64,000 nucleotides of DNA, taken from positions 143,350 to 207,349 of IMG/VR virus record IMGVR_UViG_3300028591_000083; one strand, written 5' to 3'. Positions 1 to 64,000 of this stretch are shown here, piece after piece (within the stretch, counting starts at the first letter, position 1; every line of letters begins with the position of its first letter). The notes under the pieces were generated by a model, which saw nothing but the letters and a program-made list of their open reading frames with translations, did not search any database and had not been told where the DNA came from. The position numbers were made by a program, and so were the translations under genes. Source of the DNA: a virus. Taxonomy: Duplodnaviria > Caudoviricetes.

Positions 1-2
1 AT

Positions 3-635
3 TCCTAGCTGTGCGTTATATGTTTGTGATATCTTTTTATACTGCATATTAAACTGCAAAATCTCCTGTAGCTTGTTCCACAACTCTTCCGTTGGTATCT
101 GTTTGCATACATTATCTCCTGTATAAATGCTCCACATACCGCCGCCATTAGATTTTACACCTAATTTTTCGTTAATCTCTTTTGCGCTTAATCCAATCTC
201 TTTTTGACGTTGTTTCAAGAATTCCTTAACAAATTGCTTTGAATCTTTTATAAGAAACAATATGCTCTCTGTTACGTTCGGAAACATTTTATAGTTCTTT
301 GTAGCTCTACCTGAAACAGACTTAATTCCTTTATCAATTATAATTTGCTGTCTTAATTCAAATCCAAATCTCTCCAATATTGGAAGTAGTTTACACAACA
401 TTCTAAAATATCCGAATAAATACATCGTTCCGCATTTTCTGAGAACTCTATTTACTTCTGAAATCCATTTTTCAGACCATTCTAAATAGTCTAATTCTGT
501 GCGCCAAATATAATCCCATTTCTCATCAATTACCTTAAAATACGGAGGATCTGAAATTATAAGATCAACAGATTCATTTTCAATATGATTTTTAATTCCT
601 GTAATGCAGTCTTCTTTGAACAATTTTACAGACAT
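3..635 (-). CDS. DNA N6-adenine/N4-cytosine methyltransferase (beta class), runs off the left window edge
   Basis: Not in ORF track; manual translation MSVKLFKEDCITGIK...VDLIISDPPYFKVIDEKWD... has the DPPY motif IV and an HTH-like insert (EFLKQRQKEIGLSAKEINEKLG). Confidence 0.9.
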   Translation of the reverse strand, partial: MSVKLFKEDCITGIKNHIENESVDLIISDPPYFKVIDEKWDYIWRTELDYLEWSEKWISEVNRVLRKCGTMYLFGYFRMLCKLLPILERFGFELRQQIIIDKGIKSVSGRATKNYKMFPNVTESILFLIKDSKQFVKEFLKQRQKEIGLSAKEINEKLGVKSNGGGMWSIYTGDNVCKQIPTEELWNKLQEILQFNMQYKKISQTYNAQLG

Positions 636-637
636 AA

Positions 638-1564
638 TTATTTTCCTCTTTCTTTTGGATATGAATATGTTTTATTCTTTTCTTCAAACTCTTTTCTCAA
701 ACGCCTAGTCTCTAACTTCGATGCTCCAAGAACGTACACATATTTATGTTTTGGCGGGATATTCACTTTCTCTGATTTAGATTGCATCTTCTTAGAATAC
801 TCACGCAACTGATTTTCAACATCATCAGGAATATTATTAAATATAACTTTATCACCAATAGACCAATTAGACTGCCACTCAATTCCCAAATCCTGCGCGT
901 ATCTTTTATAATAACTTCTGCTCCTAAAAGTTCGATCAGATATCAATTTTCCGCTGTACGGAGATATGTATTTGAATTTAGCGCCGAAACTATTTCCAAG
1001 ATAATAGAAATTCAATGACTGATAAATTGTTCCTAATTCCTTTGCAGACGGATCAGAATAAGCCGAGAACAAACGATATTTAGTATTCTTTACCATCCAA
1101 CGAATACACCAACTAACAAAAGCGCTTCCTAAACACTTAGGCGACCATGATATACAAGCACCTCTTGAAATAAGTATCTCGATATCTTTTGTATTTTCTC
1201 CAAGCATATTTGAATATGCTGTTGGATTTCCCATTGTTACTACTCCGGCTAGAATATTATTATAATATGCACCGAAATAATGAGTTGTATTTAACGCAAT
1301 ATCTCCTAACCATTCATGTCTTTTTATAAACTGCCTCGCACAAGCCTTATCAAAATCACTTGTAATCCGCCTAAACTCAAATTCTGATACTTTCAGATCT
1401 TCATAATTTATTTCGTCAGGCAACAGCTTCAAATCATCTAATAGATTATTCAATCTTATATCATATTGCCAGCAGTGCGTCTTGTTATACGATTGCATTC
1501 TTTCTTGTTGCATTTTTCTTGAATCTGAATAATCGTCTTGAAAAAGTTTTATTCTGTTTGGCAT
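638..1564 (-). CDS. Mom-family (GNAT-fold) adenine-modification enzyme
   Basis: Motifs ARQFIKRHEWLG, SRGAC, AYSDPSAKELGTIYQSLNFYYLG resemble the phage Mu Mom family; flanked by two DNA methyltransferases. Confidence 0.75.
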   Translation of the reverse strand: MPNRIKLFQDDYSDSRKMQQERMQSYNKTHCWQYDIRLNNLLDDLKLLPDEINYEDLKVSEFEFRRITSDFDKACARQFIKRHEWLGDIALNTTHYFGAYYNNILAGVVTMGNPTAYSNMLGENTKDIEILISRGACISWSPKCLGSAFVSWCIRWMVKNTKYRLFSAYSDPSAKELGTIYQSLNFYYLGNSFGAKFKYISPYSGKLISDRTFRSRSYYKRYAQDLGIEWQSNWSIGDKVIFNNIPDDVENQLREYSKKMQSKSEKVNIPPKHKYVYVLGASKLETRRLRKEFEEKNKTYSYPKERGK

Positions 1565-1571
1565 ATTTACC

Positions 1572-2786
1572 TCAAAATAATTTCTTCTTTCTACTATTTT
1601 CTTTTATAGTAGCTTCTACTCTTTGTTTTCCTACTGCGCAATATGGATTTTCTTCTGAATTGCATAATTCTACATCTATATATCTTAAAGAATATCCACT
1701 TTCATAATTTAATTTTTCACAAGCTACAGCATGAGTACAACTTCCGGCTGTTATATCAATAGTAAGTCCTTCTTTCGGCGTAATTAGTTTAATTAACCAA
1801 GAAATTAGATCTATTGGTTTTAGAGTTACATGAGGATTTCTTTTACCGTTTGGAAGTAGTCTTTCTGACGGACTTACTTTAGGACAGTATTTGAAAACAG
1901 GAAATAATCTTGAACCGCCACCTGAATCTCCATATCCGCCAAGAGAATCATTCTTATAGTTATCGTTGGTTTCTTGATTGAACGCTCCGTAAATATGTCT
2001 TGCACGACATACTGTAGATGCTTTACCAGAACAACCTGTTGATTTTGTAACTCCTGTTTGCCTATCAACTTCATCTGTGATATTGTCAGCTAAAACAATA
2101 TTCGGCGGAAATCTACCGGCTTCATTTGCAGGAACCGCAATGTCTTGAGCATAAGCTCCATAAACTTTATCTTCTTTATTTGAATAATTAGTAGTTGGAT
2201 TCTTAGAAGCCTTTGCATTTAACATATCAATATCTTCTTTTGAAATAGGAACTCTACAAGCTCCTATATTCATTCCGCCAACTCCGTACTTTTCAATATT
2301 CTCAATATATGTTCCTTCTAATGGTTTTTGAAAGATTGTTATTGTTTCGTGTGCTGGTTTTAGCCCTGCTGTTTTCCAATCATTCCATTTTTCTGAAAAT
2401 TCTGAACTGCTGACCCCATTCTTTCGATCATACATTTTTCCGATATCTTGATTTGACGGCATACCGCTGCAATAGATCCAATCAACTTCTTCAACAATAG
2501 TAAATCCAGAATCTTCAAAAGCAGATTTCATTCTATGATTAGTTTTAGGACTTCCAAAGATAGCTGCATATGATCCATGTTTCATAATTCTGATAAGTTC
2601 TTTTGCTCGTTCTTCGCACCACCCATAGAAGTTCTTACTGGAATCCCAATTTTTTCCCATAAAATCAATAGCGTAAGGAAAATCAGATATGCATGAATCA
2701 ATAGAATTATCTTCTACTGATTTCATCCATTCTATATTATCTGCGTTTATAATTTTGCCGGATTTAGATTCATAAATTATTTCCAT
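1572..2786 (-). CDS. DNA N4/N6 methyltransferase with variant motifs
   Basis: SDFPY (DPPY variant), LKPAHE, HVTLKPIDLISWLIKL, and DITAGSCT (FxGxG variant). Confidence 0.85.
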   Translation of the reverse strand: MEIIYESKSGKIINADNIEWMKSVEDNSIDSCISDFPYAIDFMGKNWDSSKNFYGWCEERAKELIRIMKHGSYAAIFGSPKTNHRMKSAFEDSGFTIVEEVDWIYCSGMPSNQDIGKMYDRKNGVSSSEFSEKWNDWKTAGLKPAHETITIFQKPLEGTYIENIEKYGVGGMNIGACRVPISKEDIDMLNAKASKNPTTNYSNKEDKVYGAYAQDIAVPANEAGRFPPNIVLADNITDEVDRQTGVTKSTGCSGKASTVCRARHIYGAFNQETNDNYKNDSLGGYGDSGGGSRLFPVFKYCPKVSPSERLLPNGKRNPHVTLKPIDLISWLIKLITPKEGLTIDITAGSCTHAVACEKLNYESGYSLRYIDVELCNSEENPYCAVGKQRVEATIKENSRKKKLF

Positions 2787-2827
2787 TATTAACTATTTCC
2801 TTTCTACTGAAAGTAATTCTTTATTTT

Positions 2828-2856
2828 ATTATAACACAAACCGCCTGAAATGTCAA
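2828..2856 (-). promoter_or_regulatory. sigmaA promoter of the DNA-modification operon, overlapping the terminator hairpin of the upstream gene
   Basis: Minus strand TTGACA-17-TATAAT with TG extension; aaaccgc...gcggttt hairpin covers the -35. Confidence 0.8.
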
Positions 2857-2873
2857 GCGGTTTGTAGTTATTT

Positions 2874-3335
2874 TTAAGTTACGTTTTTCAGAAGTTCATC
2901 AATCTTATCATAGGCTTCGCCGCTGTCAATAATTCCTACTGTTGAAAGATTATCTGCTAGCCATGAGAAATAAGCAATGCATAAAGTATCTAGTTCTTCT
3001 TTAATAGTCATAATGTCTTTCGTGTTTTTGAAATTCTCTTTTCTGCAAACATTTCTAACTGAAATTGTAATCCAGTTATCATCTGTTACTCTATCTTGTC
3101 TTTTTCCATATGTTGCATCATAGATGAACTTCTTTTTAGGCAACCTCTTATTTCCTTTCTGAATATCAATGTCAGAAAGAAACGATACAATTTCCTGTTT
3201 CCAGTGATTTCGAGCCGAATTATTCTTATCCAATACAAGGTAAAGTAAATGTTCAATTATCTTTACAGTTCTTGCTTTGAGATCACGCTCAATTTCTTTT
3301 CTCTGCTCTACGAATTCAAACAATCTGATAACCAT
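2874..3335 (-). CDS. DUF29-like protein, paralog 1
   Basis: EHLL...RNHWKQEI motif; start moved to MVIRLFE (GGAGGG RBS); clear paralog of 9941, 10418 and 29061. Confidence 0.65.
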   Translation of the reverse strand: MVIRLFEFVEQRKEIERDLKARTVKIIEHLLYLVLDKNNSARNHWKQEIVSFLSDIDIQKGNKRLPKKKFIYDATYGKRQDRVTDDNWITISVRNVCRKENFKNTKDIMTIKEELDTLCIAYFSWLADNLSTVGIIDSGEAYDKIDELLKNVT

Positions 3336-3369
3336 AGCACATTCCCTCCAATAGATTCTTACTAAATAT

Positions 3370-3398
3370 AGTATAACATACAAATACTAAAATGTCAA
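3370..3398 (-). promoter_or_regulatory. sigmaA promoter
   Basis: TTGACA-17-TATACT with TG. Confidence 0.8.
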
Positions 3399-3422
3399 TA
3401 TCTTTTAAGAAATGAATATGTT

Positions 3423-3869
3423 TTAACTATATCTATTCACAACACATCCAGTAGGGAATGAAGAATCTTGATATACACAATCATCAGCAATAGTTACAGA
3501 AGTTAATCCTGTATCCAAGAAAGATAGATAATCTATATATTTTACTGATGGTGGTATTGTTACTGATGTTAGATTTGTTAGTCCTCTACAAGCCGCCGGA
3601 GTTGTAATGTGATTTGTTATTTGTGAGGAAACAGGACAACCATAATAATTCTTAACATTTAGAGTTGTCCAAAATTTAATTCCAGAAACATTTAAGCTAT
3701 CAATAGGAACTAAACCATTAACACATACATATGTTCCACGGAGATTCCAAACAAATTTAATTCCGGTAGTATTAATAGTATCTACTATATCTGATGTTAG
3801 TTGAGTTGGATATGGAAGTCCTGATAGTATGACATCTACTGATTTCCAATGTGTTTGTGTCCATGACAT
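3423..3869 (-). CDS. Small protein with C-terminal BspA-type leucine-rich repeats (adhesin/fibre accessory)
   Basis: LTNLTSVTIPPSVKYIDYLSFLDTGLTSVTI. Confidence 0.7.
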   Translation of the reverse strand: MSWTQTHWKSVDVILSGLPYPTQLTSDIVDTINTTGIKFVWNLRGTYVCVNGLVPIDSLNVSGIKFWTTLNVKNYYGCPVSSQITNHITTPAACRGLTNLTSVTIPPSVKYIDYLSFLDTGLTSVTIADDCVYQDSSFPTGCVVNRYS

Positions 3870-3886
3870 GATTAGATCACCTCACC

Positions 3887-4894
3887 TTACGGCACAAATC
3901 CAATATCAAGAAGTTTTTGTTCTGATTTTAATTCATCTAATGTTAGCCAATACCATCTTCCGGATGAATCAGATCCTTTTGTTATTACTGTTCCATATGC
4001 TGATGAATCTGTTGCAAATATTGTTGTTGCTGTTGAATCGAATGCGTTAATTGATACAGGAGCAGATACACCAGATGCCACAGATGGATTCACAAATGCT
4101 ATATAATTATATGCGCCAAGATACATTCCAAAAATATTATTAGGACTTTGAATTATTGGATTCTTAAATATGAAACTATTATAACAATCATTATTATTTT
4201 TGAATCGGATTAAAGGATAATCCCATGAATTTCCTTGACTTCGTATGTAGAAACCATCTAGTATGAATATGTTATTTGTTGTTGATCTACTACTGTTGTG
4301 CATCGGATAAAATATTTTATAATTTGAATACATAATTCCAGAAGAAGCATTATTTTTGATATAGATAGAACAATTATTAAATGCAACATAATTTGCAAGA
4401 CCGCACATATATGTCGTACTGCCAGATGCATACCCATAAACGCTTAAAGATACAGTTGAGTTTTTAAGCATGGCATATGAGTTAGTTCCTGAATAAAAGG
4501 CGTATAGACCGTATGATTCAGTACCAGTTGGTTTAAAGAAACAATCAATGAAATCAATATTTTCTATTGTTGTTCCCTGACCATTAAAATTCTCGTAAAA
4601 ATGTATAAAACAAGAATCTTTAACTGTTAAACCACGTATATATTTTTTTGTGTCTGCATAGATTTTTACTACGGTGGTTGCGAAAGACCCCCCAGCACAG
4701 TTAATAGCTCCCGCATATCCAATATAATTAGGATCATCTGCACAATCAATATCTTGAGTTAATTTAATATAATAAGGACCACTTGTATTTCCATTTACAT
4801 TTCCGCTTCTGGCATCTGTTATGATTTTATACAGCTCAGTTATCGTGCTTGGGATTGCTGGATCTGCTGAACTTCCTGTTCCTGTATAAGCCAT
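3887..4894 (-). CDS. Putative beta-helical adhesin / receptor-binding-like protein
   Basis: N-terminal YTGTGSSADP and IKLTQDIDC...IRGL motifs typical of GLUG/beta-helix surface proteins; N/S/Y/F-rich. Confidence 0.45.
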   Translation of the reverse strand: MAYTGTGSSADPAIPSTITELYKIITDARSGNVNGNTSGPYYIKLTQDIDCADDPNYIGYAGAINCAGGSFATTVVKIYADTKKYIRGLTVKDSCFIHFYENFNGQGTTIENIDFIDCFFKPTGTESYGLYAFYSGTNSYAMLKNSTVSLSVYGYASGSTTYMCGLANYVAFNNCSIYIKNNASSGIMYSNYKIFYPMHNSSRSTTNNIFILDGFYIRSQGNSWDYPLIRFKNNNDCYNSFIFKNPIIQSPNNIFGMYLGAYNYIAFVNPSVASGVSAPVSINAFDSTATTIFATDSSAYGTVITKGSDSSGRWYWLTLDELKSEQKLLDIGFVP

Positions 4895-4958
4895 AAATGA
4901 TCAACTCCTTTGAGGAATAAAATTTCTACTTATATTGTTGATATTTGGCGATATAAAG

Positions 4959-5002
4959 AAAGAACGATAGAAGTTTTTTCTACATTCCTTCTATCGTTCT
5001 TT
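4959..5002 (-). terminator. Intrinsic terminator
   Basis: 15-bp inverted repeat aaagaacgatagaag/cttctatcgttcttt. Confidence 0.75.
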
Positions 5003-5005
5003 TTC

Positions 5006-5242
5006 TTATAGTAGCTTTATTGAATCTTTTTGTTCTGTTTTAGCTAATCTTTTCATTTCAGATTCTAACTTATCATATAATTGCATAATTATTTCATTTG
5101 TTTCTGTGAATTCTTTTGGTGTTATTTGATCTCTTGTTTCTACTTTGTCTGCCAGTGAATCAGCAAATTGTCTTGCGGCTCTTTCGTGAAACCATCCAAC
5201 AGATGCATAAAGAGTCATCAACTCTTTCACTGTAAATTCCAT
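5006..5242 (-). CDS. Hypothetical protein
   Basis: Packed minus-strand ORF with RBS. Confidence 0.6.
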   Translation of the reverse strand: MEFTVKELMTLYASVGWFHERAARQFADSLADKVETRDQITPKEFTETNEIIMQLYDKLESEMKRLAKTEQKDSIKLL

Positions 5243-5244
5243 TT

Positions 5245-5649
5245 TTATTCATCCTCCGGAATAAGATTTAGTTTTCCAAGATTTAGCTGACCAAATACAA
5301 ACATCCTCAATCTTAGATCTTCATGAAGAATTGTGTAACATCCTACATGAACAAGCATTCTTTGAAGTTTATCATATAGGCTATCTGCTGTTTTTCGCTG
5401 AATATCATTTCCTGCACCTACTTTTACAATAATCAGTGGCGGATTGCAAGTTGTAAGAAGATTTGCAAGTGCGTAGATAGTGTTGCTATCAAAATCGCTA
5501 GCTTCGATATGAATTTCATAAAAGCATTCATCTCTACTGATATTGTCAAAACAATGTTTCATCTTCTCTCTGTAAAGAGAAATGCATTCTTTTTGTATAT
5601 TTGAATATCCATTTTTTACATCAAACACACTACCATATAGAATTCTCAT
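5245..5649 (-). CDS. Hypothetical protein
   Basis: Stop/start coupling with neighbours. Confidence 0.6.
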   Translation of the reverse strand: MRILYGSVFDVKNGYSNIQKECISLYREKMKHCFDNISRDECFYEIHIEASDFDSNTIYALANLLTTCNPPLIIVKVGAGNDIQRKTADSLYDKLQRMLVHVGCYTILHEDLRLRMFVFGQLNLGKLNLIPEDE

Positions 5650-6047
5650 TATTCATCCTCCGTTTTATGTTTTCTTTCATCCAAGACATAAGGTTTTTCA
5701 TCTTCTGTTTTGCAGAAGAACTCTTTAAGGTCAAACCAGTTATCTTTAATAATATTGCCAATCTTATGAATGGAGGAACCCCAACCGTCAGACTCTACAC
5801 GAATATATTTACCTTTAAGATCTTCCCATTTCTCAACTCCAACTGTGTTCATAATTTTCATCATTGCTACAATAGCGGAGCCATTACCTTTCCAGTAATC
5901 TGCACCAAGATAACCAACACCATTTACATACTGCCCAATACCACAACACCATCCGTAACCCTCAACAAAAATAGTAAAAGTAAGAACTCCGTGATCTGCC
6001 ATAGAAATAGAAACATCCTTAATCTTTGCATTTTCAATATTACTCAT
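5649..6047 (-). CDS. Conserved hypothetical phage protein
   Basis: ENAKI...DHG.LT...VGVEKWEDLKGKYIRV...IGNII is a pattern typical of Firmicute phage proteins. Confidence 0.65.
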   Translation of the reverse strand: MSNIENAKIKDVSISMADHGVLTFTIFVEGYGWCCGIGQYVNGVGYLGADYWKGNGSAIVAMMKIMNTVGVEKWEDLKGKYIRVESDGWGSSIHKIGNIIKDNWFDLKEFFCKTEDEKPYVLDERKHKTEDE

Positions 6048-6301
6048 TTTTTAACTTCCTTCCAGTAACCTTTTAAGAATTCAAATCTTCCAACATGAGA
6101 ATTACAGATCAAATCTGCTCCGTCTTTTTGTGTTTCTACTAAGCTAATTCCTCCTTTTTTAGAATTCATATCACTTTTGTTTACAAACTCTTTACAGAAT
6201 TCCACTCCGGCTTCACGAGTTTCAAAAATATCTAAGAAAGTGGTGGTAAAGGGTTTCAAAAGCCCATCCCTTACATATCTCTCCACTACATATATTCTCA
6301 T
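6044..6301 (-). CDS. Hypothetical protein
   Basis: ATGA-coupled ORF. Confidence 0.6.
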   Translation of the reverse strand: MRIYVVERYVRDGLLKPFTTTFLDIFETREAGVEFCKEFVNKSDMNSKKGGISLVETQKDGADLICNSHVGRFEFLKGYWKEVKK

Positions 6302-6783
6302 TTATTTTTACCCTCCACCTGTTTAACAGTTTTCCACGTTTCAAGATGAATACTAGTATCTCCGTCAACCATACCAACACCTGGAATAAAGTCTTTCCAA
6401 TTACTCTTGCTGAGAGCATAATCAACAATTCTTGCTTGTTCTGGAGTAAGTTTAACCCAACCAGATCCAGTAGAAACACCATCTCCACAAGAATCCATGT
6501 AGAAATAATAAGGTCTTCCTTCTACTGGTTTGTCTGGATCATAAACAAAAATATATGCAACCTCAGTAAAATAAGTAAAACCAGTTACAATACCATAACC
6601 AATGCTATAATCTACAACTTCAGCTTTTAACCATTTTTTATCAAAAGTTTCAGCATCCCATTCCTTTTTAGTGAACAAAGGACTATTAGTAACTTCATTA
6701 CCAACTTGCTCAAAAACCTTGAATGTGGTAGCTCCCTGAACACATTTCGGAAGTTTCTTTTCAATAAAATTTTTAAGAGTCAT
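6298..6783 (-). CDS. Hypothetical protein
   Basis: GGAGG RBS, coupled ORF. Confidence 0.65.
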   Translation of the reverse strand: MTLKNFIEKKLPKCVQGATTFKVFEQVGNEVTNSPLFTKKEWDAETFDKKWLKAEVVDYSIGYGIVTGFTYFTEVAYIFVYDPDKPVEGRPYYFYMDSCGDGVSTGSGWVKLTPEQARIVDYALSKSNWKDFIPGVGMVDGDTSIHLETWKTVKQVEGKNK

Positions 6784-6886
6784 TGTTCAGTTCCTCCATT
6801 TATTTCTCTCTATTACTACTAACCTATACATTTACATTAAAATTCATACAGCGAAATCTTTCTTTTACAGTGGATTCAGAACATAG

Positions 6887-7210
6887 TTAATCCTCCATTT
6901 TAATCTTACCAATCTTATATAATTCTTGCTTATATCGTCTGTGCTCCTTAACTGTCTTTGCCCGTTCTTCTTTAGTTTCCTGATAGTCTTTCCAATGCTC
7001 TTTGATTCTTCTGTCATTCTTACTCTTTGATTCAGGATTTACAGTTATAAGAATTAGTTTTTTACTTACTGAGTATTCTTTTGCTAGACCATTGAGACTA
7101 TAAAATCCCGTTCCGTACTTTTCTCGGATTTCTTGTTTCTGTTCTTCTGTCAATTTTCTTCTTCTGTCTAGTTGTTCTGGGAGTTTGATTTTTTCTGATT
7201 TATAAGGCAT
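6887..7210 (-). CDS. Small helix-turn-helix protein
   Basis: KLTEEQKQEIREKY...SLNGLAKEYSVSKKLI; start at MPYKSE. Confidence 0.6.
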   Translation of the reverse strand: MPYKSEKIKLPEQLDRRRKLTEEQKQEIREKYGTGFYSLNGLAKEYSVSKKLILITVNPESKSKNDRRIKEHWKDYQETKEERAKTVKEHRRYKQELYKIGKIKMED

Positions 7211-7211
7211 T

Positions 7212-8033
7212 TTAATCTTCACTCACTTCTACAAATTCTCCGTTTTTGATTGTATAGAAAACATTTTCTTTAATTCTGACTCCATCTACTTGTTCTGTTT
7301 TTACACATACAGGAATAAAAGTTCCTTCCTCGTTTCTTTTCCATTCTGTTAGTGTAATCCAAGATCCTTTTACAGCACTCACCTTATTATCATATCCAGA
7401 ACAAACAATTACTGAATTTTCTCCCGTTGATTTAATAGTTGCGGAATCACCAGAGCTTGCAAGTTGTGAATGATTTCCAGAGCTTACAATTCTTGTGCAG
7501 TTACCGGAGATTGCAAGCTGTGAACAATAGCCAGAGCTTGCAAGTTGTGAATGATTTCCAGAGCTTGCAAGGTTTGCATCGTCACCAGAGCTTGCAAGTT
7601 TCGCACCATGACCAGAACTTGCGAGTTTTGCTAAATTACCAGAGCCTACGAGTTGCGCGAAATTGCAAGAGCTTGCGAGTTTTGCGTAATTACAAGGGCT
7701 TGCGAGTTGTGCAAAAGCATTATCGTTTTCATTATTATCTACAAAATCAATAAATGCATAAATAATTCTCATTAGTGATAATCTTGCACCGATCTTAATT
7801 TTCTTCCCACATACCTTAGTATCTTCTCTTCGTTCACTGGACACTTCATCAAGTTCAACTTCATGAATTTCACTATCTGTTATATTATAATATGTCCAAC
7901 AATCTAAAGGATTCAAACAGGCATGGAATCCAGATTCACAAAGTTTTGCTTTACCCTCATAATATTCTTTTCCTTCTTCAAACTGAAATCCTCTACAAGT
8001 CATGTCCTTATTAAATGCCTTATATGCTTTCAT
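7212..8033 (-). CDS. Repeat-containing phage protein (DUF7666-like; SSGxxAxLA beta-solenoid repeats)
   Basis: True start MKAYKAFNKDMTCRGFQFEEG behind a GGAGG RBS; CESGFHAC motif; about 10 nine-residue repeats. Confidence 0.7.
   Translation of the reverse strand: MKAYKAFNKDMTCRGFQFEEGKEYYEGKAKLCESGFHACLNPLDCWTYYNITDSEIHEVELDEVSSERREDTKVCGKKIKIGARLSLMRIIYAFIDFVDNNENDNAFAQLASPCNYAKLASSCNFAQLVGSGNLAKLASSGHGAKLASSGDDANLASSGNHSQLASSGYCSQLAISGNCTRIVSSGNHSQLASSGDSATIKSTGENSVIVCSGYDNKVSAVKGSWITLTEWKRNEEGTFIPVCVKTEQVDGVRIKENVFYTIKNGEFVEVSED
7440..7715 (-). repeat. 27-bp-period coding tandem repeat (ccagagcttgcaag core)
   Basis: Repeated agagcttgc(a/g)ag units encoding LASSG. Confidence 0.8.
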
Positions 8034-8046
8034 TTTTATATCCTCC

Positions 8047-8367
8047 TTAAAAACAATTATAGCTATGAACAGATTTAACATCTTTTGTAAAATGTTTATA
8101 TGTTTTGATAAATCTGTCAAGAAGTCATACTTCTCTTCTCCATTCTTTTCTCTCTTCCGGAAACTCGCTTCTTCGCATTTCTTCATTACAGTGACCAGAC
8201 TCAAAGAATGTACTTAAAACATATTGACATTCACGAACCATATCTGCAATAGTCCAATTTTCAGTTCCTTCTGAAAGCGGTTCACCGATTGTTTTGTGCT
8301 CGTATCCACACATATTCATAATCTTGTTATACCGCTTAATAGCGGTTTCCATATTCAGATTTTTCAT
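8047..8367 (-). pseudogene. Early gene interrupted by an in-frame TGA at 8125-8127
   Basis: Frame stays open after the TGA (LLDRFIKTYKHFTKDVKSVHSYNCF) to a TAA at 8047-8049 that abuts the next gene's RBS. Confidence 0.55.
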
Positions 8368-8413
8368 AATAGATCCTCCTGTTCAAATTTCTTTCCTCTT
8401 TCCTTACAAATAT

Positions 8414-8442
8414 AGTATAACACATTTTATTCAAAAAGTCAA
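8414..8442 (-). promoter_or_regulatory. Strong sigmaA promoter
   Basis: TTGACT-17-TATACT with TG. Confidence 0.8.
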
Positions 8443-8469
8443 GTCCTTATTGAATAAATATAGATAGAA

Positions 8470-8496
8470 AAATCCACAGCTATTTGCCGTGGATTT
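8470..8496 (-). terminator. Intrinsic terminator
   Basis: aaatccac...gtggattt hairpin with a minus-strand U tract. Confidence 0.65.
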
Positions 8497-8521
8497 GTGT
8501 ATTATATACAAATAATTAAAA

Positions 8522-8899
8522 TCAATAATAAATAACTCCACCAGAACTGAGTTGAAATAGAATTCTCTCGGATGGTTTTCTGTATCCGGCTTCTGTATAA
8601 CTTGATTTAGTTACAAGATTTCTTGCAAATTTATCATAAAGAAGTGCTATTTCCTTTTCAATAATTTCTTCATCGTCACACAATTCTTCAAAATCAAGAA
8701 TAATGATTGCATACTTTGAATCAAGTAAGATATCTAAAGCGGCATCTATAGAACTCGGTGTATACCAGAAATCACATAACTGAAAAGAAATTTCCACAAC
8801 CTTATTTATTTCCGGATCTATTGGAAGTACAAATGCGTCTAAATATTTTGCTCTTAGTTCTTGTTCTATTTCACTTAGTTTCTGCACAACTAATTGCAT
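8522..8899 (-). CDS. Hypothetical protein
   Basis: ORF with RBS. Confidence 0.55.
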   Translation of the reverse strand: MQLVVQKLSEIEQELRAKYLDAFVLPIDPEINKVVEISFQLCDFWYTPSSIDAALDILLDSKYAIIILDFEELCDDEEIIEKEIALLYDKFARNLVTKSSYTEAGYRKPSERILFQLSSGGVIYY

Positions 8900-8939
8900 A
8901 TCATATCACCGTCCTCAAAATTGCTCCATGTGGAACATT

Positions 8940-9524
8940 TCACACTCCACCTTGGTTATCGTGTCCAATAACATCAAATCTATAAATCTGCTCGGCTCTT
9001 GGATATTTATCAAAATCAACAAAACTCATGAACTCTGAATACTTGCGAACATAGGACTTGTGCTCACCGAACATTTCTTGATATGTAATAAGAGGTTCAT
9101 TTGTTTCTCGTACGCAATCTCGTGAAATCGCAGTAACAACGTAGATATAATCTTTTTCTGACATCGTTGCTTTGAAATGTCTTACAATATCACCAACTAC
9201 TATTCTAGGTCTTACGGAGCACTTATTGTAGAAATCAATACATACCATCGTGTAATTTTCAACAAATCTAAATAGTCTTTCTTCATCTTCAAAATAAGAT
9301 ATATCTGCTCTTGAAGATGTATACATATTTATTGTATGATTATTTGAGTTTTGATTATTTGATTTTTTATGTATGATTATCTGAACTGCTGTATTTTCGC
9401 CAAGATAGATGAATTGCCAGATGTGAAGATCTGACTGTTTTGTATTCTTTACAAGGGTATTTAATGATGAATTGTAGATGTATTCGCCAGTATTTTTGAA
9501 ATCTTCTATGTTCAATTTAATCAC
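8940..9524 (-). CDS. DUF1653 domain protein
   Basis: GDIVRHFK...ETNEPLITYQ...YVRKYSEFMS.VD..KYP...Q.YRF. Confidence 0.75.
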   Translation of the reverse strand: MIKLNIEDFKNTGEYIYNSSLNTLVKNTKQSDLHIWQFIYLGENTAVQIIIHKKSNNQNSNNHTINMYTSSRADISYFEDEERLFRFVENYTMVCIDFYNKCSVRPRIVVGDIVRHFKATMSEKDYIYVVTAISRDCVRETNEPLITYQEMFGEHKSYVRKYSEFMSFVDFDKYPRAEQIYRFDVIGHDNQGGV

Positions 9525-9934
9525 AGCCTTTCAAAGCTAAATGTTTGATTTCTGTTTGTATAGTATATTTTTTTAATTCCAAAATCTTTAATCGCCGCCA
9601 TGCAAACATCACACGGTCTTGCCAACCTGAAATCCCCGTCTTTCTTCTTTGAGATAATAACAATTTCACATTTATCAAACCGGAATTTTGGATGAACCTT
9701 ACCAAGACAGTTTACCTCAGAATGTTCTTTATCAACAAAGTTCTCAATATATTTTAGATCGGTTGTAAGTCTATATTTATTTTGCAGCGGAGAAGTTTTA
9801 TCAGAATTGATACCAAAACTAACTACCTTTCCTTTATATATAAGAAAAGATACTGTTTTGGTATTCTTATATGGTTTATCTGTGTAGATATAATCGTACA
9901 TTCTACACAAACTATTAAGCAATTTATTAGTCAT
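9521..9934 (-). CDS. Zinc-dependent cytidine/dCMP deaminase-fold protein
   Basis: HSE...ARPCDVC zinc-binding motifs. Confidence 0.75.
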   Translation of the reverse strand: MTNKLLNSLCRMYDYIYTDKPYKNTKTVSFLIYKGKVVSFGINSDKTSPLQNKYRLTTDLKYIENFVDKEHSEVNCLGKVHPKFRFDKCEIVIISKKKDGDFRLARPCDVCMAAIKDFGIKKIYYTNRNQTFSFERL

Positions 9935-9940
9935 AATTAG

Positions 9941-10408
9941 TTAGTATTTATCCAATGTGTTCAAAACCGTATCAATGTACTCATAGCATTCTTCATCATC
10001 AATAACGCCGTCCTCAGATAAATGAGATGCTAACCATGAAAAATAACAACTACATACAAAATCAACATTGTTTTGGGCTACTTCAATATCGTCTGGGATT
10101 TCAATGTTTTCTTTTCTACAAACGGCTTTAAGCCTAGTAGAGAACCATTTATAATTTTGTATCTGATCTCTTTTTACACCATACGTGTTATCATAAATGA
10201 AGTCTCTTTTTGGTAACTTCTTGCCACCTTTTAGAAATTCAATATCATACAGAAATGAGTAAATTTCCTGTTTCCAGTGATTTCGGTTTATATTGTTTGG
10301 AGATAATGTAAGGTACATTAGATGTTCAACGATTTTAGGTGTTACGTTTATTAACCTTCTTTGAATTTCTTTTTTCTCCAACGCGAACTCAGTAATCAAT
10401 CTAATCAC
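9941..10408 (-). CDS. DUF29-like protein, paralog 2
   Basis: EHLM...RNHWKQEIYSFL; GTG start, GAGGTG RBS. Confidence 0.65.
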   Translation of the reverse strand: MIRLITEFALEKKEIQRRLINVTPKIVEHLMYLTLSPNNINRNHWKQEIYSFLYDIEFLKGGKKLPKRDFIYDNTYGVKRDQIQNYKWFSTRLKAVCRKENIEIPDDIEVAQNNVDFVCSCYFSWLASHLSEDGVIDDEECYEYIDTVLNTLDKY

Positions 10409-10417
10409 AATATCACC

Positions 10418-10867
10418 TCAAATAAGTTCATCTATCTTATTTTTGCATGAACTCCTTGTTACTTTTCCTGATTTTGAAAGAGTATTCGACAACCACTTAA
10501 AATATTCGGCACAGATTATATCAAAATCTGTCTGTATGGAACCAATATCTTCCGGAATGTCAATATTTTCCTCCTCACAGATAGATTCAATTTGCCGATT
10601 AAAATATTCGTTATTCAAAATATTATCTTGCCAAACTCCATAAGTAGAGTCATATATAAACCGTTCTGTCGGGAGTTTCTTTGTTGACTTCAAAATAGGT
10701 ACGTTGTTAATAAACGCATATATTTCAGATGTCCAGTTATCTCTGTTCACATTTTTCGGATCAAGAACAATGCATAGAAGGTGCTCAATAATTTCTACTG
10801 ACCTGTCAATGAGCCTATCTTCCAGATGTCTCTTTTCAATAGCTAACTCTGTGAGCAATCTAATCAC
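10418..10867 (-). CDS. DUF29-like protein, paralog 3
   Basis: EHLL...RDNWTSEIYAFI; tandem with paralog 2. Confidence 0.65.
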   Translation of the reverse strand: MIRLLTELAIEKRHLEDRLIDRSVEIIEHLLCIVLDPKNVNRDNWTSEIYAFINNVPILKSTKKLPTERFIYDSTYGVWQDNILNNEYFNRQIESICEEENIDIPEDIGSIQTDFDIICAEYFKWLSNTLSKSGKVTRSSCKNKIDELI

Positions 10868-11219
10868 TGAAATAATCCTTTCTCCATGTTACTTCAATAT
10901 GTCCACAATTTACACATTTAAGAACCTCAACTGTTGCATTCTCATGAGTTTCGACAATTTCATATAAACATGGATCAATTTCATCTTGTGTGCCTAGCAG
11001 ACTAAATGAATCGCCGCATTTATTTGATTTCGAGCAAACATATTCAAATGTTCCGGTTACTACTTCTTCAGGATAACTTCTTCCTCCACCGTACCAACAC
11101 TTATTTTGTGGAACATAAATAAAATCCTCATTATATACTCTAAACTTTGGCTTACCTTCAATGAGTGGAGTTATTTCCAGATCACCATGAAATGCTTTGT
11201 AACCTTCCGATTCAATCAT
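10860..11219 (-). CDS. Hypothetical protein with Cys motifs
   Basis: GGAGG RBS; CxxCGH near the C-terminus. Confidence 0.6.
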   Translation of the reverse strand: MIESEGYKAFHGDLEITPLIEGKPKFRVYNEDFIYVPQNKCWYGGGRSYPEEVVTGTFEYVCSKSNKCGDSFSLLGTQDEIDPCLYEIVETHENATVEVLKCVNCGHIEVTWRKDYFSD

Positions 11220-11252
11220 CTTTGAATCCTCCTATTTCATATTCTTAAATAT

Positions 11253-11281
11253 AGTATATCACAAAAATCATTCTTTGTCAA
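11253..11281 (-). promoter_or_regulatory. sigmaA promoter
   Basis: TTGACA-17-TATACT with TG. Confidence 0.75.
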
Positions 11282-11567
11282 TAGGTTTATCGAAATATTT
11301 ATTTGCTTCCTCTACCAACTCTTTGATATCAGAAGCAATTACAGGAAAATCTACTCCACCTAAAGTTCTGAAACGACCGATATATGTATCATCTGTTAGA
11401 TCGTGAAAACAGCTTTTCATAATCAGTCTATTATCTAGTGCTGCTTCAATAGCCGATTTACCAAGAAAGCTAAAATCTACTCGCTCAATATTTTCATCAA
11501 TCTTTACAAATCTCATAAGAGATTCAGTTGCTTTCTTTACAATGTTTGCGCTTACCCTGCTTTTCAT
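11268..11567 (-). CDS. Hypothetical protein
   Basis: GGAGG RBS inside the end of the Clp gene. Confidence 0.55.
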   Translation of the reverse strand: MKSRVSANIVKKATESLMRFVKIDENIERVDFSFLGKSAIEAALDNRLIMKSCFHDLTDDTYIGRFRTLGGVDFPVIASDIKELVEEANKYFDKPIDKE

Positions 11568-13764
11568 GTGTAGCTACCTCCAAATACAATTTATCGTTTT
11601 TCAATTTAACATTTATACTACTGTTTTCAAAACATCCAAACTTATCGCTATTCAATATCAAATCATCTAAATATGATTCAATATTTCGTTCAATAAATCT
11701 TACTCCATTCTTTCTATCAAAGCTATGTTCACACATAAAGTCAATGGCTTTATCACTAAATAGAATCTCTGTTCTTAATTTTTCCATATATCTTTGTGAT
11801 ATTTTTGATAGCTTTAGATTGAATATTCTACTAGATAATTCTTTTGTGATTGGCTTAAACATAATGATTGAATCTAATCTATTCCTGAACTCAGGAGATA
11901 GGAAGTTATTTACTGCGTTTGTCACCGCAGATTCTCTGAATTCTGTTTCAGTAAATCCGATTTGTTTTGTTTCAAGATATTCTTTACATCCTAGATTTGA
12001 AGTCATTATAATCAGACAGTTTCTAAAATCAACTGTTTCTCCATTTGCTTCTGTCAACCTACCGCAATCCATTATTTGAAGAAAAACATTCAATACATCT
12101 TTATGTGCTTTTTCAATTTCATCAAGAAGTATTACAGAAAATGGATTATGTTTAACGTGTTCTGTCAAGGCACCTCCTGCGTGAAATCCGACATAGCCGG
12201 GTGGAGAGCCAATAATTTTAGAAACTGAATGTGATTCCATAAACTCAGACATATCTAATCGAATAAAACTTTCGTCTGAGAATATGTGTTTTGCAATTAG
12301 TTTACTCAATTCTGTTTTTCCTGTTCCTGTAGATCCTACAAAAAGAACAGATGCTATTGGCTTTTCAACATTGTTTAGTCCTACAAAATAACGCTTGATG
12401 TACCGCATCATAGTATCTACGGCTTCATCCTGTCCAATAATAGATGCTTTTATATCTTTGGTTATTTTATCTATGTCTGGTTTCTGTTGATCTTTTGTTT
12501 CAATATTTAAGTAACTCATAAGTAAGTTACTTACAAGTTTATTATCCGGATCACAACCACTTAGCTTTGCCTGAACACATACTTTATCTAAAATATCTAA
12601 CGCCTTATCTGGAAAATACCGATTCCGTATATACAAGTCACACATATCAATAATACACTGACACACTGAATCTGATACTGTCACACCGTGAAATTTCTCA
12701 TAAGCACTTTTTGAATTCTTTACGATTTCAAATGCTACTTCTTTCGTTGGTTCAGCAATATGAATTTTTTGAAATCTTCGTTCAAACGCCCTGTCTGTTT
12801 CAATCTTCCGGTACTCTTTTTCTGTCGTGCATCCAATGACAATAGATTCTCTTGAAAGAAAATTCTTTAATACACTTTCTATTGGAACACTATCACTATC
12901 ACCTGTACCACTCGTAAACAATGTATGAATCTCATCAATGAACAGTATAATATTCCTATGTGATTCTAATTCTGAGATTAGTTCTTGAAGTCTTTTTTCA
13001 AGATCACCTCTATACGTGGTTCCACTTACTAACTTATTAGTGTCGAGTGAAAAAACACATTTACCTTCTAACTGTTTCGGGCATTTTTCTGATTGAATAT
13101 AATTACAGATACCATAAACAACAGAGGTTTTACCTACACCTGTATTTCCAACCAGAAGAACATTTGATTTTTTCATCTGACAAAGTGTTTTAATACTTTT
13201 TTCAATTTCAACTTCTCTTCCGAAACAATCACGATGTTTTATCATCAATGGATTTATTAGATATTCACCATAAGCACATAACTTAGATGACATCGGATTT
13301 CCTATTTTTCCAACAATAAATGTGAGTACATCTTTACGTGCTTTTTCGGAAGCATTATTAAATAATGCATTTTCAAAAAATATGTAGCTTTTCAAACTCT
13401 TATTTGATAACAGCAGGTATGTAACATACTGAGTAAGAAGTTCTGAATCAATCTTCTGCTTGTATGATCTGATAAAGAATAAATAATTATCTAAGAATTC
13501 CTCAAACTCATATGATAACTTTATATCCTCATACTCAAAATACTTCTTCTCTGCTGCACCATCTTGTTTCAACATCGTATTGATTACTTTGTCATAGCTT
13601 TCTTTTATATTATCTACTACAATCTTTTTTACAATTCCTTGTTGAACGCATAAAGCGGAGAACAATTCTGTATCAATCACTTCATATTTATTTGGAAGCA
13701 TTCTGAATGTAAGTTGTGCCGTTTTAGGTAGTTTTGTAAAAAAGTCTACATATTTTGATTGCAA
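11524..13764 (-). CDS. ClpA/ClpC-like Hsp100 AAA+ ATPase
   Basis: Two AAA modules (GNTGVGKT/FIDEIH; GSTGTGKT/LLDEIEKAH), GSPPGYVG pore loop, IGF loop. Confidence 0.92.
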   Translation of the reverse strand: MQSKYVDFFTKLPKTAQLTFRMLPNKYEVIDTELFSALCVQQGIVKKIVVDNIKESYDKVINTMLKQDGAAEKKYFEYEDIKLSYEFEEFLDNYLFFIRSYKQKIDSELLTQYVTYLLLSNKSLKSYIFFENALFNNASEKARKDVLTFIVGKIGNPMSSKLCAYGEYLINPLMIKHRDCFGREVEIEKSIKTLCQMKKSNVLLVGNTGVGKTSVVYGICNYIQSEKCPKQLEGKCVFSLDTNKLVSGTTYRGDLEKRLQELISELESHRNIILFIDEIHTLFTSGTGDSDSVPIESVLKNFLSRESIVIGCTTEKEYRKIETDRAFERRFQKIHIAEPTKEVAFEIVKNSKSAYEKFHGVTVSDSVCQCIIDMCDLYIRNRYFPDKALDILDKVCVQAKLSGCDPDNKLVSNLLMSYLNIETKDQQKPDIDKITKDIKASIIGQDEAVDTMMRYIKRYFVGLNNVEKPIASVLFVGSTGTGKTELSKLIAKHIFSDESFIRLDMSEFMESHSVSKIIGSPPGYVGFHAGGALTEHVKHNPFSVILLDEIEKAHKDVLNVFLQIMDCGRLTEANGETVDFRNCLIIMTSNLGCKEYLETKQIGFTETEFRESAVTNAVNNFLSPEFRNRLDSIIMFKPITKELSSRIFNLKLSKISQRYMEKLRTEILFSDKAIDFMCEHSFDRKNGVRFIERNIESYLDDLILNSDKFGCFENSSINVKLKNDKLYLEVATHEKQGKRKHCKESN

Positions 13765-13770
13765 TTTTCA

Positions 13771-14031
13771 TCACCGCCAGAACTGTGGATTTTCGTACTT
13801 CCTGTACTCTGCATCAAGTTTCTTTAGCTTTCTGTCACACATATAAATCTTATGATGTGTTTTCTGTCTCGTCAGTGTATATTCGCGCTTATCTTCAACA
13901 AGACCTTCTTTTAGTTTTTCACTCATTCTATCAAGATCAGCATAGTATTCCTCTATGCAATCTTTAAGTGTTTTTCTTTCTTTTTCAATAGTTCTTAAAA
14001 TGAAATCTCTATCAATTTTCATTCCAAACAT
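13771..14031 (-). CDS. Hypothetical coiled-coil protein
   Basis: First gene behind a sigmaA promoter, GAGGTG RBS. Confidence 0.6.
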   Translation of the reverse strand: MFGMKIDRDFILRTIEKERKTLKDCIEEYYADLDRMSEKLKEGLVEDKREYTLTRQKTHHKIYMCDRKLKKLDAEYRKYENPQFWR

Positions 14032-14049
14032 CTAGTTCACCTCATATCT

Positions 14050-14078
14050 ATTATAACACAAAGTATAGAAAAAGTCAA
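14050..14078 (-). promoter_or_regulatory. sigmaA promoter
   Basis: TTGACT-17-TATAAT with TG. Confidence 0.78.
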
Positions 14079-14094
14079 GTATTACAACAAAAAA

Positions 14095-14120
14095 TCACTC
14101 AGATATTTCTACCTGAGTGA
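14095..14120 (-). terminator. Intrinsic terminator
   Basis: tcactcag...ctgagtga stem followed by a U tract on the minus strand. Confidence 0.7.
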
Positions 14121-14208
14121 CTATGATTCTTTCTTTTACACCGTGAATCTACGGTGTTATCTAGCCAACAAGTTTTCTTTTTATCGTGGTTACTTTCCAA
14201 CGCTGTCT

Positions 14209-14922
14209 TCATAACTCTAAGCTGTCTGCTGTTTGACTAATCCAACCTCTATAATTCTTTGTTAGCTTACAAACAGCAACTCTTGGATCATTGAAACTTT
14301 GAAAATAATCCATATACTTTACAAATGAATCTTTTGGATCATCAATATCTTTTTGTAGGTTGTGTCCAATGACGATTACTTTACAATCATCATTTACTCT
14401 AGTGAGGATTTTCTTTAGATCTGGAAATCCGACATTTTGAGCTTCGTCAATAATAACAACCTTATTCTCAAAGTTTGTTCCTCTTAGATATGTATGTGTT
14501 AGACATTTTACATAACCAGTTGATTCTTTATTTGCGGATGCTAATGAATCATTATATATTGCCTTTGGCGGAAAAATATTACATTTAATCATTGCTTGAT
14601 ATAGCGGTTCAAAATAAACCTCTGATTTTTCTGTAATATCACCCGGCAAGAATCCTTGTTTACCTTCACCGTATGGACTCACAACATAAATAATACCATC
14701 GTATTTTCCATACTCGTAAAGTAGATTTGCAGTTGCGAATGCCATGACCGTTTTGCCTGATCCGGCTCTGGCGTTGCAGAACACAATTCTAACAGACTCA
14801 TCCCATATATTGTCTCTAAAATATCTTTGATCTTCATCTAATGTAAACCCATAGAAAGGATGTTCAGAAAGTGTTTCCGGAGCATCTTTTGGTGCTTCAA
14901 CTACTTTCTTTGGTCGTGCCAT
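14209..14922 (-). CDS. phoH: PhoH-family ATPase
   Basis: ARAGSGKT, GFLPGDITEK, YLRGTNF, IIDEAQN, GHNLQKD. Confidence 0.9.
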   Translation of the reverse strand: MARPKKVVEAPKDAPETLSEHPFYGFTLDEDQRYFRDNIWDESVRIVFCNARAGSGKTVMAFATANLLYEYGKYDGIIYVVSPYGEGKQGFLPGDITEKSEVYFEPLYQAMIKCNIFPPKAIYNDSLASANKESTGYVKCLTHTYLRGTNFENKVVIIDEAQNVGFPDLKKILTRVNDDCKVIVIGHNLQKDIDDPKDSFVKYMDYFQSFNDPRVAVCKLTKNYRGWISQTADSLEL

Positions 14923-14937
14923 AAGGCATCACTCTCC

Positions 14938-15306
14938 TTAGAATAATTTTGGTTTTGATTTAGTGCTAAGATGTGTTAGAACAATATCTTCCTTCTTTTT
15001 CTTGATATCTGAGGATTTATGTGAATTATCTGCGCCTGTCACTATTTCAACAAACCGAATATCGGAATCTTCATATTTACACCGAACATATTTTATTGAC
15101 ATTGTTTTAGATATAATATAAGCATCAAACTCATACTCATTAGCTGAAGAAGCTATTTCATCACTATATTTATCTGAATCCACATATGCCAAATAATATA
15201 TTAAGCTGTCTGTTGCAGAAACGTATTTTAGTTTATTATTTATTAAATATTTTGAAGATATTGTTCTATTCTTTGGAATCTTTTTAATGTCTGATTGGAA
15301 GTCCAT
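14938..15306 (-). CDS. Hypothetical protein (ends in KPKLF)
   Basis: Packed ORF. Confidence 0.6.
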   Translation of the reverse strand: MDFQSDIKKIPKNRTISSKYLINNKLKYVSATDSLIYYLAYVDSDKYSDEIASSANEYEFDAYIISKTMSIKYVRCKYEDSDIRFVEIVTGADNSHKSSDIKKKKEDIVLTHLSTKSKPKLF

Positions 15307-15841
15307 TATTCACTGTTCCGGTATCTATTAAATCTTTAATTGGGTATGTTTTGAACGGTTCAACCCAATCCCATTCGTCAGCAACAAAGTTTGGAATATC
15401 TGAAATAGACTTATCCGTGTATCTTGTTTCAAGTTGATCTGTTACATATACTGCTGTTTTTATCATATTAGGATACAAACACTTAATATAGTCTCTGTAT
15501 ACATATCTATACCCAGAGGCATATAAACCTTTCAGTATTTCAACAACTTGTTCTGTCAAAACGATTGGAAGTGATATACGTACATTAAATCCAAAATTAT
15601 TCAATACTGTGATTATATCATCATTTTGCATTCTTGCTGTTTCTGGTATAATCGTTGAGTGGATATCTGTTCCAAATGCGGCGAAATAAACTTCATTTGT
15701 ATTATAGTCAATAACAGATATCTTTGTTCCTTCTAATTTATCTGAATTATATTCAGATACGACAATCCTAAGACTGTCGTATCCTTCTGATCTTGCTTTA
15801 ACTAATTGTTTCCAATTAGATATTTCTAAAATAGTATTCAT
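15284..15841 (-). CDS. Hypothetical protein
   Basis: Packed ORF with RBS. Confidence 0.65.
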   Translation of the reverse strand: MNTILEISNWKQLVKARSEGYDSLRIVVSEYNSDKLEGTKISVIDYNTNEVYFAAFGTDIHSTIIPETARMQNDDIITVLNNFGFNVRISLPIVLTEQVVEILKGLYASGYRYVYRDYIKCLYPNMIKTAVYVTDQLETRYTDKSISDIPNFVADEWDWVEPFKTYPIKDLIDTGTVNNGLPIRH

Positions 15842-15859
15842 TATTATACCACCTTACAA

Positions 15860-17164
15860 TTAAGATGTTCTGACAGTCCAGCCGGTAGCGCCACCATTAT
15901 AAACAACATAACCGGGACTAACACCATCACCTTCTTGTGCTGTGTATAGGTCGTTGATTTTAGGCTGAATTGCTTCAAGTCTGCCAAGAACAGAATACTG
16001 ATCTGTTTGTCCGGCAGGTGCAGCTTTAGATGCCGCTCTATGAAGAATGTCATACCATATTGTTCCAGACGTTGAATCTGTTCCTAGTTTTGTTGAAACG
16101 GAATTTACATTAGTTCCAACTCCGCTAATGCTGCCAAAAACAGAAGAACTGGATGTATCGCCAGAGTTTCCTATCTTACCGCTCACATTATTCACTGATC
16201 CAAAAATAGTAGATGTTCCTGTATCAGAATCAGAACCAAGTGTTGATTTGACACTATTTACTTTTCCAAATACAGAGGTACTTGACGAGGAATCATCCGA
16301 TGTTCCTATTGTAGAATATAGTGTTGGATGTCCATCTGTTCCAAAAGCTCCCAACTGATTCACACTAATATTTTCAAAATTCGCTTCCTCAATATCTGTT
16401 TGTTGTTTAACTGAACATGATACTGAACGTACAGTTCCTCCATAAGCGTCTGAATCATTTTCATCTCTAAGAGCTTTAGAAATAGTATACAAATCTGTAT
16501 CAGCTTTAATATTTGTAGCAACCTTGTTTATCTTATCGTTTGTGGAAGATAGAACTTGTTGCATTGCACTATAACCAACATTCATTTGCTGCCCAAGACC
16601 AACAAAATCGTCACTTCCGATAACAAGTGTTTTTGCAAGCTCGGATGCCGTTTTTGGAATAATCATTGGATGTTCCTCACTAACAATTTCCGGTGTTCTG
16701 TCAATCGTTATATCTGAGAAATCTTCATCTGCAAACTTTTCAGAGAAATTAACTTGTGAACCTGTCAAATCATAATGCAGTTGATACGTCATTCTATCAA
16801 TGGCTCTTACAACTGGGTTGTCTGTTTGTTGTTCTGCTATTGCTTTCTCTAGCTTATCTATCCACTCTTTAGCATACTTATTTAACTTAGATAACTTATC
16901 TTTTTTATTTATCTGGATTGATCCGGCACTTACCTTTTCAGGAAATTCAGAGGTTCTATCATCAATATATACAGGCATTGAGTTGCCAGATACAAATATC
17001 ATAAAACCTTTGAATTTTACACCGAATTTAATTTTAGCCCAGAATGTTGTATTTCCAACCAATAGAGATAGTTCATCAAACCGTATCAATAATGGGTCTG
17101 ACATTCTAAGAACTGTTGGATATTCAGTTGTTGGTGTGTACGCCACAACTATCACCGCTCTCAA
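15860..17164 (-). CDS. Putative virion fibre/appendage protein with C-terminal Gly/Ser repeats
   Basis: Repeats of IG.S.D...S.VFG.VN.V. Confidence 0.5.
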   Translation of the reverse strand: MRAVIVVAYTPTTEYPTVLRMSDPLLIRFDELSLLVGNTTFWAKIKFGVKFKGFMIFVSGNSMPVYIDDRTSEFPEKVSAGSIQINKKDKLSKLNKYAKEWIDKLEKAIAEQQTDNPVVRAIDRMTYQLHYDLTGSQVNFSEKFADEDFSDITIDRTPEIVSEEHPMIIPKTASELAKTLVIGSDDFVGLGQQMNVGYSAMQQVLSSTNDKINKVATNIKADTDLYTISKALRDENDSDAYGGTVRSVSCSVKQQTDIEEANFENISVNQLGAFGTDGHPTLYSTIGTSDDSSSSTSVFGKVNSVKSTLGSDSDTGTSTIFGSVNNVSGKIGNSGDTSSSSVFGSISGVGTNVNSVSTKLGTDSTSGTIWYDILHRAASKAAPAGQTDQYSVLGRLEAIQPKINDLYTAQEGDGVSPGYVVYNGGATGWTVRTS

Positions 17165-17670
17165 ATAATGTTAAAGGAAATCCTGTCCTTCCGGAATTCC
17201 ACTACTTCTATTGTTTGTAAATATTCTTTATAAAATGTTAAAATACCTGTATTTGTTATATCTGGATCTTGATGCTTAAACAGTCCATTTCTATCATCGG
17301 CAAACACATCAACTTTATGAATTGGTTTCAAATACCAAGAATAGATATTTTGTCCTGACACATTGATGTGCCAGCCCCAATTAAGTTCATATTCTTTACA
17401 TGAATCAATGTGCAACTTTACAACATCACCCGGAAGCAGGAAACCAATTCCTAAAACATAGAGACATTCTGTTGTATAAGTATATTCTCCTTTATTATAT
17501 GTTGTTGCAACATCATCTTTAATTTGTGTCAGTGTTGAAAACTGCCCATTTTCATCAAATGTCACAGCAATACTTCCTGTTAGAAGATTTCCTTCTAAAT
17601 CATAAAAGGAGAAATACTGCAATGAATCACTTTCTCTACTATCATGCAACTTGTTAAATTCATCAAACAT
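17161..17670 (-). CDS. Hypothetical protein
   Basis: Packed ORF. Confidence 0.6.
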   Translation of the reverse strand: MFDEFNKLHDSRESDSLQYFSFYDLEGNLLTGSIAVTFDENGQFSTLTQIKDDVATTYNKGEYTYTTECLYVLGIGFLLPGDVVKLHIDSCKEYELNWGWHINVSGQNIYSWYLKPIHKVDVFADDRNGLFKHQDPDITNTGILTFYKEYLQTIEVVEFRKDRISFNII

Positions 17671-17672
17671 TT

Positions 17673-18203
17673 TTAATCGTCACCTTTCTGTTCTTCTACA
17701 TCAATAACTTCTGATTCTTCTGAGAACTTTGAAAGCTGAGATAACAGACTTCCGGCTAGATTTCTAATAGCATCTCTTGAATCGGCATCTAAAACAGTTG
17801 CTTTTTGACCATCCGGAGTAATAATATTTGTTGTATTGAAGACAACGCTTTGCAGCCGATCATCTTTCAATACCTGAGAAACTGTTTCATTTGCATCTGC
17901 CAAACATTTAGAAATTGTTTCCATAGCCATAGACAGCATCGTAATACTCTCAGGCTCGTTCTCAATTCTATTGTTCACAGCTTCTATAAACTTATCCTCT
18001 AATTTTTCTAAAAAGTTTGTTAGTTTAATAATCCTATTCAAACTATTTCTTGCTTGTGCTACAACAAATAACTTCGTTCTAGCCATCAGTTGTTCGCCGT
18101 TTATATCTACTGGATTTTCAAGATCATTATTAGCAAGTTGTTTCATCATTATCATAGATGAATTTTCAGAATCACCTATTTTGATTGCTAATTCTTCGCT
18201 CAT
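17673..18203 (-). CDS. Helical hypothetical protein (possibly terminase-small-subunit-like)
   Basis: Helical, acidic tail EVIDVEE; function is a guess. Confidence 0.4.
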   Translation of the reverse strand: MSEELAIKIGDSENSSMIMMKQLANNDLENPVDINGEQLMARTKLFVVAQARNSLNRIIKLTNFLEKLEDKFIEAVNNRIENEPESITMLSMAMETISKCLADANETVSQVLKDDRLQSVVFNTTNIITPDGQKATVLDADSRDAIRNLAGSLLSQLSKFSEESEVIDVEEQKGDD

Positions 18204-18634
18204 TCAAATCCCTCCACCATTCTCTTATACAGCTCAGTTAATCTCTGAGAATATAGTGTTGATAGTGCTTCTGCTAGTTCTGTGTTTTTCTTTGCATAAG
18301 CCATTGATACATCTGACTTGAATGCGCTTGTTGGCTCAAATTCAAAATCAAAATGTAATGATGGTTCGTCAGTCAGTCTGTGCTTTTCATGAAACACTCT
18401 TGGCTTAACTGTAACTGTTCCAATCAGAGGAATTTCCACATTCGCTACTCTATCTTCTATTGGAGTATCTTCTGAAAACTGACATACTTGTTCTGTTACT
18501 TTGTAAGCCATAATCAACTCAATCAGGCGGAGGAAGTCAAAATTGTATCTGTAAGAGCTTCCTTGTAGCTGCTCTATTTCTCTCGCCATAACTTTTGCTT
18601 CTGTAGAAGAAACGCTACCTTTTAATCGTGCCAT
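18200..18634 (-). CDS. HU/IHF-like DNA-binding protein
   Basis: VEIPLIGTVTVKPR...FEFEPTSAFKSDV matches the HU arm pattern. Confidence 0.45.
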   Translation of the reverse strand: MARLKGSVSSTEAKVMAREIEQLQGSSYRYNFDFLRLIELIMAYKVTEQVCQFSEDTPIEDRVANVEIPLIGTVTVKPRVFHEKHRLTDEPSLHFDFEFEPTSAFKSDVSMAYAKKNTELAEALSTLYSQRLTELYKRMVEGFE

Positions 18635-18636
18635 AG

Positions 18637-18924
18637 TTAATCTAACTCCTTTAATGTTCTTAGTAAAGTTTTCCTATTCTTTGATAATAGTCTAAGAAGT
18701 TTTACAACGCACTTCTTCACCTGTTCAAAATCATCACAATCCACATATACCTCTAACTTGTGTAACACAGAATCGAAGTCATCATTTTCTCTTTTGTATA
18801 TAGAAGATAACTTTTTATGCACACAGGAATTGAAGAAGTCCTGCTTTGATATCGGATTATTTATTCTTTTTTCTAGTCTATCACAACTAGCAATTATGAT
18901 TGGCTTCATTACATCATGGTTCAT
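18637..18924 (-). CDS. Hypothetical protein
   Basis: Packed ORF, GGTGA RBS. Confidence 0.55.
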   Translation of the reverse strand: MNHDVMKPIIIASCDRLEKRINNPISKQDFFNSCVHKKLSSIYKRENDDFDSVLHKLEVYVDCDDFEQVKKCVVKLLRLLSKNRKTLLRTLKELD

Positions 18925-18941
18925 CGGATATCACCGCCTAA

Positions 18942-19325
18942 TCAATAGTCACGATTTCCTATCTTTGTTTTTGCTAGAGTTGCTTTTAGCTTTTCTAACT
19001 TATTTTTTGCAAGTTTTCCTGATCCTGTTCTATATCCTGCCATAACAACAGCATCTTTCCACGGTCTTTTCTCAACTTCTGCATACTGGAACAATCTAAG
19101 AACCTGAATTGCATCTGCGAATTCTTCTTTTGTTGGAATCTTAATTGTTCTTCCTGCCATATATTGAACAATGTTTTCAAATGATTCAACATCTGTCAAA
19201 TAACACAACTCAGAAATAATCGAGTATTCAGGTACTTCATGCAAGTCATACAAAAGACTGCACATAATAGAATAAACATCTGAATCTCTTAATTTTCCAA
19301 TAAGATCATTTACATTTTCAACCAT
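18942..19325 (-). CDS. Mor/C-like transcription regulator
   Basis: IVQYMAGRTIKIPT resembles the Mor family L..fGG..iyiP motif. Confidence 0.45.
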   Translation of the reverse strand: MVENVNDLIGKLRDSDVYSIMCSLLYDLHEVPEYSIISELCYLTDVESFENIVQYMAGRTIKIPTKEEFADAIQVLRLFQYAEVEKRPWKDAVVMAGYRTGSGKLAKNKLEKLKATLAKTKIGNRDY

Positions 19326-19334
19326 GATACTACC

Positions 19335-20084
19335 TCACATATCTCTCAGGTCACTGTTTTCTAATTCTGTATATTCGGCATCAAATGCAACATCTAGGTC
19401 TGCATCTGTATTATCCATAATAGAATCTGTAAATCCAAGATTTCTTACTTTCTTCTTGAATTGCTCAATGATAATTCCAACATATGGAATCAACGAATCA
19501 CTTAGCCTAAAATATGTTCTTGGCTTATTTTCAATGTCTCGAAGAAGATTCAAACAAACATTTGTATACACTGCTGTATACTCCATTGTATCTTCTACAA
19601 ATTTAGTATGGCTCATTACATCACGGATGACAGAATCAATATGCTCAAGAGTAAATCTTCTTTCCATATTATCAAATTCTTCTATGCATGACATTGAAGA
19701 ACTTGCGCACATTCGTTTAACTGTTTCTTTTAGTACCGGATTATCTTGAACATTTATAATTTCATGCTCAACACGTTTCTGTCTTGTAACATAGGTTAGC
19801 TTAATCATTTTACCGATGTAATAAATCCAAGCATAGATTTTCTTTCCGCCTAAAACACTCATCCAAACATCGGCAGCAATGTCGTGACAAACATCATCAA
19901 CACCACAATAACCAAATACAAACTTATTTTGATTCACATAAATATACGCAAGTGATTTCAAAAGAGTATACATTTCTTCATTTTGTGGATCATTCTCTGC
20001 AAGATAAGTAAGTCGTTTCTCAATCTTCATAACGCTCTTACTTCTCTTACTGTTTGCTACATCATAATCTGCTCCCAATGTCAA
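19335..20084 (-). CDS. Putative phage sigma-factor-like protein
   Basis: VDDVCHDIAADVW...IYAWIYYIGK resembles sigma70/ECF region 2. Confidence 0.4.
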   Translation of the reverse strand: MTLGADYDVANSKRSKSVMKIEKRLTYLAENDPQNEEMYTLLKSLAYIYVNQNKFVFGYCGVDDVCHDIAADVWMSVLGGKKIYAWIYYIGKMIKLTYVTRQKRVEHEIINVQDNPVLKETVKRMCASSSMSCIEEFDNMERRFTLEHIDSVIRDVMSHTKFVEDTMEYTAVYTNVCLNLLRDIENKPRTYFRLSDSLIPYVGIIIEQFKKKVRNLGFTDSIMDNTDADLDVAFDAEYTELENSDLRDM

Positions 20085-20260
20085 TCACCTTCTTCTATTT
20101 CAAATAGCGATATTTGATGTTTCCGTTCTGCTTTCCACAATCTGTAGCATTTTGGACCGAAACCAATCTCTTTACTTGCATTTCCTTTTAATGGTCTACC
20201 GCATCTACGACAAAACACAACCATGTTATCTAAATCAACATTCTGTTTATCTTCTTCCAT
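20081..20260 (-). CDS. 59-aa zinc-ribbon (DUF6011-like) protein with a QISLF clamp-binding motif
   Basis: Below ORF-track cutoff; MEEDKQNVDLDNMVVFCRRCGRPLKGNASKEIGFGPKCYRLWKAERKHQISLFEIEEGD; AAGGAG RBS. Confidence 0.75.
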   Translation of the reverse strand: MEEDKQNVDLDNMVVFCRRCGRPLKGNASKEIGFGPKCYRLWKAERKHQISLFEIEEGD

Positions 20261-20272
20261 ACAAATACTCCT

Positions 20273-21214
20273 TTACAAGATATTTACCAGTAAATAATCA
20301 ACAACCATTTCTGGTTGAATACTTCCATCTTTTACACCTCTATCGCAGTATCTTACATACTTCAAAAACCGAACAAGCTCAGAATTACTATATTTTCCAA
20401 CAAAATGCTTACTGTTCTTAATCTGGAATCCTGTAAGACCTGTTGAATCAGCAATATTCTTAATATTTCCGGCTGTTTGAACTTGAAGAACTGTTTTTAC
20501 TTTCGTATGTAAAAGTGAAATGATAGCAAGCGGATTATCGCCGCGCTCTTTGGATTCTTCCAGTAACTCATACACAGACTTTACATCTCTATCAAGAATC
20601 GCATCAATCAAATCAAACATTTCACCTTCAACATCAATATAGAAAGCTCCTTCATTATAGCATTCTTTGAAAGCATCCATATAAGATATTGATCTGAAAT
20701 TAGCAAGACTTTTGACCTTATCAATTTCAAGAAGAATTCTTCCATAATCATTATGTGTGATATCGCACAAGTATTTACAGCATTTATCCGTAATGTCTAC
20801 GTCATTCTTAATATACTTAGTAAGAACTTCAACAGATAAAGGCTGAAACTCTGTAATATAATCATCAAACGTCTTACTGAACTTTGAACGTGCATCAATA
20901 TCTAAGTATTTTACAATAAGTGTTGCTTTTGCTCGTTCAAGTTTCTTTACAATGTCTTTCCATATTGATTCTTCCGTGAGAAATTCCTTATCATACCGAA
21001 CAAGATACAGTTGCTTTCCAGAATCAAATAAATTACGTCTGTCTAAATTCCTGTATACTGAATCTACCGTATCGGCTTCAATGATATTTAATCCGATACC
21101 GTCTGCAACCTTTTGAATATAAATATCAAGAATTGTATATTCTGCTCCTGCAAACACATAAAAATTCCTGAATTCTTTTTTCAATAGGCTGTTACATAAC
21201 TCTAAAAGATTCAT
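20273..21214 (-). CDS. holA: Clamp loader delta subunit
   Basis: FYVFAGAEY, NDYGRILLEIDKV, MFDLIDAIL, DRGVKDG; ATGA-coupled to holB. Confidence 0.8.
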   Translation of the reverse strand: MNLLELCNSLLKKEFRNFYVFAGAEYTILDIYIQKVADGIGLNIIEADTVDSVYRNLDRRNLFDSGKQLYLVRYDKEFLTEESIWKDIVKKLERAKATLIVKYLDIDARSKFSKTFDDYITEFQPLSVEVLTKYIKNDVDITDKCCKYLCDITHNDYGRILLEIDKVKSLANFRSISYMDAFKECYNEGAFYIDVEGEMFDLIDAILDRDVKSVYELLEESKERGDNPLAIISLLHTKVKTVLQVQTAGNIKNIADSTGLTGFQIKNSKHFVGKYSNSELVRFLKYVRYCDRGVKDGSIQPEMVVDYLLVNIL

Positions 21215-22062
21215 ATTGCACCGCCTGAAACGTCTAAATGCGTATTCAAAATCCAATTATCAAGTATCATTTGCTTATTGCTTCCCTTTTGGCACAGCTC
21301 AGACAAATGTTTACTTGTCTGCTTTATGATCTTTGCAAACGCCTCATAATCTTCTCTTGAACATTTCTCTTTCATTGAACTTTCGCACACAAGCATAACA
21401 CACCGCATAAACAATACAGGATCAAACTTGTCATCTTCATCTTTTTTAACATTTAATGAAGAACTAATCTTGAATTCATTGTAGATTTTTGCAAACCCTA
21501 TATTCTGAACAAACTTGTCTGCCAAATCATACAAACCGATAACATCAATAGAATTACATATTGTAATATCTTTTGGACAAGTGCTTATCTGATATGCAAT
21601 TTTCTCCGTTTTATCTCTAAGACTTAAATCCATTGTCTTTGCATATTCTTTCAAATCAATAACAGAATAATTATTGAGATGAAATACTGTTGCTCTACTG
21701 ATGATTGTTGGTAGTACGTTTGATAGATTTTGAACTGTCATAATGAAGTATGCGTCATTCGGCGGCTCTTCTGTCACTTTTAAGAGTGCATTCTTTGCGC
21801 CAACTGACATATCATCTGCATCAAAAATCATAAATAGTGTTTTTGCTACAGTGTTGTATGCTTTTGAAATTGTATCTCTAACATCATCAATAGATGTTCC
21901 ACATGGAACAAAAGTGCATCCAAGTTTTTTAGATGTCCACTCAGACATTACTTTCTTTCCAAAACCTTCCGGAGATGTAAATATACAAAATCTTGGGAAT
22001 TTATCTCGCTCAATTAACGATTCTATTCTTTGCTTTAATTCTTTTTGTCCACATACATACAT
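21211..22062 (-). CDS. holB: Clamp loader delta-prime subunit
   Basis: DADDMSVGAKNALLKVTEEPP, VLPTIISR. Confidence 0.82.
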   Translation of the reverse strand: MYVCGQKELKQRIESLIERDKFPRFCIFTSPEGFGKKVMSEWTSKKLGCTFVPCGTSIDDVRDTISKAYNTVAKTLFMIFDADDMSVGAKNALLKVTEEPPNDAYFIMTVQNLSNVLPTIISRATVFHLNNYSVIDLKEYAKTMDLSLRDKTEKIAYQISTCPKDITICNSIDVIGLYDLADKFVQNIGFAKIYNEFKISSSLNVKKDEDDKFDPVLFMRCVMLVCESSMKEKCSREDYEAFAKIIKQTSKHLSELCQKGSNKQMILDNWILNTHLDVSGGAI

Positions 22063-22065
22063 TAA

Positions 22066-24306
22066 TTAACCCTCCGAACAAAGAAGAATAAACTGAGATT
22101 CAATCATTGGTTTCGGTGTAGATTCCCACTTAATATCTGTATTCAGCTTCATTACAGCATTAAGAAGATCTGAGAAGAAAGAATAGTGTTCTTTTGTATA
22201 TGACTTCATCTTATCTTCATATGATGTCGGCAATTTCAAGAACTCAAAAGAACGGCAAACATCATATTTGCACAGGTCAAGAACAAAGTAATTGTATTCA
22301 TTAATAAACTGTTTAAGATCAATACCATCTCTGTGAATAGTCTCAATAATTTCAATAACTTTTTGCTTATTCATATTATATAGAGAATCTGTCAACTCAA
22401 ACATAATACTATAATCAATAGAACCAAGAGCTTTTGTAACAATATCTAAAGTAAGATTATCTGAATATCCGAGTGCTTTTTCCATAAGAGTAATAGCATC
22501 TCGCATTCCACCTTCAGACAGCTTCGCAATATAATCAATCGCATCTTCTGTATATGTGTAGTTATGTCCTTCATTATTTTCTGAATCAAGGATGAATTTC
22601 AATCTGTTCACAACTCCGGAATGCGAAATACGCTTAAAATCATATCTTTGAACTCTTGAAAGAATTGTTTTCGGAAATTTCTGAGGATCTGTAGAACAAA
22701 AAATAAAAACACTTGTCGGTACCGGCTCTTCAATAGATTTCAGTGCAGCTTCCCACGCTGCTTTAGAGAAGTTGTGAGCTTCGTCAAGTAAAAACACACG
22801 GTAATCAGTTCCAATAGGCTTACTTCTTGCTTGATTTAGAATACTCTTCATATCTTCAACACCGTTATGTGAAGCCGCATCCAATTCTACTATTGTAGAA
22901 TTGATAGAGTTTGCAAAAGTTCTTGCCAATGTTGTATTGTGAGTTGGAACAAAATTATCTGTTATATATGTATGATCTTCATGGTCTACATAAATACACT
23001 GACATTCTTCTTTTCCAACATATTTTATTGCCACTATTTTTTTAATCGGATCACTCTGTCTTTTTTTCCTCCTTCTTAAATGTTTCTCAGAGGAACAATA
23101 TACAAGATTATTTGGAAACTTTACATGATGCCTATATGATGTTGAGCAAATAACTTTTTCCCCATCTTTATTTATATAATTTGATTGTCTACTGGTTACA
23201 GTATCTCTACACCCCAAAGACCTTACAAGGAATGAAAAGTCATCCGATAACTGCTTACTAGATGTTGAAAACTCAGTTACGCCATTTTCAGATGTATATC
23301 CGTCAGAATCAAAAAGTCCTCTCAAGAGTTCCAATCTCGTATCTATGTCATTTAATAAATATTCTTTCGGTATAAATTTATCTGTTGATTTAACACAAAT
23401 ACCAAGATTCCTTAAGTCATCTCTGAAGCTAACATGGTTTGAATAATTATCGTTCGCTACTCTTTTTATTTTTCCAAATAACTCAGGATATTTTCCAAAC
23501 GTAGTTGATGCATCTCCTGTTGAAATTCTATATATTGTTTCTTGATCAAATTTTGGATACCCGATAGAATTCAAATCCTCAATTAACTTATATGGTCCTT
23601 TATATGTTATATTATTAAATATATAGAAATTCTTAAAATTATCTTGTTTTCCGGAGATTCTGTAATCATACTTTGATCTATATTTAACATCACAGTCATA
23701 CTTACTCAAAATATCAGATACCTTGTCTATTACATCTTTCTCGTTGTTTGAGAATCCAAAGCTACCTCCGCATAAGTTACCGTCACCTAAAAGAAATCCA
23801 ACTAAATAAGGATCAATGGGGATTTCTTTTTTTGAAAACGGTACTGTTGGTATCTCAACGCGCAATTTCTTTTTAGAGGTTTCAAACAATTTAATTAAAT
23901 CACGGGTTTCTATAACAAAATAATCATTTCCTTTTCGTTTTCCATTATATGTATAGATGCAGTTCAAATGATTATCAGCAACACGTATTGATGTTTTGTC
24001 GTTAAAACATATTTCATACACATCTCTAACACCTTGATTAAATACACCAGAAACAACTGCAACGCTGCCTGTGTGCGTGATTACCTCTGAACCGCACTTA
24101 ATGTCTTTCATCTTAACAAACCCGTTCGGCGTCAGAACATCACTGTCAAGCGGCTGTGCTTTACCACATCCAGAAGATCCGCAGAACAGATACGTATTCC
24201 TAATCTTATTCTCTTTAATATGATTCAATAAGATATCTTTTACAACGGATTGTTCTACAGTGTCTTCAAATGTTTTCGGGCGATACTTTACAGCTAATGA
24301 TTGCAT
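22066..24306 (-). CDS. dnaX: Clamp loader gamma/tau subunit with intein
   Basis: LAVKYRPKTF, GSSGCGK|TT, ELDAASHNGVE, LDEAH, TILSR, GGMRDA. Confidence 0.93.
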   Translation of the reverse strand: MQSLAVKYRPKTFEDTVEQSVVKDILLNHIKENKIRNTYLFCGSSGCGKAQPLDSDVLTPNGFVKMKDIKCGSEVITHTGSVAVVSGVFNQGVRDVYEICFNDKTSIRVADNHLNCIYTYNGKRKGNDYFVIETRDLIKLFETSKKKLRVEIPTVPFSKKEIPIDPYLVGFLLGDGNLCGGSFGFSNNEKDVIDKVSDILSKYDCDVKYRSKYDYRISGKQDNFKNFYIFNNITYKGPYKLIEDLNSIGYPKFDQETIYRISTGDASTTFGKYPELFGKIKRVANDNYSNHVSFRDDLRNLGICVKSTDKFIPKEYLLNDIDTRLELLRGLFDSDGYTSENGVTEFSTSSKQLSDDFSFLVRSLGCRDTVTSRQSNYINKDGEKVICSTSYRHHVKFPNNLVYCSSEKHLRRRKKRQSDPIKKIVAIKYVGKEECQCIYVDHEDHTYITDNFVPTHNTTLARTFANSINSTIVELDAASHNGVEDMKSILNQARSKPIGTDYRVFLLDEAHNFSKAAWEAALKSIEEPVPTSVFIFCSTDPQKFPKTILSRVQRYDFKRISHSGVVNRLKFILDSENNEGHNYTYTEDAIDYIAKLSEGGMRDAITLMEKALGYSDNLTLDIVTKALGSIDYSIMFELTDSLYNMNKQKVIEIIETIHRDGIDLKQFINEYNYFVLDLCKYDVCRSFEFLKLPTSYEDKMKSYTKEHYSFFSDLLNAVMKLNTDIKWESTPKPMIESQFILLCSEG
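22936..24159 (-). mobile_element. 408-aa Ala1 (class 3-type) intein with LAGLIDADG homing endonuclease in the DnaX Walker A
   Basis: Starts AQPLDSDVLTP, ends FVPTHN|T; LVGFLLGDG and LLRGLFDSDG motifs. Confidence 0.9.
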
Positions 24307-24356
24307 AAGGCTTCCTCCTAAACTGACTGTATAATTTGAATGAATCTTATGTAATT

Positions 24357-24385
24357 AGTATAACACATTTTTGAAAAAAAGTCAA
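24357..24385 (-). promoter_or_regulatory. sigmaA promoter of the clamp-loader operon
   Basis: TTGACT-17-TATACT with TG. Confidence 0.8.
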
Positions 24386-24410
24386 GTGATTTATAGAAAA
24401 TAAATGAAAG

Positions 24411-24433
24411 ACCTTGCTAAAAATTAGCAAGGT
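24411..24433 (-). terminator. Terminator-like hairpin
   Basis: accttgctaa/ttagcaaggt perfect 10-bp stem. Confidence 0.65.
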
Positions 24434-24441
24434 TTTATTGG

Positions 24442-24783
24442 TTATTCCTCTGAATCCAAAAACTCTACAAACTTCTTCATCACTTGTTCGTTTATGACAT
24501 AATAATTATTATTGTCACCGAAATCAAATGCAAGAATTGGATGTTTTTTACCCATTGCAAAACACTGTTCTTCGAGTTTTTCAAGCCATTCTTTTTTAAT
24601 TGAAAATGACTTCTTTTCTGTTGTTGCTGTTTTACATTCGATCAAGCATTTATCTGAATATAAATCTCCTTTAAGGAACGCACTTGAACCGGAGCTTGTT
24701 TGAACTTTAGCCCCAATATTCTTTGCTGTTCGTCTTTCATGTCTATCACTATAATATCTATTTGAATTCTTATTATTTACCAT
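24442..24783 (-). CDS. PD-(D/E)XK Holliday-junction-resolvase-like endonuclease
   Basis: HE...SSGS...KGD...LIECKT...SFSIKKEWL. Confidence 0.7.
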   Translation of the reverse strand: MVNNKNSNRYYSDRHERRTAKNIGAKVQTSSGSSAFLKGDLYSDKCLIECKTATTEKKSFSIKKEWLEKLEEQCFAMGKKHPILAFDFGDNNNYYVINEQVMKKFVEFLDSEE

Positions 24784-25300
24784 CTTCCAATCTCCTATTC
24801 AAGAAATCACAACAAACCTCACAATCTTCAAGTCGCTCAAACAATTCTTCATTATACAAGCATCTGCCGGAGGTTGTGAGATAATCTTCTTCATCGAATC
24901 CTTCCATAACACTGGAACATCTTACACGGAACACACACTCGCCATCGAAACACAGATACATCGAATCTTCACCATCATCAATCACAGAACGGACAGTTAT
25001 TTCTTTTGAAAAGTATTTCTTCTTCCGGTAGAAACAATCACACATCTTAAAGTGATCGTCATTATCTGATCCAATATGAACAATACCAGTACCATTACAT
25101 TTCTTACAAACCTCAGAATTCTTATAATACATTAGACTTGGTTTGTAAATTGTTTTTAATACTGTTTCATAATACGGTGTTTCATAATATGTAAGTTCAT
25201 ATTCTTTTTGTTCCGGATTTTCTAATGCTGTTTTCAGCTTTGTAAGATATTCGATCTCATTGTTGATTTTTTCAATGATATTATCATTCATGCATAACAT
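24773..25300 (-). CDS. Hypothetical protein with CxxCxGxG zinc finger
   Basis: CKKCNGTG...CDC. Confidence 0.6.
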   Translation of the reverse strand: MLCMNDNIIEKINNEIEYLTKLKTALENPEQKEYELTYYETPYYETVLKTIYKPSLMYYKNSEVCKKCNGTGIVHIGSDNDDHFKMCDCFYRKKKYFSKEITVRSVIDDGEDSMYLCFDGECVFRVRCSSVMEGFDEEDYLTTSGRCLYNEELFERLEDCEVCCDFLNRRLEDGK

Positions 25301-25327
25301 CTCCCAATATAAATATAATTTAGGAAA

Positions 25328-25527
25328 GCGTGATTCAGATGTGTGATATCCGAATCACGCCAGCAGCGTTTCACTGCTTTCACCAAAGGTGTTGTTTCCT
25401 CAGTTGGTTTTTAACGGAGGTACAAACAAAAACGAACCCGAAAGACACAAATAGGCAAAAAAGTATCTGCTAAAGTAGCTTGTTTGTAACAGAATTGATC
25501 TCTAAACCAACAAACAATCAGTTCTGT
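25328..25527 (-). ncRNA. Candidate multi-hairpin ncRNA 3' of tRNA-Asn
   Basis: Three stems: gcgtgattc/gaatcacgc, tacaaacaa/ttgtttgta, acagaattgat/atcagttctgt. Confidence 0.4.
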
Positions 25528-25532
25528 CTGAA

Positions 25533-25605
25533 CTCCCGATACTGGACTTGAACCAGTGACACCCTGATTAACAGTCAGGTGCTCTACCAACTGAGCTAAT
25601 CGGGA
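25533..25605 (-). tRNA. trnN: tRNA-Asn(GTT)
   Basis: Canonical cloverleaf; anticodon arm CCTGA-CTGTTAA-TCAGG. Confidence 0.95.
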
Positions 25606-25612
25606 ATATAAA

Positions 25613-25764
25613 TGTCGGAGGTAGGGTTTGAACCTACACAGGAATAGCATGAACAAAGAGTATTTGTTTGACGTCATCCTAGGCTATAGTCAAACTCATC
25701 CTTGTTTAATTCTTTCCAACCGGAGCCTGCTTCCGGCGCGTCATACCTATTGCGCCACTCCAAC
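25613..25764 (-). ncRNA. tRNA-Leu(CAG)-like RNA with an 82-nt variable arm
   Basis: Acceptor GTTGGAG/CTCCGAC+A, D arm, CCGGA-AGCAGGC-TCCGG, T arm GTAGG-TTCAAAC-CCTAC. Confidence 0.75.
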
Positions 25765-25828
25765 GTATAAATCAGTCAAAACTTAATCATTATTCTTTTC
25801 ATATGATATCTTCTGTCTCCTAATCACC

Positions 25829-26008
25829 TCACTGGAAATCCGTCATAATTTTTCTAATTCTTTTCACCGCATCAATATCTGTGATTTCCTGTTTCGACTC
25901 CCTCACAAGACATTCACCAATAAGAAATAAAATATGTTGCTGTTTAATGCACTCATCCCTGAGTTTGTTAATATCATCACACTCAAGAATATATAATTTA
26001 TTCATCAT
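25829..26008 (-). CDS. 59-aa hypothetical protein
   Basis: Below cutoff; MMNKLYILECDD...IMTDFQ, GAGGTG RBS. Confidence 0.55.
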   Translation of the reverse strand: MMNKLYILECDDINKLRDECIKQQHILFLIGECLVRESKQEITDIDAVKRIRKIMTDFQ

Positions 26009-26323
26009 CTAAACCACCTCACTTCTGCCCGTCTCCAGTTTGAGCCATTTAAGATTAGCGGATGTTATCTGTTCCTCTGTTACCTTGCCGTAAAAAATCG
26101 CCCGACTGTGTAATGCATTTATTATTAAGCTAGTAAGTTCTTTTGCAATCTCTTCGTCATTCATATGACGGATGCGATCACCATTTGTTATTGGATTTGC
26201 AGGTATGAAATTATCGCATGAATAAGAAAACGCATTATAAACAGACTGCTTATCAATCAAGCAAGTGCATCCGTCAGCGTCCCAATCAGCATACTTGCAT
26301 TCTTTACAACATCTTTGATTCAT
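26009..26323 (-). CDS. Hypothetical phage protein (TNGDRIR.M..EE.A motif)
   Basis: Start moved to MNQRCC (ATGA coupling). Confidence 0.6.
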   Translation of the reverse strand: MNQRCCKECKYADWDADGCTCLIDKQSVYNAFSYSCDNFIPANPITNGDRIRHMNDEEIAKELTSLIINALHSRAIFYGKVTEEQITSANLKWLKLETGRSEVV

Positions 26324-27015
26324 TCCACCCACTCCTCCGCTTCTTGACGATTGATAAAGAAGTGAATTCCTGTTGCACATTCTTCAAACCGATCTTCACA
26401 GAAATTAGGTTCTGTTACGGTTTCACCAACTTTATAGATAAATTCGTCATCATAGTTACTTGCAATTTCATTCAATTCAGTTGATTCCCCACTTACTGTT
26501 TCGATTGCAAGTACAACAGCTTTGTCACATCTGCACTTACGTCCTGTCGCGCTTGATCTCCGTGCATCTTCCGGAATAAATAATTTCACAATATGTCCGT
26601 TTGCTTTCTTCCATGCCGTGAAACTTCCACTGTCAGGACATACCATCGGAATGAATGGAACATTTTTAGCACCACGAAGATCAGCATCTTGCAAATTAGC
26701 ACGCCACAGATCAGCACCGCTCAGATCAACCCTACACAAGTAAGCATCTCGAAGATTAGCACAATACAGATCAGCACCACTTAGGTTAGCTCCACTCAGG
26801 TCAGCCTCTTGCAGATTAGCCTTTAACAAGTTAGCTTCACGTAGGTCAGCATATTGCAAGTCGGCACCGCTCAGGTTCGCGCAACGTAAGTCAACACCAT
26901 GTAGGTCAACACCTAGTAAGTTAGCAGAACACAGGTCAGCAAGTTCTCCGCCTTTCTGACCATTTAGCCACTTTTTGTGTTTCTCAATAATATTTTTCAA
27001 CTTATAACTCAGCAT
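26320..27015 (-). CDS. Pentapeptide-repeat protein with DUF5758-like C-terminus
   Basis: A(D/N)L.. repeats; RSSATGRKCRC, ECATGIHFF. Confidence 0.85.
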   Translation of the reverse strand: MLSYKLKNIIEKHKKWLNGQKGGELADLCSANLLGVDLHGVDLRCANLSGADLQYADLREANLLKANLQEADLSGANLSGADLYCANLRDAYLCRVDLSGADLWRANLQDADLRGAKNVPFIPMVCPDSGSFTAWKKANGHIVKLFIPEDARRSSATGRKCRCDKAVVLAIETVSGESTELNEIASNYDDEFIYKVGETVTEPNFCEDRFEECATGIHFFINRQEAEEWVE

Positions 27016-27361
27016 GACTATAACCTCATTTAGAAGGATGTTGCACGTTATGAAAATTATTAAAATTATTCAAAATTACATATCAACTTTAATAAATTTT
27101 CTTTATTGTTCATTATGATGTTTAGTCATAATTACTACAATTTGCTGTAACGCACAGCAGCTATCCCATTTTATTGGGACTACTTTTTTTTGTTAAAATT
27201 TACTAAATTTATGACTCAATATAATATCGCTCTTGTTACATTTTTCAGCATCATGTGCCGTAACAAATAAATTTTGCTTTATATTAAATTGATTTTTAGT
27301 AAATTCATACAAATACTTTAATTTTGTTTCATATGTTTAATGCTCTCTCAAACCATATATC

Positions 27362-27667
27362 TTATTTCTTATCTTTTTTCTCTAAATATGATAATCTAGC
27401 TCTTGTGAATAGTTTATTATATTCCTTTCTTAGCTCTTCAACTGATTCCATAACCAACATAATCGTTAATGAAAAATTAAAAATCGGACATAAAACCCAT
27501 ATCATTGGAACAATTACAATTACAAAAAACAAATCTCTACACTTAATATCTGTATTTTCTTTCTTCCAATCTTTTAGTTCTGGAATATATGCATAGACCA
27601 TATTAACTATTGCACCAAGTACACAAAGAATGTATAATATAAGAACTATCCATAAAAATATCTTCAT
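27362..27667 (-). CDS. Membrane protein (2 TM segments)
   Basis: Two long hydrophobic stretches. Confidence 0.65.
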   Translation of the reverse strand: MKIFLWIVLILYILCVLGAIVNMVYAYIPELKDWKKENTDIKCRDLFFVIVIVPMIWVLCPIFNFSLTIMLVMESVEELRKEYNKLFTRARLSYLEKKDKK

Positions 27668-27682
27668 ATTATAGAAACTCCT

Positions 27683-28111
27683 TTACAGCTCGTCCAAATA
27701 ACATTTATAGTGTTCGCTTCCATCTGCTATCATTTTAATCTTCTTAATTCCGTTGTGTTGTGTAAGATGAAATTTATCAATTACAAACTGCTTTAATTCA
27801 TCCTGTGGAATTTGTGGTGAGTGAAATATCTTTGCTATTCCATTGCTGATCTCAACTCTTCCTCTTGGATAATATGAAAAATCTTTTCCACCAGTATATT
27901 TTCCTCCAAGAGTAGACCAAACTTTTTTATGATTATAGTTGTCTGAACCCGTAGATGACATTGTACTAGAAATCTGAAACTCAGGATCATTGATATCACC
28001 GTTAAAATCACACGGGATAGTAAAATATAGTTCTGATTTGTCTACATTATCAACATCTTTAATCCAGAAAATACCACGGTATAATTGAGTATCTTCCACT
28101 AAAAGTTTCAT
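27683..28111 (-). CDS. Conserved hypothetical protein (YYPRGRV motif)
   Basis: GIFW...NH...W...YYPRGRVEI...DGSEHYKC. Confidence 0.65.
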   Translation of the reverse strand: MKLLVEDTQLYRGIFWIKDVDNVDKSELYFTIPCDFNGDINDPEFQISSTMSSTGSDNYNHKKVWSTLGGKYTGGKDFSYYPRGRVEISNGIAKIFHSPQIPQDELKQFVIDKFHLTQHNGIKKIKMIADGSEHYKCYLDEL

Positions 28112-28136
28112 ATTGATTTCCTTTCCATTTGATTTT

Positions 28137-28210
28137 TGGTGTTGTATAAAGGAATCGAACCTTCATGTAAAGAACAATCAATATTTTACATCCTAACCGT
28201 AGGAAACAAC
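28137..28210 (-). ncRNA. Aberrant tRNA mimic with encoded CCA
   Basis: GTTGTTT CCTA-CGGT-TAGG ATGTAAA-13nt-TTTACAT GAAGG-TTCGATT-CCTTT ATACAAC A CCA. Confidence 0.6.
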
Positions 28211-28324
28211 AAAAATAGGTTGCGTAAGACTGAATAAGAATCTTACGCGAAAATAAAAATAAGATGAAATAATGAAGTGTTTTAAGGAGACAACAAAAAC
28301 GAGTCATCATCTATTACGATGATG

Positions 28325-28411
28325 TGGTGCTGGTAGTGGGACTTGAACCCACACGCCATCTCTGACAACGGATTTTGAGTCCGTTATGTCTGCCAATTCC
28401 GTCATACCAGC
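28325..28411 (-). tRNA. trnL: tRNA-Leu(CAA)
   Basis: Class II cloverleaf, ACGGA-CTCAAAA-TCCGT, encoded CCA. Confidence 0.95.
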
Positions 28412-28422
28412 ATTTTTTAATT

Positions 28423-28494
28423 GGGCAGGAGAACTAAGACACATCTTGTTCTCCTTTTAGGAAGTTCTGTTGATTTATCAACATATCCTTGCCC
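28423..28494 (-). ncRNA. Candidate 72-nt three-way-junction RNA between tRNAs
   Basis: Closing gggca/tgccc stem, ggagaac/gttctcc and tgttgat/atcaaca hairpins. Confidence 0.4.
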
Positions 28495-28497
28495 GTT

Positions 28498-28589
28498 TGG
28501 TGGATCTTCTGGGACTCGAACCCAGACAAAGCCTTGTAAGGGTCTACGCTTTATAAGAACGTGGCTTTCACCGATTAAGCTAAAGATCC
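28498..28589 (-). tRNA. trnI: tRNA-Ile(TAT) with a long variable arm
   Basis: GGATCTT/AAGATCC acceptor, ACGTT-CTTATAA-AGCGT, 20-nt variable arm, CCA. Confidence 0.85.
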
Positions 28590-28634
28590 ATATTATTTAA
28601 GTTTTTATATGATTGACATATAGATTTTTGCAAA

Positions 28635-29030
28635 TTAGTCTATTCGACTGTTTAACCAAACTCTCAAAATCTCACCTGCTGTAAACTCAGGATTCAAATT
28701 CAACTGCTTCAACACAGATCGAACAAATTTAGCATCAAGTTTATCATCACATCCTTTTATGATGTCCCATTCACAAACCTCTAAGGCTTCTGAAAATTCT
28801 TTGTGCTCTTTTATCCACTCTTTAATCTGTCTTTTCTTTTCTGCTTTTTCCTTGTCCTTTGACTTATCTCTATTTTTATACGCGAATGCGGAATATGCTT
28901 TCTGTGCGGTTTTATACCCGTATCCTTGAGCATCATCCAATACCTCACCAGTATTTTCGTCAATTATTACAAATCTATCTGAATACTTTGAGGATAATTT
29001 ATCAATATTAATTGCTTTTATACCCCTCAT
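28635..29030 (-). CDS. Conserved hypothetical protein (LDDAQGYGYKT motif)
   Basis: TGEVLDDAQGYGYKTAQKAY. Confidence 0.65.
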   Translation of the reverse strand: MRGIKAINIDKLSSKYSDRFVIIDENTGEVLDDAQGYGYKTAQKAYSAFAYKNRDKSKDKEKAEKKRQIKEWIKEHKEFSEALEVCEWDIIKGCDDKLDAKFVRSVLKQLNLNPEFTAGEILRVWLNSRID

Positions 29031-29060
29031 AGCAATTCTCCAATCATGTCTTACAATACA

Positions 29061-29507
29061 TCACATAAGTAATGTCAATTCACTAATAACATCTTTTCTG
29101 GTTACTCTACCAACAGAAGAAAGTCTTTCAGAAAGCCATTTGAAATATTGAGAACAAACATAATCTAACTGTTTAGAAATATTGTAAACATTAAAATTAT
29201 TTTCAATATTTTCCTTGTCGCAAACATCTTCTATAAGAACGGACATCCAATTCACATCTGAAATACAGTCCTGAATTTTTCCGTATGTCCAATCATATAT
29301 TTGTTTCTGTGTTGGATATTTATTTGTTGACAATAACTTCTTTACAGAAGAAATGAATGAATATATTTCTGTTTGCCAATGAGAAGCACAGTCGCTTTCA
29401 GGAGCAAGAATCAGATATAGAATATGTTCTATCACGATATCTGTTCTGTTTGTAAGATATCTTTCGATTTCTTTTTTACTATCTGCAAATTCTAACAATT
29501 CAATCAT
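29061..29507 (-). CDS. DUF29-like protein, paralog 4 (inside the tRNA cluster)
   Basis: EHIL...SHWQTEIYSFI; start MIELLEFA. Confidence 0.65.
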   Translation of the reverse strand: MIELLEFADSKKEIERYLTNRTDIVIEHILYLILAPESDCASHWQTEIYSFISSVKKLLSTNKYPTQKQIYDWTYGKIQDCISDVNWMSVLIEDVCDKENIENNFNVYNISKQLDYVCSQYFKWLSERLSSVGRVTRKDVISELTLLM

Positions 29508-29539
29508 ATTAATCACATCCAATCTTCAATATATTTTAT

Positions 29540-29615
29540 TGGTGGCTAGACCTTGAGTTGAACAAGGTTCTTACGATTTTCAGTCGTAGGCACTGACCGC
29601 ATATACCATCTAGCC
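29540..29615 (-). tRNA. trnF: tRNA-Phe(GAA)
   Basis: TACGA-CTGAAAA-TCGTA, CCA encoded. Confidence 0.88.
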
Positions 29616-29619
29616 ACAA

Positions 29620-29693
29620 TCGGAATGACAGGACTTGAACCTGCGACTTCATGGTCCCAAACCATGCGCTCTACCAAACTGAGTTACATTCCG
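29620..29693 (-). tRNA. trnP: tRNA-Pro(TGG)
   Basis: CATGG-TTTGGGA-CCATG. Confidence 0.95.
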
Positions 29694-29702
29694 TTATTTT
29701 GA

Positions 29703-29773
29703 TTGCCTATGGTTGAGTCGAACAACCGATGCCTGTGTCAAAGACAGGTGCCTTTCCGCTTGGCTAATAGGCA
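29703..29773 (-). tRNA. trnQ: tRNA-Gln(TTG)
   Basis: CCTGT-CTTTGAC-ACAGG. Confidence 0.92.
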
Positions 29774-29934
29774 GTATTGAAAAGAATGTGCTACTAAAAC
29801 AGGATAATGGCGAACCTGAAACCTCGCACAATAATTAGGTTTTTTACCAAAAGGAGGTGTGCTGAGAAAAATGAAAATAATTGACCCAAGTGGGTACGAA
29901 AGGAAATATTAGGAATTATTCATTCCATGAATAT

Positions 29935-29963
29935 AGTATAGCATAATTTAGTTTATTTGTCAA
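29935..29963 (-). promoter_or_regulatory. sigmaA promoter of the tRNA cluster
   Basis: TTGACA-17-TATACT with TG. Confidence 0.8.
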
Positions 29964-29987
29964 GTGAATTTGAATAAATTTTTCATT

Positions 29988-30557
29988 TTAATTAAAGCCA
30001 ATAGAGAGTGTGTCCATTTTAATGCATTCATCTTCTGACAAACAAGTTACAATCTTCAAAGCTGTTTCTTTTGAAATATTTGCAACTGCAATTCTTCCAT
30101 TTACAATAATTGAACAAGTATTTGATTTCTTACTTTCAATTTCTTTATCGTTTGTTTTCTTTGCAATCTTAGGTTCAACAGTTTCTTTGAAATCTGTGCC
30201 GATAGGAGTATTGAATGCAGATGCCCATACTCCTGTAGGAACTGAAGTTGTACCTTCAATAAATCCTTCTTTTACATCTTCTGTCTTTTCAACTGCAACT
30301 TCTTTATTTTCTGTCAAATCAATGTGAAATGCTTCGAGAAGTTCAGGTGCAAACTTGTTCTTATGTTCTGTCATATACTCAATGAGATGTCTTCGCGTTA
30401 CTCTAAATCTCCTTCTCCCGTTTTCACTTAGTTTGTCCTGCTTAACTGCTTTCAGATCACCTTTGTTTACAAGTCGGAGGACTGTGCAATAAGCACATCC
30501 AATCATTTGTGCGATCTCATTCAATGAGTATCCTCGCTTCTTTGTGTTGTACGCCAT
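29988..30557 (-). CDS. HTH_17 / excisionase-like DNA-binding protein
   Basis: YSLNEIAQMIGCAYCTVLRLVNKGDLKA...FRVTRRHL. Confidence 0.7.
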   Translation of the reverse strand: MAYNTKKRGYSLNEIAQMIGCAYCTVLRLVNKGDLKAVKQDKLSENGRRRFRVTRRHLIEYMTEHKNKFAPELLEAFHIDLTENKEVAVEKTEDVKEGFIEGTTSVPTGVWASAFNTPIGTDFKETVEPKIAKKTNDKEIESKKSNTCSIIVNGRIAVANISKETALKIVTCLSEDECIKMDTLSIGFN

Positions 30558-30632
30558 AGTTTCTTCTCCTTTTTAGTTTTATTGGTTTGTTGTTTTCATG
30601 TGCGGTACTGTCCGTATCGCTTTTGTAAATAT

Positions 30633-30661
30633 AGTATAACACATAATCCGTCATTTGTCAA
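30633..30661 (-). promoter_or_regulatory. Strong sigmaA promoter
   Basis: TTGACA-17-TATACT with TG. Confidence 0.82.
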
Positions 30662-30864
30662 GCATTTTCTCACAAAAAATACTTACAAATAACGGATTGC
30701 TACAATATTCTATTTTGTGCAATTATTACAAGTGTAATGGCTACCGTCAATAAATAATTGACATTCATTGCTTACGACAACACCTCATATTACAGTCTCA
30801 AAACCGCAAAAACGTAAACCTGACTGATTTTGGTTTAGTTAGAAATGAGGAACTTGAGAAGAAA

Positions 30865-31473
30865 TCAATTTAGATGTTCATTTTCGACAACGTAAGTTGA
30901 CATCATGTCTGCCATGTGAAGTGCAAATGCTAAAGTATTATTATTAAATGCATTTCCCATATCATAATTAGAATTGTACGGCGAAATATCAAAAGCTCCC
31001 ATGTGCCAATGAATTGCTTGCTTTTCTTCTTCTGTCAACATGATAAAATCTTGTAGCTTATATACAGATGCAGAAGCGTGTCCTAATCTAAGCTGATTTG
31101 GATTATATTCAAATACTTCAATTTGCTCCCACTCTCCGGTATCCTTATTTTTCACATTCTTTGTTGCCTTTACGTACTTATCAATTTTACAAAGATCATG
31201 AAACAAAGAAACGATTACAAGTGTTTCTTCTGAATATTTATCAGGATCATTCGGAAAGATGTACTTTATCATGTCCTTCAATGTATAATATACATTGATA
31301 CTATGTTCAACAAGACCACCCTCATAAGCACCGTGATATTTTGTACTTGCCGGACAAGTATAGAATCCGTTATCGTCAAGATAATCCATGAGATCACAAA
31401 TTCCATCCCTGTGAATAGTATTACATACAATATCAATAAACTCTTTGCGCTGAGATTCTACATTGCAACCCAT
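30865..31473 (-). CDS. HD-domain phosphohydrolase (YhaM-like HD)
   Basis: PASTKYHGAYEGGLVEHS, FHDLCKI, WHMG, HMAD. Confidence 0.85.
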   Translation of the reverse strand: MGCNVESQRKEFIDIVCNTIHRDGICDLMDYLDDNGFYTCPASTKYHGAYEGGLVEHSINVYYTLKDMIKYIFPNDPDKYSEETLVIVSLFHDLCKIDKYVKATKNVKNKDTGEWEQIEVFEYNPNQLRLGHASASVYKLQDFIMLTEEEKQAIHWHMGAFDISPYNSNYDMGNAFNNNTLAFALHMADMMSTYVVENEHLN

Positions 31474-31484
31474 ATTAATTCTCC

Positions 31485-33533
31485 TTATAAAAAGATTACA
31501 CACTTATTTTTTGCTCGTGTTATACCAACATAAAATACCTTATACTCATCTTTATCCTTTGTTGGTTTTATTGGGAATTTACCATACAAAGCAATATTGT
31601 CATCTTCAAGACCCTTTGATTTGTGAACTGTCATTATCTTGATTTTATTCTCTGCCATGATTTTATTTTTCTGATCTTCTGATTCAGGCGCATTCATTAC
31701 AGAATAAAACTTAACTCCGAGCTTCTTCAATCTGGCACCGAGTTCATACAGCTCTTTATTCGTTCTTGTAAGAAACATCCAACTCTCATTTTTATCTAAA
31801 GAATTTACGAACGATTCAAGCTGTGTTTTTGAATTGAACTTTACCTCTCCAACAGTTTCATTCTTGCAAACACAATCTTTTTTAATAATATCATCTGCTT
31901 GCGCAATGATCATGTTTGCATAATTCATAATCTGTTGTGCTGTTCTATAGTTTTCAGTGAGATAAAATTCTTTCCATTCAGGATCTTTCATCAATGACAA
32001 GAAGATTCCAACATCTCCGCCTTTGAACGCATAAATACTGTTGTGTGTTGCAAATCCATCAGAAACATAAGTACCTGTATTTTGAACCTCAATACAATAA
32101 ACCTCTTGTGTTTTTCTCTCTAAGCAAACATCTGTAATTTCATGATATACAATTCCCTTGTATTCGTTGTTGTATGTTGGAACTACATAGATTAAAGACA
32201 TGATTTCTGGAATAAGATTGCAAGCTCTAACCTCAATAACATTATCTGAGAACATTGGTGTATGCTTAGATAGTAATGGGAAGTTGATATCTTTTCCATA
32301 AGCTGAGAGCAATGTTTCTACTCTTGCTCTGATGTCGTTACATCTTGATTCTTCTGTATATACTCCCGGTACTGCAAGTGGAATGCCATAACTGTATGCA
32401 CAAAGCTGCGCCGAATCAACACAATCACTATTGTGATTATACTTAGCAAGAATCCAGATATCTGTAATCTCGCCATGACCACAAGTGAATAAATACTCAT
32501 TTAATTTTATTCTGAAATATGCAGAACCTATAAAATATTCACCTGTTGTTGTTCTACACAAGAATAAAACGCTGATCGTTGATTCATCTGATACGCAGTT
32601 AAGTCTCGCAAAACATCTATGATTTGGAGTATACTCAGGCATACCAACCTCTGTTACAGCTCTTACAATAGAATCGGTTACAGATGTTTGAGTAGAACTT
32701 ACCATATTAAAAGATAGCTCTTGTGTTCTTGGATCATATGATTTAACATAATCTCCAATTACAATATCCTCTATCTTCTTTTCTCCGCTTTCTGTATCAA
32801 CAATAGTTCCGGCAGGTTGACATTGATAATCGTCACCAATCCAGAAATTATGTCTCGCTCCTAACTTCTTTAAGAATTTATATTCTAACCATCCAATATC
32901 CTGAAGCTCATCTACAAACAAGTATTCAAGAATAACTCCGGATTCTTCAAAATACTTAGTGCTTAGTTTTAGAAGTTCATCAAATGAAATAATGTGATTC
33001 ATCTCACAGAGCGTTTTAACTGTTTCTGTATAATTATAATTAGATTCTTCACCAAGAAGATATCTAATCTCTTTATATACTTTCGGATCTGTGAACTTAT
33101 ATGGCAGTTCAGATTCAGAAAGAAGCCCTCTATTCACAAGTTTGCGCAATCTTAAAAAGATAACATAATCATCCATCGTGCAATATCTGGCGTAACTTGG
33201 AATCAATGACTTCATGAACTCATTTTGATGAAGCTCTGAAAAGATATCATATTCAAATCCTGTTTTCTTCAACAATTTATTTGCATAAGAGTGTATTGTT
33301 CCAATGAAACATTTGTTTGATTTTGGAACATCTTTCAGTCGTTTCTTCAATTCATCGGCTGCAAGATTTGTAAATGTAATAACAACCACTGATTTCGGTT
33401 CAACACCGGAAATGAGAACCTGACGAACTTTCTCCGTCAGTGTTCTCGTTTTTCCTGCTCCGGAACCAGCATCCACTATGATATTTCGTTCTTTACAATC
33501 TACAATCTGTTTTTGTTGCTTGCTAAGTTCCAC
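31485..33533 (-). CDS. UvrD/PcrA-like SF1 helicase with intein
   Basis: AGSGAGKT, VDELQD, GDDYQ|SIYAF, TVHKSKGLE, YVGITRAK. Confidence 0.9.
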   Translation of the reverse strand: MELSKQQKQIVDCKERNIIVDAGSGAGKTRTLTEKVRQVLISGVEPKSVVVITFTNLAADELKKRLKDVPKSNKCFIGTIHSYANKLLKKTGFEYDIFSELHQNEFMKSLIPSYARYCTMDDYVIFLRLRKLVNRGLLSESELPYKFTDPKVYKEIRYLLGEESNYNYTETVKTLCEMNHIISFDELLKLSTKYFEESGVILEYLFVDELQDIGWLEYKFLKKLGARHNFWIGDDYQCQPAGTIVDTESGEKKIEDIVIGDYVKSYDPRTQELSFNMVSSTQTSVTDSIVRAVTEVGMPEYTPNHRCFARLNCVSDESTISVLFLCRTTTGEYFIGSAYFRIKLNEYLFTCGHGEITDIWILAKYNHNSDCVDSAQLCAYSYGIPLAVPGVYTEESRCNDIRARVETLLSAYGKDINFPLLSKHTPMFSDNVIEVRACNLIPEIMSLIYVVPTYNNEYKGIVYHEITDVCLERKTQEVYCIEVQNTGTYVSDGFATHNSIYAFKGGDVGIFLSLMKDPEWKEFYLTENYRTAQQIMNYANMIIAQADDIIKKDCVCKNETVGEVKFNSKTQLESFVNSLDKNESWMFLTRTNKELYELGARLKKLGVKFYSVMNAPESEDQKNKIMAENKIKIMTVHKSKGLEDDNIALYGKFPIKPTKDKDEYKVFYVGITRAKNKCVIFL
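32040..32822 (-). mobile_element. 261-aa class 1 intein in helicase motif III
   Basis: Cys1 (CQPAGT), TPNH block B, ends FATHN|S. Confidence 0.88.
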
Positions 33534-33544
33534 AATAGCACCTC

Positions 33545-34702
33545 TTATCTATCGTAAATAAATCTATCTACATACTTCTTAATCATGTCAAGAATATCCT
33601 TGTTTTCTTCTTTTTCAAGGAATGGAATCAATTTTGCCTGACCTTGAACCTTTATCTCAGACAAATTACCATCCTCGTCTGTATTGCAAAGAACTTCACC
33701 AGTATCCTTATCAATAAATGTAAACCAAGCTCCGGATTGATGAATAACATCTGTTGAAATAGCAATATCAATGATATCGTTCAACGGCAAGATACCTTTA
33801 TCATAAGTAAGTGTATAGAATCCTAGCTTTCTGTTTGGTTTACATACCTTTGTTTTTAGAACATGAATCTGTACCTTATGTCCATAAGGACTTTCTGCTT
33901 TCTTAGCTAGATCCTTAAACGATTCATCAAACGGTGTTCCCTGTCTGAATTGAAGTCTTACAGAGCATGAGTGTTTCCAGCATCTACCGCCGGGCGTTAC
34001 CGTTGTTGGTCCACCATATCCTGCGTTTAAGTTATCACGAACTTGATTTATTCCGATCAAAGCACAGTTAGTCTTAGCACAAACTGTCTCGATCTTCTTT
34101 GAAAACTTAGTAAGTGCTCTTGAAATTCCACCATATGTTGAATCTTCAATAGTCTTTTCCATTTCCTGCTGAGACACCATAGCACCAAGACTATCAATAA
34201 TACAAAGACCAATAGATCCTGTATCAATAAGCTGTGATATCATTTCAAAAATTTCTTCTGCGCTTTGAGAATCAGGAGACATGAACAATGCTTTTGAAGA
34301 ATCGAATCCTAGTGTTTGCGCCCATTCTTCATCAAATGTATTTTCACAGTCTACCCAAAATACCTTTAACGGACCTCTTTCTCTCAATTCAAGAAGTGTT
34401 GCTGATTGTTCCTTTGTCAACTTATCAGCATTCTCATAGGCTTCAATCTTTGATTTCCAATCCTCTTCAAACATCTTCTGAGCATTTGCTGCAATATCAA
34501 TCGCTGTTGTCGTTTTTCCAGAACCTTCCTCACCCGAAAATTCTGCAATTCTTCCAAGAGGAATTCCACCATAAAGCATATAATTCGCTCTTGGACTACT
34601 AAATGGGATTCTTTGACAATTATGAACGGTTGTTCCTACTGAGAACAAGTCTGATTTATACTTTTTATTAAAATCTTTTAATAGTGTTTCAATCTTATTC
34701 AC
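33545..34702 (-). CDS. recA: RecA recombinase
   Basis: GGIPLGRI, GEEGSGKTT, IIDSLGA, INQVR, TPGG. Confidence 0.93.
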   Translation of the reverse strand: MNKIETLLKDFNKKYKSDLFSVGTTVHNCQRIPFSSPRANYMLYGGIPLGRIAEFSGEEGSGKTTTAIDIAANAQKMFEEDWKSKIEAYENADKLTKEQSATLLELRERGPLKVFWVDCENTFDEEWAQTLGFDSSKALFMSPDSQSAEEIFEMISQLIDTGSIGLCIIDSLGAMVSQQEMEKTIEDSTYGGISRALTKFSKKIETVCAKTNCALIGINQVRDNLNAGYGGPTTVTPGGRCWKHSCSVRLQFRQGTPFDESFKDLAKKAESPYGHKVQIHVLKTKVCKPNRKLGFYTLTYDKGILPLNDIIDIAISTDVIHQSGAWFTFIDKDTGEVLCNTDEDGNLSEIKVQGQAKLIPFLEKEENKDILDMIKKYVDRFIYDR

Positions 34703-35220
34703 TGAAACTCACTCCTATCTTTATTCGGTGCAGAACGCTCCATCTCAAATGATTGCATTCTCCTTGTCATGATCTTCTTAGCCGACTGCAAAAGTTCAAT
34801 AGCAATCGTTACTTTTTGTTTAATAACATCATACGCTTTATTATATACAATAGAAATAAGAATTTCATCTGCTAACTTATTTTCTGCGTATGCTTTTCTG
34901 ATAGGTCCTGCTCCGTCAGCTTCCATATAGAAATCATTGAACTGAGTTTTGAATGCCGTTTCAGCAATATCACTTCTGATTCCAATGTGTTCCTGTGCGT
35001 CACCGACATAATAAAGTAATGCCGGAAGTGTCATGATGATATCATCTAATTCTGCATCGGTGACTTCATAAGAATTGTCAGCAATAATATCGGACACATA
35101 TTTTACATATTTATCTAACTTATCACAACAATCTGAAACAATAGAACCTACGATGCTTTCAATATACGTTGCATCTTCTTCTGTCTGTTTCTTTAAGAAT
35201 TCTAACTTATACTTATTCAT
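34699..35220 (-). CDS. Helical protein, possible recombination mediator
   Basis: Coiled-coil protein between recU and recA; function inferred from position. Confidence 0.4.
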   Translation of the reverse strand: MNKYKLEFLKKQTEEDATYIESIVGSIVSDCCDKLDKYVKYVSDIIADNSYEVTDAELDDIIMTLPALLYYVGDAQEHIGIRSDIAETAFKTQFNDFYMEADGAGPIRKAYAENKLADEILISIVYNKAYDVIKQKVTIAIELLQSAKKIMTRRMQSFEMERSAPNKDRSEFQ

Positions 35221-35735
35221 TTACTATTCACCTCGCCCCACATCAAGTCCGATTCTTTATGAAGATTTGATAAAGCCATATCTCCAAAGTAATCAAACAA
35301 AACCTTCTTTTTTCTTCCATCTAAAATAAAGTGTCTAACACTGTTCTCACCAGTAATATCAGAAATATTCAGCGATTTTGCACCAGATTTTCTATGTTCC
35401 CATAAGTCTTTGATATTTACAAAAACTGTAAGATCATAATCAATAAACCAAACACAAACACCTGCTACACATCTATATAACTTACTCTTTTCGTACATAC
35501 CTTCCCACTGATTCTTTGTTATTGCTCCGGCATAGTTTAGAGTATTTCCATATAAACACTTGCACTCTAAATAAAACATATCAGGAGAACTAAACATAGA
35601 GAAGTCACAAATATTTCTTACACCTGAATATCCTGCCATCGGGTCAGGAAGCCTATCAAACGAAACATTCTTTAACTTTTCAAATGCTTTTCTGATAGCT
35701 CCTTCAAAATCCTTACCTCTGTTTACAGCTCTCAT
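35217..35735 (-). CDS. recU: RecU-like Holliday junction resolvase
   Basis: NRGKDFE, CDF, LECK, NQ. Confidence 0.75.
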   Translation of the reverse strand: MRAVNRGKDFEGAIRKAFEKLKNVSFDRLPDPMAGYSGVRNICDFSMFSSPDMFYLECKCLYGNTLNYAGAITKNQWEGMYEKSKLYRCVAGVCVWFIDYDLTVFVNIKDLWEHRKSGAKSLNISDITGENSVRHFILDGRKKKVLFDYFGDMALSNLHKESDLMWGEVNSK

Positions 35736-36694
35736 GATTTATCCACCTTACACTGTGTTCTGTATTCACAATATTGACATACTTTTGGATTTACTTCATT
35801 CTTAGGTGGAACAATCTTATTTTTTACATAAGATTCACAACAATCAATTCTGTTCTCAATGTATCGCTTATTCTCATCCGTGACATGAAGAATATAGCTT
35901 TTCTTCGTACATAGATCACGATTTTCATATAAGAACAATACATCTTCAATTCCGAATTCAAGCGCATACGTATACGCTTGATGTCTGTGAACATCCGCAA
36001 TATATTGTCGTTCACCAAATTTGTATGAAGATTCTGTCTTACACTCAAAGACATACATTTTTCCACGGTATTTTAATAGTCCATCACACAGAAATACAAG
36101 ATTCAGATTAGGATCAAATACCTTTGTTTCAAATTCTTCTTTTTCAAGAACTTCAAGCGGAAGATTGTTTTCTTTGATGTATGTTTCAACATCAATGTAT
36201 TCACAATCAACTCCGTACTCTTTCATTTGACACAAAACATTCTGGATTCTTTTATGTCTGTCTGTTCCTGACTCGCAGATACCATAAAATTCACTTGTTT
36301 TGTCTGACTGCTTATCTAAATTTGCACCAATGATTTGATAATACATTTGTCGTGTGCAGTTCATTGATGACGGCTTATAATGCTGTGACGGCTTACCGTC
36401 ATAATATTCAACAATGTAATATTCCTGATCGTTGGTATGATATACAACTCCTGTTTTAGAATACAGCATTGATTCATCACAGGTTTCCGGCAGTACATCT
36501 AGGCATACAACATTTACTTGTTTTCCTGAGTTGTTTATACTAGATAACTCAATCTTCTTAAAAAAACATTTTGCTGTACGCTCGTTCATTTTTCGTAACG
36601 TATAGTCAAAATCTCGCAAAAAGGATACCTCGATTGGGGTATCCTTTTCACTTACCATTCGACTAATGTTAAATAACGACTTAGCCTTTGGCAT
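35732..36694 (-). CDS. Cas4-like PD-(D/E)XK exonuclease with Fe-S cysteines
   Basis: PSSMNC.R, GT..H, CDG, ECKT, Q...Y, CQYCEYRTQC. Confidence 0.8.
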   Translation of the reverse strand: MPKAKSLFNISRMVSEKDTPIEVSFLRDFDYTLRKMNERTAKCFFKKIELSSINNSGKQVNVVCLDVLPETCDESMLYSKTGVVYHTNDQEYYIVEYYDGKPSQHYKPSSMNCTRQMYYQIIGANLDKQSDKTSEFYGICESGTDRHKRIQNVLCQMKEYGVDCEYIDVETYIKENNLPLEVLEKEEFETKVFDPNLNLVFLCDGLLKYRGKMYVFECKTESSYKFGERQYIADVHRHQAYTYALEFGIEDVLFLYENRDLCTKKSYILHVTDENKRYIENRIDCCESYVKNKIVPPKNEVNPKVCQYCEYRTQCKVDKS

Positions 36695-36705
36695 AAATAT
36701 TCTCC

Positions 36706-37821
36706 TTATTCATCTTCATCATCAAATCTTGGATCATTCAAAAGTCCAATGACCTGTGTAATACTTCCGTCTTTTACTGTGATAGTTGACGGATTTCCAT
36801 AGTAAATATGAACAGATTCACCAGAACGTGCAACCAACTGCTTTCTGATTGCATTCGTATCAATGCAGCAAGTATAATCCTTGAAATTATTACTACCCTG
36901 ATACGAAATAGTCTCAATAGCATCAGAATTCATTGATTCAAGTTTAACACCATCTTTTGTGAAAGTCATGTAAATTCCGTCAAGCTCAGATGGTCTTTTA
37001 TCCTTCTTATCAATGAACAGAGACAGTCTATCTACCGCACTGATAATATGAGATTTTGGAAGAACACAGTCTGAAGGATATTCGGCAGAACAGTAATCCT
37101 TAATTCTGTCAACAGGATATGCACCATCATCACTAACTGTTACAGAGAACAACTTTACGGTATCTGTTTCAAACAGAATGTTATTCTCATACATCTTAAC
37201 ATAGATTTCTTCTTCGTTTACCATACTGAGAAGATCGAATACAGATGGAGCAATCAATGTTCTAGTTCCGAAAGTCTCAACATCGTTTTCACAGATATTG
37301 TATTCATCACCGGAAATAACACAATCATCGGCACACATATATCGTGTGAGATACGGCTTCTCCAAAGATGTGGAAAGACAAGGCTTATTGTATTTAACAA
37401 TACTCTTGATAACAGCGGTCTTGATTGTGCATTCATTATCAGGACTATTGATCTCATGTTCCGGATACTGAATTTCAGAACCATCAACATCAACCTGAAT
37501 CGGAATCTTATATGTTCCGTTACCGATAATTGAAATAGAATCAGATGTAAGAGAAATCCTTACTGATTCAGAAGTTGTTTTTGAAACCAGTTTACTGAAC
37601 CTGTCAACGTCCACAGTGAAGGACATATTATCGCCTGAAACATCATTTTTTCTCACAGTCCAATAATTATCTCCGTCTGTTGTTGTAAGACTGAGAACAT
37701 TGTCTTTCAGCTCAACGTGCATAAAACAAGTAATCACGCTATAAGGCAGATTTCCTGCGCCTTTTACTGAGCGTGAAACAAGATTTTGTAGTTCTTTAAT
37801 ATTGATAACAAACTGACTCAT
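36706..37821 (-). CDS. dnaN: Beta sliding clamp
   Basis: 371 aa, three-domain pattern (LSLTTTDG, SGDEYNI, AYP..., AVDRLSLF). Confidence 0.78.
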   Translation of the reverse strand: MSQFVINIKELQNLVSRSVKGAGNLPYSVITCFMHVELKDNVLSLTTTDGDNYWTVRKNDVSGDNMSFTVDVDRFSKLVSKTTSESVRISLTSDSISIIGNGTYKIPIQVDVDGSEIQYPEHEINSPDNECTIKTAVIKSIVKYNKPCLSTSLEKPYLTRYMCADDCVISGDEYNICENDVETFGTRTLIAPSVFDLLSMVNEEEIYVKMYENNILFETDTVKLFSVTVSDDGAYPVDRIKDYCSAEYPSDCVLPKSHIISAVDRLSLFIDKKDKRPSELDGIYMTFTKDGVKLESMNSDAIETISYQGSNNFKDYTCCIDTNAIRKQLVARSGESVHIYYGNPSTITVKDGSITQVIGLLNDPRFDDEDE

Positions 37822-37860
37822 GGTGTATTATACCTCCATAAAACCAAACTTCATATTTAC

Positions 37861-37889
37861 ATCATAGCACAAAACATGAAAAATGTCAA
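37861..37889 (-). promoter_or_regulatory. sigmaA promoter
   Basis: TTGACA-17-TATGAT with TG. Confidence 0.72.
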
Positions 37890-37903
37890 GATGGATTTTG
37901 AAA

Positions 37904-40279
37904 TTAGTCATCATCTTCATCTTCATCATCCTCAAGTTCTGCTTCGTCTAAGTCTTTGCCATACCAACTCTTGAATAGCTCAGTATCGCATTTCAGCGGA
38001 ACACAAAGATCTTTTCCGGCATGAATCATACAATAACTCATTAACTCAGCACATCTCTTTGCATTCTTAATAGGGCATTCGGCAATGATTTCATCATGTA
38101 CCGGAATCAGCATTCTAAATCCTAATTCTTTGAGTTCTTCATTATTGAATAATTCTATCTGAGCTTTCTTCGTAAGTTCAGCGGCAGTTCCCTGTACTAC
38201 TGAATTAACGCACTTTCTCTTAGCCTTACGGATGAAAGCTGTATTGTCCTTAATCTTGAATCCCTGATTCTTAATCCGTTCCTTCATTTCCTCTCGCTTC
38301 TTATAGCCATAACAATTTAACAATTTGTTTGTTAAATCTCTTACAACACTTTCAGGAACTTCTGAGGATTGTGAAGCATCTGGATTAAGTGGGTCAAAAT
38401 CTGGATTGTAGCCATCCTTATATTCAAACTCATAGTAAGGAAGTTGCATATCCGGCAACTGTCGTCTGTGTCCCCACAGTGTTTCAGCATATCCGTTCTC
38501 TCTTGCTTGATCTTCGCAATAATCAATAAAACTTGCTAAACCATCAAACTTTGAAAGAACTTTGTCATAAATAGTTTGTGCTTCTTTTACTGTCTTACCA
38601 AGTTGTTCTGCTATTGATGGTATTCCTCTGCCATATAAAATTCCCAATACGATTTTTTTGCTTTCACTTCGTCTTTTCTTGCCATCCGGATTAGTTGTTC
38701 CATCCGGTCTAAACTCGCAACAATCTTCATATGTCGTGTTAAATGACACAGCAGCTATCTCAGAATAAACATCTTTATCATCCTGATATGCCTTTATCAT
38801 TTTTTGATCGTTACTTAAATGTGCTGTAACTCTAACTTCCTGTCCGGAATAGTCACAAGACATTAAAGTATATCCTTTTGTTGCTGTGAAGAGCTGTCTG
38901 ATATCATGTCCTGAATCAATTACAGTTCCATCACTCAGTACAAATGGTTGTGACGGGATTTGTTGCAAGTTTGGAGAATTTGAAGAAATACGTGATGTTG
39001 CTGCTCCATACTGGTTATACTTACCATGAATACGCTTATCTGGATATTGTTTTGCAATATCTGGAAGTGTATCAATGAAAGCACGAATAACCTTAAAGAA
39101 CGCCTTATAGTCAAGAAGTGCTTTACAGAATGGATGATCTATCTGTTTAAGAATATTTTTGTCTGTTCCTCTAGGCTTCTTTGGATCAACAACAGGCAAA
39201 TTAAGAATATCATATAGAATAATTGCTAACTGCTGAGAACTATTAAAATTCACTGGATCTGTTAGCACACAATTCGGATGTGTTCTTTTGTAATCTTCTA
39301 CAAGATGAAGATACGGTTTGAACACATTTCTAAGGTTTTCTTCCATCTTGTCAGAAAGATCATGATACTTCTTTTGCAACTTTTCTGCATATTCAAAATC
39401 ACACGTAACGCCTGTCTGCTCCATTGAAATAAATGTTGGCATTGATTTCATTTCAATATTAAAGAAAGCGTTTGATAATTTCTGCATATGCTTTGATTCG
39501 TAATAAATTCCAGTTGGTTCAAGATACTGCGCCTGAAATTCATACAATTCATGAGTATAGATAGCATCAGATGCGGCATAAAGATACGCTGTTGTTATCG
39601 GGATAAGATTGAATGGAATATTGTCAAACAATTTTCCAAATGTCAATGCTTCTCCGCGATTTCCCCAACAATACTTCTTATGCAATGCTTTCAACGATTT
39701 CTGACCTCTAGGCTCTTCGCTGTTTAAGCACATTGCCGCAACAGACGTATCAAAGTATGGAGTAAACCAAACATTGATATGATTTCCTAAGAAACGAATA
39801 TCGAATGGGGCATTAAACCATACTGTCTTTGTATTTGCATCAACTAACTTTTGAAAATACTTTGTTAAAATTTCAACAGGAAGTTGATCTTTACATTTAA
39901 CATTGGTTATATAGCTCACATGGTTTACAGGAATATATGCTGGTTTCATTGTTGGCGTATATATACAAATACCTACAAGTTGATCTATGATTGGATCAAG
40001 ACCTGTAGTTTCTGTATCTATACTGATTATTCCGTTTTCTATACATTTATCAATGTATGCTGATAAATCTTCTTCTTTCTGAATAAGTTGCAGTTCATCC
40101 TCTTTACCTTCAAATTTTGACTTCACAAGGGAAATAATAGCTTGTATTCGGTCAAGTAGCTTTCCACTGCCTTTTAGTTGTACGGCAGTGGAAGACTTGA
40201 CTGGTTTTGAGGATGATTTGGCTAATCTTTTGTCTCGTTCCTTACTTGAACGTGAGGAATCTAAGCCAAAAAATCCCAT
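37904..40279 (-). CDS. polA: Family A DNA polymerase with 3'-5' exonuclease
   Basis: IDTETTGL, NAPFD, YAASDA; DYSGQEVR, KKIVLGILYG, VQGTAA, VHDE. Confidence 0.95.
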   Translation of the reverse strand: MGFFGLDSSRSSKERDKRLAKSSSKPVKSSTAVQLKGSGKLLDRIQAIISLVKSKFEGKEDELQLIQKEEDLSAYIDKCIENGIISIDTETTGLDPIIDQLVGICIYTPTMKPAYIPVNHVSYITNVKCKDQLPVEILTKYFQKLVDANTKTVWFNAPFDIRFLGNHINVWFTPYFDTSVAAMCLNSEEPRGQKSLKALHKKYCWGNRGEALTFGKLFDNIPFNLIPITTAYLYAASDAIYTHELYEFQAQYLEPTGIYYESKHMQKLSNAFFNIEMKSMPTFISMEQTGVTCDFEYAEKLQKKYHDLSDKMEENLRNVFKPYLHLVEDYKRTHPNCVLTDPVNFNSSQQLAIILYDILNLPVVDPKKPRGTDKNILKQIDHPFCKALLDYKAFFKVIRAFIDTLPDIAKQYPDKRIHGKYNQYGAATSRISSNSPNLQQIPSQPFVLSDGTVIDSGHDIRQLFTATKGYTLMSCDYSGQEVRVTAHLSNDQKMIKAYQDDKDVYSEIAAVSFNTTYEDCCEFRPDGTTNPDGKKRRSESKKIVLGILYGRGIPSIAEQLGKTVKEAQTIYDKVLSKFDGLASFIDYCEDQARENGYAETLWGHRRQLPDMQLPYYEFEYKDGYNPDFDPLNPDASQSSEVPESVVRDLTNKLLNCYGYKKREEMKERIKNQGFKIKDNTAFIRKAKRKCVNSVVQGTAAELTKKAQIELFNNEELKELGFRMLIPVHDEIIAECPIKNAKRCAELMSYCMIHAGKDLCVPLKCDTELFKSWYGKDLDEAELEDDEDEDDD

Positions 40280-40298
40280 ATAAAATCACCTCAAACCA

Positions 40299-40970
40299 TT
40301 ATGAAATATCAGGGCGAGTTGTTCCCCTTCTTCTTGGTACATCCTCAGAGCGATCTCTGCGGCGAACTCCATCATTTTCTGTATCAGAGGACGGATTAAA
40401 TGTTCTGTTCTCGACAAAGTTCTTCATCTCATCAAATGTTAGTTTAAGAAGCATACCGTTCTCAGGTGTCGGCATATCGACTTCTTCAAGCAGATCTTCA
40501 AGAGTGGTATCATCAGTACCATCATGAATGATCTCATAAGTGGTGTTTTCATCACCGGCAGCACCATTACGCTCAATGATGAAAGTGTTAGAACAGAACG
40601 GAGAACCTTTTTCTACCATAAGAGTTGAAAGCTGTTTATACATCTTCTTTCCGCGATCCCAGATAACAGCTTCTTCATCATCTACCTTATACATTGGAAT
40701 GTAGAACTTTGTAATTGTCTTTCTGTCTGCCATGTTTGGAGATGAACAACACGGACAAGTTTCAAGCGGATCACCGTACTCTCTGAGGCAGTCAACAGAA
40801 CGATAATTGCCGTACTTGTCTTTAACTCTGTGTACGCAGTAACCTTCAACATCATCAAGAGAGTTATACATGAAGCGAACACGACAAGTATCTCCGTCAT
40901 TCTTTAGTGAGAAATAACCGGATGACTCATTGGAATAATTCTGTAGGTCTTGCTGTGCATTGAATTTCAT
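40299..40970 (-). CDS. Single-stranded DNA-binding protein (gp32-like, zinc-binding)
   Basis: FSLKNDGD...VRF...H...C...CPCC; adjacent to polA. Confidence 0.7.
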   Translation of the reverse strand: MKFNAQQDLQNYSNESSGYFSLKNDGDTCRVRFMYNSLDDVEGYCVHRVKDKYGNYRSVDCLREYGDPLETCPCCSSPNMADRKTITKFYIPMYKVDDEEAVIWDRGKKMYKQLSTLMVEKGSPFCSNTFIIERNGAAGDENTTYEIIHDGTDDTTLEDLLEEVDMPTPENGMLLKLTFDEMKNFVENRTFNPSSDTENDGVRRRDRSEDVPRRRGTTRPDIS

Positions 40971-41055
40971 AAGGCAACTTCCTTTCGCGTTATAAAAATA
41001 TTATATAAACAGCAAAAGCTGTATATACCGATAAAATAAACAAAAGGCTCACAGA

Positions 41056-41376
41056 TTATTTCACTGTGAGCCTTGTGGTCATTGTACGCTTTGCGATCTT
41101 ATCAAAGAGTTCCTGTGACACAATGCTTTTTACATCAGATGCCGAAACACTTTCTTTTACATACTTGGAAAGCGTTGCCTTATGACACCCAACAATGATT
41201 TCATTAGAACCGCTGTTCTCAATAGCTTCCTTGATCTTTGCATCAAGTTCTTCTACAATCCGCTTGGCTTCGTCAATCATATTCTTGTATTCCTGACGCT
41301 GCTCAATGATTGCAAGCAGTTCTGCATCGTTCACAGTTACGATTTCTTTAGTTTCAGTATTTTTCTTTGTAGCCAT
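41056..41376 (-). CDS. Small coiled-coil protein
   Basis: Strong GGAGG RBS with A/C-rich leader; resembles 47495..47911. Confidence 0.6.
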   Translation of the reverse strand: MATKKNTETKEIVTVNDAELLAIIEQRQEYKNMIDEAKRIVEELDAKIKEAIENSGSNEIIVGCHKATLSKYVKESVSASDVKSIVSQELFDKIAKRTMTTRLTVK

Positions 41377-41548
41377 TTTCTTTTCCTCCGTTTTTGTTGT
41401 TTTGGGTTTTTGTGTTTTTTGATTCTTTGTTTTTATTGTTCAGCCTACCCACCGCCCAATAGGATAGGCTGAACCTTAAGAAAGTGTGTCAAAAAATGAA
41501 AACCGCAGATTTTGGATTATTCCTTGCGATATTTCCTTTGACAATTAT

Positions 41549-41577
41549 AGTATAGCACATTTTTTGAGATTTGTCAA
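41549..41577 (-). promoter_or_regulatory. sigmaA promoter of the ssb-polA operon
   Basis: TTGACA-17-TATACT with TG. Confidence 0.8.
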
Positions 41578-41599
41578 GTGGTTTTTGAAAATTTTTTTT

Positions 41600-42619
41600 T
41601 CAAAAAATTTCTTGAAGATTATCGAATTCATCTTTCGATAAATCATTGATATCTTTTCCTGTTGGAACAACTAACTCAGATATTAATTTTGAACTTCCTA
41701 AATACTTACGTAATTTCTGTCTACCTTTATTTCCGGCAGCATCAGGATCAAGACCTAATACTATTTTTCTGCAAGGAAGATTCTTTATTTGCTTGTATTG
41801 TAAATCTGTCCCTGTTCCATGAAGAGCAACTGCATATTTGCCATACACCCAACAAGTGAGACAGTTGAATATAGATTCACATATAATTATCTCTGAGGGA
41901 AATGTATCTAATTGTTTTAGCTCGTAAACTCCATATACAGGCTTATCTACTCCAACAGGAAAACTAAAGAATTTTCCTTCTACTGATCTACGAGCTATAA
42001 ATAGTACATTTCCTTCTTCGTCTTTAATTGGGAATGTTAGACACGGAATTACTTTATCGCCAAACTTTGTTTTCAGCGTGAAATTCTTATCGTATCCAAC
42101 ATCGAACATCTCAATAATATCGTCTGTTAGCTTTCGCTTATACATATATGGATGTGTATATCTATATGAATCTAGTTCTTCTTCTGTTATATAATTTTGT
42201 TTCTGATCTTCTTTATTTTTCTTGCCGCGAGACATATCTAATTTAATTTCGGGTCTGTTTTCATACTCAACAGTCAAGAAATTCTTTCTTAGCCACTGAG
42301 TACCGAATGCTCCGAAATCATTTCTTCCGAACAGAGCACTTATCATTTCTTCAAGAGAACCGACATAGCCACAAGTAAAGCAATGCACAGTTCCAGACTT
42401 AATCAACTTATCGCCTTTTTTAATGTCTCTTGTTGTGATACCACAAGAGGGTTTAGATTCTTGACCTCCTTTATGAAAAGGACAAGTTATCTGAATTGTA
42501 TTTGGAAGAACACGAATATCATGAAGTCTATCAATTCCATTTAGTGCTAGCTGAGTTCTAAGTTCAACTAGCACTTCTTCTTCATCTGCCAAAATAGGCA
42601 TTCCCATTACTTCAAACAT
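41600..42619 (-). CDS. dnaG: DNA primase (CHC2 zinc finger + TOPRIM)
   Basis: CPFH...HCFTC; CESIFN, LDPDAAG, KDIND. Confidence 0.9.
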   Translation of the reverse strand: MFEVMGMPILADEEEVLVELRTQLALNGIDRLHDIRVLPNTIQITCPFHKGGQESKPSCGITTRDIKKGDKLIKSGTVHCFTCGYVGSLEEMISALFGRNDFGAFGTQWLRKNFLTVEYENRPEIKLDMSRGKKNKEDQKQNYITEEELDSYRYTHPYMYKRKLTDDIIEMFDVGYDKNFTLKTKFGDKVIPCLTFPIKDEEGNVLFIARRSVEGKFFSFPVGVDKPVYGVYELKQLDTFPSEIIICESIFNCLTCWVYGKYAVALHGTGTDLQYKQIKNLPCRKIVLGLDPDAAGNKGRQKLRKYLGSSKLISELVVPTGKDINDLSKDEFDNLQEIF

Positions 42620-42892
42620 TTATCCTTCTCCAGCAAAGTCAACAGAAACATAAGATGTGTAATTTTCATCGTAAAAAATAACCTTTGGAAAAAGCGCATA
42701 CATGGATGAGCAGTATTTCAGAAGATTGTATGGCGTTACACCGTCACCAATTTTGAATCTGAGTGTAGTATCTGAAATATCTGTTCCAATCTCTTTTTCA
42801 ATAATCAATTCACGATTCTTAAAAATAAGGTGTCCATTTTCTGAAAGATATTCTTTTGTGTAGCATTTCGGCTGTATTCCAATACCGTTCAT
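42620..42892 (-). CDS. Small protein with Mtd-N/hyaluronidase N-terminal-like motif
   Basis: RFKIGDGVTPYNLLKY. Confidence 0.55.
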   Translation of the reverse strand: MNGIGIQPKCYTKEYLSENGHLIFKNRELIIEKEIGTDISDTTLRFKIGDGVTPYNLLKYCSSMYALFPKVIFYDENYTSYVSVDFAGEG

Positions 42893-42906
42893 TTACAATC
42901 AACTCC

Positions 42907-44211
42907 TTAGAATGGTTCTGATCTTGCTTTTCTGGTAAGCGGCTGCTTATTCTCTACAAGCTCTCTGCCGTGCGATCTTGTACTTGGTTCTGTTGATTCA
43001 GAATATTCATCTGGATTCGCATTGTATGAAAATTCTCCTGTATCAATTTGCCAATCATAGCACAGCTTTGTTCCTACTTTACAGTTACGCGCTTTAGTTA
43101 CTTCCATTTTCAATTTGCTGTCTTTCTGTCGGATGGAAAGAACCTTTGACGCATTGTGTGAAATTCCGTCTGAATCTCTAATGCTTTCAAGTGCCGGAAC
43201 ACTGCCGTCTTCTTCTATTCCATTTCTGTTTGCCTGTACGACTGCAATAATCGGAATTTTAAGTTCACAGCTAAGAGACATTAAATCCTCGCTAATATTT
43301 GTTAGTGATGTGGTCTTATTGTCTCCTTTATGATATCGTTCATCACTGAGATACGTAATACCGTCAATACCAAGAACATCCAACTTATGTTGTAAACAGA
43401 ACTTTCTTAGTTTTGACACAGTGATTTTTCTGTTGAAGTCTAGCGGTGTTGCAACTATGAACTTATTTTTTGCGTTTGTTTTCAAATCATCAATGTATTC
43501 TTCATAGTTCTCAACGTCTTTACCTGTATACAAAGCAAAGTTTGAAAAATGTTTATTCAGTGAATCAAATCTGTAACCAACAGATTCTTCACTCATCTCA
43601 GGAGAAATGTAACCTACATTTCCACCTATCTTCCAGTTGTGAGTTAAAATCTTTGCCAGAACCCAAGACTTACCATTATTTGTCCTAGCAACGATTACCA
43701 TAAATTCTTCGCCTAGTGCTAGACCACCTATAACTTCATCAAGTTCTTTGAATCCAGTTGGACGCATCCAAGGCTCATCTGAATCACGCTTAAATTTATA
43801 TGTTTCAAGTCTAAGGTCTGCTTGTGCAATAATATCGGTACCGCAAGCACCGCTCATAACCTGAATATTCTGCAACTCTGATCTAAGATAGTCTACTGCG
43901 GCAACAGAATCAGATTGTGTTAGCTCTGCTACCTTATTTATAATGGGAACTAATTTCTGATATTGATATTCTTCCATTAGTTTTTCCAGTAAATAGGAAT
44001 CACTCTCTGTGACTTCCATTACTGTGAAATCCTCAAATTTATCAAGGAATGTTTCAATATCAGGAACATTGCCGAACTTTCTATAGTGATTGTATATGAA
44101 ATCATACTCTGTTGCATATTCGCAAAAGTGTTCAGATTCCAAATCATTGTCGAACGCAAAATCTAAAGATTTAGCTTTCAGTATCTTGTTCAGAACTTGA
44201 AGCTGTATCAT
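42907..44211 (-). CDS. dnaB: DnaB-like replicative helicase
   Basis: PTGFKELD, ARTNNGKS, SPEM, IDG, QANR, KAR. Confidence 0.9.
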   Translation of the reverse strand: MIQLQVLNKILKAKSLDFAFDNDLESEHFCEYATEYDFIYNHYRKFGNVPDIETFLDKFEDFTVMEVTESDSYLLEKLMEEYQYQKLVPIINKVAELTQSDSVAAVDYLRSELQNIQVMSGACGTDIIAQADLRLETYKFKRDSDEPWMRPTGFKELDEVIGGLALGEEFMVIVARTNNGKSWVLAKILTHNWKIGGNVGYISPEMSEESVGYRFDSLNKHFSNFALYTGKDVENYEEYIDDLKTNAKNKFIVATPLDFNRKITVSKLRKFCLQHKLDVLGIDGITYLSDERYHKGDNKTTSLTNISEDLMSLSCELKIPIIAVVQANRNGIEEDGSVPALESIRDSDGISHNASKVLSIRQKDSKLKMEVTKARNCKVGTKLCYDWQIDTGEFSYNANPDEYSESTEPSTRSHGRELVENKQPLTRKARSEPF

Positions 44212-44953
44212 CCTCACTCATCTCCAAACTATTTAAGAATTCTGCATAGGTGTTTCTCTTTCTCCTGTCCGGACCTGAAACACATAAGCAGTCAGATGAA
44301 CCGCAAACACGCGATTCAAGTCTATGATCCATTACTCTCAGTTCATTTGGAGTTAAATTGCTTGTGAAGATATTACATTTCTTAGAGAACATTCTTTCAT
44401 TGATATAGGAATATAGCCACTGTGATTCATATTGTGTTGGATCTGTCTGCCCGATATCATCCCAGATAACAACATCACAATTCTGAATCTCACGCAGAAA
44501 TTCTCTATAATCCTCTGATTTATATGTCATGTTTAGCTTTGCATCTCGTAAGAAAGACGGAACACTGACATATAGACCTCTTGTGTTATATGCTGTGGTT
44601 TCGGCTACCTGTGCAAAGTAGTTGTTCATCAACTTTACTGCCCAGCTCGTTTTTCCTGTACCCGGTTTTCCGAACAAATACAGATTGAATCCTTTTTTAA
44701 CAAAGAATTCAATGTCTGCTCGAATGACATCAAGCGAATTGATGACTTCATCTGATAGACTTGATGTGTCTAAGTCTTGTGCTTTCCACATACTTTTAGG
44801 CAAATTACTCATTTGAAACAGGTAATCTGTCTGCGTGAATTTCTTACAGTGTGATGTGCAAGCATCAGTTCCATACTTATCACAGAAATTCTTATACCAA
44901 CAGTTTTGGATATCATCTCTGTGAACATAGCGATCATCTCTCATAGCAAACAA
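44171..44953 (-). CDS. DnaC/IstB-like helicase loader ATPase
   Basis: GKPGTGKT, WDDIG, INER, TSNL, SRV. Confidence 0.85.
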   Translation of the reverse strand: MFAMRDDRYVHRDDIQNCWYKNFCDKYGTDACTSHCKKFTQTDYLFQMSNLPKSMWKAQDLDTSSLSDEVINSLDVIRADIEFFVKKGFNLYLFGKPGTGKTSWAVKLMNNYFAQVAETTAYNTRGLYVSVPSFLRDAKLNMTYKSEDYREFLREIQNCDVVIWDDIGQTDPTQYESQWLYSYINERMFSKKCNIFTSNLTPNELRVMDHRLESRVCGSSDCLCVSGPDRRKRNTYAEFLNSLEMSEDDTASSSEQDTES

Positions 44954-44965
44954 CCTCCACTAATT

Positions 44966-46597
44966 TTATGTCCAAGGCTTGTTGAAGTCAACATCCTTAA
45001 ACCTAGAATCGTTAGGATTTTTACGCTTTGCATCCTCTACATCTTGTCTTCTTCTATCTTCATTGAACTTCGCAAAAGATTCAAGCGTGATACATTTTGC
45101 CTTTAATTTCTTTGTTTCGTTATAATTTTCAACAATAAGATACGGTTTATTATTCTGAATAGAATTTGTTACTGAATCAACCAACATATCATCGTTCATA
45201 CAAAACAGCCTGAGATTGTTCAATGCCGCTGAGAACATCGGCTTTGTCATACTCTTTCCAACTTTCGTTTCATGAATGTAAGTCAACAAAGCATCTTCCA
45301 AGCCATCGCAAAGCTGATAATATCCATCAACAATGAACTTGTGAACAAGGATTTCCTTTTCTTCCATATCCACAGAATCGTCTTGTTGCGCTGTTGCCGG
45401 TCTATATGCAAGAGCCGCATATGAATTTACATATGATTTCTTAACGCTTTCAACCCTATCATTAAGCGTTTTACAAATATCAGACAAATCTTCCAACATC
45501 AGACGGAATTGATTTACAGTACATGATTTTCCTTTAGGAACTTCTGTTACGTATGCACTGAGCCACTTCTTCAACTCCTGAGAACAATCGTTTCCTTCTT
45601 GACAAATGTAGGCATCAATTTCTGCCAACTTAACAGGAATATCAACCTCAGATCTATCTACAAGATACAGTGAACGGTAGTTGTTCATGTAGGATTTTCT
45701 AACACCTTCAATCATTCTATCCACTGTTCTGCCATGAGTATACAGATTGTCTAATTGATTCTGCCACTGTGCCGGAGTATAACTTCTTCCGTTCTGTGTA
45801 TCTAAGAAACTATTAAGAAGATTTAACAATTCTTCATTATTGTATGCATTCATTACAATGAAGCTCTTATTCATATCACGCTTAATTACGTCCCATTCAT
45901 TCCGTTTAACTCTACCTGATTTCTTCGGCTCATCAAACAATTTGTTATTTGCTTTCTTAGATTCTACCTTCTTCTGTTTTTTCGGCTTATCTGATTTTTC
46001 TGGATTTGATCTAAACGGATCAACATAGTTAGTGTCTCTATTTTCAGCAATACGATTAAATACGTCAGAAAGACTGATTTCAGAAACATCCATCCCGCCA
46101 AGTTCACAAGCAAGCTCCCCAAGTGTTATACAGAGCTTAATATTCTTCTTCTTGTGCCACTCTAGCATACCGTTCAGGTAACTATCAATAATTCCTGAAT
46201 CATTTGGAAATGCTGATTTTAGTGCAAAGGAATAGCTTTCGATGAAATTCTTATATGTAGGAAAATCTGCTTCCTCACACATTTCCGTGACCTGTTTCAT
46301 ATTTACACGATAATTATTGTGTTTAATCATCGGATTCAACTCATCGAGTTCTGTTGCTTTATATACAAATCCATTGGATACCAATGTATCAATGTTTCTG
46401 GAAATTGTTTGTCTTGCTACACCGAACCACTTTTCCATTTCATTGAGAGGTGTGTGGCAAGCATGAACAGAATCAAATGACTGAGTAAATAAGTATGAAA
46501 ATATCAAAAGCTGAGTTCCGGACAATCCCAGAACTGTTCTCATCCAAGCCCAAACGATTAGGTTTGGTGTGGTGTCTGAAATATTTTTCTTTTGCAC
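44966..46597 (-). CDS. Replication initiator (N-terminal wHTH + three tandem DnaD-like repeats)
   Basis: LGLSGTQLLIFSYL...WFGVARQTISRNIDTLV; directly upstream of the loader and helicase. Confidence 0.7.
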   Translation of the reverse strand: MQKKNISDTTPNLIVWAWMRTVLGLSGTQLLIFSYLFTQSFDSVHACHTPLNEMEKWFGVARQTISRNIDTLVSNGFVYKATELDELNPMIKHNNYRVNMKQVTEMCEEADFPTYKNFIESYSFALKSAFPNDSGIIDSYLNGMLEWHKKKNIKLCITLGELACELGGMDVSEISLSDVFNRIAENRDTNYVDPFRSNPEKSDKPKKQKKVESKKANNKLFDEPKKSGRVKRNEWDVIKRDMNKSFIVMNAYNNEELLNLLNSFLDTQNGRSYTPAQWQNQLDNLYTHGRTVDRMIEGVRKSYMNNYRSLYLVDRSEVDIPVKLAEIDAYICQEGNDCSQELKKWLSAYVTEVPKGKSCTVNQFRLMLEDLSDICKTLNDRVESVKKSYVNSYAALAYRPATAQQDDSVDMEEKEILVHKFIVDGYYQLCDGLEDALLTYIHETKVGKSMTKPMFSAALNNLRLFCMNDDMLVDSVTNSIQNNKPYLIVENYNETKKLKAKCITLESFAKFNEDRRRQDVEDAKRKNPNDSRFKDVDFNKPWT

Positions 46598-46631
46598 ACA
46601 GCATCAACTCCTCCGGATATATTGTAAGAGG

Positions 46632-47162
46632 TCAATTCCAAATATCAGTATCGTAGCACATTAAAACCGTATGTAGATAATCAATATTTATGATGTAGCA
46701 ATCATCTCGCTCATGTCCAAGTGTTGCTGACTCTGGGGCTTTTCTTCTGAAAATCATATTCTTTTTAATAAGACGATCAAGAATCGCATGGGCTTCTTTC
46801 GGCGTGATTCTCAACCAATTCTCAATATCTCCGGAACATTCAAGATATCCCCACGGCTGACTAGGATTTGTAAAATGAATTACATGAGCGAGAGCCACTT
46901 TTTCATCGTCTGGAAGTTCAAAATCCGGATCATCTGGAAAATGTCTAAACATCCATGCTGGAATACGAACAGGCGCAGGAATCTTACCAATAGGAAACAA
47001 TACAAATCTTCGCTTGAATTCCTCAGAAGCACCTTCCATCAATGCAGTATTGAACTTTTCCTTACGGCGCAATTCCTTACTAAGATATTTGTCGATGATC
47101 TTCTTCTTGTCCTGTGATAATGTTTCTTTATTTGAAATAATTTCATATTCCGTTTTAGTCAT
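46632..47162 (-). CDS. Winged-helix protein, initiator-like
   Basis: EKVALAHVIHF...IENWLRITPKEAHAILDRLIKKNMI. Confidence 0.55.
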   Translation of the reverse strand: MTKTEYEIISNKETLSQDKKKIIDKYLSKELRRKEKFNTALMEGASEEFKRRFVLFPIGKIPAPVRIPAWMFRHFPDDPDFELPDDEKVALAHVIHFTNPSQPWGYLECSGDIENWLRITPKEAHAILDRLIKKNMIFRRKAPESATLGHERDDCYIINIDYLHTVLMCYDTDIWN

Positions 47163-47189
47163 TTAAAACACTCTCCTCAAATATGGATA

Positions 47190-47423
47190 GTAAAAACTAC
47201 CGATTTTACCTAACGGGCTGCGGAACCGTTAAATAAAATCGGTAGTTATATATAGTAATTGGAGTTGTTGTGGTTTGAGTAAATGAACAACAGTACAATG
47301 ACAGGAAGCCTTATGTTGTTTGCACCCGATTATCAAATTTTTTTGAAATCTTAATTTTATCTCAAACGAACAATTCCTCCAAATCACTCACTCAGTATTC
47401 CGCAGCAACAATCTGTTGTTTAT
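47190..47423 (-). ncRNA. Structured leader / attenuator of the initiator operon
   Basis: Terminator hairpin 47195-47247 with U tract; loop complementary to 47398-47406; internal multi-branch stem 47261-47380. Confidence 0.6.
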
Positions 47424-47429
47424 GGTCTT

Positions 47430-47458
47430 AGTATAACACATCTCAAACGATTTGTCAA
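47430..47458 (-). promoter_or_regulatory. sigmaA promoter
   Basis: TTGACA-17-TATACT with TG. Confidence 0.82.
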
Positions 47459-47494
47459 TAGCGGAATAGCATCTTCTACGTTATGCACAAATAG

Positions 47495-47911
47495 TTATTC
47501 ATTTAGTGTTTTCTTCTGTGTGCATTTTAACGTAACAATATCAGGCTTCTCTTTCTTAAATGGTTTTAGGTCATTCGGATTGATATCGCCATGATATAAC
47601 AGTGATTCCAGAACATCGAAATCTACATAATCTTTCTGCTTTACAAGATCAGGTTTATTCAATGTTTTACAATATTCTGTCAGAGCTTCCTCATCCCAAG
47701 ATACATTCGGTCTTGACGAAACATTCAAACTAATGCCGCTATCAGATACAAATTTAGTAACACCGTAGTCAGCCATTGTTTGTTTAATAAACAAATTTAG
47801 TGCTTTTCTTTTGTTATCGAAAGACTTTGCTTCTTCATCAGCGGCGTTATAATCTTCACATAGTTGATTCAGAGTGTCTTTCTGAATCTGTGTTAAAATG
47901 ATCTCAGACAT
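47495..47911 (-). CDS. Gp157/Gam-like coiled-coil protein
   Basis: Helical N-terminus, then VSWDEEAL...KDYVDFDVLE pattern. Confidence 0.45.
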   Translation of the reverse strand: MSEIILTQIQKDTLNQLCEDYNAADEEAKSFDNKRKALNLFIKQTMADYGVTKFVSDSGISLNVSSRPNVSWDEEALTEYCKTLNKPDLVKQKDYVDFDVLESLLYHGDINPNDLKPFKKEKPDIVTLKCTQKKTLNE

Positions 47912-48266
47912 CTTCGGTTACTCCTTTTTTAGTATAGGTACAATACTTCTGATTGAACTCTGCCATGATTCCGGCTCTACCTCTCGGAAGATAATCCTGA
48001 AATTTCATAATCTCAGGAATCGAACTTCTGTACCAGTATCTTGGTCCTCTACTATGAATTCTTACATAATCTGGCAGTTTCGGCATATCTTTCGGCTTGC
48101 TGTAATTAGGATCTTCCTGCCACTTATACCACATTGTGAGTGTCTTTGTACTTACATTCAAAATTCCGCTGACCTCAGAAGCAGACAGCAAATCGGAAAA
48201 AGCACATCCGGCAATATTTTCAATCTTAGCAATTTCTTTCTTAGTCATAATTACCTTTCCTTTCAA
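47904..48266 (-). CDS. MerR/excisionase-like HTH protein
   Basis: LSASEVSGILNVSTKTLTMWY...GPRYW. Confidence 0.6.
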   Translation of the reverse strand: MKGKVIMTKKEIAKIENIAGCAFSDLLSASEVSGILNVSTKTLTMWYKWQEDPNYSKPKDMPKLPDYVRIHSRGPRYWYRSSIPEIMKFQDYLPRGRAGIMAEFNQKYCTYTKKGVTEDV

Positions 48267-48268
48267 AT

Positions 48269-50014
48269 TTAATTTTGTGACAATAGATAATTTAGTATTT
48301 TCGGGTTCTTAAAGATATCTTCTTCCTTATCAATTATGATATCGGATATCTTTCCTTTTCTGTATACAATGTTATGTATACGTTCGTCTATTGTTCCTTT
48401 ACACATCAATGTTATAATGTTTGGACTTTCCTTTGTACCTATTCTATGTACTCTATCTTCGCATTGATCTTTTTTGGCTCTGTTCCACGGTTCATCTAAA
48501 AAGATTACAGTAGATGCTGCTGTAAGAGTTAGACCAGTACCCATTGCATCAATCGTGCCTAAAAGAACTTTGCAAGACTTGTTCGTCATGAACCTGTCTT
48601 TTTCGGCTTCTCTGCAATCAGTATTTTCTCCTGTATACAAGGCAGGATTAAAACCTTTTAACTTCAACAAATCAAATGCTGGATTTATAATATTTGTCCA
48701 GTTACTAAATATTAAACATTTCTTACCATCCTCTACTACATCCTCCACAAGTTCTAACATTCTTTCAAATTTAGGATTATCTGAGACTTTAGACGTTAGT
48801 ATTGCAGGATTTCCAGTTACTTGTCTAAGTCTAATCAGCATTGTTAATGGATTTGGGCTTATCTTAACTCTATCAATATCTGCCAAAATGCTATCCAAAA
48901 CATCTTCATATAACTTTATCTGAGGCTTTGTCATTTCTACAAATTCATTTATATAAATCTTTTCCGGCAGATCAAGTACATCCTCTTTCAATCGCCGTAA
49001 CATACATTTATCGACAATCTCTTGTAGCTCCGGAAGATTCTTATATCCTATGATTTGATGATTTCCGAAACCTCCCATAACACAATAGTGATTTCGGAAT
49101 GAGAACAGACTATGCTTTTCAAATTCCAACCAATATAGAATAGAATAAATATCTATTGGGTTATTCATTATTGGTGTTCCTGTCATTGCTATCTCATATT
49201 TTGTATTCAATGAAAGTAATGCTTTACCACATAATGAGTTTGGATCTTTGATATTTCGATGACATTCGTCTGCTATTATAACAGAAATCTCTCCATTTTT
49301 AATCTGTTTTTGTAGTTCTTCAACAATAGGAAATACCGTTTGCTTCTTATATCGTTGAACTCCGCCTTTTCCTTTTGTTTTAAGAGGAACTTCAATCTTC
49401 TTATTATATCGCAAAGTCTCAATATTAGTAATAATAAAGTAATTAGGATTTGTTGGAATATTCTTAATATCATCCAATCTATCTTCATTAGAACCGATAT
49501 ACTCTCTTCCGCGCTTAGTTACTCTCGTTCCTAGAATATATCCTGTCTCATCTGTATGGATCTCAACTTCATTTTTCCAGTTATATTTAATTGAATTGAT
49601 ACAGGCTATAATAAGAACGTGTTTTACTGACTGTTCTTTTTTAAGAATACACGCCAAATCGAGAACCGTTTTCGATTTTCCCACGCCCTGCTGATCAGCC
49701 AGTAAGAACTTATGGTGACTTAATCCATACTCAATTCCTTCTATTTGATGTTTATATGGTTTTGTTTTGAATTCATACCATTCTGGAATTGATGTAATTG
49801 TTTCTTCTGGTTCTTCTTGCTTCTCATACTTTATTTCATATTCATATCCGGTCAACACGGATATTAGATTATCTAGTTCTGATTCTAAAATTTCCCATGT
49901 TCCTTCACTTGGATTCCATTTCCGCACTTTACGCGATCTCATGAACTGAACAATAGATTTGTCATACTTTGTCTTGACGTATAGTTTGTGGTTCTTTACA
50001 AGTATCTCTACCAA
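48269..50014 (-). CDS. SNF2-family helicase
   Basis: ADQQGVGKS, DECH, MTGTP, MLRRLK, QCEDRVHRIG. Confidence 0.92.
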   Translation of the reverse strand: MVEILVKNHKLYVKTKYDKSIVQFMRSRKVRKWNPSEGTWEILESELDNLISVLTGYEYEIKYEKQEEPEETITSIPEWYEFKTKPYKHQIEGIEYGLSHHKFLLADQQGVGKSKTVLDLACILKKEQSVKHVLIIACINSIKYNWKNEVEIHTDETGYILGTRVTKRGREYIGSNEDRLDDIKNIPTNPNYFIITNIETLRYNKKIEVPLKTKGKGGVQRYKKQTVFPIVEELQKQIKNGEISVIIADECHRNIKDPNSLCGKALLSLNTKYEIAMTGTPIMNNPIDIYSILYWLEFEKHSLFSFRNHYCVMGGFGNHQIIGYKNLPELQEIVDKCMLRRLKEDVLDLPEKIYINEFVEMTKPQIKLYEDVLDSILADIDRVKISPNPLTMLIRLRQVTGNPAILTSKVSDNPKFERMLELVEDVVEDGKKCLIFSNWTNIINPAFDLLKLKGFNPALYTGENTDCREAEKDRFMTNKSCKVLLGTIDAMGTGLTLTAASTVIFLDEPWNRAKKDQCEDRVHRIGTKESPNIITLMCKGTIDERIHNIVYRKGKISDIIIDKEEDIFKNPKILNYLLSQN

Positions 50015-50027
50015 TAATATCTACTCC

Positions 50028-50123
50028 TTATAGTAATTCATCTAGTTTTGTGTAAATCTCGTGTTTGTCAATGCGCCCAGAAACAGAAAGTTTATCTGAA
50101 ATCCAGTTAAAATATAGTATCTC
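50028..50123 (-). pseudogene. 3' remnant of a fifth DUF29-like paralog
   Basis: Translates EILYFNWISDKLSVSGRIDKHEIYTKLDELL*, matching the C-termini of paralogs 1-4; no start codon. Confidence 0.75.
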
Positions 50124-50131
50124 TTAATTAT

Positions 50132-50160
50132 AGTATAACACATAGTAAAGAATTTGTCAA
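50132..50160 (-). promoter_or_regulatory. sigmaA promoter
   Basis: TTGACA-17-TATACT with TG. Confidence 0.82.
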
Positions 50161-50192
50161 GTAGTTTTAAAAAATAATTTTTATTTAACTAA

Positions 50193-50228
50193 AATAAACC
50201 GCCTATCTGCTGAGATAAGCGGTTTATT
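50193..50228 (-). terminator. Intrinsic terminator
   Basis: aataaaccgc...gcggtttatt stem. Confidence 0.75.
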
Positions 50229-50238
50229 CTTGTCAAGT

Positions 50239-51123
50239 TTAACCCTCTCTGATTGCTGCGATCAGCTTAGGCATGACAACAGAGTCAAAAGTTACGTTCA
50301 TAAATCTTGTCTCAGCTTCGTTTTCAGTCTGTCTGCGCTTCTTATGAGTTTCAAAGTCTGCCATTGCATTCACAACTCCCCAACCAGTGCCGAGGAAGTT
50401 CTGATTGTCTTCTGCATTATAGCACTTAAAGAAGTGGGATCTCTTTTCTTCCATGTGCTTTTTCTCTACCTTAGAGATGTTTTCTTTTGCGATATCAAAG
50501 AACTTATCAACGATTGCATAAAGTCTGGAATCAGAAAGTTTAATCGTTGCAAGGTCTTCTGCTTCGAGTTTCAGCGTGTTCATATAGTTTACAGTCTGAT
50601 TCAGGAGTTCCTTTGCCTGATTCATTCTTCCTGCAAGCTGTCTGCTATGTCTGATCTTTACAGTATTCTTCATCTTACGGAAACTAATGCTAAATTGATT
50701 TTGACAAACAAATCTGAGAGGACAAATAGTTGCTTGCAGATTGTAAAGACCATTGTGACTATTCTGCATGATAAGGTGCGGAGTAAAGGTATCACCGAGA
50801 ACTGTAACATCCGGAAGTTTACCGATAATGTAAATCATTCCAGATTTAGTTTCTCCGGCTTTCTCAAATTCAAGACCTTCAATTTCATCTACGAAATTGA
50901 AAGAATCTTCATTCTGACAGACCTCATAACGCTTAGAGACAACGCCAATGTACTCGCCGTTATCTTTTACGGTTGCAACTCTGTCATCAATCTCAAAGCC
51001 GTTCGGCAGAAGAATAGGGGACTTAGAAACTGTATAATCCAGTCTCGCTTCTCTCAGCACATCTGCTGTGGTCTTGCATCCTGTTACTTTCTTTCCGATT
51101 GCGTTCCATGTAGCTGTTCTCAT
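50239..51123 (-). CDS. DUF932 family protein
   Basis: IGVVSKRYEVCQN, NSHNG, RFVCQNQ, IRH, GTGWGVVNA. Confidence 0.85.
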   Translation of the reverse strand: MRTATWNAIGKKVTGCKTTADVLREARLDYTVSKSPILLPNGFEIDDRVATVKDNGEYIGVVSKRYEVCQNEDSFNFVDEIEGLEFEKAGETKSGMIYIIGKLPDVTVLGDTFTPHLIMQNSHNGLYNLQATICPLRFVCQNQFSISFRKMKNTVKIRHSRQLAGRMNQAKELLNQTVNYMNTLKLEAEDLATIKLSDSRLYAIVDKFFDIAKENISKVEKKHMEEKRSHFFKCYNAEDNQNFLGTGWGVVNAMADFETHKKRRQTENEAETRFMNVTFDSVVMPKLIAAIREG

Positions 51124-51183
51124 AATCGTTACCTCCTAAGATTTTGGTTGTTTTATTTCAGGTTTCCCTGACCTTGTAAATAT

Positions 51184-51212
51184 AGTATAACACATTTATG
51201 CTGAAATGTCAA
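51184..51212 (-). promoter_or_regulatory. Strong sigmaA promoter
   Basis: TTGACA-17-TATACT with TG. Confidence 0.82.
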
Positions 51213-51334
51213 TACCTTTTGAAATAAAATAATGACGAATTATATTTGAGATTTTTGTGCAAAACGATAATTTGTTAAATGTGATGATAGGCGCGATATT
51301 TTTCTTTTTAAGGTCTTCAATTCTTATCCCTAAA

Positions 51335-51480
51335 GTAATCAATAATCAATATCAATTTTTTATTCTTATACAATATGTTATTATAATAAGATATTATATA
51401 CTTATTGTTTAATTACTATTATATTGATTGTTTAGTATTTATTGATTTAGTAATTAAGAATATATTATATATTATGTTAC
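51335..51480. other. Extremely AT-rich non-coding tract (candidate origin/DUE)
   Basis: Very few G/C over about 145 bp, between the structural and replication modules. Confidence 0.35.
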
Positions 51481-51499
51481 ATTTTGCACCTTATAAAAT

Positions 51500-51535
51500 G
51501 CACTCCAAGAGTTATAAATGTAACTCTCAGAGTGC
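51500..51535 (-). terminator. Terminator of the tail operon
   Basis: gcactc.aagagtta/taactct.agagtgc hairpin followed by a U tract. Confidence 0.7.
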
Positions 51536-51577
51536 CAAAACATAAAGTATATTAAGTTGAAAACTTTTGGTAGTTTT

Positions 51578-54500
51578 TTATCTCGCTATCTTTGTTGTAT
51601 AGATTGCTCCTTCTGGATAATTGCCACCTTCGCCGCGAACATCCCATTGCCAAACCCATTGATATACATCTGGATTTGAAGATACTTTCTGTTTGATGTA
51701 AGAACCCCATCTATAAGTTGATGTGTCTTCATCATACTTACACATACACCATTCACCTTGTTTGTATACTGAGTAATCGCTTGAACGCTGAATGAGTATA
51801 TAGATATCTGTTGGATCAACTAATGAACTTGGTTCTGGTAGATTGTCTGGAGTATTTACTTGTCTGACAGCTATTTCTGTGCTCGGATCGTGGTTTTCAT
51901 CCAAGTATGAACATAATGAGTTTGGAACAGCATACATTGTATAGATGTAGTCAGAACATATAATTCTTCTAGGTGATCCATAAGTAACCAAAGCACCGGT
52001 AAGCCATCCTTGATACCACATATCTGTTCCATACGTAGTACCTTTTATAATGTTATCCCATTGAATAGCTGTTCCTTGATAATTGATTTCTCCTAGATTT
52101 GAATATGAGAATGCGCAGTGTCCGATTGACTTAAGATTTGTTCCAATAGTGATAGAATCAAGTCTTGGACAAAGAGCAAACATATGATCACCAATCATAT
52201 GTCCTTTGAATACAACTACTTGTAAACTCTTATTTAACATAAATACCCATTTTCCAACAGGCGGCGTAACTTCTGGAAGTGTTGGGTCATCAATGTAATC
52301 CCAATAATCAGGATCGTCACCAACACTCTCAGGAATAGTAAGAATACCGAATCCACATCTATAAAATGCAGAGTTTCCAAGTTTAACAATACTATTCGGC
52401 ATTCCGTCAGAAATAATATTTCCGTCAAGTGTTTTCAGTGTTGTTAGATTTTCACAACCATAGAACAAAGCACTTCCTATTTTCGTAATGTCAGAACTTA
52501 TAGCAAGAGACTTAATTCTTGTTTCTCCAACAAGCGGAGAATACGGAGAACCATTTATCCAAGAGTGAGCGTCTTCAACAGATGTATTTTCATCATCATA
52601 ATATCTATAGTCTACATAAACTGATCTGTCACTTGAATCAGGAGTTATGCTTGAAATTCTACCGGTTTTGTAAGTTATGATTCCAAATGTGTCAGAAGTA
52701 ACAGTGCCATCAACAACTTTATAAAGCGTTCCTCTATTATTTACTTCATCATCAAATACATCTTTATATGTATCTGCCCCGACTGTAAGAATAACGCTTT
52801 GATAAATTACAAAAGGAGCACTTGTTGAATCTGATTCTTCTGGTAAATCTAATTTGAATGTTGTCTCATCTGCTAATATTGTATGTGTTTCTCCTGTGAC
52901 ATTTATAATTGGATTAGAAGATGCATTAAAGTTAGAACCAGCTCTACCATAATCAAATGTTTCACCAGAACCATTAAGATATGCACTTACTTCTGTTGTT
53001 ATAGTTGAGTGTAGAGGGAAATTTGAATCATACGGATCTGTCACTGTGTCTTGTGCTCTTTCGGTATGTTTGATAACACTATACTGTACGTTCTCACCAC
53101 AAACACCGGAAAGAATAACTAAGTCAGCAACAATATCAAACAAATCGCTGATATCATTTCTGTTTCTTGTTGAAAGTCTGCTCAGTGCTTGAATATCGTT
53201 CTCACAAATACGTAATCTTCCTTTAAGAACAGCAACATCATAACTAAGAATATTTATGTCCTCAGTATGTCCGTTTACAATATTTGTAAGACTTGAAATA
53301 TTGGTTGTGTTCTGTTCGACTTGTGCTTCAACACCGTCATTGCCGTTCGGACCGTATATCGTTAGTTCAAGTCTTTCTAGTCTTGCAAGAAGTTCATCTG
53401 AGATTGACATGATCTTGTTTTCAAGCAGACTTCTAAGGCTCTCTCCGTTATCGCCGTAAATCTTACTAATGTGAATATAGGCTTCTCTATTTGTTTTACC
53501 TTCCTCATACATAATGTTTGCGAATACGGAACAAGATTCTTTGTCAAAGTTTGAGTTTGTTGGGTCTGTTGACATTACAAGATTGAACACAACTAAATCT
53601 TTATCTGTAATATCTGTTGGAAGTTTATATGAGAATTCAATTCCCTTGTATATATCTACATCAATTAAATCAGTTCCACGCAGATAATCAAGACCGTCAT
53701 AATTCAAAGAAATAGTAAGAGGAATTTCAACTCTCCATTGATATTGATCCCACTCAAAAGCAAATCCGTTTATCATTGAATCTGTATCAGCATGGGCGTT
53801 CACAGAATATTGATATTTAGTGGTTAGGAGTGTATCAAATCTATCATCAAAATACGGGAAGTATTCATACGCCGTAATAGATGTTTTTGGAACATATTTA
53901 TCTACAATTTTCATTGGCATTAGATAATCATCAAGAACTACATTATCCAACACACCGGAAGAAACAGAAATTTTAACAGTTGATGCTGTTGGAGAGTATG
54001 TAGAGCTTCCATAAAACCATTTATAGAACGTCAGATTATCTCCGAACATTCTCTTTGTTAATGCCTGATATGCTGCATCATCTCTGACTGAGTAACTTGT
54101 ATTCAGTCGGCAACGTCTAATGTAGTTGATAGGATCTTCAACGCCAATTAGTGTAATATCTGTAAGATTATCAAATGTTACAGGCTCATCACTGTATTTA
54201 TATGGCATAACAGAATCAGTAATTGTTCCGTTAATCAATGTCACATTGTTATCTTCGCAGTCGCATCTATTTAAGAATCTCTTATTGTCAGAATCAATGT
54301 CTTTATGATATAGCATATCTCTTGTGCAAGGAAGTGATGATACAGTTGTTCCGTATTTAGAAACACCACTATATGAATAATCTGGCTGAACGATATTTCC
54401 AAAAGTATCTTCATTAAGATTACTATACTGAGCTTTCAGTGCTGTTCCACAACCATTGAATTTTACTTTTGCTGAATCTGTCGCACCTGTCGGATAAATA

Positions 54501-56047
54501 ACATTGTCAACAAGACTGCTATATCCTAGTTGCATATACAGTGAAATATATTTGAACAGCATTGGATAATAATTCACGAAATCTGCCCAAGCAACCAATT
54601 TCTCAGTTGTAACAGCTTTAATTTCTTCTTCTGTTGGCTGAGTTTGAGATGTATTGTTGCTAGTAAGGTACATTCTCTTTATATAATGTAAATATCCTTC
54701 AATAAAGATATTTCCAACAGTAACAGAATCATCATCAGCACAAATCAAACCGTCCGGGCAAAGTCTGCCATCAGAAGTCATAAAACAAACAGGAACCTTG
54801 TTTCCGTCATAATTAAGTTTTCTACCTTCAGGAATATCAGAATCTTTAATACAGTAGTAAGAAAGCGTATTCTTTACTGTAACATTTGCGAATTCAGCTT
54901 GACTGGAACTGAAAGCATTAACAGCATCATATGCAGATATCTTTGTAAATATATCGGAAAGTGGATCTCCGGTAACAGTTATTGTGTTTACACCTGAATA
55001 TCCTGAAATATCATCTTTTAGAATTTTACGTCCTGTTGCTGCGTTATATAGTGAATCAAAATCATATAGATTTCTAGGCATTGTTGTTAGAATACAGTTT
55101 GAAAATGCGGGTTGCGGTGACTGTTGCAGTGCAGCGATTGGAGCATTATTGTCTATATCAACTAAAGTTGATTCAGTATTCGGATATGATCTACTCTTAA
55201 TCGGGCAAATATCGTAGCTGAAAAACATACTAAAGATATCTGTGAAACTAATAAAATAGTTTCCGATATAATAAGTATCGCCGGATTCATTCTTTACAAA
55301 CTTGTACTTGATCTTAATTGGATAGTACACAGTAAATGAATCTGCTCTTACAAATGCAAACGGCTGATTAAATTTCAGTGTTGCTGAATCTGCAATAAAT
55401 TCTCTAATCTCATCAGCGTTTTCAAACGGCTGTGCTGGTTCTGTCTCCGTATCAATTACAGTGTTTTTATAGTTGATTGTTCCTGTTCCTTGTTGAATTT
55501 CTTGTAGAAAATCATTTGAATAATTGATACAGATATATCCGACAACCTTATTTTGCTTATATGCATTTGTCCAATTTTCGGCAAACTGAGGATTATTTAC
55601 GGAATCATACTGATATTCGCTATATACAAAATCATTTAGATTCTGTTTAATAGCATTCTGATTTCCAGAATTAGACAAACCAAGAACAAACTCATTTACA
55701 CCATATGTATCTAAATCAATAGAGTAGTTTACATCAGCTTCATCATAATCAAGATGTCCTTCTTTTGCGATCTTGAAAAGATATCCGTCAGAACTAAACA
55801 TACCGGATGAAAGTTCTATTGATGTTCCCTTATCAAGAGCAATAGAAAGATGCTTGTCTACATCATCACTATCTTTTCCTACAATAAATGGCTTTTGAGA
55901 CAGTTTTTTGTTTGCCCATTTAAGGTTTTCTTCGGAATTAAAAAGTCCATCATTTTGAGAATTTGCAGACGGACTAGCCTTAATGTTCACAGACGGAACA
56001 GAATCTAAAATGCTATTTTCAAGTCTTTCAATAATTCCTTCACTCAT
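51578..56047 (-). CDS. Large tail fibre / receptor-binding protein with coiled coil and BspA-type LRRs
   Basis: End of baseplate operon; heptad region, then ITKIGSALFYGCENL, VKLGNSAFYRC, LKSIGHCAFSYS. Confidence 0.7.
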   Translation of the reverse strand: MSEGIIERLENSILDSVPSVNIKASPSANSQNDGLFNSEENLKWANKKLSQKPFIVGKDSDDVDKHLSIALDKGTSIELSSGMFSSDGYLFKIAKEGHLDYDEADVNYSIDLDTYGVNEFVLGLSNSGNQNAIKQNLNDFVYSEYQYDSVNNPQFAENWTNAYKQNKVVGYICINYSNDFLQEIQQGTGTINYKNTVIDTETEPAQPFENADEIREFIADSATLKFNQPFAFVRADSFTVYYPIKIKYKFVKNESGDTYYIGNYFISFTDIFSMFFSYDICPIKSRSYPNTESTLVDIDNNAPIAALQQSPQPAFSNCILTTMPRNLYDFDSLYNAATGRKILKDDISGYSGVNTITVTGDPLSDIFTKISAYDAVNAFSSSQAEFANVTVKNTLSYYCIKDSDIPEGRKLNYDGNKVPVCFMTSDGRLCPDGLICADDDSVTVGNIFIEGYLHYIKRMYLTSNNTSQTQPTEEEIKAVTTEKLVAWADFVNYYPMLFKYISLYMQLGYSSLVDNVIYPTGATDSAKVKFNGCGTALKAQYSNLNEDTFGNIVQPDYSYSGVSKYGTTVSSLPCTRDMLYHKDIDSDNKRFLNRCDCEDNNVTLINGTITDSVMPYKYSDEPVTFDNLTDITLIGVEDPINYIRRCRLNTSYSVRDDAAYQALTKRMFGDNLTFYKWFYGSSTYSPTASTVKISVSSGVLDNVVLDDYLMPMKIVDKYVPKTSITAYEYFPYFDDRFDTLLTTKYQYSVNAHADTDSMINGFAFEWDQYQWRVEIPLTISLNYDGLDYLRGTDLIDVDIYKGIEFSYKLPTDITDKDLVVFNLVMSTDPTNSNFDKESCSVFANIMYEEGKTNREAYIHISKIYGDNGESLRSLLENKIMSISDELLARLERLELTIYGPNGNDGVEAQVEQNTTNISSLTNIVNGHTEDINILSYDVAVLKGRLRICENDIQALSRLSTRNRNDISDLFDIVADLVILSGVCGENVQYSVIKHTERAQDTVTDPYDSNFPLHSTITTEVSAYLNGSGETFDYGRAGSNFNASSNPIINVTGETHTILADETTFKLDLPEESDSTSAPFVIYQSVILTVGADTYKDVFDDEVNNRGTLYKVVDGTVTSDTFGIITYKTGRISSITPDSSDRSVYVDYRYYDDENTSVEDAHSWINGSPYSPLVGETRIKSLAISSDITKIGSALFYGCENLTTLKTLDGNIISDGMPNSIVKLGNSAFYRCGFGILTIPESVGDDPDYWDYIDDPTLPEVTPPVGKWVFMLNKSLQVVVFKGHMIGDHMFALCPRLDSITIGTNLKSIGHCAFSYSNLGEINYQGTAIQWDNIIKGTTYGTDMWYQGWLTGALVTYGSPRRIICSDYIYTMYAVPNSLCSYLDENHDPSTEIAVRQVNTPDNLPEPSSLVDPTDIYILIQRSSDYSVYKQGEWCMCKYDEDTSTYRWGSYIKQKVSSNPDVYQWVWQWDVRGEGGNYPEGAIYTTKIAR

Positions 56048-56062
56048 GTTAATTCCTCCCCA

Positions 56063-56923
56063 TTATTCATTTTCAATCAGATTGTAGATTTCAATATTCT
56101 TATTAGGAACAACAAGAATGTCTTGTGTTACTGGTGTAGGTTCTGTGTTTTCTTCAGTACCGTCCTCAACAAACGGAATAGCAAATCTAGTATCCTGACC
56201 GATAGCAGCGATTGTTATAACCCAATGAATAATCAATGTATCATCTGCACTTAACCACACTGTATTTGTGTGAAGCGTTGTTCCTCCTTGCCCATCATCA
56301 ACTTGAACATTTCCAAGTTTAACATAAGCAAGTAAATCATCCGTTCCGATAACATTTCCTGCAAACAATCCAAGCTCTGTTATAAATACTTTATTTCCAT
56401 TAAATTGAGGATTTAGTGCATTCGGACCTATTTCACAGTAATAATATATTCCGTCCATATCCGGAAAAACATCTTCTCTGTTCGATATTGTAGTTTTTGC
56501 TCCATTTATTTTTGGTCGTTCAGATCTGTGCGTTCCTTTATCTAAAATTTCAAATTCTTTTTCTAATGTTGTTGATGTATAAGATACGTCTTGATTCCAA
56601 TAAGAGGATAATAAAGGAACAAGATTTCCTTCATCATCTCTAGGAGTATTTGGATCAATTTCAAACACACTGTCATTTACTGTAGTTCCACCGAAACCAA
56701 CACTAAAATAATGTGGAATATACTTTACATTACTTTCCTGTATTTGACCGTGTTTATTTGGATCAAATGTGCCAAGCAAATGTTTTAGAAGTCCAACAAC
56801 CATTGTTCTAGTACACTTATTGTGAACTTCAAACTCATTCTTCAAGTTTCCAAAATTATCAACAACAGAAATATGTACGTTATTTCTTATTTGGAAAACA
56901 TCTGAATTCTTTACCACAATCAA
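56063..56923 (-). CDS. Baseplate / tail-fibre attachment protein
   Basis: HN.., VG.G, ITELGLF, LLAYV, LIIHWVI. Confidence 0.6.
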   Translation of the reverse strand: MIVVKNSDVFQIRNNVHISVVDNFGNLKNEFEVHNKCTRTMVVGLLKHLLGTFDPNKHGQIQESNVKYIPHYFSVGFGGTTVNDSVFEIDPNTPRDDEGNLVPLLSSYWNQDVSYTSTTLEKEFEILDKGTHRSERPKINGAKTTISNREDVFPDMDGIYYYCEIGPNALNPQFNGNKVFITELGLFAGNVIGTDDLLAYVKLGNVQVDDGQGGTTLHTNTVWLSADDTLIIHWVITIAAIGQDTRFAIPFVEDGTEENTEPTPVTQDILVVPNKNIEIYNLIENE

Positions 56924-57612
56924 TCATCCCTTTCTATTGAGAAAGTATCATTTGATTCAAGATTTTCAAGCCATGTTGGATCTGCAACGGTTGAAAAGTT
57001 TACGATTGATTTTTCAACGGCAGATTCAGTATATGGGTCATATTTGTGCTTGTCAAGATTTACATTTGCCGATACCGCTAGAACATCGGAATTTATACTT
57101 CTGCTTACAATAGATCTTAGTTCAATATCCATTCCAAGAGGTCGAACCCAATCAAGCAAGTCTCTAACCATTGTATATGTATGTGGGTAATCAATGGTTA
57201 TAAGACCTTTTTTATAATCAATTCTAATTTTTATATGTTCTAGTGCTGTGACATAATCAGATTCCATGAAAATTTCATTATTGTCTTTCGATATATCAAG
57301 AGAAGTAATACTTAATGCTGTTGCCATCCTCAATCCAATCTTACATCCTCTGTACCGCTCCATGAGTGCAAAACAATTTAGAACAGCTCTATTGGAACTA
57401 AGAGTATCTGCAAAGTTGTACTCATAGTTCAACGTCTTTGCCATAAGAGGAAGTAATTGTTCTGGACAAGCATATGCATCATAAACATTTCCAATATTAT
57501 CAATATCGTACTTGCATACAGTGAGAATCATGTCAAGTAGTTTTGTGAATACTTGCATATCTCTTTCTTTTCTGTAGACTTGTGGGATGTAATTGTTTGT
57601 TTCTAGTAACAT
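56920..57612 (-). CDS. Baseplate wedge protein (P2 gpI / T4 gp7-like)
   Basis: YIP..Y, CPEQLLPLMA, YRG, VRP.G. Confidence 0.65.
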   Translation of the reverse strand: MLLETNNYIPQVYRKERDMQVFTKLLDMILTVCKYDIDNIGNVYDAYACPEQLLPLMAKTLNYEYNFADTLSSNRAVLNCFALMERYRGCKIGLRMATALSITSLDISKDNNEIFMESDYVTALEHIKIRIDYKKGLITIDYPHTYTMVRDLLDWVRPLGMDIELRSIVSRSINSDVLAVSANVNLDKHKYDPYTESAVEKSIVNFSTVADPTWLENLESNDTFSIERDD

Positions 57613-57613
57613 C

Positions 57614-59800
57614 TTAAATCACTCCCGATGTATTTCTAATATCTTCTGGCTTTATTTTCTTCTCAATATATTCAGGATCAACAATGATACATGGATGATC
57701 TGCATTTATTGTTTTTGCAGCATCAAACCGCATAATACTTTGAACATTGAAGTATGCTTCTGTTCTAAAATAACCACTTGATTCAGAGGTGCTTGACGGA
57801 GTTTCAAAATTAACAAGTTTCTTACTTCCCATACCGGCATCAAAATATCTAATTCTATCATCACAGCTTGTGATAATATCAATCAGCTCCATGTAATCAA
57901 TCTTTTTTCCGATGATAACATTATCAGGTCTGTAAAGTTCTGCAACAGTATTTACAATATTACTGATTACATTTTCAGCTTCTTCTTCGCTTACTTGTTT
58001 ATTCAGATGAACTGTTCCATTCAGCGTCCAGTCAAATACACGAACAATACCATAATTCGGTTGAACATTGGCAATATGAGATTCATCGAATCCAACATTT
58101 TCAATTTGAGTTTGAATTTTGTAGCTATTTGAATCATCTTTTGTATTTATTTTATATATCTTATATGGAAATTTCTTTTCATCTATTTGATTTGTAAACA
58201 CTGCGAAAGTTCCGTCTTCATCACTTGTAGCAAAATTACTTACTATTGGACAGAAGTTTGCATGATATGGGACAAATTCTTTTGGTGTATCTTTATCAGT
58301 TGCATTGTCAATATCATCTTTTGTTACAGGACAATCCATGAAATTATAATTCAAAGCGTTTATCTGATATAGATAATCTCTCAAATTCATGTCGCTTTCT
58401 GTTGAATAAGATTCTCCAAGAATATTTATCAACTGATCTCTTGTATACGTGTTACATAATTTTTGTAAGTCTGAGTTTACATCTCTAACTGTTTTCTTAT
58501 CATACACATATGCATTTGAAATTCCATCAAGTCGCTTTAAGAATCTCGTGAAGTCATAAGGAGTTACAAGTGTATTATACGTCATTACATAATTCAATGA
58601 ATCCTTATATGCTTCTGCGGCTGTTTGAGGATTTGCACCGGGAGAACAAATAGTATGTCCTGATTTATCAATGTGATAATCTGTGTTTTCAATATTAGAT
58701 ACAATGATGTTGTTTGAACGAATTGATTGCACTTCCTTCAAATAATCAGTTGTAATATTTCCATTCGCGCCAAGAGTTGTGAAATAATACAGCGTAAATG
58801 TAACTGAATCTTGACCGATACTGCTTTTCCAATAACTTGAAAGCTCTATATACGGATAATCGTAATCGTCTACTCTAAACTGGAAGTGTAATTTTCCGTC
58901 AGATTCAGTAAGAAGATTGTCAACCTTTTTAACGAATACTAATTTATTATCTACAACAGAACGATAACTGAGATAAATATGATCCTCGTCAATATTCATA
59001 TCTGGAATGTAGAAACAATTATCTCTTAGAACTCTTGTTTCAAATTGAGTTTTTCTAAGTTGACCTTGTAATGCTTTCAGTTTCAGAGGAACGTAAGCAT
59101 ATAGTTTTTCAGTAACATTGTCAACACTTGGTTCTGTCGTTGGTTCCAATGAATAAACTGGGTCTGAATATGTAGAAGAATAAACTCCTAATTCAAGACT
59201 CGGATTTCCAAGATATCTATTTAGATCAAAACTATTATTTTGCTGCCAAGCTACATATGTTGCGGATGCTCTTCCTGCAAATAGTTCAACGAACATTTCT
59301 CCATTGCGTCCAACAATATCATCACGCTCTGTGCTTGTTGGTGGGAAATATTCAACATCGGCATATATTGGATTGTCGTGTTCATCATAGTCAACAATAA
59401 AATAAGCATCTCTATATTCATTAGCAATCGTTGTTGCTTGTTCTGGATTATCATAAACTCGTTTACAGTAACTTGTTAATTCATCTACTGGCGGCGTATA
59501 TGTAAGCGTCAGAGTTGTTATAGCAGAACGATACCAATGCATTTTATAGGCTAGAAACTCAAATAATCTAGCAGCATTCTTTCTTTGTGTAACAGTTGGA
59601 GAATAGTATTCAAGTGCTTGCTTATCAAAATTGAACGAAAGCATATCTCCAAGAGCTGACATAAGTTTAACAAGAACAATACCGGGGTCGCCATCTTCTC
59701 TACTTGTCCATGTTGAAGTAAGCGTTGGAATTGCATCAATCAAATCTTCCTTTATTGATTTATAATCTCTGCCGGTATATCTTAAAATATTATTTGGCAT
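57614..59800 (-). CDS. Baseplate wedge protein (T4 gp6 / gpJ-like)
   Basis: YTGRDYKSIKEDL, WT...DPG, T.GANGNI, LVTPYDF; start MPNN. Confidence 0.8.
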   Translation of the reverse strand: MPNNILRYTGRDYKSIKEDLIDAIPTLTSTWTSREDGDPGIVLVKLMSALGDMLSFNFDKQALEYYSPTVTQRKNAARLFEFLAYKMHWYRSAITTLTLTYTPPVDELTSYCKRVYDNPEQATTIANEYRDAYFIVDYDEHDNPIYADVEYFPPTSTERDDIVGRNGEMFVELFAGRASATYVAWQQNNSFDLNRYLGNPSLELGVYSSTYSDPVYSLEPTTEPSVDNVTEKLYAYVPLKLKALQGQLRKTQFETRVLRDNCFYIPDMNIDEDHIYLSYRSVVDNKLVFVKKVDNLLTESDGKLHFQFRVDDYDYPYIELSSYWKSSIGQDSVTFTLYYFTTLGANGNITTDYLKEVQSIRSNNIIVSNIENTDYHIDKSGHTICSPGANPQTAAEAYKDSLNYVMTYNTLVTPYDFTRFLKRLDGISNAYVYDKKTVRDVNSDLQKLCNTYTRDQLINILGESYSTESDMNLRDYLYQINALNYNFMDCPVTKDDIDNATDKDTPKEFVPYHANFCPIVSNFATSDEDGTFAVFTNQIDEKKFPYKIYKINTKDDSNSYKIQTQIENVGFDESHIANVQPNYGIVRVFDWTLNGTVHLNKQVSEEEAENVISNIVNTVAELYRPDNVIIGKKIDYMELIDIITSCDDRIRYFDAGMGSKKLVNFETPSSTSESSGYFRTEAYFNVQSIMRFDAAKTINADHPCIIVDPEYIEKKIKPEDIRNTSGVI

Positions 59801-60194
59801 AAAATTCTCCCTCCTCCAAATGAACCGTAGTTTCTTCATTACGGTTTGTTCGTGTTATTGTATAGTGGATTGTTATATCATAAGCATTTCTTAATCCACT
59901 TGTACTTTCTTTTATTTCTACATCATCTTCTGTAATTGTTACACGTTTTTCAAATCTGGTTATAGCTTCAACTATTTCGGCTTTTATCGCTGCTTCTAGT
60001 GTTGCTGAATATTGTTCAAATAACATTTCATACAGCCTTGAACCAAAATCAGGATCTCCCAAAAGCTCACATTTTGCAGAAGTAAGAATCAATGCAATAC
60101 ATCTATTTATTGATGTAGTTGTATCATCTATATCCGTGCTTCCGCTTATCAAATCAAATGTCTGAGGGTATTTAATTGATTTTGTAAATATCAT
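59790..60194 (-). CDS. gp25-like baseplate/sheath initiator
   Basis: ELLGDPDFGSRL, AITRFEKRV. Confidence 0.85.
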   Translation of the reverse strand: MIFTKSIKYPQTFDLISGSTDIDDTTTSINRCIALILTSAKCELLGDPDFGSRLYEMLFEQYSATLEAAIKAEIVEAITRFEKRVTITEDDVEIKESTSGLRNAYDITIHYTITRTNRNEETTVHLEEGEFYAK

Positions 60195-60208
60195 TCAGGA
60201 TAACCCCC

Positions 60209-60559
60209 TTATAAACTTTCTGTACTTTGATGTGAGAACATATCTTCTTCATCTGTATATTCATATCCAAGCCAACCTAAAATAACTGGTTGATCTGATG
60301 CTCCATTGAAAAATCCAATAAGAACTACTTGATTTATTTCAGGTAATGTAGTATCTCCAAAAGGATATGAAACTTCTGCCCACGGCAAATATGTATCCTC
60401 TACCCAATACTTTTTCTTTGCTTGTTCACTTGGATAGATATCAGGATTTACAGGTCCGTGTAATTCAGGGATTCTTACACGAACTCTATTAAATCCGGCA
60501 GGATCTTCAGTGCTCACAACGATTCCTTTGCAGAAACCTGACATTTTATATAATCCCAT
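60209..60559 (-). CDS. Baseplate spike OB-fold (gp5/VgrG N-terminal-like)
   Basis: GIVVSTEDP...RVRVRIP, LPWA, VLIGFFNG...PVILG. Confidence 0.8.
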   Translation of the reverse strand: MGLYKMSGFCKGIVVSTEDPAGFNRVRVRIPELHGPVNPDIYPSEQAKKKYWVEDTYLPWAEVSYPFGDTTLPEINQVVLIGFFNGASDQPVILGWLGYEYTDEEDMFSHQSTESL

Positions 60560-60573
60560 ATTTTAATCCTCCA

Positions 60574-62013
60574 TTATGAAGAATAATCATATTGAGTTGC
60601 ATTCTGATTTTCAACTGCTTTTCCATGGACAGAATAATAACTGGACATTGTTGAATTAGATGTTTCAGTAAGTTTGAACATAGTGAATGACGTTGTAAAA
60701 CCAGACTCAGATAAATTATCTTCAATATCAGTTATTACATACATTCCGGTCAATGCAGGATGTGGCATTCCGTTTACATGAATATTTACTTGAACTCTAT
60801 CCATTAGTTTATTGCAGTCTGTCTGTCCTAAAACTTCCATTGTTGCATTTATAGGGAAATTGAATAATGTAGATAGTGTTGAACTTGTCAAAAATGCATT
60901 TGTATCAAATCCTGACGGAGTATTAAAAATGTTAGTATTGAATGTAGGAAGTTTTGTTGTTGATAAAGTTGAACCAATATTCTGTCCTCCGGCATCAATG
61001 GAAGATCGTGTATTACCTAATGAACCTGCATTTCCTAAAGCCGCAGTCCAATCGGCATCAACATGAAATCCTAAAACATCACTATCAATAAAATCATTAC
61101 CAAAGTTATATGTAAATATTGAACCTGTTTGATTTCCTGTTTCTGGAACATAATAAAATGTTCCTGCTTTTCCGCCAGTTGAAACATTGTCAAAGAATGA
61201 CATAAATCTTTGTTTTGGCGGAGCAAATGCAGCAGCTTGTCCAGATAAACCATGATTTACAAGTGTTTGCCAAGCATTGTATTGACTGGATGACATAATA
61301 CCAGATTGATATGCTTCTACTACACTGATTGATTTAATTCCATAATTTACAATTCCACCAACGTATGAAGAACCGTCTGTATTATTCTTTCCGAATATAA
61401 CATCATGAATGGTGCAGTTTTCCTGCGGAACAGATTGAAATGACATCACATCAATCTGCTCATCAGACTCATCAATCTGAGTATTGTAATTTGTGAAGAA
61501 GTTTTTTATTGTATCATCATCAAATCCATTTCCAGATATCATATCCTTTAATATAGCACTTGGTTGTTTCTTTCCTTTATTTTTGATTAGATTTGATATA
61601 TAATCGTGTACTTTTGCTTCTGGTGAGGTACATTCAATCGCTTGTGCAATACCTGTTATAGTGTATTGTAAATATCCATCATTTATTGTTTCTACATATT
61701 TTGTAAATATTCCTACATATTCTTGATTTTGCCATTTAGGACTTCCACCGGGAACAGAATAACCATACCTATAAAGCACTCTTTGATTTGCATTACTTAA
61801 TAGTAATTGATGCATCAGTATTGCTTCTGATTCTCCGAAGTTTCCGGGCGGATATGTGAGAGTTAAAGAAAACGAACACGCTTTCTTAACACTTCTTTTT
61901 TGACTGAAACTGAGAAAATATCTAGGAGTTGGATATGTGTCAATGTAATTTCCATCTGCAAATTGAAAATGAATTATTGGCGTGACAACACCGTTATTCA
62001 ATATACTATTCAC
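60574..62013 (-). CDS. Baseplate hub-like protein
   Basis: Position; YGY motif; LTGMYVITDIEDNLSESGFTT. Confidence 0.6.
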   Translation of the reverse strand: MNSILNNGVVTPIIHFQFADGNYIDTYPTPRYFLSFSQKRSVKKACSFSLTLTYPPGNFGESEAILMHQLLLSNANQRVLYRYGYSVPGGSPKWQNQEYVGIFTKYVETINDGYLQYTITGIAQAIECTSPEAKVHDYISNLIKNKGKKQPSAILKDMISGNGFDDDTIKNFFTNYNTQIDESDEQIDVMSFQSVPQENCTIHDVIFGKNNTDGSSYVGGIVNYGIKSISVVEAYQSGIMSSSQYNAWQTLVNHGLSGQAAAFAPPKQRFMSFFDNVSTGGKAGTFYYVPETGNQTGSIFTYNFGNDFIDSDVLGFHVDADWTAALGNAGSLGNTRSSIDAGGQNIGSTLSTTKLPTFNTNIFNTPSGFDTNAFLTSSTLSTLFNFPINATMEVLGQTDCNKLMDRVQVNIHVNGMPHPALTGMYVITDIEDNLSESGFTTSFTMFKLTETSNSTMSSYYSVHGKAVENQNATQYDYSS

Positions 62014-62038
62014 AACATATCAACTCCATTCAATAATA

Positions 62039-62383
62039 TTAAACTCTCTGACATAATGGTGCTTTCCACTGCATCAAAGAATTAAAATTAGGTATTCTTA
62101 TCACTTCACCCGGCGTTATAATAAAAGGATCAATGATATTATTTGCCATAGCAATCATCCAAAAGAAATCTGGATTTCCATAATATTTATTTGCTATGAT
62201 ATCAAGTCTGTTTTCTTCCTCTTTCAATATTTCATGATAGAAGTCTTTATCTGTTTCAGGTATCGGCGTAACATTTGATGTTTCTGTATATAGCTCTTGT
62301 TCATCATCCAATATTTGACGATAAATACTGTATCGTGAAATATGATTATATTGTCTTGGAACTGTATATGTCATATTTATCAC
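62039..62383 (-). CDS. LysM-like baseplate wedge protein (gp53 / tail X-like)
   Basis: RLDIIANKYYGNPDFFWMIAMANNI.DP...G..IRIP. Confidence 0.8.
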   Translation of the reverse strand: MINMTYTVPRQYNHISRYSIYRQILDDEQELYTETSNVTPIPETDKDFYHEILKEEENRLDIIANKYYGNPDFFWMIAMANNIIDPFIITPGEVIRIPNFNSLMQWKAPLCQRV

Positions 62384-63126
62384 CTACCACATCTAGCGGC
62401 AACAGCAGGAGCCATTTTAGGGCTTCCTGTGCATTCTGAAACTGAAAAATCAAGAGTAACAATCTGATATTGATTATCAATTATTGTATCAGACCAGTTT
62501 GTTGATACATTTTCAACTATACCGGTTATTGCACAGTTGTTGCCTATAACTAAAGTTGTTTTTGGGATGATTGGATATCCGCCGATTGGATATGTTGCGC
62601 TCTGAACAAGTCCTACTATGGCACCAATATCAGATGATCTTGTCATTTCTCTGTGCATTCTAAATGATACACTGACTGTTCTTGGTCCTGAGTTTTGATA
62701 AATTCTAAACGGTTCTGATCTTCCAAGAGGTGTAAGAGAACCAACACTTGCTGTATGTGAATCTGAATAGCTTTCTGGAAAACAAGGAAAACTTGCGGCA
62801 CCAACACCTTGAACAGATATAGAACAACATCCTTGTGATGCAAAACCAACAGAGCTTACAATAGGTGTTATTAAAACTTGTCTTTTCTCTGATTTTCTTT
62901 CAACACCATAATACATTCTATTATAATCTTCAAATTGTTCTCCGCCTGAAAATATCTGAGGAACTAGAATCACACCTTCTGTGAACTGAAGCATCTCAGA
63001 TAAAGAATTTGGATACGGAGGAAGAACATTATTGATTCTCATTAGTGTATCTACTGAAATATTGCATCTTTTTGTAATATCTTCAATAGTTTCACTATCT
63101 GAAAAATTATAGCCCACGTATGCCAT
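62380..63126 (-). CDS. LysM-containing tail tube initiator
   Basis: ETIEDITKRCNISVDTLMRIN; LGRSEP...Y.NSGPR. Confidence 0.7.
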   Translation of the reverse strand: MAYVGYNFSDSETIEDITKRCNISVDTLMRINNVLPPYPNSLSEMLQFTEGVILVPQIFSGGEQFEDYNRMYYGVERKSEKRQVLITPIVSSVGFASQGCCSISVQGVGAASFPCFPESYSDSHTASVGSLTPLGRSEPFRIYQNSGPRTVSVSFRMHREMTRSSDIGAIVGLVQSATYPIGGYPIIPKTTLVIGNNCAITGIVENVSTNWSDTIIDNQYQIVTLDFSVSECTGSPKMAPAVAARCGR

Positions 63127-63961
63127 TCTTATCTTCACCTACTTCCCTAAGTAGTGAGGCTTCTGTATAGATATCAAAATACCCTGTAACAAACATAGGA
63201 ACATTTGACAACGGATTTACTAATTTTTTCTGATATTGTATAAGTGCTTGTGTCATGTCATAGAATGTTCCTTCATTTCCTTTCAAACACCAAACACCTT
63301 TTGTCTCTCGCGGTATTTCTTGATCTTTATATATCAGTTGTTGTGCATAATAGATATCTTCCATACTTGAATTAGGTGTTATTGTTCTACCGAATAAAAA
63401 GGAAAGAACGAAATCATCTAATTCACAGATATCTTTTTCTATGTCCCATGTGGAAAGATTGAAAATTGTCTTATCATTCACGCTGTATTCTATTTCATTA
63501 TATTTTGTAAACATCGGCAAATCGTTCATTACCATGTATGTGTTTTTTGTGTTTTCATTTGGAACATATTTACCGGTTGAAGTATCATAGTGAACGCTCA
63601 TGTATTTATTATAAATCATATCATAGATTGTTGTTTTGTTTTCATCGTCATGATCGAAAACCAATCTTTTTCCCGTATTGCTGCACAAGAAATAATTAGA
63701 GATTGAAATACAATCATAAATACTTCTAACCTCTATATTGCTTCCATTTTCATAGTGTTCTTTATAAGCTAATTTTGTGGATTCATCAAGTATTGGATAT
63801 TTAGAATCAAGATATTTTGCAATAAAGTGTGCAAAACCATAATTCATTTCAAATGTTTTATAATACTCTCCTGTGATATGAATTGTTCCATTATACGTTT
63901 CCTTCAAACATTGTTGAAGGTATCTTATTACTAGGTTTTTATCTTCAAAATTTGCTTTCAT
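63107..63961 (-). CDS. Hypothetical tail-module protein with peptidoglycan-binding-like motifs
   Basis: IRYLQQCL...ITG; AL..YQ...VTGYFD..TE. Confidence 0.5.
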   Translation of the reverse strand: MKANFEDKNLVIRYLQQCLKETYNGTIHITGEYYKTFEMNYGFAHFIAKYLDSKYPILDESTKLAYKEHYENGSNIEVRSIYDCISISNYFLCSNTGKRLVFDHDDENKTTIYDMIYNKYMSVHYDTSTGKYVPNENTKNTYMVMNDLPMFTKYNEIEYSVNDKTIFNLSTWDIEKDICELDDFVLSFLFGRTITPNSSMEDIYYAQQLIYKDQEIPRETKGVWCLKGNEGTFYDMTQALIQYQKKLVNPLSNVPMFVTGYFDIYTEASLLREVGEDKNGIRGL

Positions 63962-64000
63962 AACAAGATACCTCCAATCTTATCTATATGATGTAGTTAC

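Follow-up and report, generated by a model that had tools for sequence, protein, structure and literature searches.

A conserved tRNA-Leu-like RNA with an 82-nt variable arm in a phage tRNA cluster

We report an RNA gene in a phage tRNA cluster which joins a complete cloverleaf of the tRNA-Leu type to a variable arm of 82 nt, formed as one long hairpin. The giant-arm RNA is real and conserved, and its architecture is not described in the literature that we searched, where we found no natural tRNA whose variable arm approaches 82 nt. The gene lies in the window, the whole stretch of 64,000 nt that was analysed, which represents the final 64 kb of the record of an uncultured virus (207 kb, 33% GC). 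The reading that we favour, to which we assign a probability of about one half, is that of a "tRNA-framed" RNA, derived from tRNA-Leu and no longer decoding, in which the tRNA body would provide processing and stability and the arm would be the working part.

Architecture of the giant-arm RNA

Positions within the giant-arm RNA are counted along the minus strand, with position 1 at 25764, and the coordinates of its parts are collected in Table 1. The RNA satisfies the cloverleaf stem plan of a 7-bp acceptor, a 3-bp D, a 5-bp anticodon and a 5-bp T stem. U8 and G9 stand between the acceptor stem and the D arm, the loop of the D arm (CAAUAGGUAUGA) counts 12 nt, and the nucleotides of the tertiary fold (U8, A14, G18, G19:C56, U54, U55, and A58) are all present. 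CCA is not encoded by the 152-nt gene, which ends with A73 at 25613. The helices of the variable arm are GGAA/TTCC, AACAAGGA/TCTTTGTT, and GTTTGAC/GTCAAAC, and they carry an apical loop of 16 nt. When the sequence was folded by RNAfold without any constraint, the minimum free energy (MFE) structure was exactly this cloverleaf, together with a single long hairpin for the arm (-43.1 kcal/mol); the energy z-score is modest at -1.67. The initial annotation of this DNA had described the cloverleaf with its stems, A73, the D-arm GG and the T arm, an 82-nt variable hairpin with three helices and a 16-nt loop, and an anticodon loop AGCAGGC with CAG and G37 and without U33. We recovered every one of these elements at its place; sequence and MFE fold agree on the hairpin, and position 33 is occupied by G.

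Table 1. Features of the giant-arm RNA gene and its neighbour (window coordinates)
Feature	Coordinates	Strand	Basis or remark
tRNA-Leu-shaped RNA gene, 152 nt	25613-25764	minus	sequence, MFE fold, homologues, model R1 (172 bits)
Acceptor stem, 5' strand GTTGGAG (positions 1-7)	25758-25764	minus	7 pairs with 25614-25620
Acceptor stem, 3' strand CTCCGAC (positions 145-151), A73 next	25614-25620	minus	sequence, pairing
D arm GCG / CAATAGGTATGA / CGC with G18 G19, class II tRNA-Leu type	25738-25755	minus	sequence, covariation, model R1
Anticodon arm, stem CCGGA/UCCGG	25720-25736	minus	stem invariant among variants
Anticodon loop AGCAGGC: anticodon CAG, G37, G33 replacing U33	25725-25731	minus	sequence
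Variable region, 82 nt (positions 46-127), one long irregular hairpin with three helices	25638-25719	minus	sequence, compensated pairs
Apical loop UAUAGCCUAGGAUGAC, 16 nt	25673-25688	minus	2 of 16 positions variable across both clades
CCUAGG palindrome centred in the apical loop	25678-25683	minus	sequence
T arm GUAGG-UUCAAAC-CCUAC	25621-25637	minus	stem invariant; loop keeps U54, U55, A58
Ordinary tRNA-Asn(GTT), 6-7 nt downstream	25532-25606	minus	ARAGORN; Rfam tRNA, 71.2 bits

Homologues of the RNA fall into two clades, that of the window copy and that of phage L002. The cloverleaf is the MFE structure in the window clade, and in the L002 clade another unconstrained fold is better by 3-5 kcal/mol. 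In an RNAalifold prediction from two sequences, the arm strand GUUUGAC was paired with the T loop rather than with its partner in the arm. Both the local arm hairpin and the GUUUGAC/T-loop pairing fit all variants. Because the local arm hairpin is the MFE structure in three variants, it may be the preferred form, while a switch to the arm/T-loop pairing is conceivable from these predictions.

Detection by tRNA finders and likeness to tRNA-Leu

Class II tRNA variable arms normally comprise about 10-24 nt. The variable region of the giant-arm RNA lies beyond this range, with 82 nt in the window copy and 80-81 nt in the relatives. ARAGORN with default settings did not call the RNA as a tRNA, and Rfam, including RF00005, gave no match to it, neither at the gathering score nor at E<=10. 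The initial annotation had looked to both resources for confirmation, which was not obtained with the full-length element; ARAGORN succeeded only after trimming. When the arm was shortened in silico to 13-18 nt, ARAGORN in default mode reported tRNA-Leu(CAG) for 12 of 12 trimmed versions, and the five natural variants with trimmed arms were all called tRNA-Leu, with the anticodons CAG, AAG, AAG, TAG, and TAG. The arm alone is thus the cause of the ARAGORN and Rfam failure, because the body is called tRNA-Leu as soon as the arm is trimmed. Since the giant-arm RNA escapes Rfam and the standard tRNA finders, such genes have probably been missed systematically in phage genomes.

A covariance model, R1, was built from five natural variants. 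Full-length copies scored 171-172 bits against it, and the next twelve matches were all tRNA-Leu genes at 41-51 bits, the T4 tRNA-Leu among them. The D arm and the anticodon stem correspond nearly base for base to those of class II tRNA-Leu genes of related phages (e.g., L005), and A73 as well as the Leu-type D arm were found in all variants. These features suggest descent of the giant-arm RNA from a class II tRNA-Leu gene, with a body that is apparently still of the tRNA-Leu type. The earlier description of a tRNA-Leu-type body with a conserved hairpin is upheld by A73, the class II D arm, and the NAG anticodon. The likeness to class II tRNA-Leu (RF00005) comprises the 7/3/5/5 helices, U8, A14, G18 G19, a UUCRANY T loop, A73, the NAG anticodon, and the position inside a tRNA operon. 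It also includes the GCG...CGC D arm as in the tRNA-Leu of L005, a type that is also that of E. coli tRNA-Leu. What sets the giant-arm RNA apart is the 82-nt variable region, the purine at position 33, the fast-changing anticodon loop, and the lack of any RF00005 match even at E<=10.

Other identities were considered and rejected. With lowered thresholds, ARAGORN proposed a tRNA-Gln with a 74-nt intron, in which the anticodon stem is mismatched. A tRNA intron of the group I, bulge-helix-bulge, or Lak type does not agree with an insert in the variable region, and 82 nt are too short for a group I core; an Rfam intron or ribozyme match in the giant-arm RNA was not found at E<=10 either. A tmRNA was dismissed, as both the ARAGORN tmRNA search and Rfam remained without a match. 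Likewise, the YrlA/Y RNA family RF02553 reached 14.4 bits compared with a gathering score of 69, and the match covered the T arm and tRNA-Asn, not the whole element.

Homologues, conservation, and covariation

Homologues of the giant-arm RNA were found in two phage clades, and all relatives derive from rumen or gut assemblies, the contigs having come from cohorts such as STEW19, XIEF21, and TONG22. Members of the close clade (L042, L045-L048) are about 91% identical to the window copy, and those of the second clade (L002, L050-L053) are 76-80% identical to it, with 95% identity between L050-L053 and L002; the flanking DNA cannot be aligned between the clades. Exact and degenerate patterns for the arm tip, the 5' part, and the T arm together with the acceptor were scanned over IMG/VR, the JGI metagenomes, and 185,579 species genomes, which returned one related contig only. 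The other homologues were reached solely by walking out via the neighbouring genes for a RusA-like resolvase and a 175-aa protein. When a 601-nt region was compared with the GenBank phages by BLAST, the matches were all of the generic tRNA or T-arm kind, and an IMG/VR search with the neighbouring 175-aa protein yielded nothing.

Among the five distinct intact variants, 97.7% of 175 pair cells hold standard pairs, compared with 35-49% in a control in which the partners were slid by 1-3 columns. Both sides have changed in five pairs of these variants, a handful of events for which the statistics are weak, the covariation sample consisting of two clades and six distinct sequences. The acceptor pair 3:70 is U.G, U-A, or A-U among the variants, and the D-stem pair 11:24 goes from C-G to U-A in L050, with a C.A intermediate in L002. 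Within the arm, pair 64:108 is found as G.U, as U-A, and, in L043, as U.G, and pair 66:106 changes from A-U to G-C. The fifth is the tertiary elbow pair G19:C56, which is replaced by A19:U56 in L050. Inspection by eye further reveals a U-A to C-G exchange in the inner arm helix of the second clade. The double changes touch every helix that varies, as well as a tertiary contact that is explained only by the L-shaped fold. Because of this covariation, which includes 19:56 and occurs between flanks that cannot be aligned, the tRNA fold and the added arm both appear to be kept by selection, and a chance fold or a recent insertion would not account for them. Selection of this kind would imply that the combination does something. 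The arm covariation that the initial annotation proposed to seek in relatives with a covariance model was indeed observed in the form of compensatory changes. Its own refuting scenario, namely relatives with a normal-length tRNA-Leu and a recent, unconserved insertion, was not encountered, the relatives having either the same compensated arm or no such gene at all.

These comparisons weigh heavily against the view, which we regard as very improbable, that the gene is a dying tRNA-Leu pseudogene without function, whose variable loop has acquired a neutral insertion. Decay would be in line with the absence of the gene from sister clades (L054-L056 have tRNA-Arg, then tRNA-Asn), with the IS607-type element that splits it in L043 and L044, and with an anticodon loop that is degenerate by decoding standards. 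A pseudogene is nevertheless hard to reconcile with four helices and a tertiary pair that are kept by compensation across clades of 76-80% identity with unalignable flanks, with an arm tip that is the most conserved single-stranded part, and with an arm that is neither a repeat nor an IS footprint. The origin of the arm as a miniature transposon or IS footprint was rejected for the reason that the arm is single copy, in its own genome as well as in the L002 genome, and that the IS ends bear no resemblance to it.

Genomic context and dispensability

The short gap to the ordinary tRNA-Asn (Table 1) places the giant-arm RNA in a row of tRNAs suited to co-processing, as had been proposed before, and in the L002/L050 clade the RNA follows 5 nt after tRNA-Arg(UCU). 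No promoter-like site was found directly upstream of it, and strong sigma-70-like sites are located upstream in the tRNA region (29963-29935 and 30661-30633). The giant-arm RNA and tRNA-Asn are presumably carried on one precursor. We surmise that the gene would be transcribed as part of the phage tRNA operon. The ordinary tRNA-processing enzymes would then release the RNA, with RNase P cutting the 5' end and with the 3' end being trimmed and supplied with CCA, because the full L-shaped tRNA core is kept.

In L054-L056, tRNA-Arg(UCU) is followed 6 nt on by tRNA-Asn, with no giant-arm RNA between them, and the RNA is also absent from L003, L004, and L057-L065. Because L064 and L065, which are devoid of the giant-arm RNA, carry an ordinary tRNA-Leu(UAG), the giant-arm RNA might fill the slot of that tRNA. 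An IS607-type element of 1.9 kb, which encodes a serine recombinase and TnpB, splits the arm after position 104 in L044 and in the 212-kb contig L043. The gene is accessory and dispensable, because sister phages do without it and this element interrupts the arm in two contigs. The ends of the element are unlike the arm, and the empty site is complete. The uninterrupted arm is thus the ancestral state and not a footprint of the IS607-type element. The nearest genome-encoded relative of the TnpB from L043 is found in a rumen Erysipelotrichaceae MAG, with an identity of 43% that is too weak for naming the host.

The anticodon loop and the question of decoding

The anticodon loop is the part of the RNA that changes fastest. 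Between the window copy and L002, 5 of its 7 positions are changed, compared with 25 of 145 (17%) elsewhere (Fisher p=0.0035), which amounts to a change about four times faster than in the rest of the RNA; none of the 20 positions of the anticodon and T stems differs between the two. The loops of the relatives read AGAAGGC, AGAAGGA, and UAUAGAA. U33 is found in no variant, position 33 being G or A, and A37 replaces G37 in the L002 clade. A35 and G36 are the sole loop positions that are constant between the clades, and the chance that exactly these two of seven stay unchanged is 1 in 21. Because A35 and G36 are unchanged, every variant spells NAG, an anticodon for Leu (CUN), in the forms CAG, AAG, and UAG, with C, A, or U at position 34. 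Judged from these comparisons, the anticodon loop seems to be no longer under decoding-type constraints, and the constant A35-G36 hints at a constraint that is related to the codon or the anticodon. The earlier interpretation of the RNA as non-decoding is therefore sustained in part: the missing U33 and the 5 of 7 loop changes speak for it, while the constant A35-G36 and the ordinary tRNA-Leu(UAG) of some relatives speak against it.

Phage tRNAs have been proposed to replace host tRNAs that are cleaved in defence (van den Berg et al., 2023, PMC10264068; Azam et al., 2024, PMC11555353). The giant-arm RNA could accordingly be a still-working tRNA-Leu for CUN codons, which replaces the host tRNA-Leu during infection and whose anticodon loop, with a purine at position 33 and with variation at 32, 34, 37, and 38, and oversized arm are poorly cut by tRNA-cleaving defence nucleases of the host. 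We find this main rival of the favoured reading rather doubtful. All variants have A35, G36, and a purine at position 37, they retain A73 and the tRNA-Leu D arm, and, as would be predicted for an arms race with anticodon nucleases, it is the anticodon loop alone that changes fast. In the phage, CUU is the commonest Leu codon (35%) and CUA accounts for another 15%, and relatives without the giant RNA have a normal tRNA-Leu(UAG). Moreover, bacterial LeuRS reads neither the variable arm nor the anticodon, and arm length appears free to vary in the phage group, because related phages possess tRNA-Leu genes that have no long arm and measure only 74-77 nt. Nevertheless, a decoding tRNA-Leu is at odds with the absence of U33 from every variant, with A37 in the L002 clade, where a CUN-reading tRNA-Leu normally has G37, and with a 128-nt relative in L054 and L056 that has no anticodon stem. 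The CAG of the window variant would serve CUG, a rare codon (7%), and the near-invariant arm tip is left unexplained. As to A34, which some variants have, no bacterial enzyme is known that edits it in a tRNA other than tRNA-Arg. The arm of about 35 base-pair equivalents far exceeds any that, to the best of our knowledge, passes through a ribosome. As to U33, yeast amber suppression reportedly revealed (Bare et al. in Nature, 1983) that this residue is not strictly required for decoding.

The roles that the initial annotation had suggested, namely a decoy for anticodon nucleases, a modulator of a synthetase, the ribosome, or a T-box, or a carrier for a regulatory RNA, are conjectural. A decoy or sponge acting through the tRNA body was considered as well. 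According to this explanation, an uncharged or unusable tRNA-Leu mimic would sequester a tRNA-binding factor of the host, for example LeuRS, RelA, a Leu T-box leader, or a nuclease that attacks anticodons or acceptor ends, and the arm would mainly bar the ribosome. We think this unlikely, even though the L-shaped core, the elbow 19:56, the A73 end, and A35-G36 are all kept and are features read by T-box leaders and by many proteins that bind tRNA. The host may be one of the Firmicutes that use T-boxes, for which the Erysipelotrichaceae match of TnpB gives a weak hint. However, position 34 is C, A, or U, and all variants cannot be matched by one and the same specifier codon or recognition sequence of a nuclease, which weakens the idea of a T-box decoy. 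A decoy for an anticodon nuclease should copy the host loop including U33, which is absent here, and the sequence conservation of the arm tip is again left unexplained. Besides, the phage has no gene for a nuclease, synthetase, Ro60 (TROVE), RtcB, CCA-adding enzyme, or reverse transcriptase that would point to a pathway.

The arm tip and a putative working principle

The arm tip, with the consensus UAUARCCUAGGAUGAY around a central CCUAGG, differs at 2 of 16 positions between the window copy and L002 and is the most conserved single-stranded part of the giant-arm RNA. CCTAGG occurs once in the window and four times in the 207 kb, compared with about 17 expected. The genome strongly avoids six-base palindromes, and GACGTC is present once, inside this arm. 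A search of the phage genome for trans targets, with up to 4 mismatches allowed to the complement of the arm tip, returned only the locus of the RNA itself. The CCUAGG self-duplex reaches -10.6 kcal/mol; a kissing dimer via CCUAGG would be without statistical support, 15% of shuffled loops equalling this self-duplex energy.

The conserved hairpin of the variable arm amounts to about 35 base-pair equivalents. In the favoured reading of a tRNA-framed RNA, its near-invariant 16-nt tip would be the working part, which presumably docks a protein or another RNA. The tRNA body would be the frame which supplies correct ends, stability, and possibly access to the tRNA-binding machinery. A more far-reaching proposal, which we put forward only tentatively, is that the tRNA variable arm is a natural display site, where the invariant CCUAGG tip docks a specific partner from the host or the phage, or joins two copies of the RNA by pairing. 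The RNA would perhaps remain recognisable as tRNA-Leu at the same time and might even be charged as such, and it would belong to a broader, undescribed class of tRNA look-alikes with giant arms in the tRNA clusters of phages. Should the arm serve as a docking module, phages would have come independently upon the tRNA-scaffold trick of biotechnology. If instead the RNA still decodes, it stretches the limits of the ribosome and LeuRS, and bears on the resistance to tRNA-cleaving defences. In both cases, the giant-arm RNA can serve as a model, simple and open to mutation, of the small RNAs in phage tRNA clusters that lack an explanation, and the display-site proposal, if true, could provide a testable model for the 50-year-old puzzle of T4 species 1 RNA.

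Comparison with known systems

In kind, the giant-arm RNA may be placed among the small stable RNAs that phage tRNA clusters encode, for example T4 species 1. The T4 species 1 and species 2 RNAs (rnaC and rnaD, 139 and 119 nt) are likewise encoded in a phage tRNA cluster, and their roles are unknown (PMC3014915). The T4 layout of tRNA-Arg(UCU), rnaD, and rnaC resembles that of the L002/L050 clade, in which the giant-arm RNA comes after tRNA-Arg(UCU), and at the end of rnaC there are a canonical T arm and a helix resembling an acceptor stem. However, the giant-arm RNA has no homology to either of them, and model R1 matches only tRNA-Leu on the T4 region. In contrast to rnaC, in which no D or anticodon arm is recognisable, the giant-arm RNA is a complete cloverleaf with an extra arm.

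Oversized tRNA genes with conserved "enigmatic" introns were reported for Lak megaphages (Devoto et al., 2019, PMC6784885). As in our case, these are oversized tRNA genes in large gut phages, with a highly conserved segment, and they are missed by bacterial tRNA settings. The Lak inserts, however, are anticodon-loop introns according to eukaryote-mode tRNAscan, one of them possibly encoding a tRNA, whereas the present insert is a covarying hairpin in the variable region without intron hallmarks. YrlA and the bacterial Y RNAs (RF02553; Chen et al., 2014, PMC4201824) also contain a tRNA-like module, and some of them are encoded by phages. Unlike in YrlA, the ends of the giant-arm RNA form a normal acceptor stem instead of a Ro-binding stem, and the phage is without Ro60/TROVE and RtcB.

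The proposed working principle has a counterpart in the engineered tRNA scaffolds for recombinant RNA (Ponchon and Dardel, cited in PMC3401473), where a foreign hairpin owes its correct processing and its resistance to nucleases in vivo to the tRNA body. Such scaffolds are artificial, whereas the giant-arm RNA is natural, has its insert in the variable arm, and keeps the anticodon arm; the principle would be shared by both. In the scaffold of Ponchon and Dardel, the insert is said to replace the anticodon arm.

Other unusual tRNA genes of the phage group

The variable arms and anticodon loops of tRNAs seem unusually plastic in this phage group. Among related phages there are the tRNA-Leu genes of only 74-77 nt that have no long arm, and tRNA-Ile(UAU) genes of 76-95 nt with class-II-like arms occur in the same group. 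The 128-nt element of L054 and L056 is tRNA-Leu-like, with a degenerate anticodon arm from which the anticodon stem has been lost. L064 and L065 encode tRNA-shaped RNAs of 143-149 nt, which carry a multi-hairpin insert in the anticodon loop.

Insertion within the giant arm and possible alternative pairing

The arm strand GUUUGAC of the giant RNA, the 152-nt tRNA-Leu-shaped RNA of the window, has two potential pairing partners, GUCAAAC within the arm and GUUCAAAC in the T-loop region. In the second clade (L002 and L050-L053), a U-to-C exchange in this strand is matched by A-to-G exchanges in both candidate partners, and because both partners follow the exchange, an alternative fold or switch involving the T-loop region is possible.

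The giant arm, the 82-nt variable-region hairpin, is split after position 104 of the RNA by an IS607-type element in the contigs L043 and L044. This element encodes a 192-aa serine recombinase and a 406-aa TnpB, and the guide of this TnpB should extend into giant-arm sequence; the nearest genome-encoded TnpB, from a rumen Erysipelotrichaceae MAG, shares only 43% identity with that of the element. The arm also harbors the single copy of GACGTC in the whole 207-kb phage genome (G000), across which six-base palindromes are strongly avoided, many of them occurring in 0-1 copies. TCCGGA, by contrast, has 87 copies compared with approximately 17 expected, and no extended context is common to these 87 copies.

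Oversized and atypical tRNA-like RNAs in related phages

A 128-nt element was identified in L054-L056, the clade in which no giant RNA lies between tRNA-Arg and tRNA-Asn. It carries a T arm, an acceptor stem, A73 and a D arm of the tRNA-Leu type, together with a degenerate anticodon stem and an insert that differs from that of the giant RNA and is shorter, and it may represent a divergent or decaying relative. Two further tRNA-shaped RNAs of 143-149 nt, from the contigs L064 and L065, have normal acceptor, D and T arms and an approximately 75-nt multi-hairpin domain in place of the anticodon loop, with folding z-scores of -2.8 and -4.9; ARAGORN returned no correct call for either.

The tRNA-Leu(CAA) and tRNA-Leu(UAG) of related phages (L058, L063, L064 and L065) are just 74-77 nt long and devoid of a long variable arm, an unusual departure from bacterial-type tRNA-Leu. 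The tRNA-Ile(UAU) of the window possesses a class-II-like variable arm of approximately 20 nt, and its length ranges from 76 to 95 nt across related phages, with the variable region accounting for the difference.

Coordinates of the features described
Feature	Location	Strand	Remarks
Arm strand GUUUGAC	window 25689-25695	-	
T-loop region partner	window 25626-25633	-	
IS607-type element	L043:198-2129; right junction also L044:1-330		inside giant arm
128-nt giant-RNA-like element	L054:167-294; L055:207-334; L056:1063-1190		25-31 bits against the giant-RNA covariance model
tRNA-shaped RNAs, 143-149 nt	L064:1147-1289; L065:613-761		
tRNA-Leu(CAA), tRNA-Leu(UAG)	L058:920-993; L063:1151-1225; L064:1490-1564, 1686-1761; L065:1441-1516, 1958-2032		
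tRNA-Ile(UAU)	window 28498-28589	-	92 nt, encoded CCA included
Spacer, 130 nt	L002:5070-5199; L050:2570-2699		second clade, between giant RNA and tRNA-Asn
Non-coding stretch, ~200 nt	window 25328-25531	-	between tRNA-Asn (upstream) and 175-aa ORF
Clamp-loader gene (DNA pol III gamma/tau-like)	window 22066-24306	-	746 aa, LAGLIDADG intein inside

Neighboring non-coding stretches and the clamp-loader gene

The spacer of the second clade is conserved (~88% identity between L002 and L050) and contains several stable hairpins, and the window phage lacks a counterpart of it. Hairpins are likewise present in the non-coding stretch 3' of the window tRNA-Asn, which shows approximately 66% conservation with the L002 clade. 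The clamp-loader of close relatives comprises 338 aa and lacks the intein, while in other relatives the gene holds different inteins (745 aa in L054-L056; 782 aa with a Hint domain in L059).
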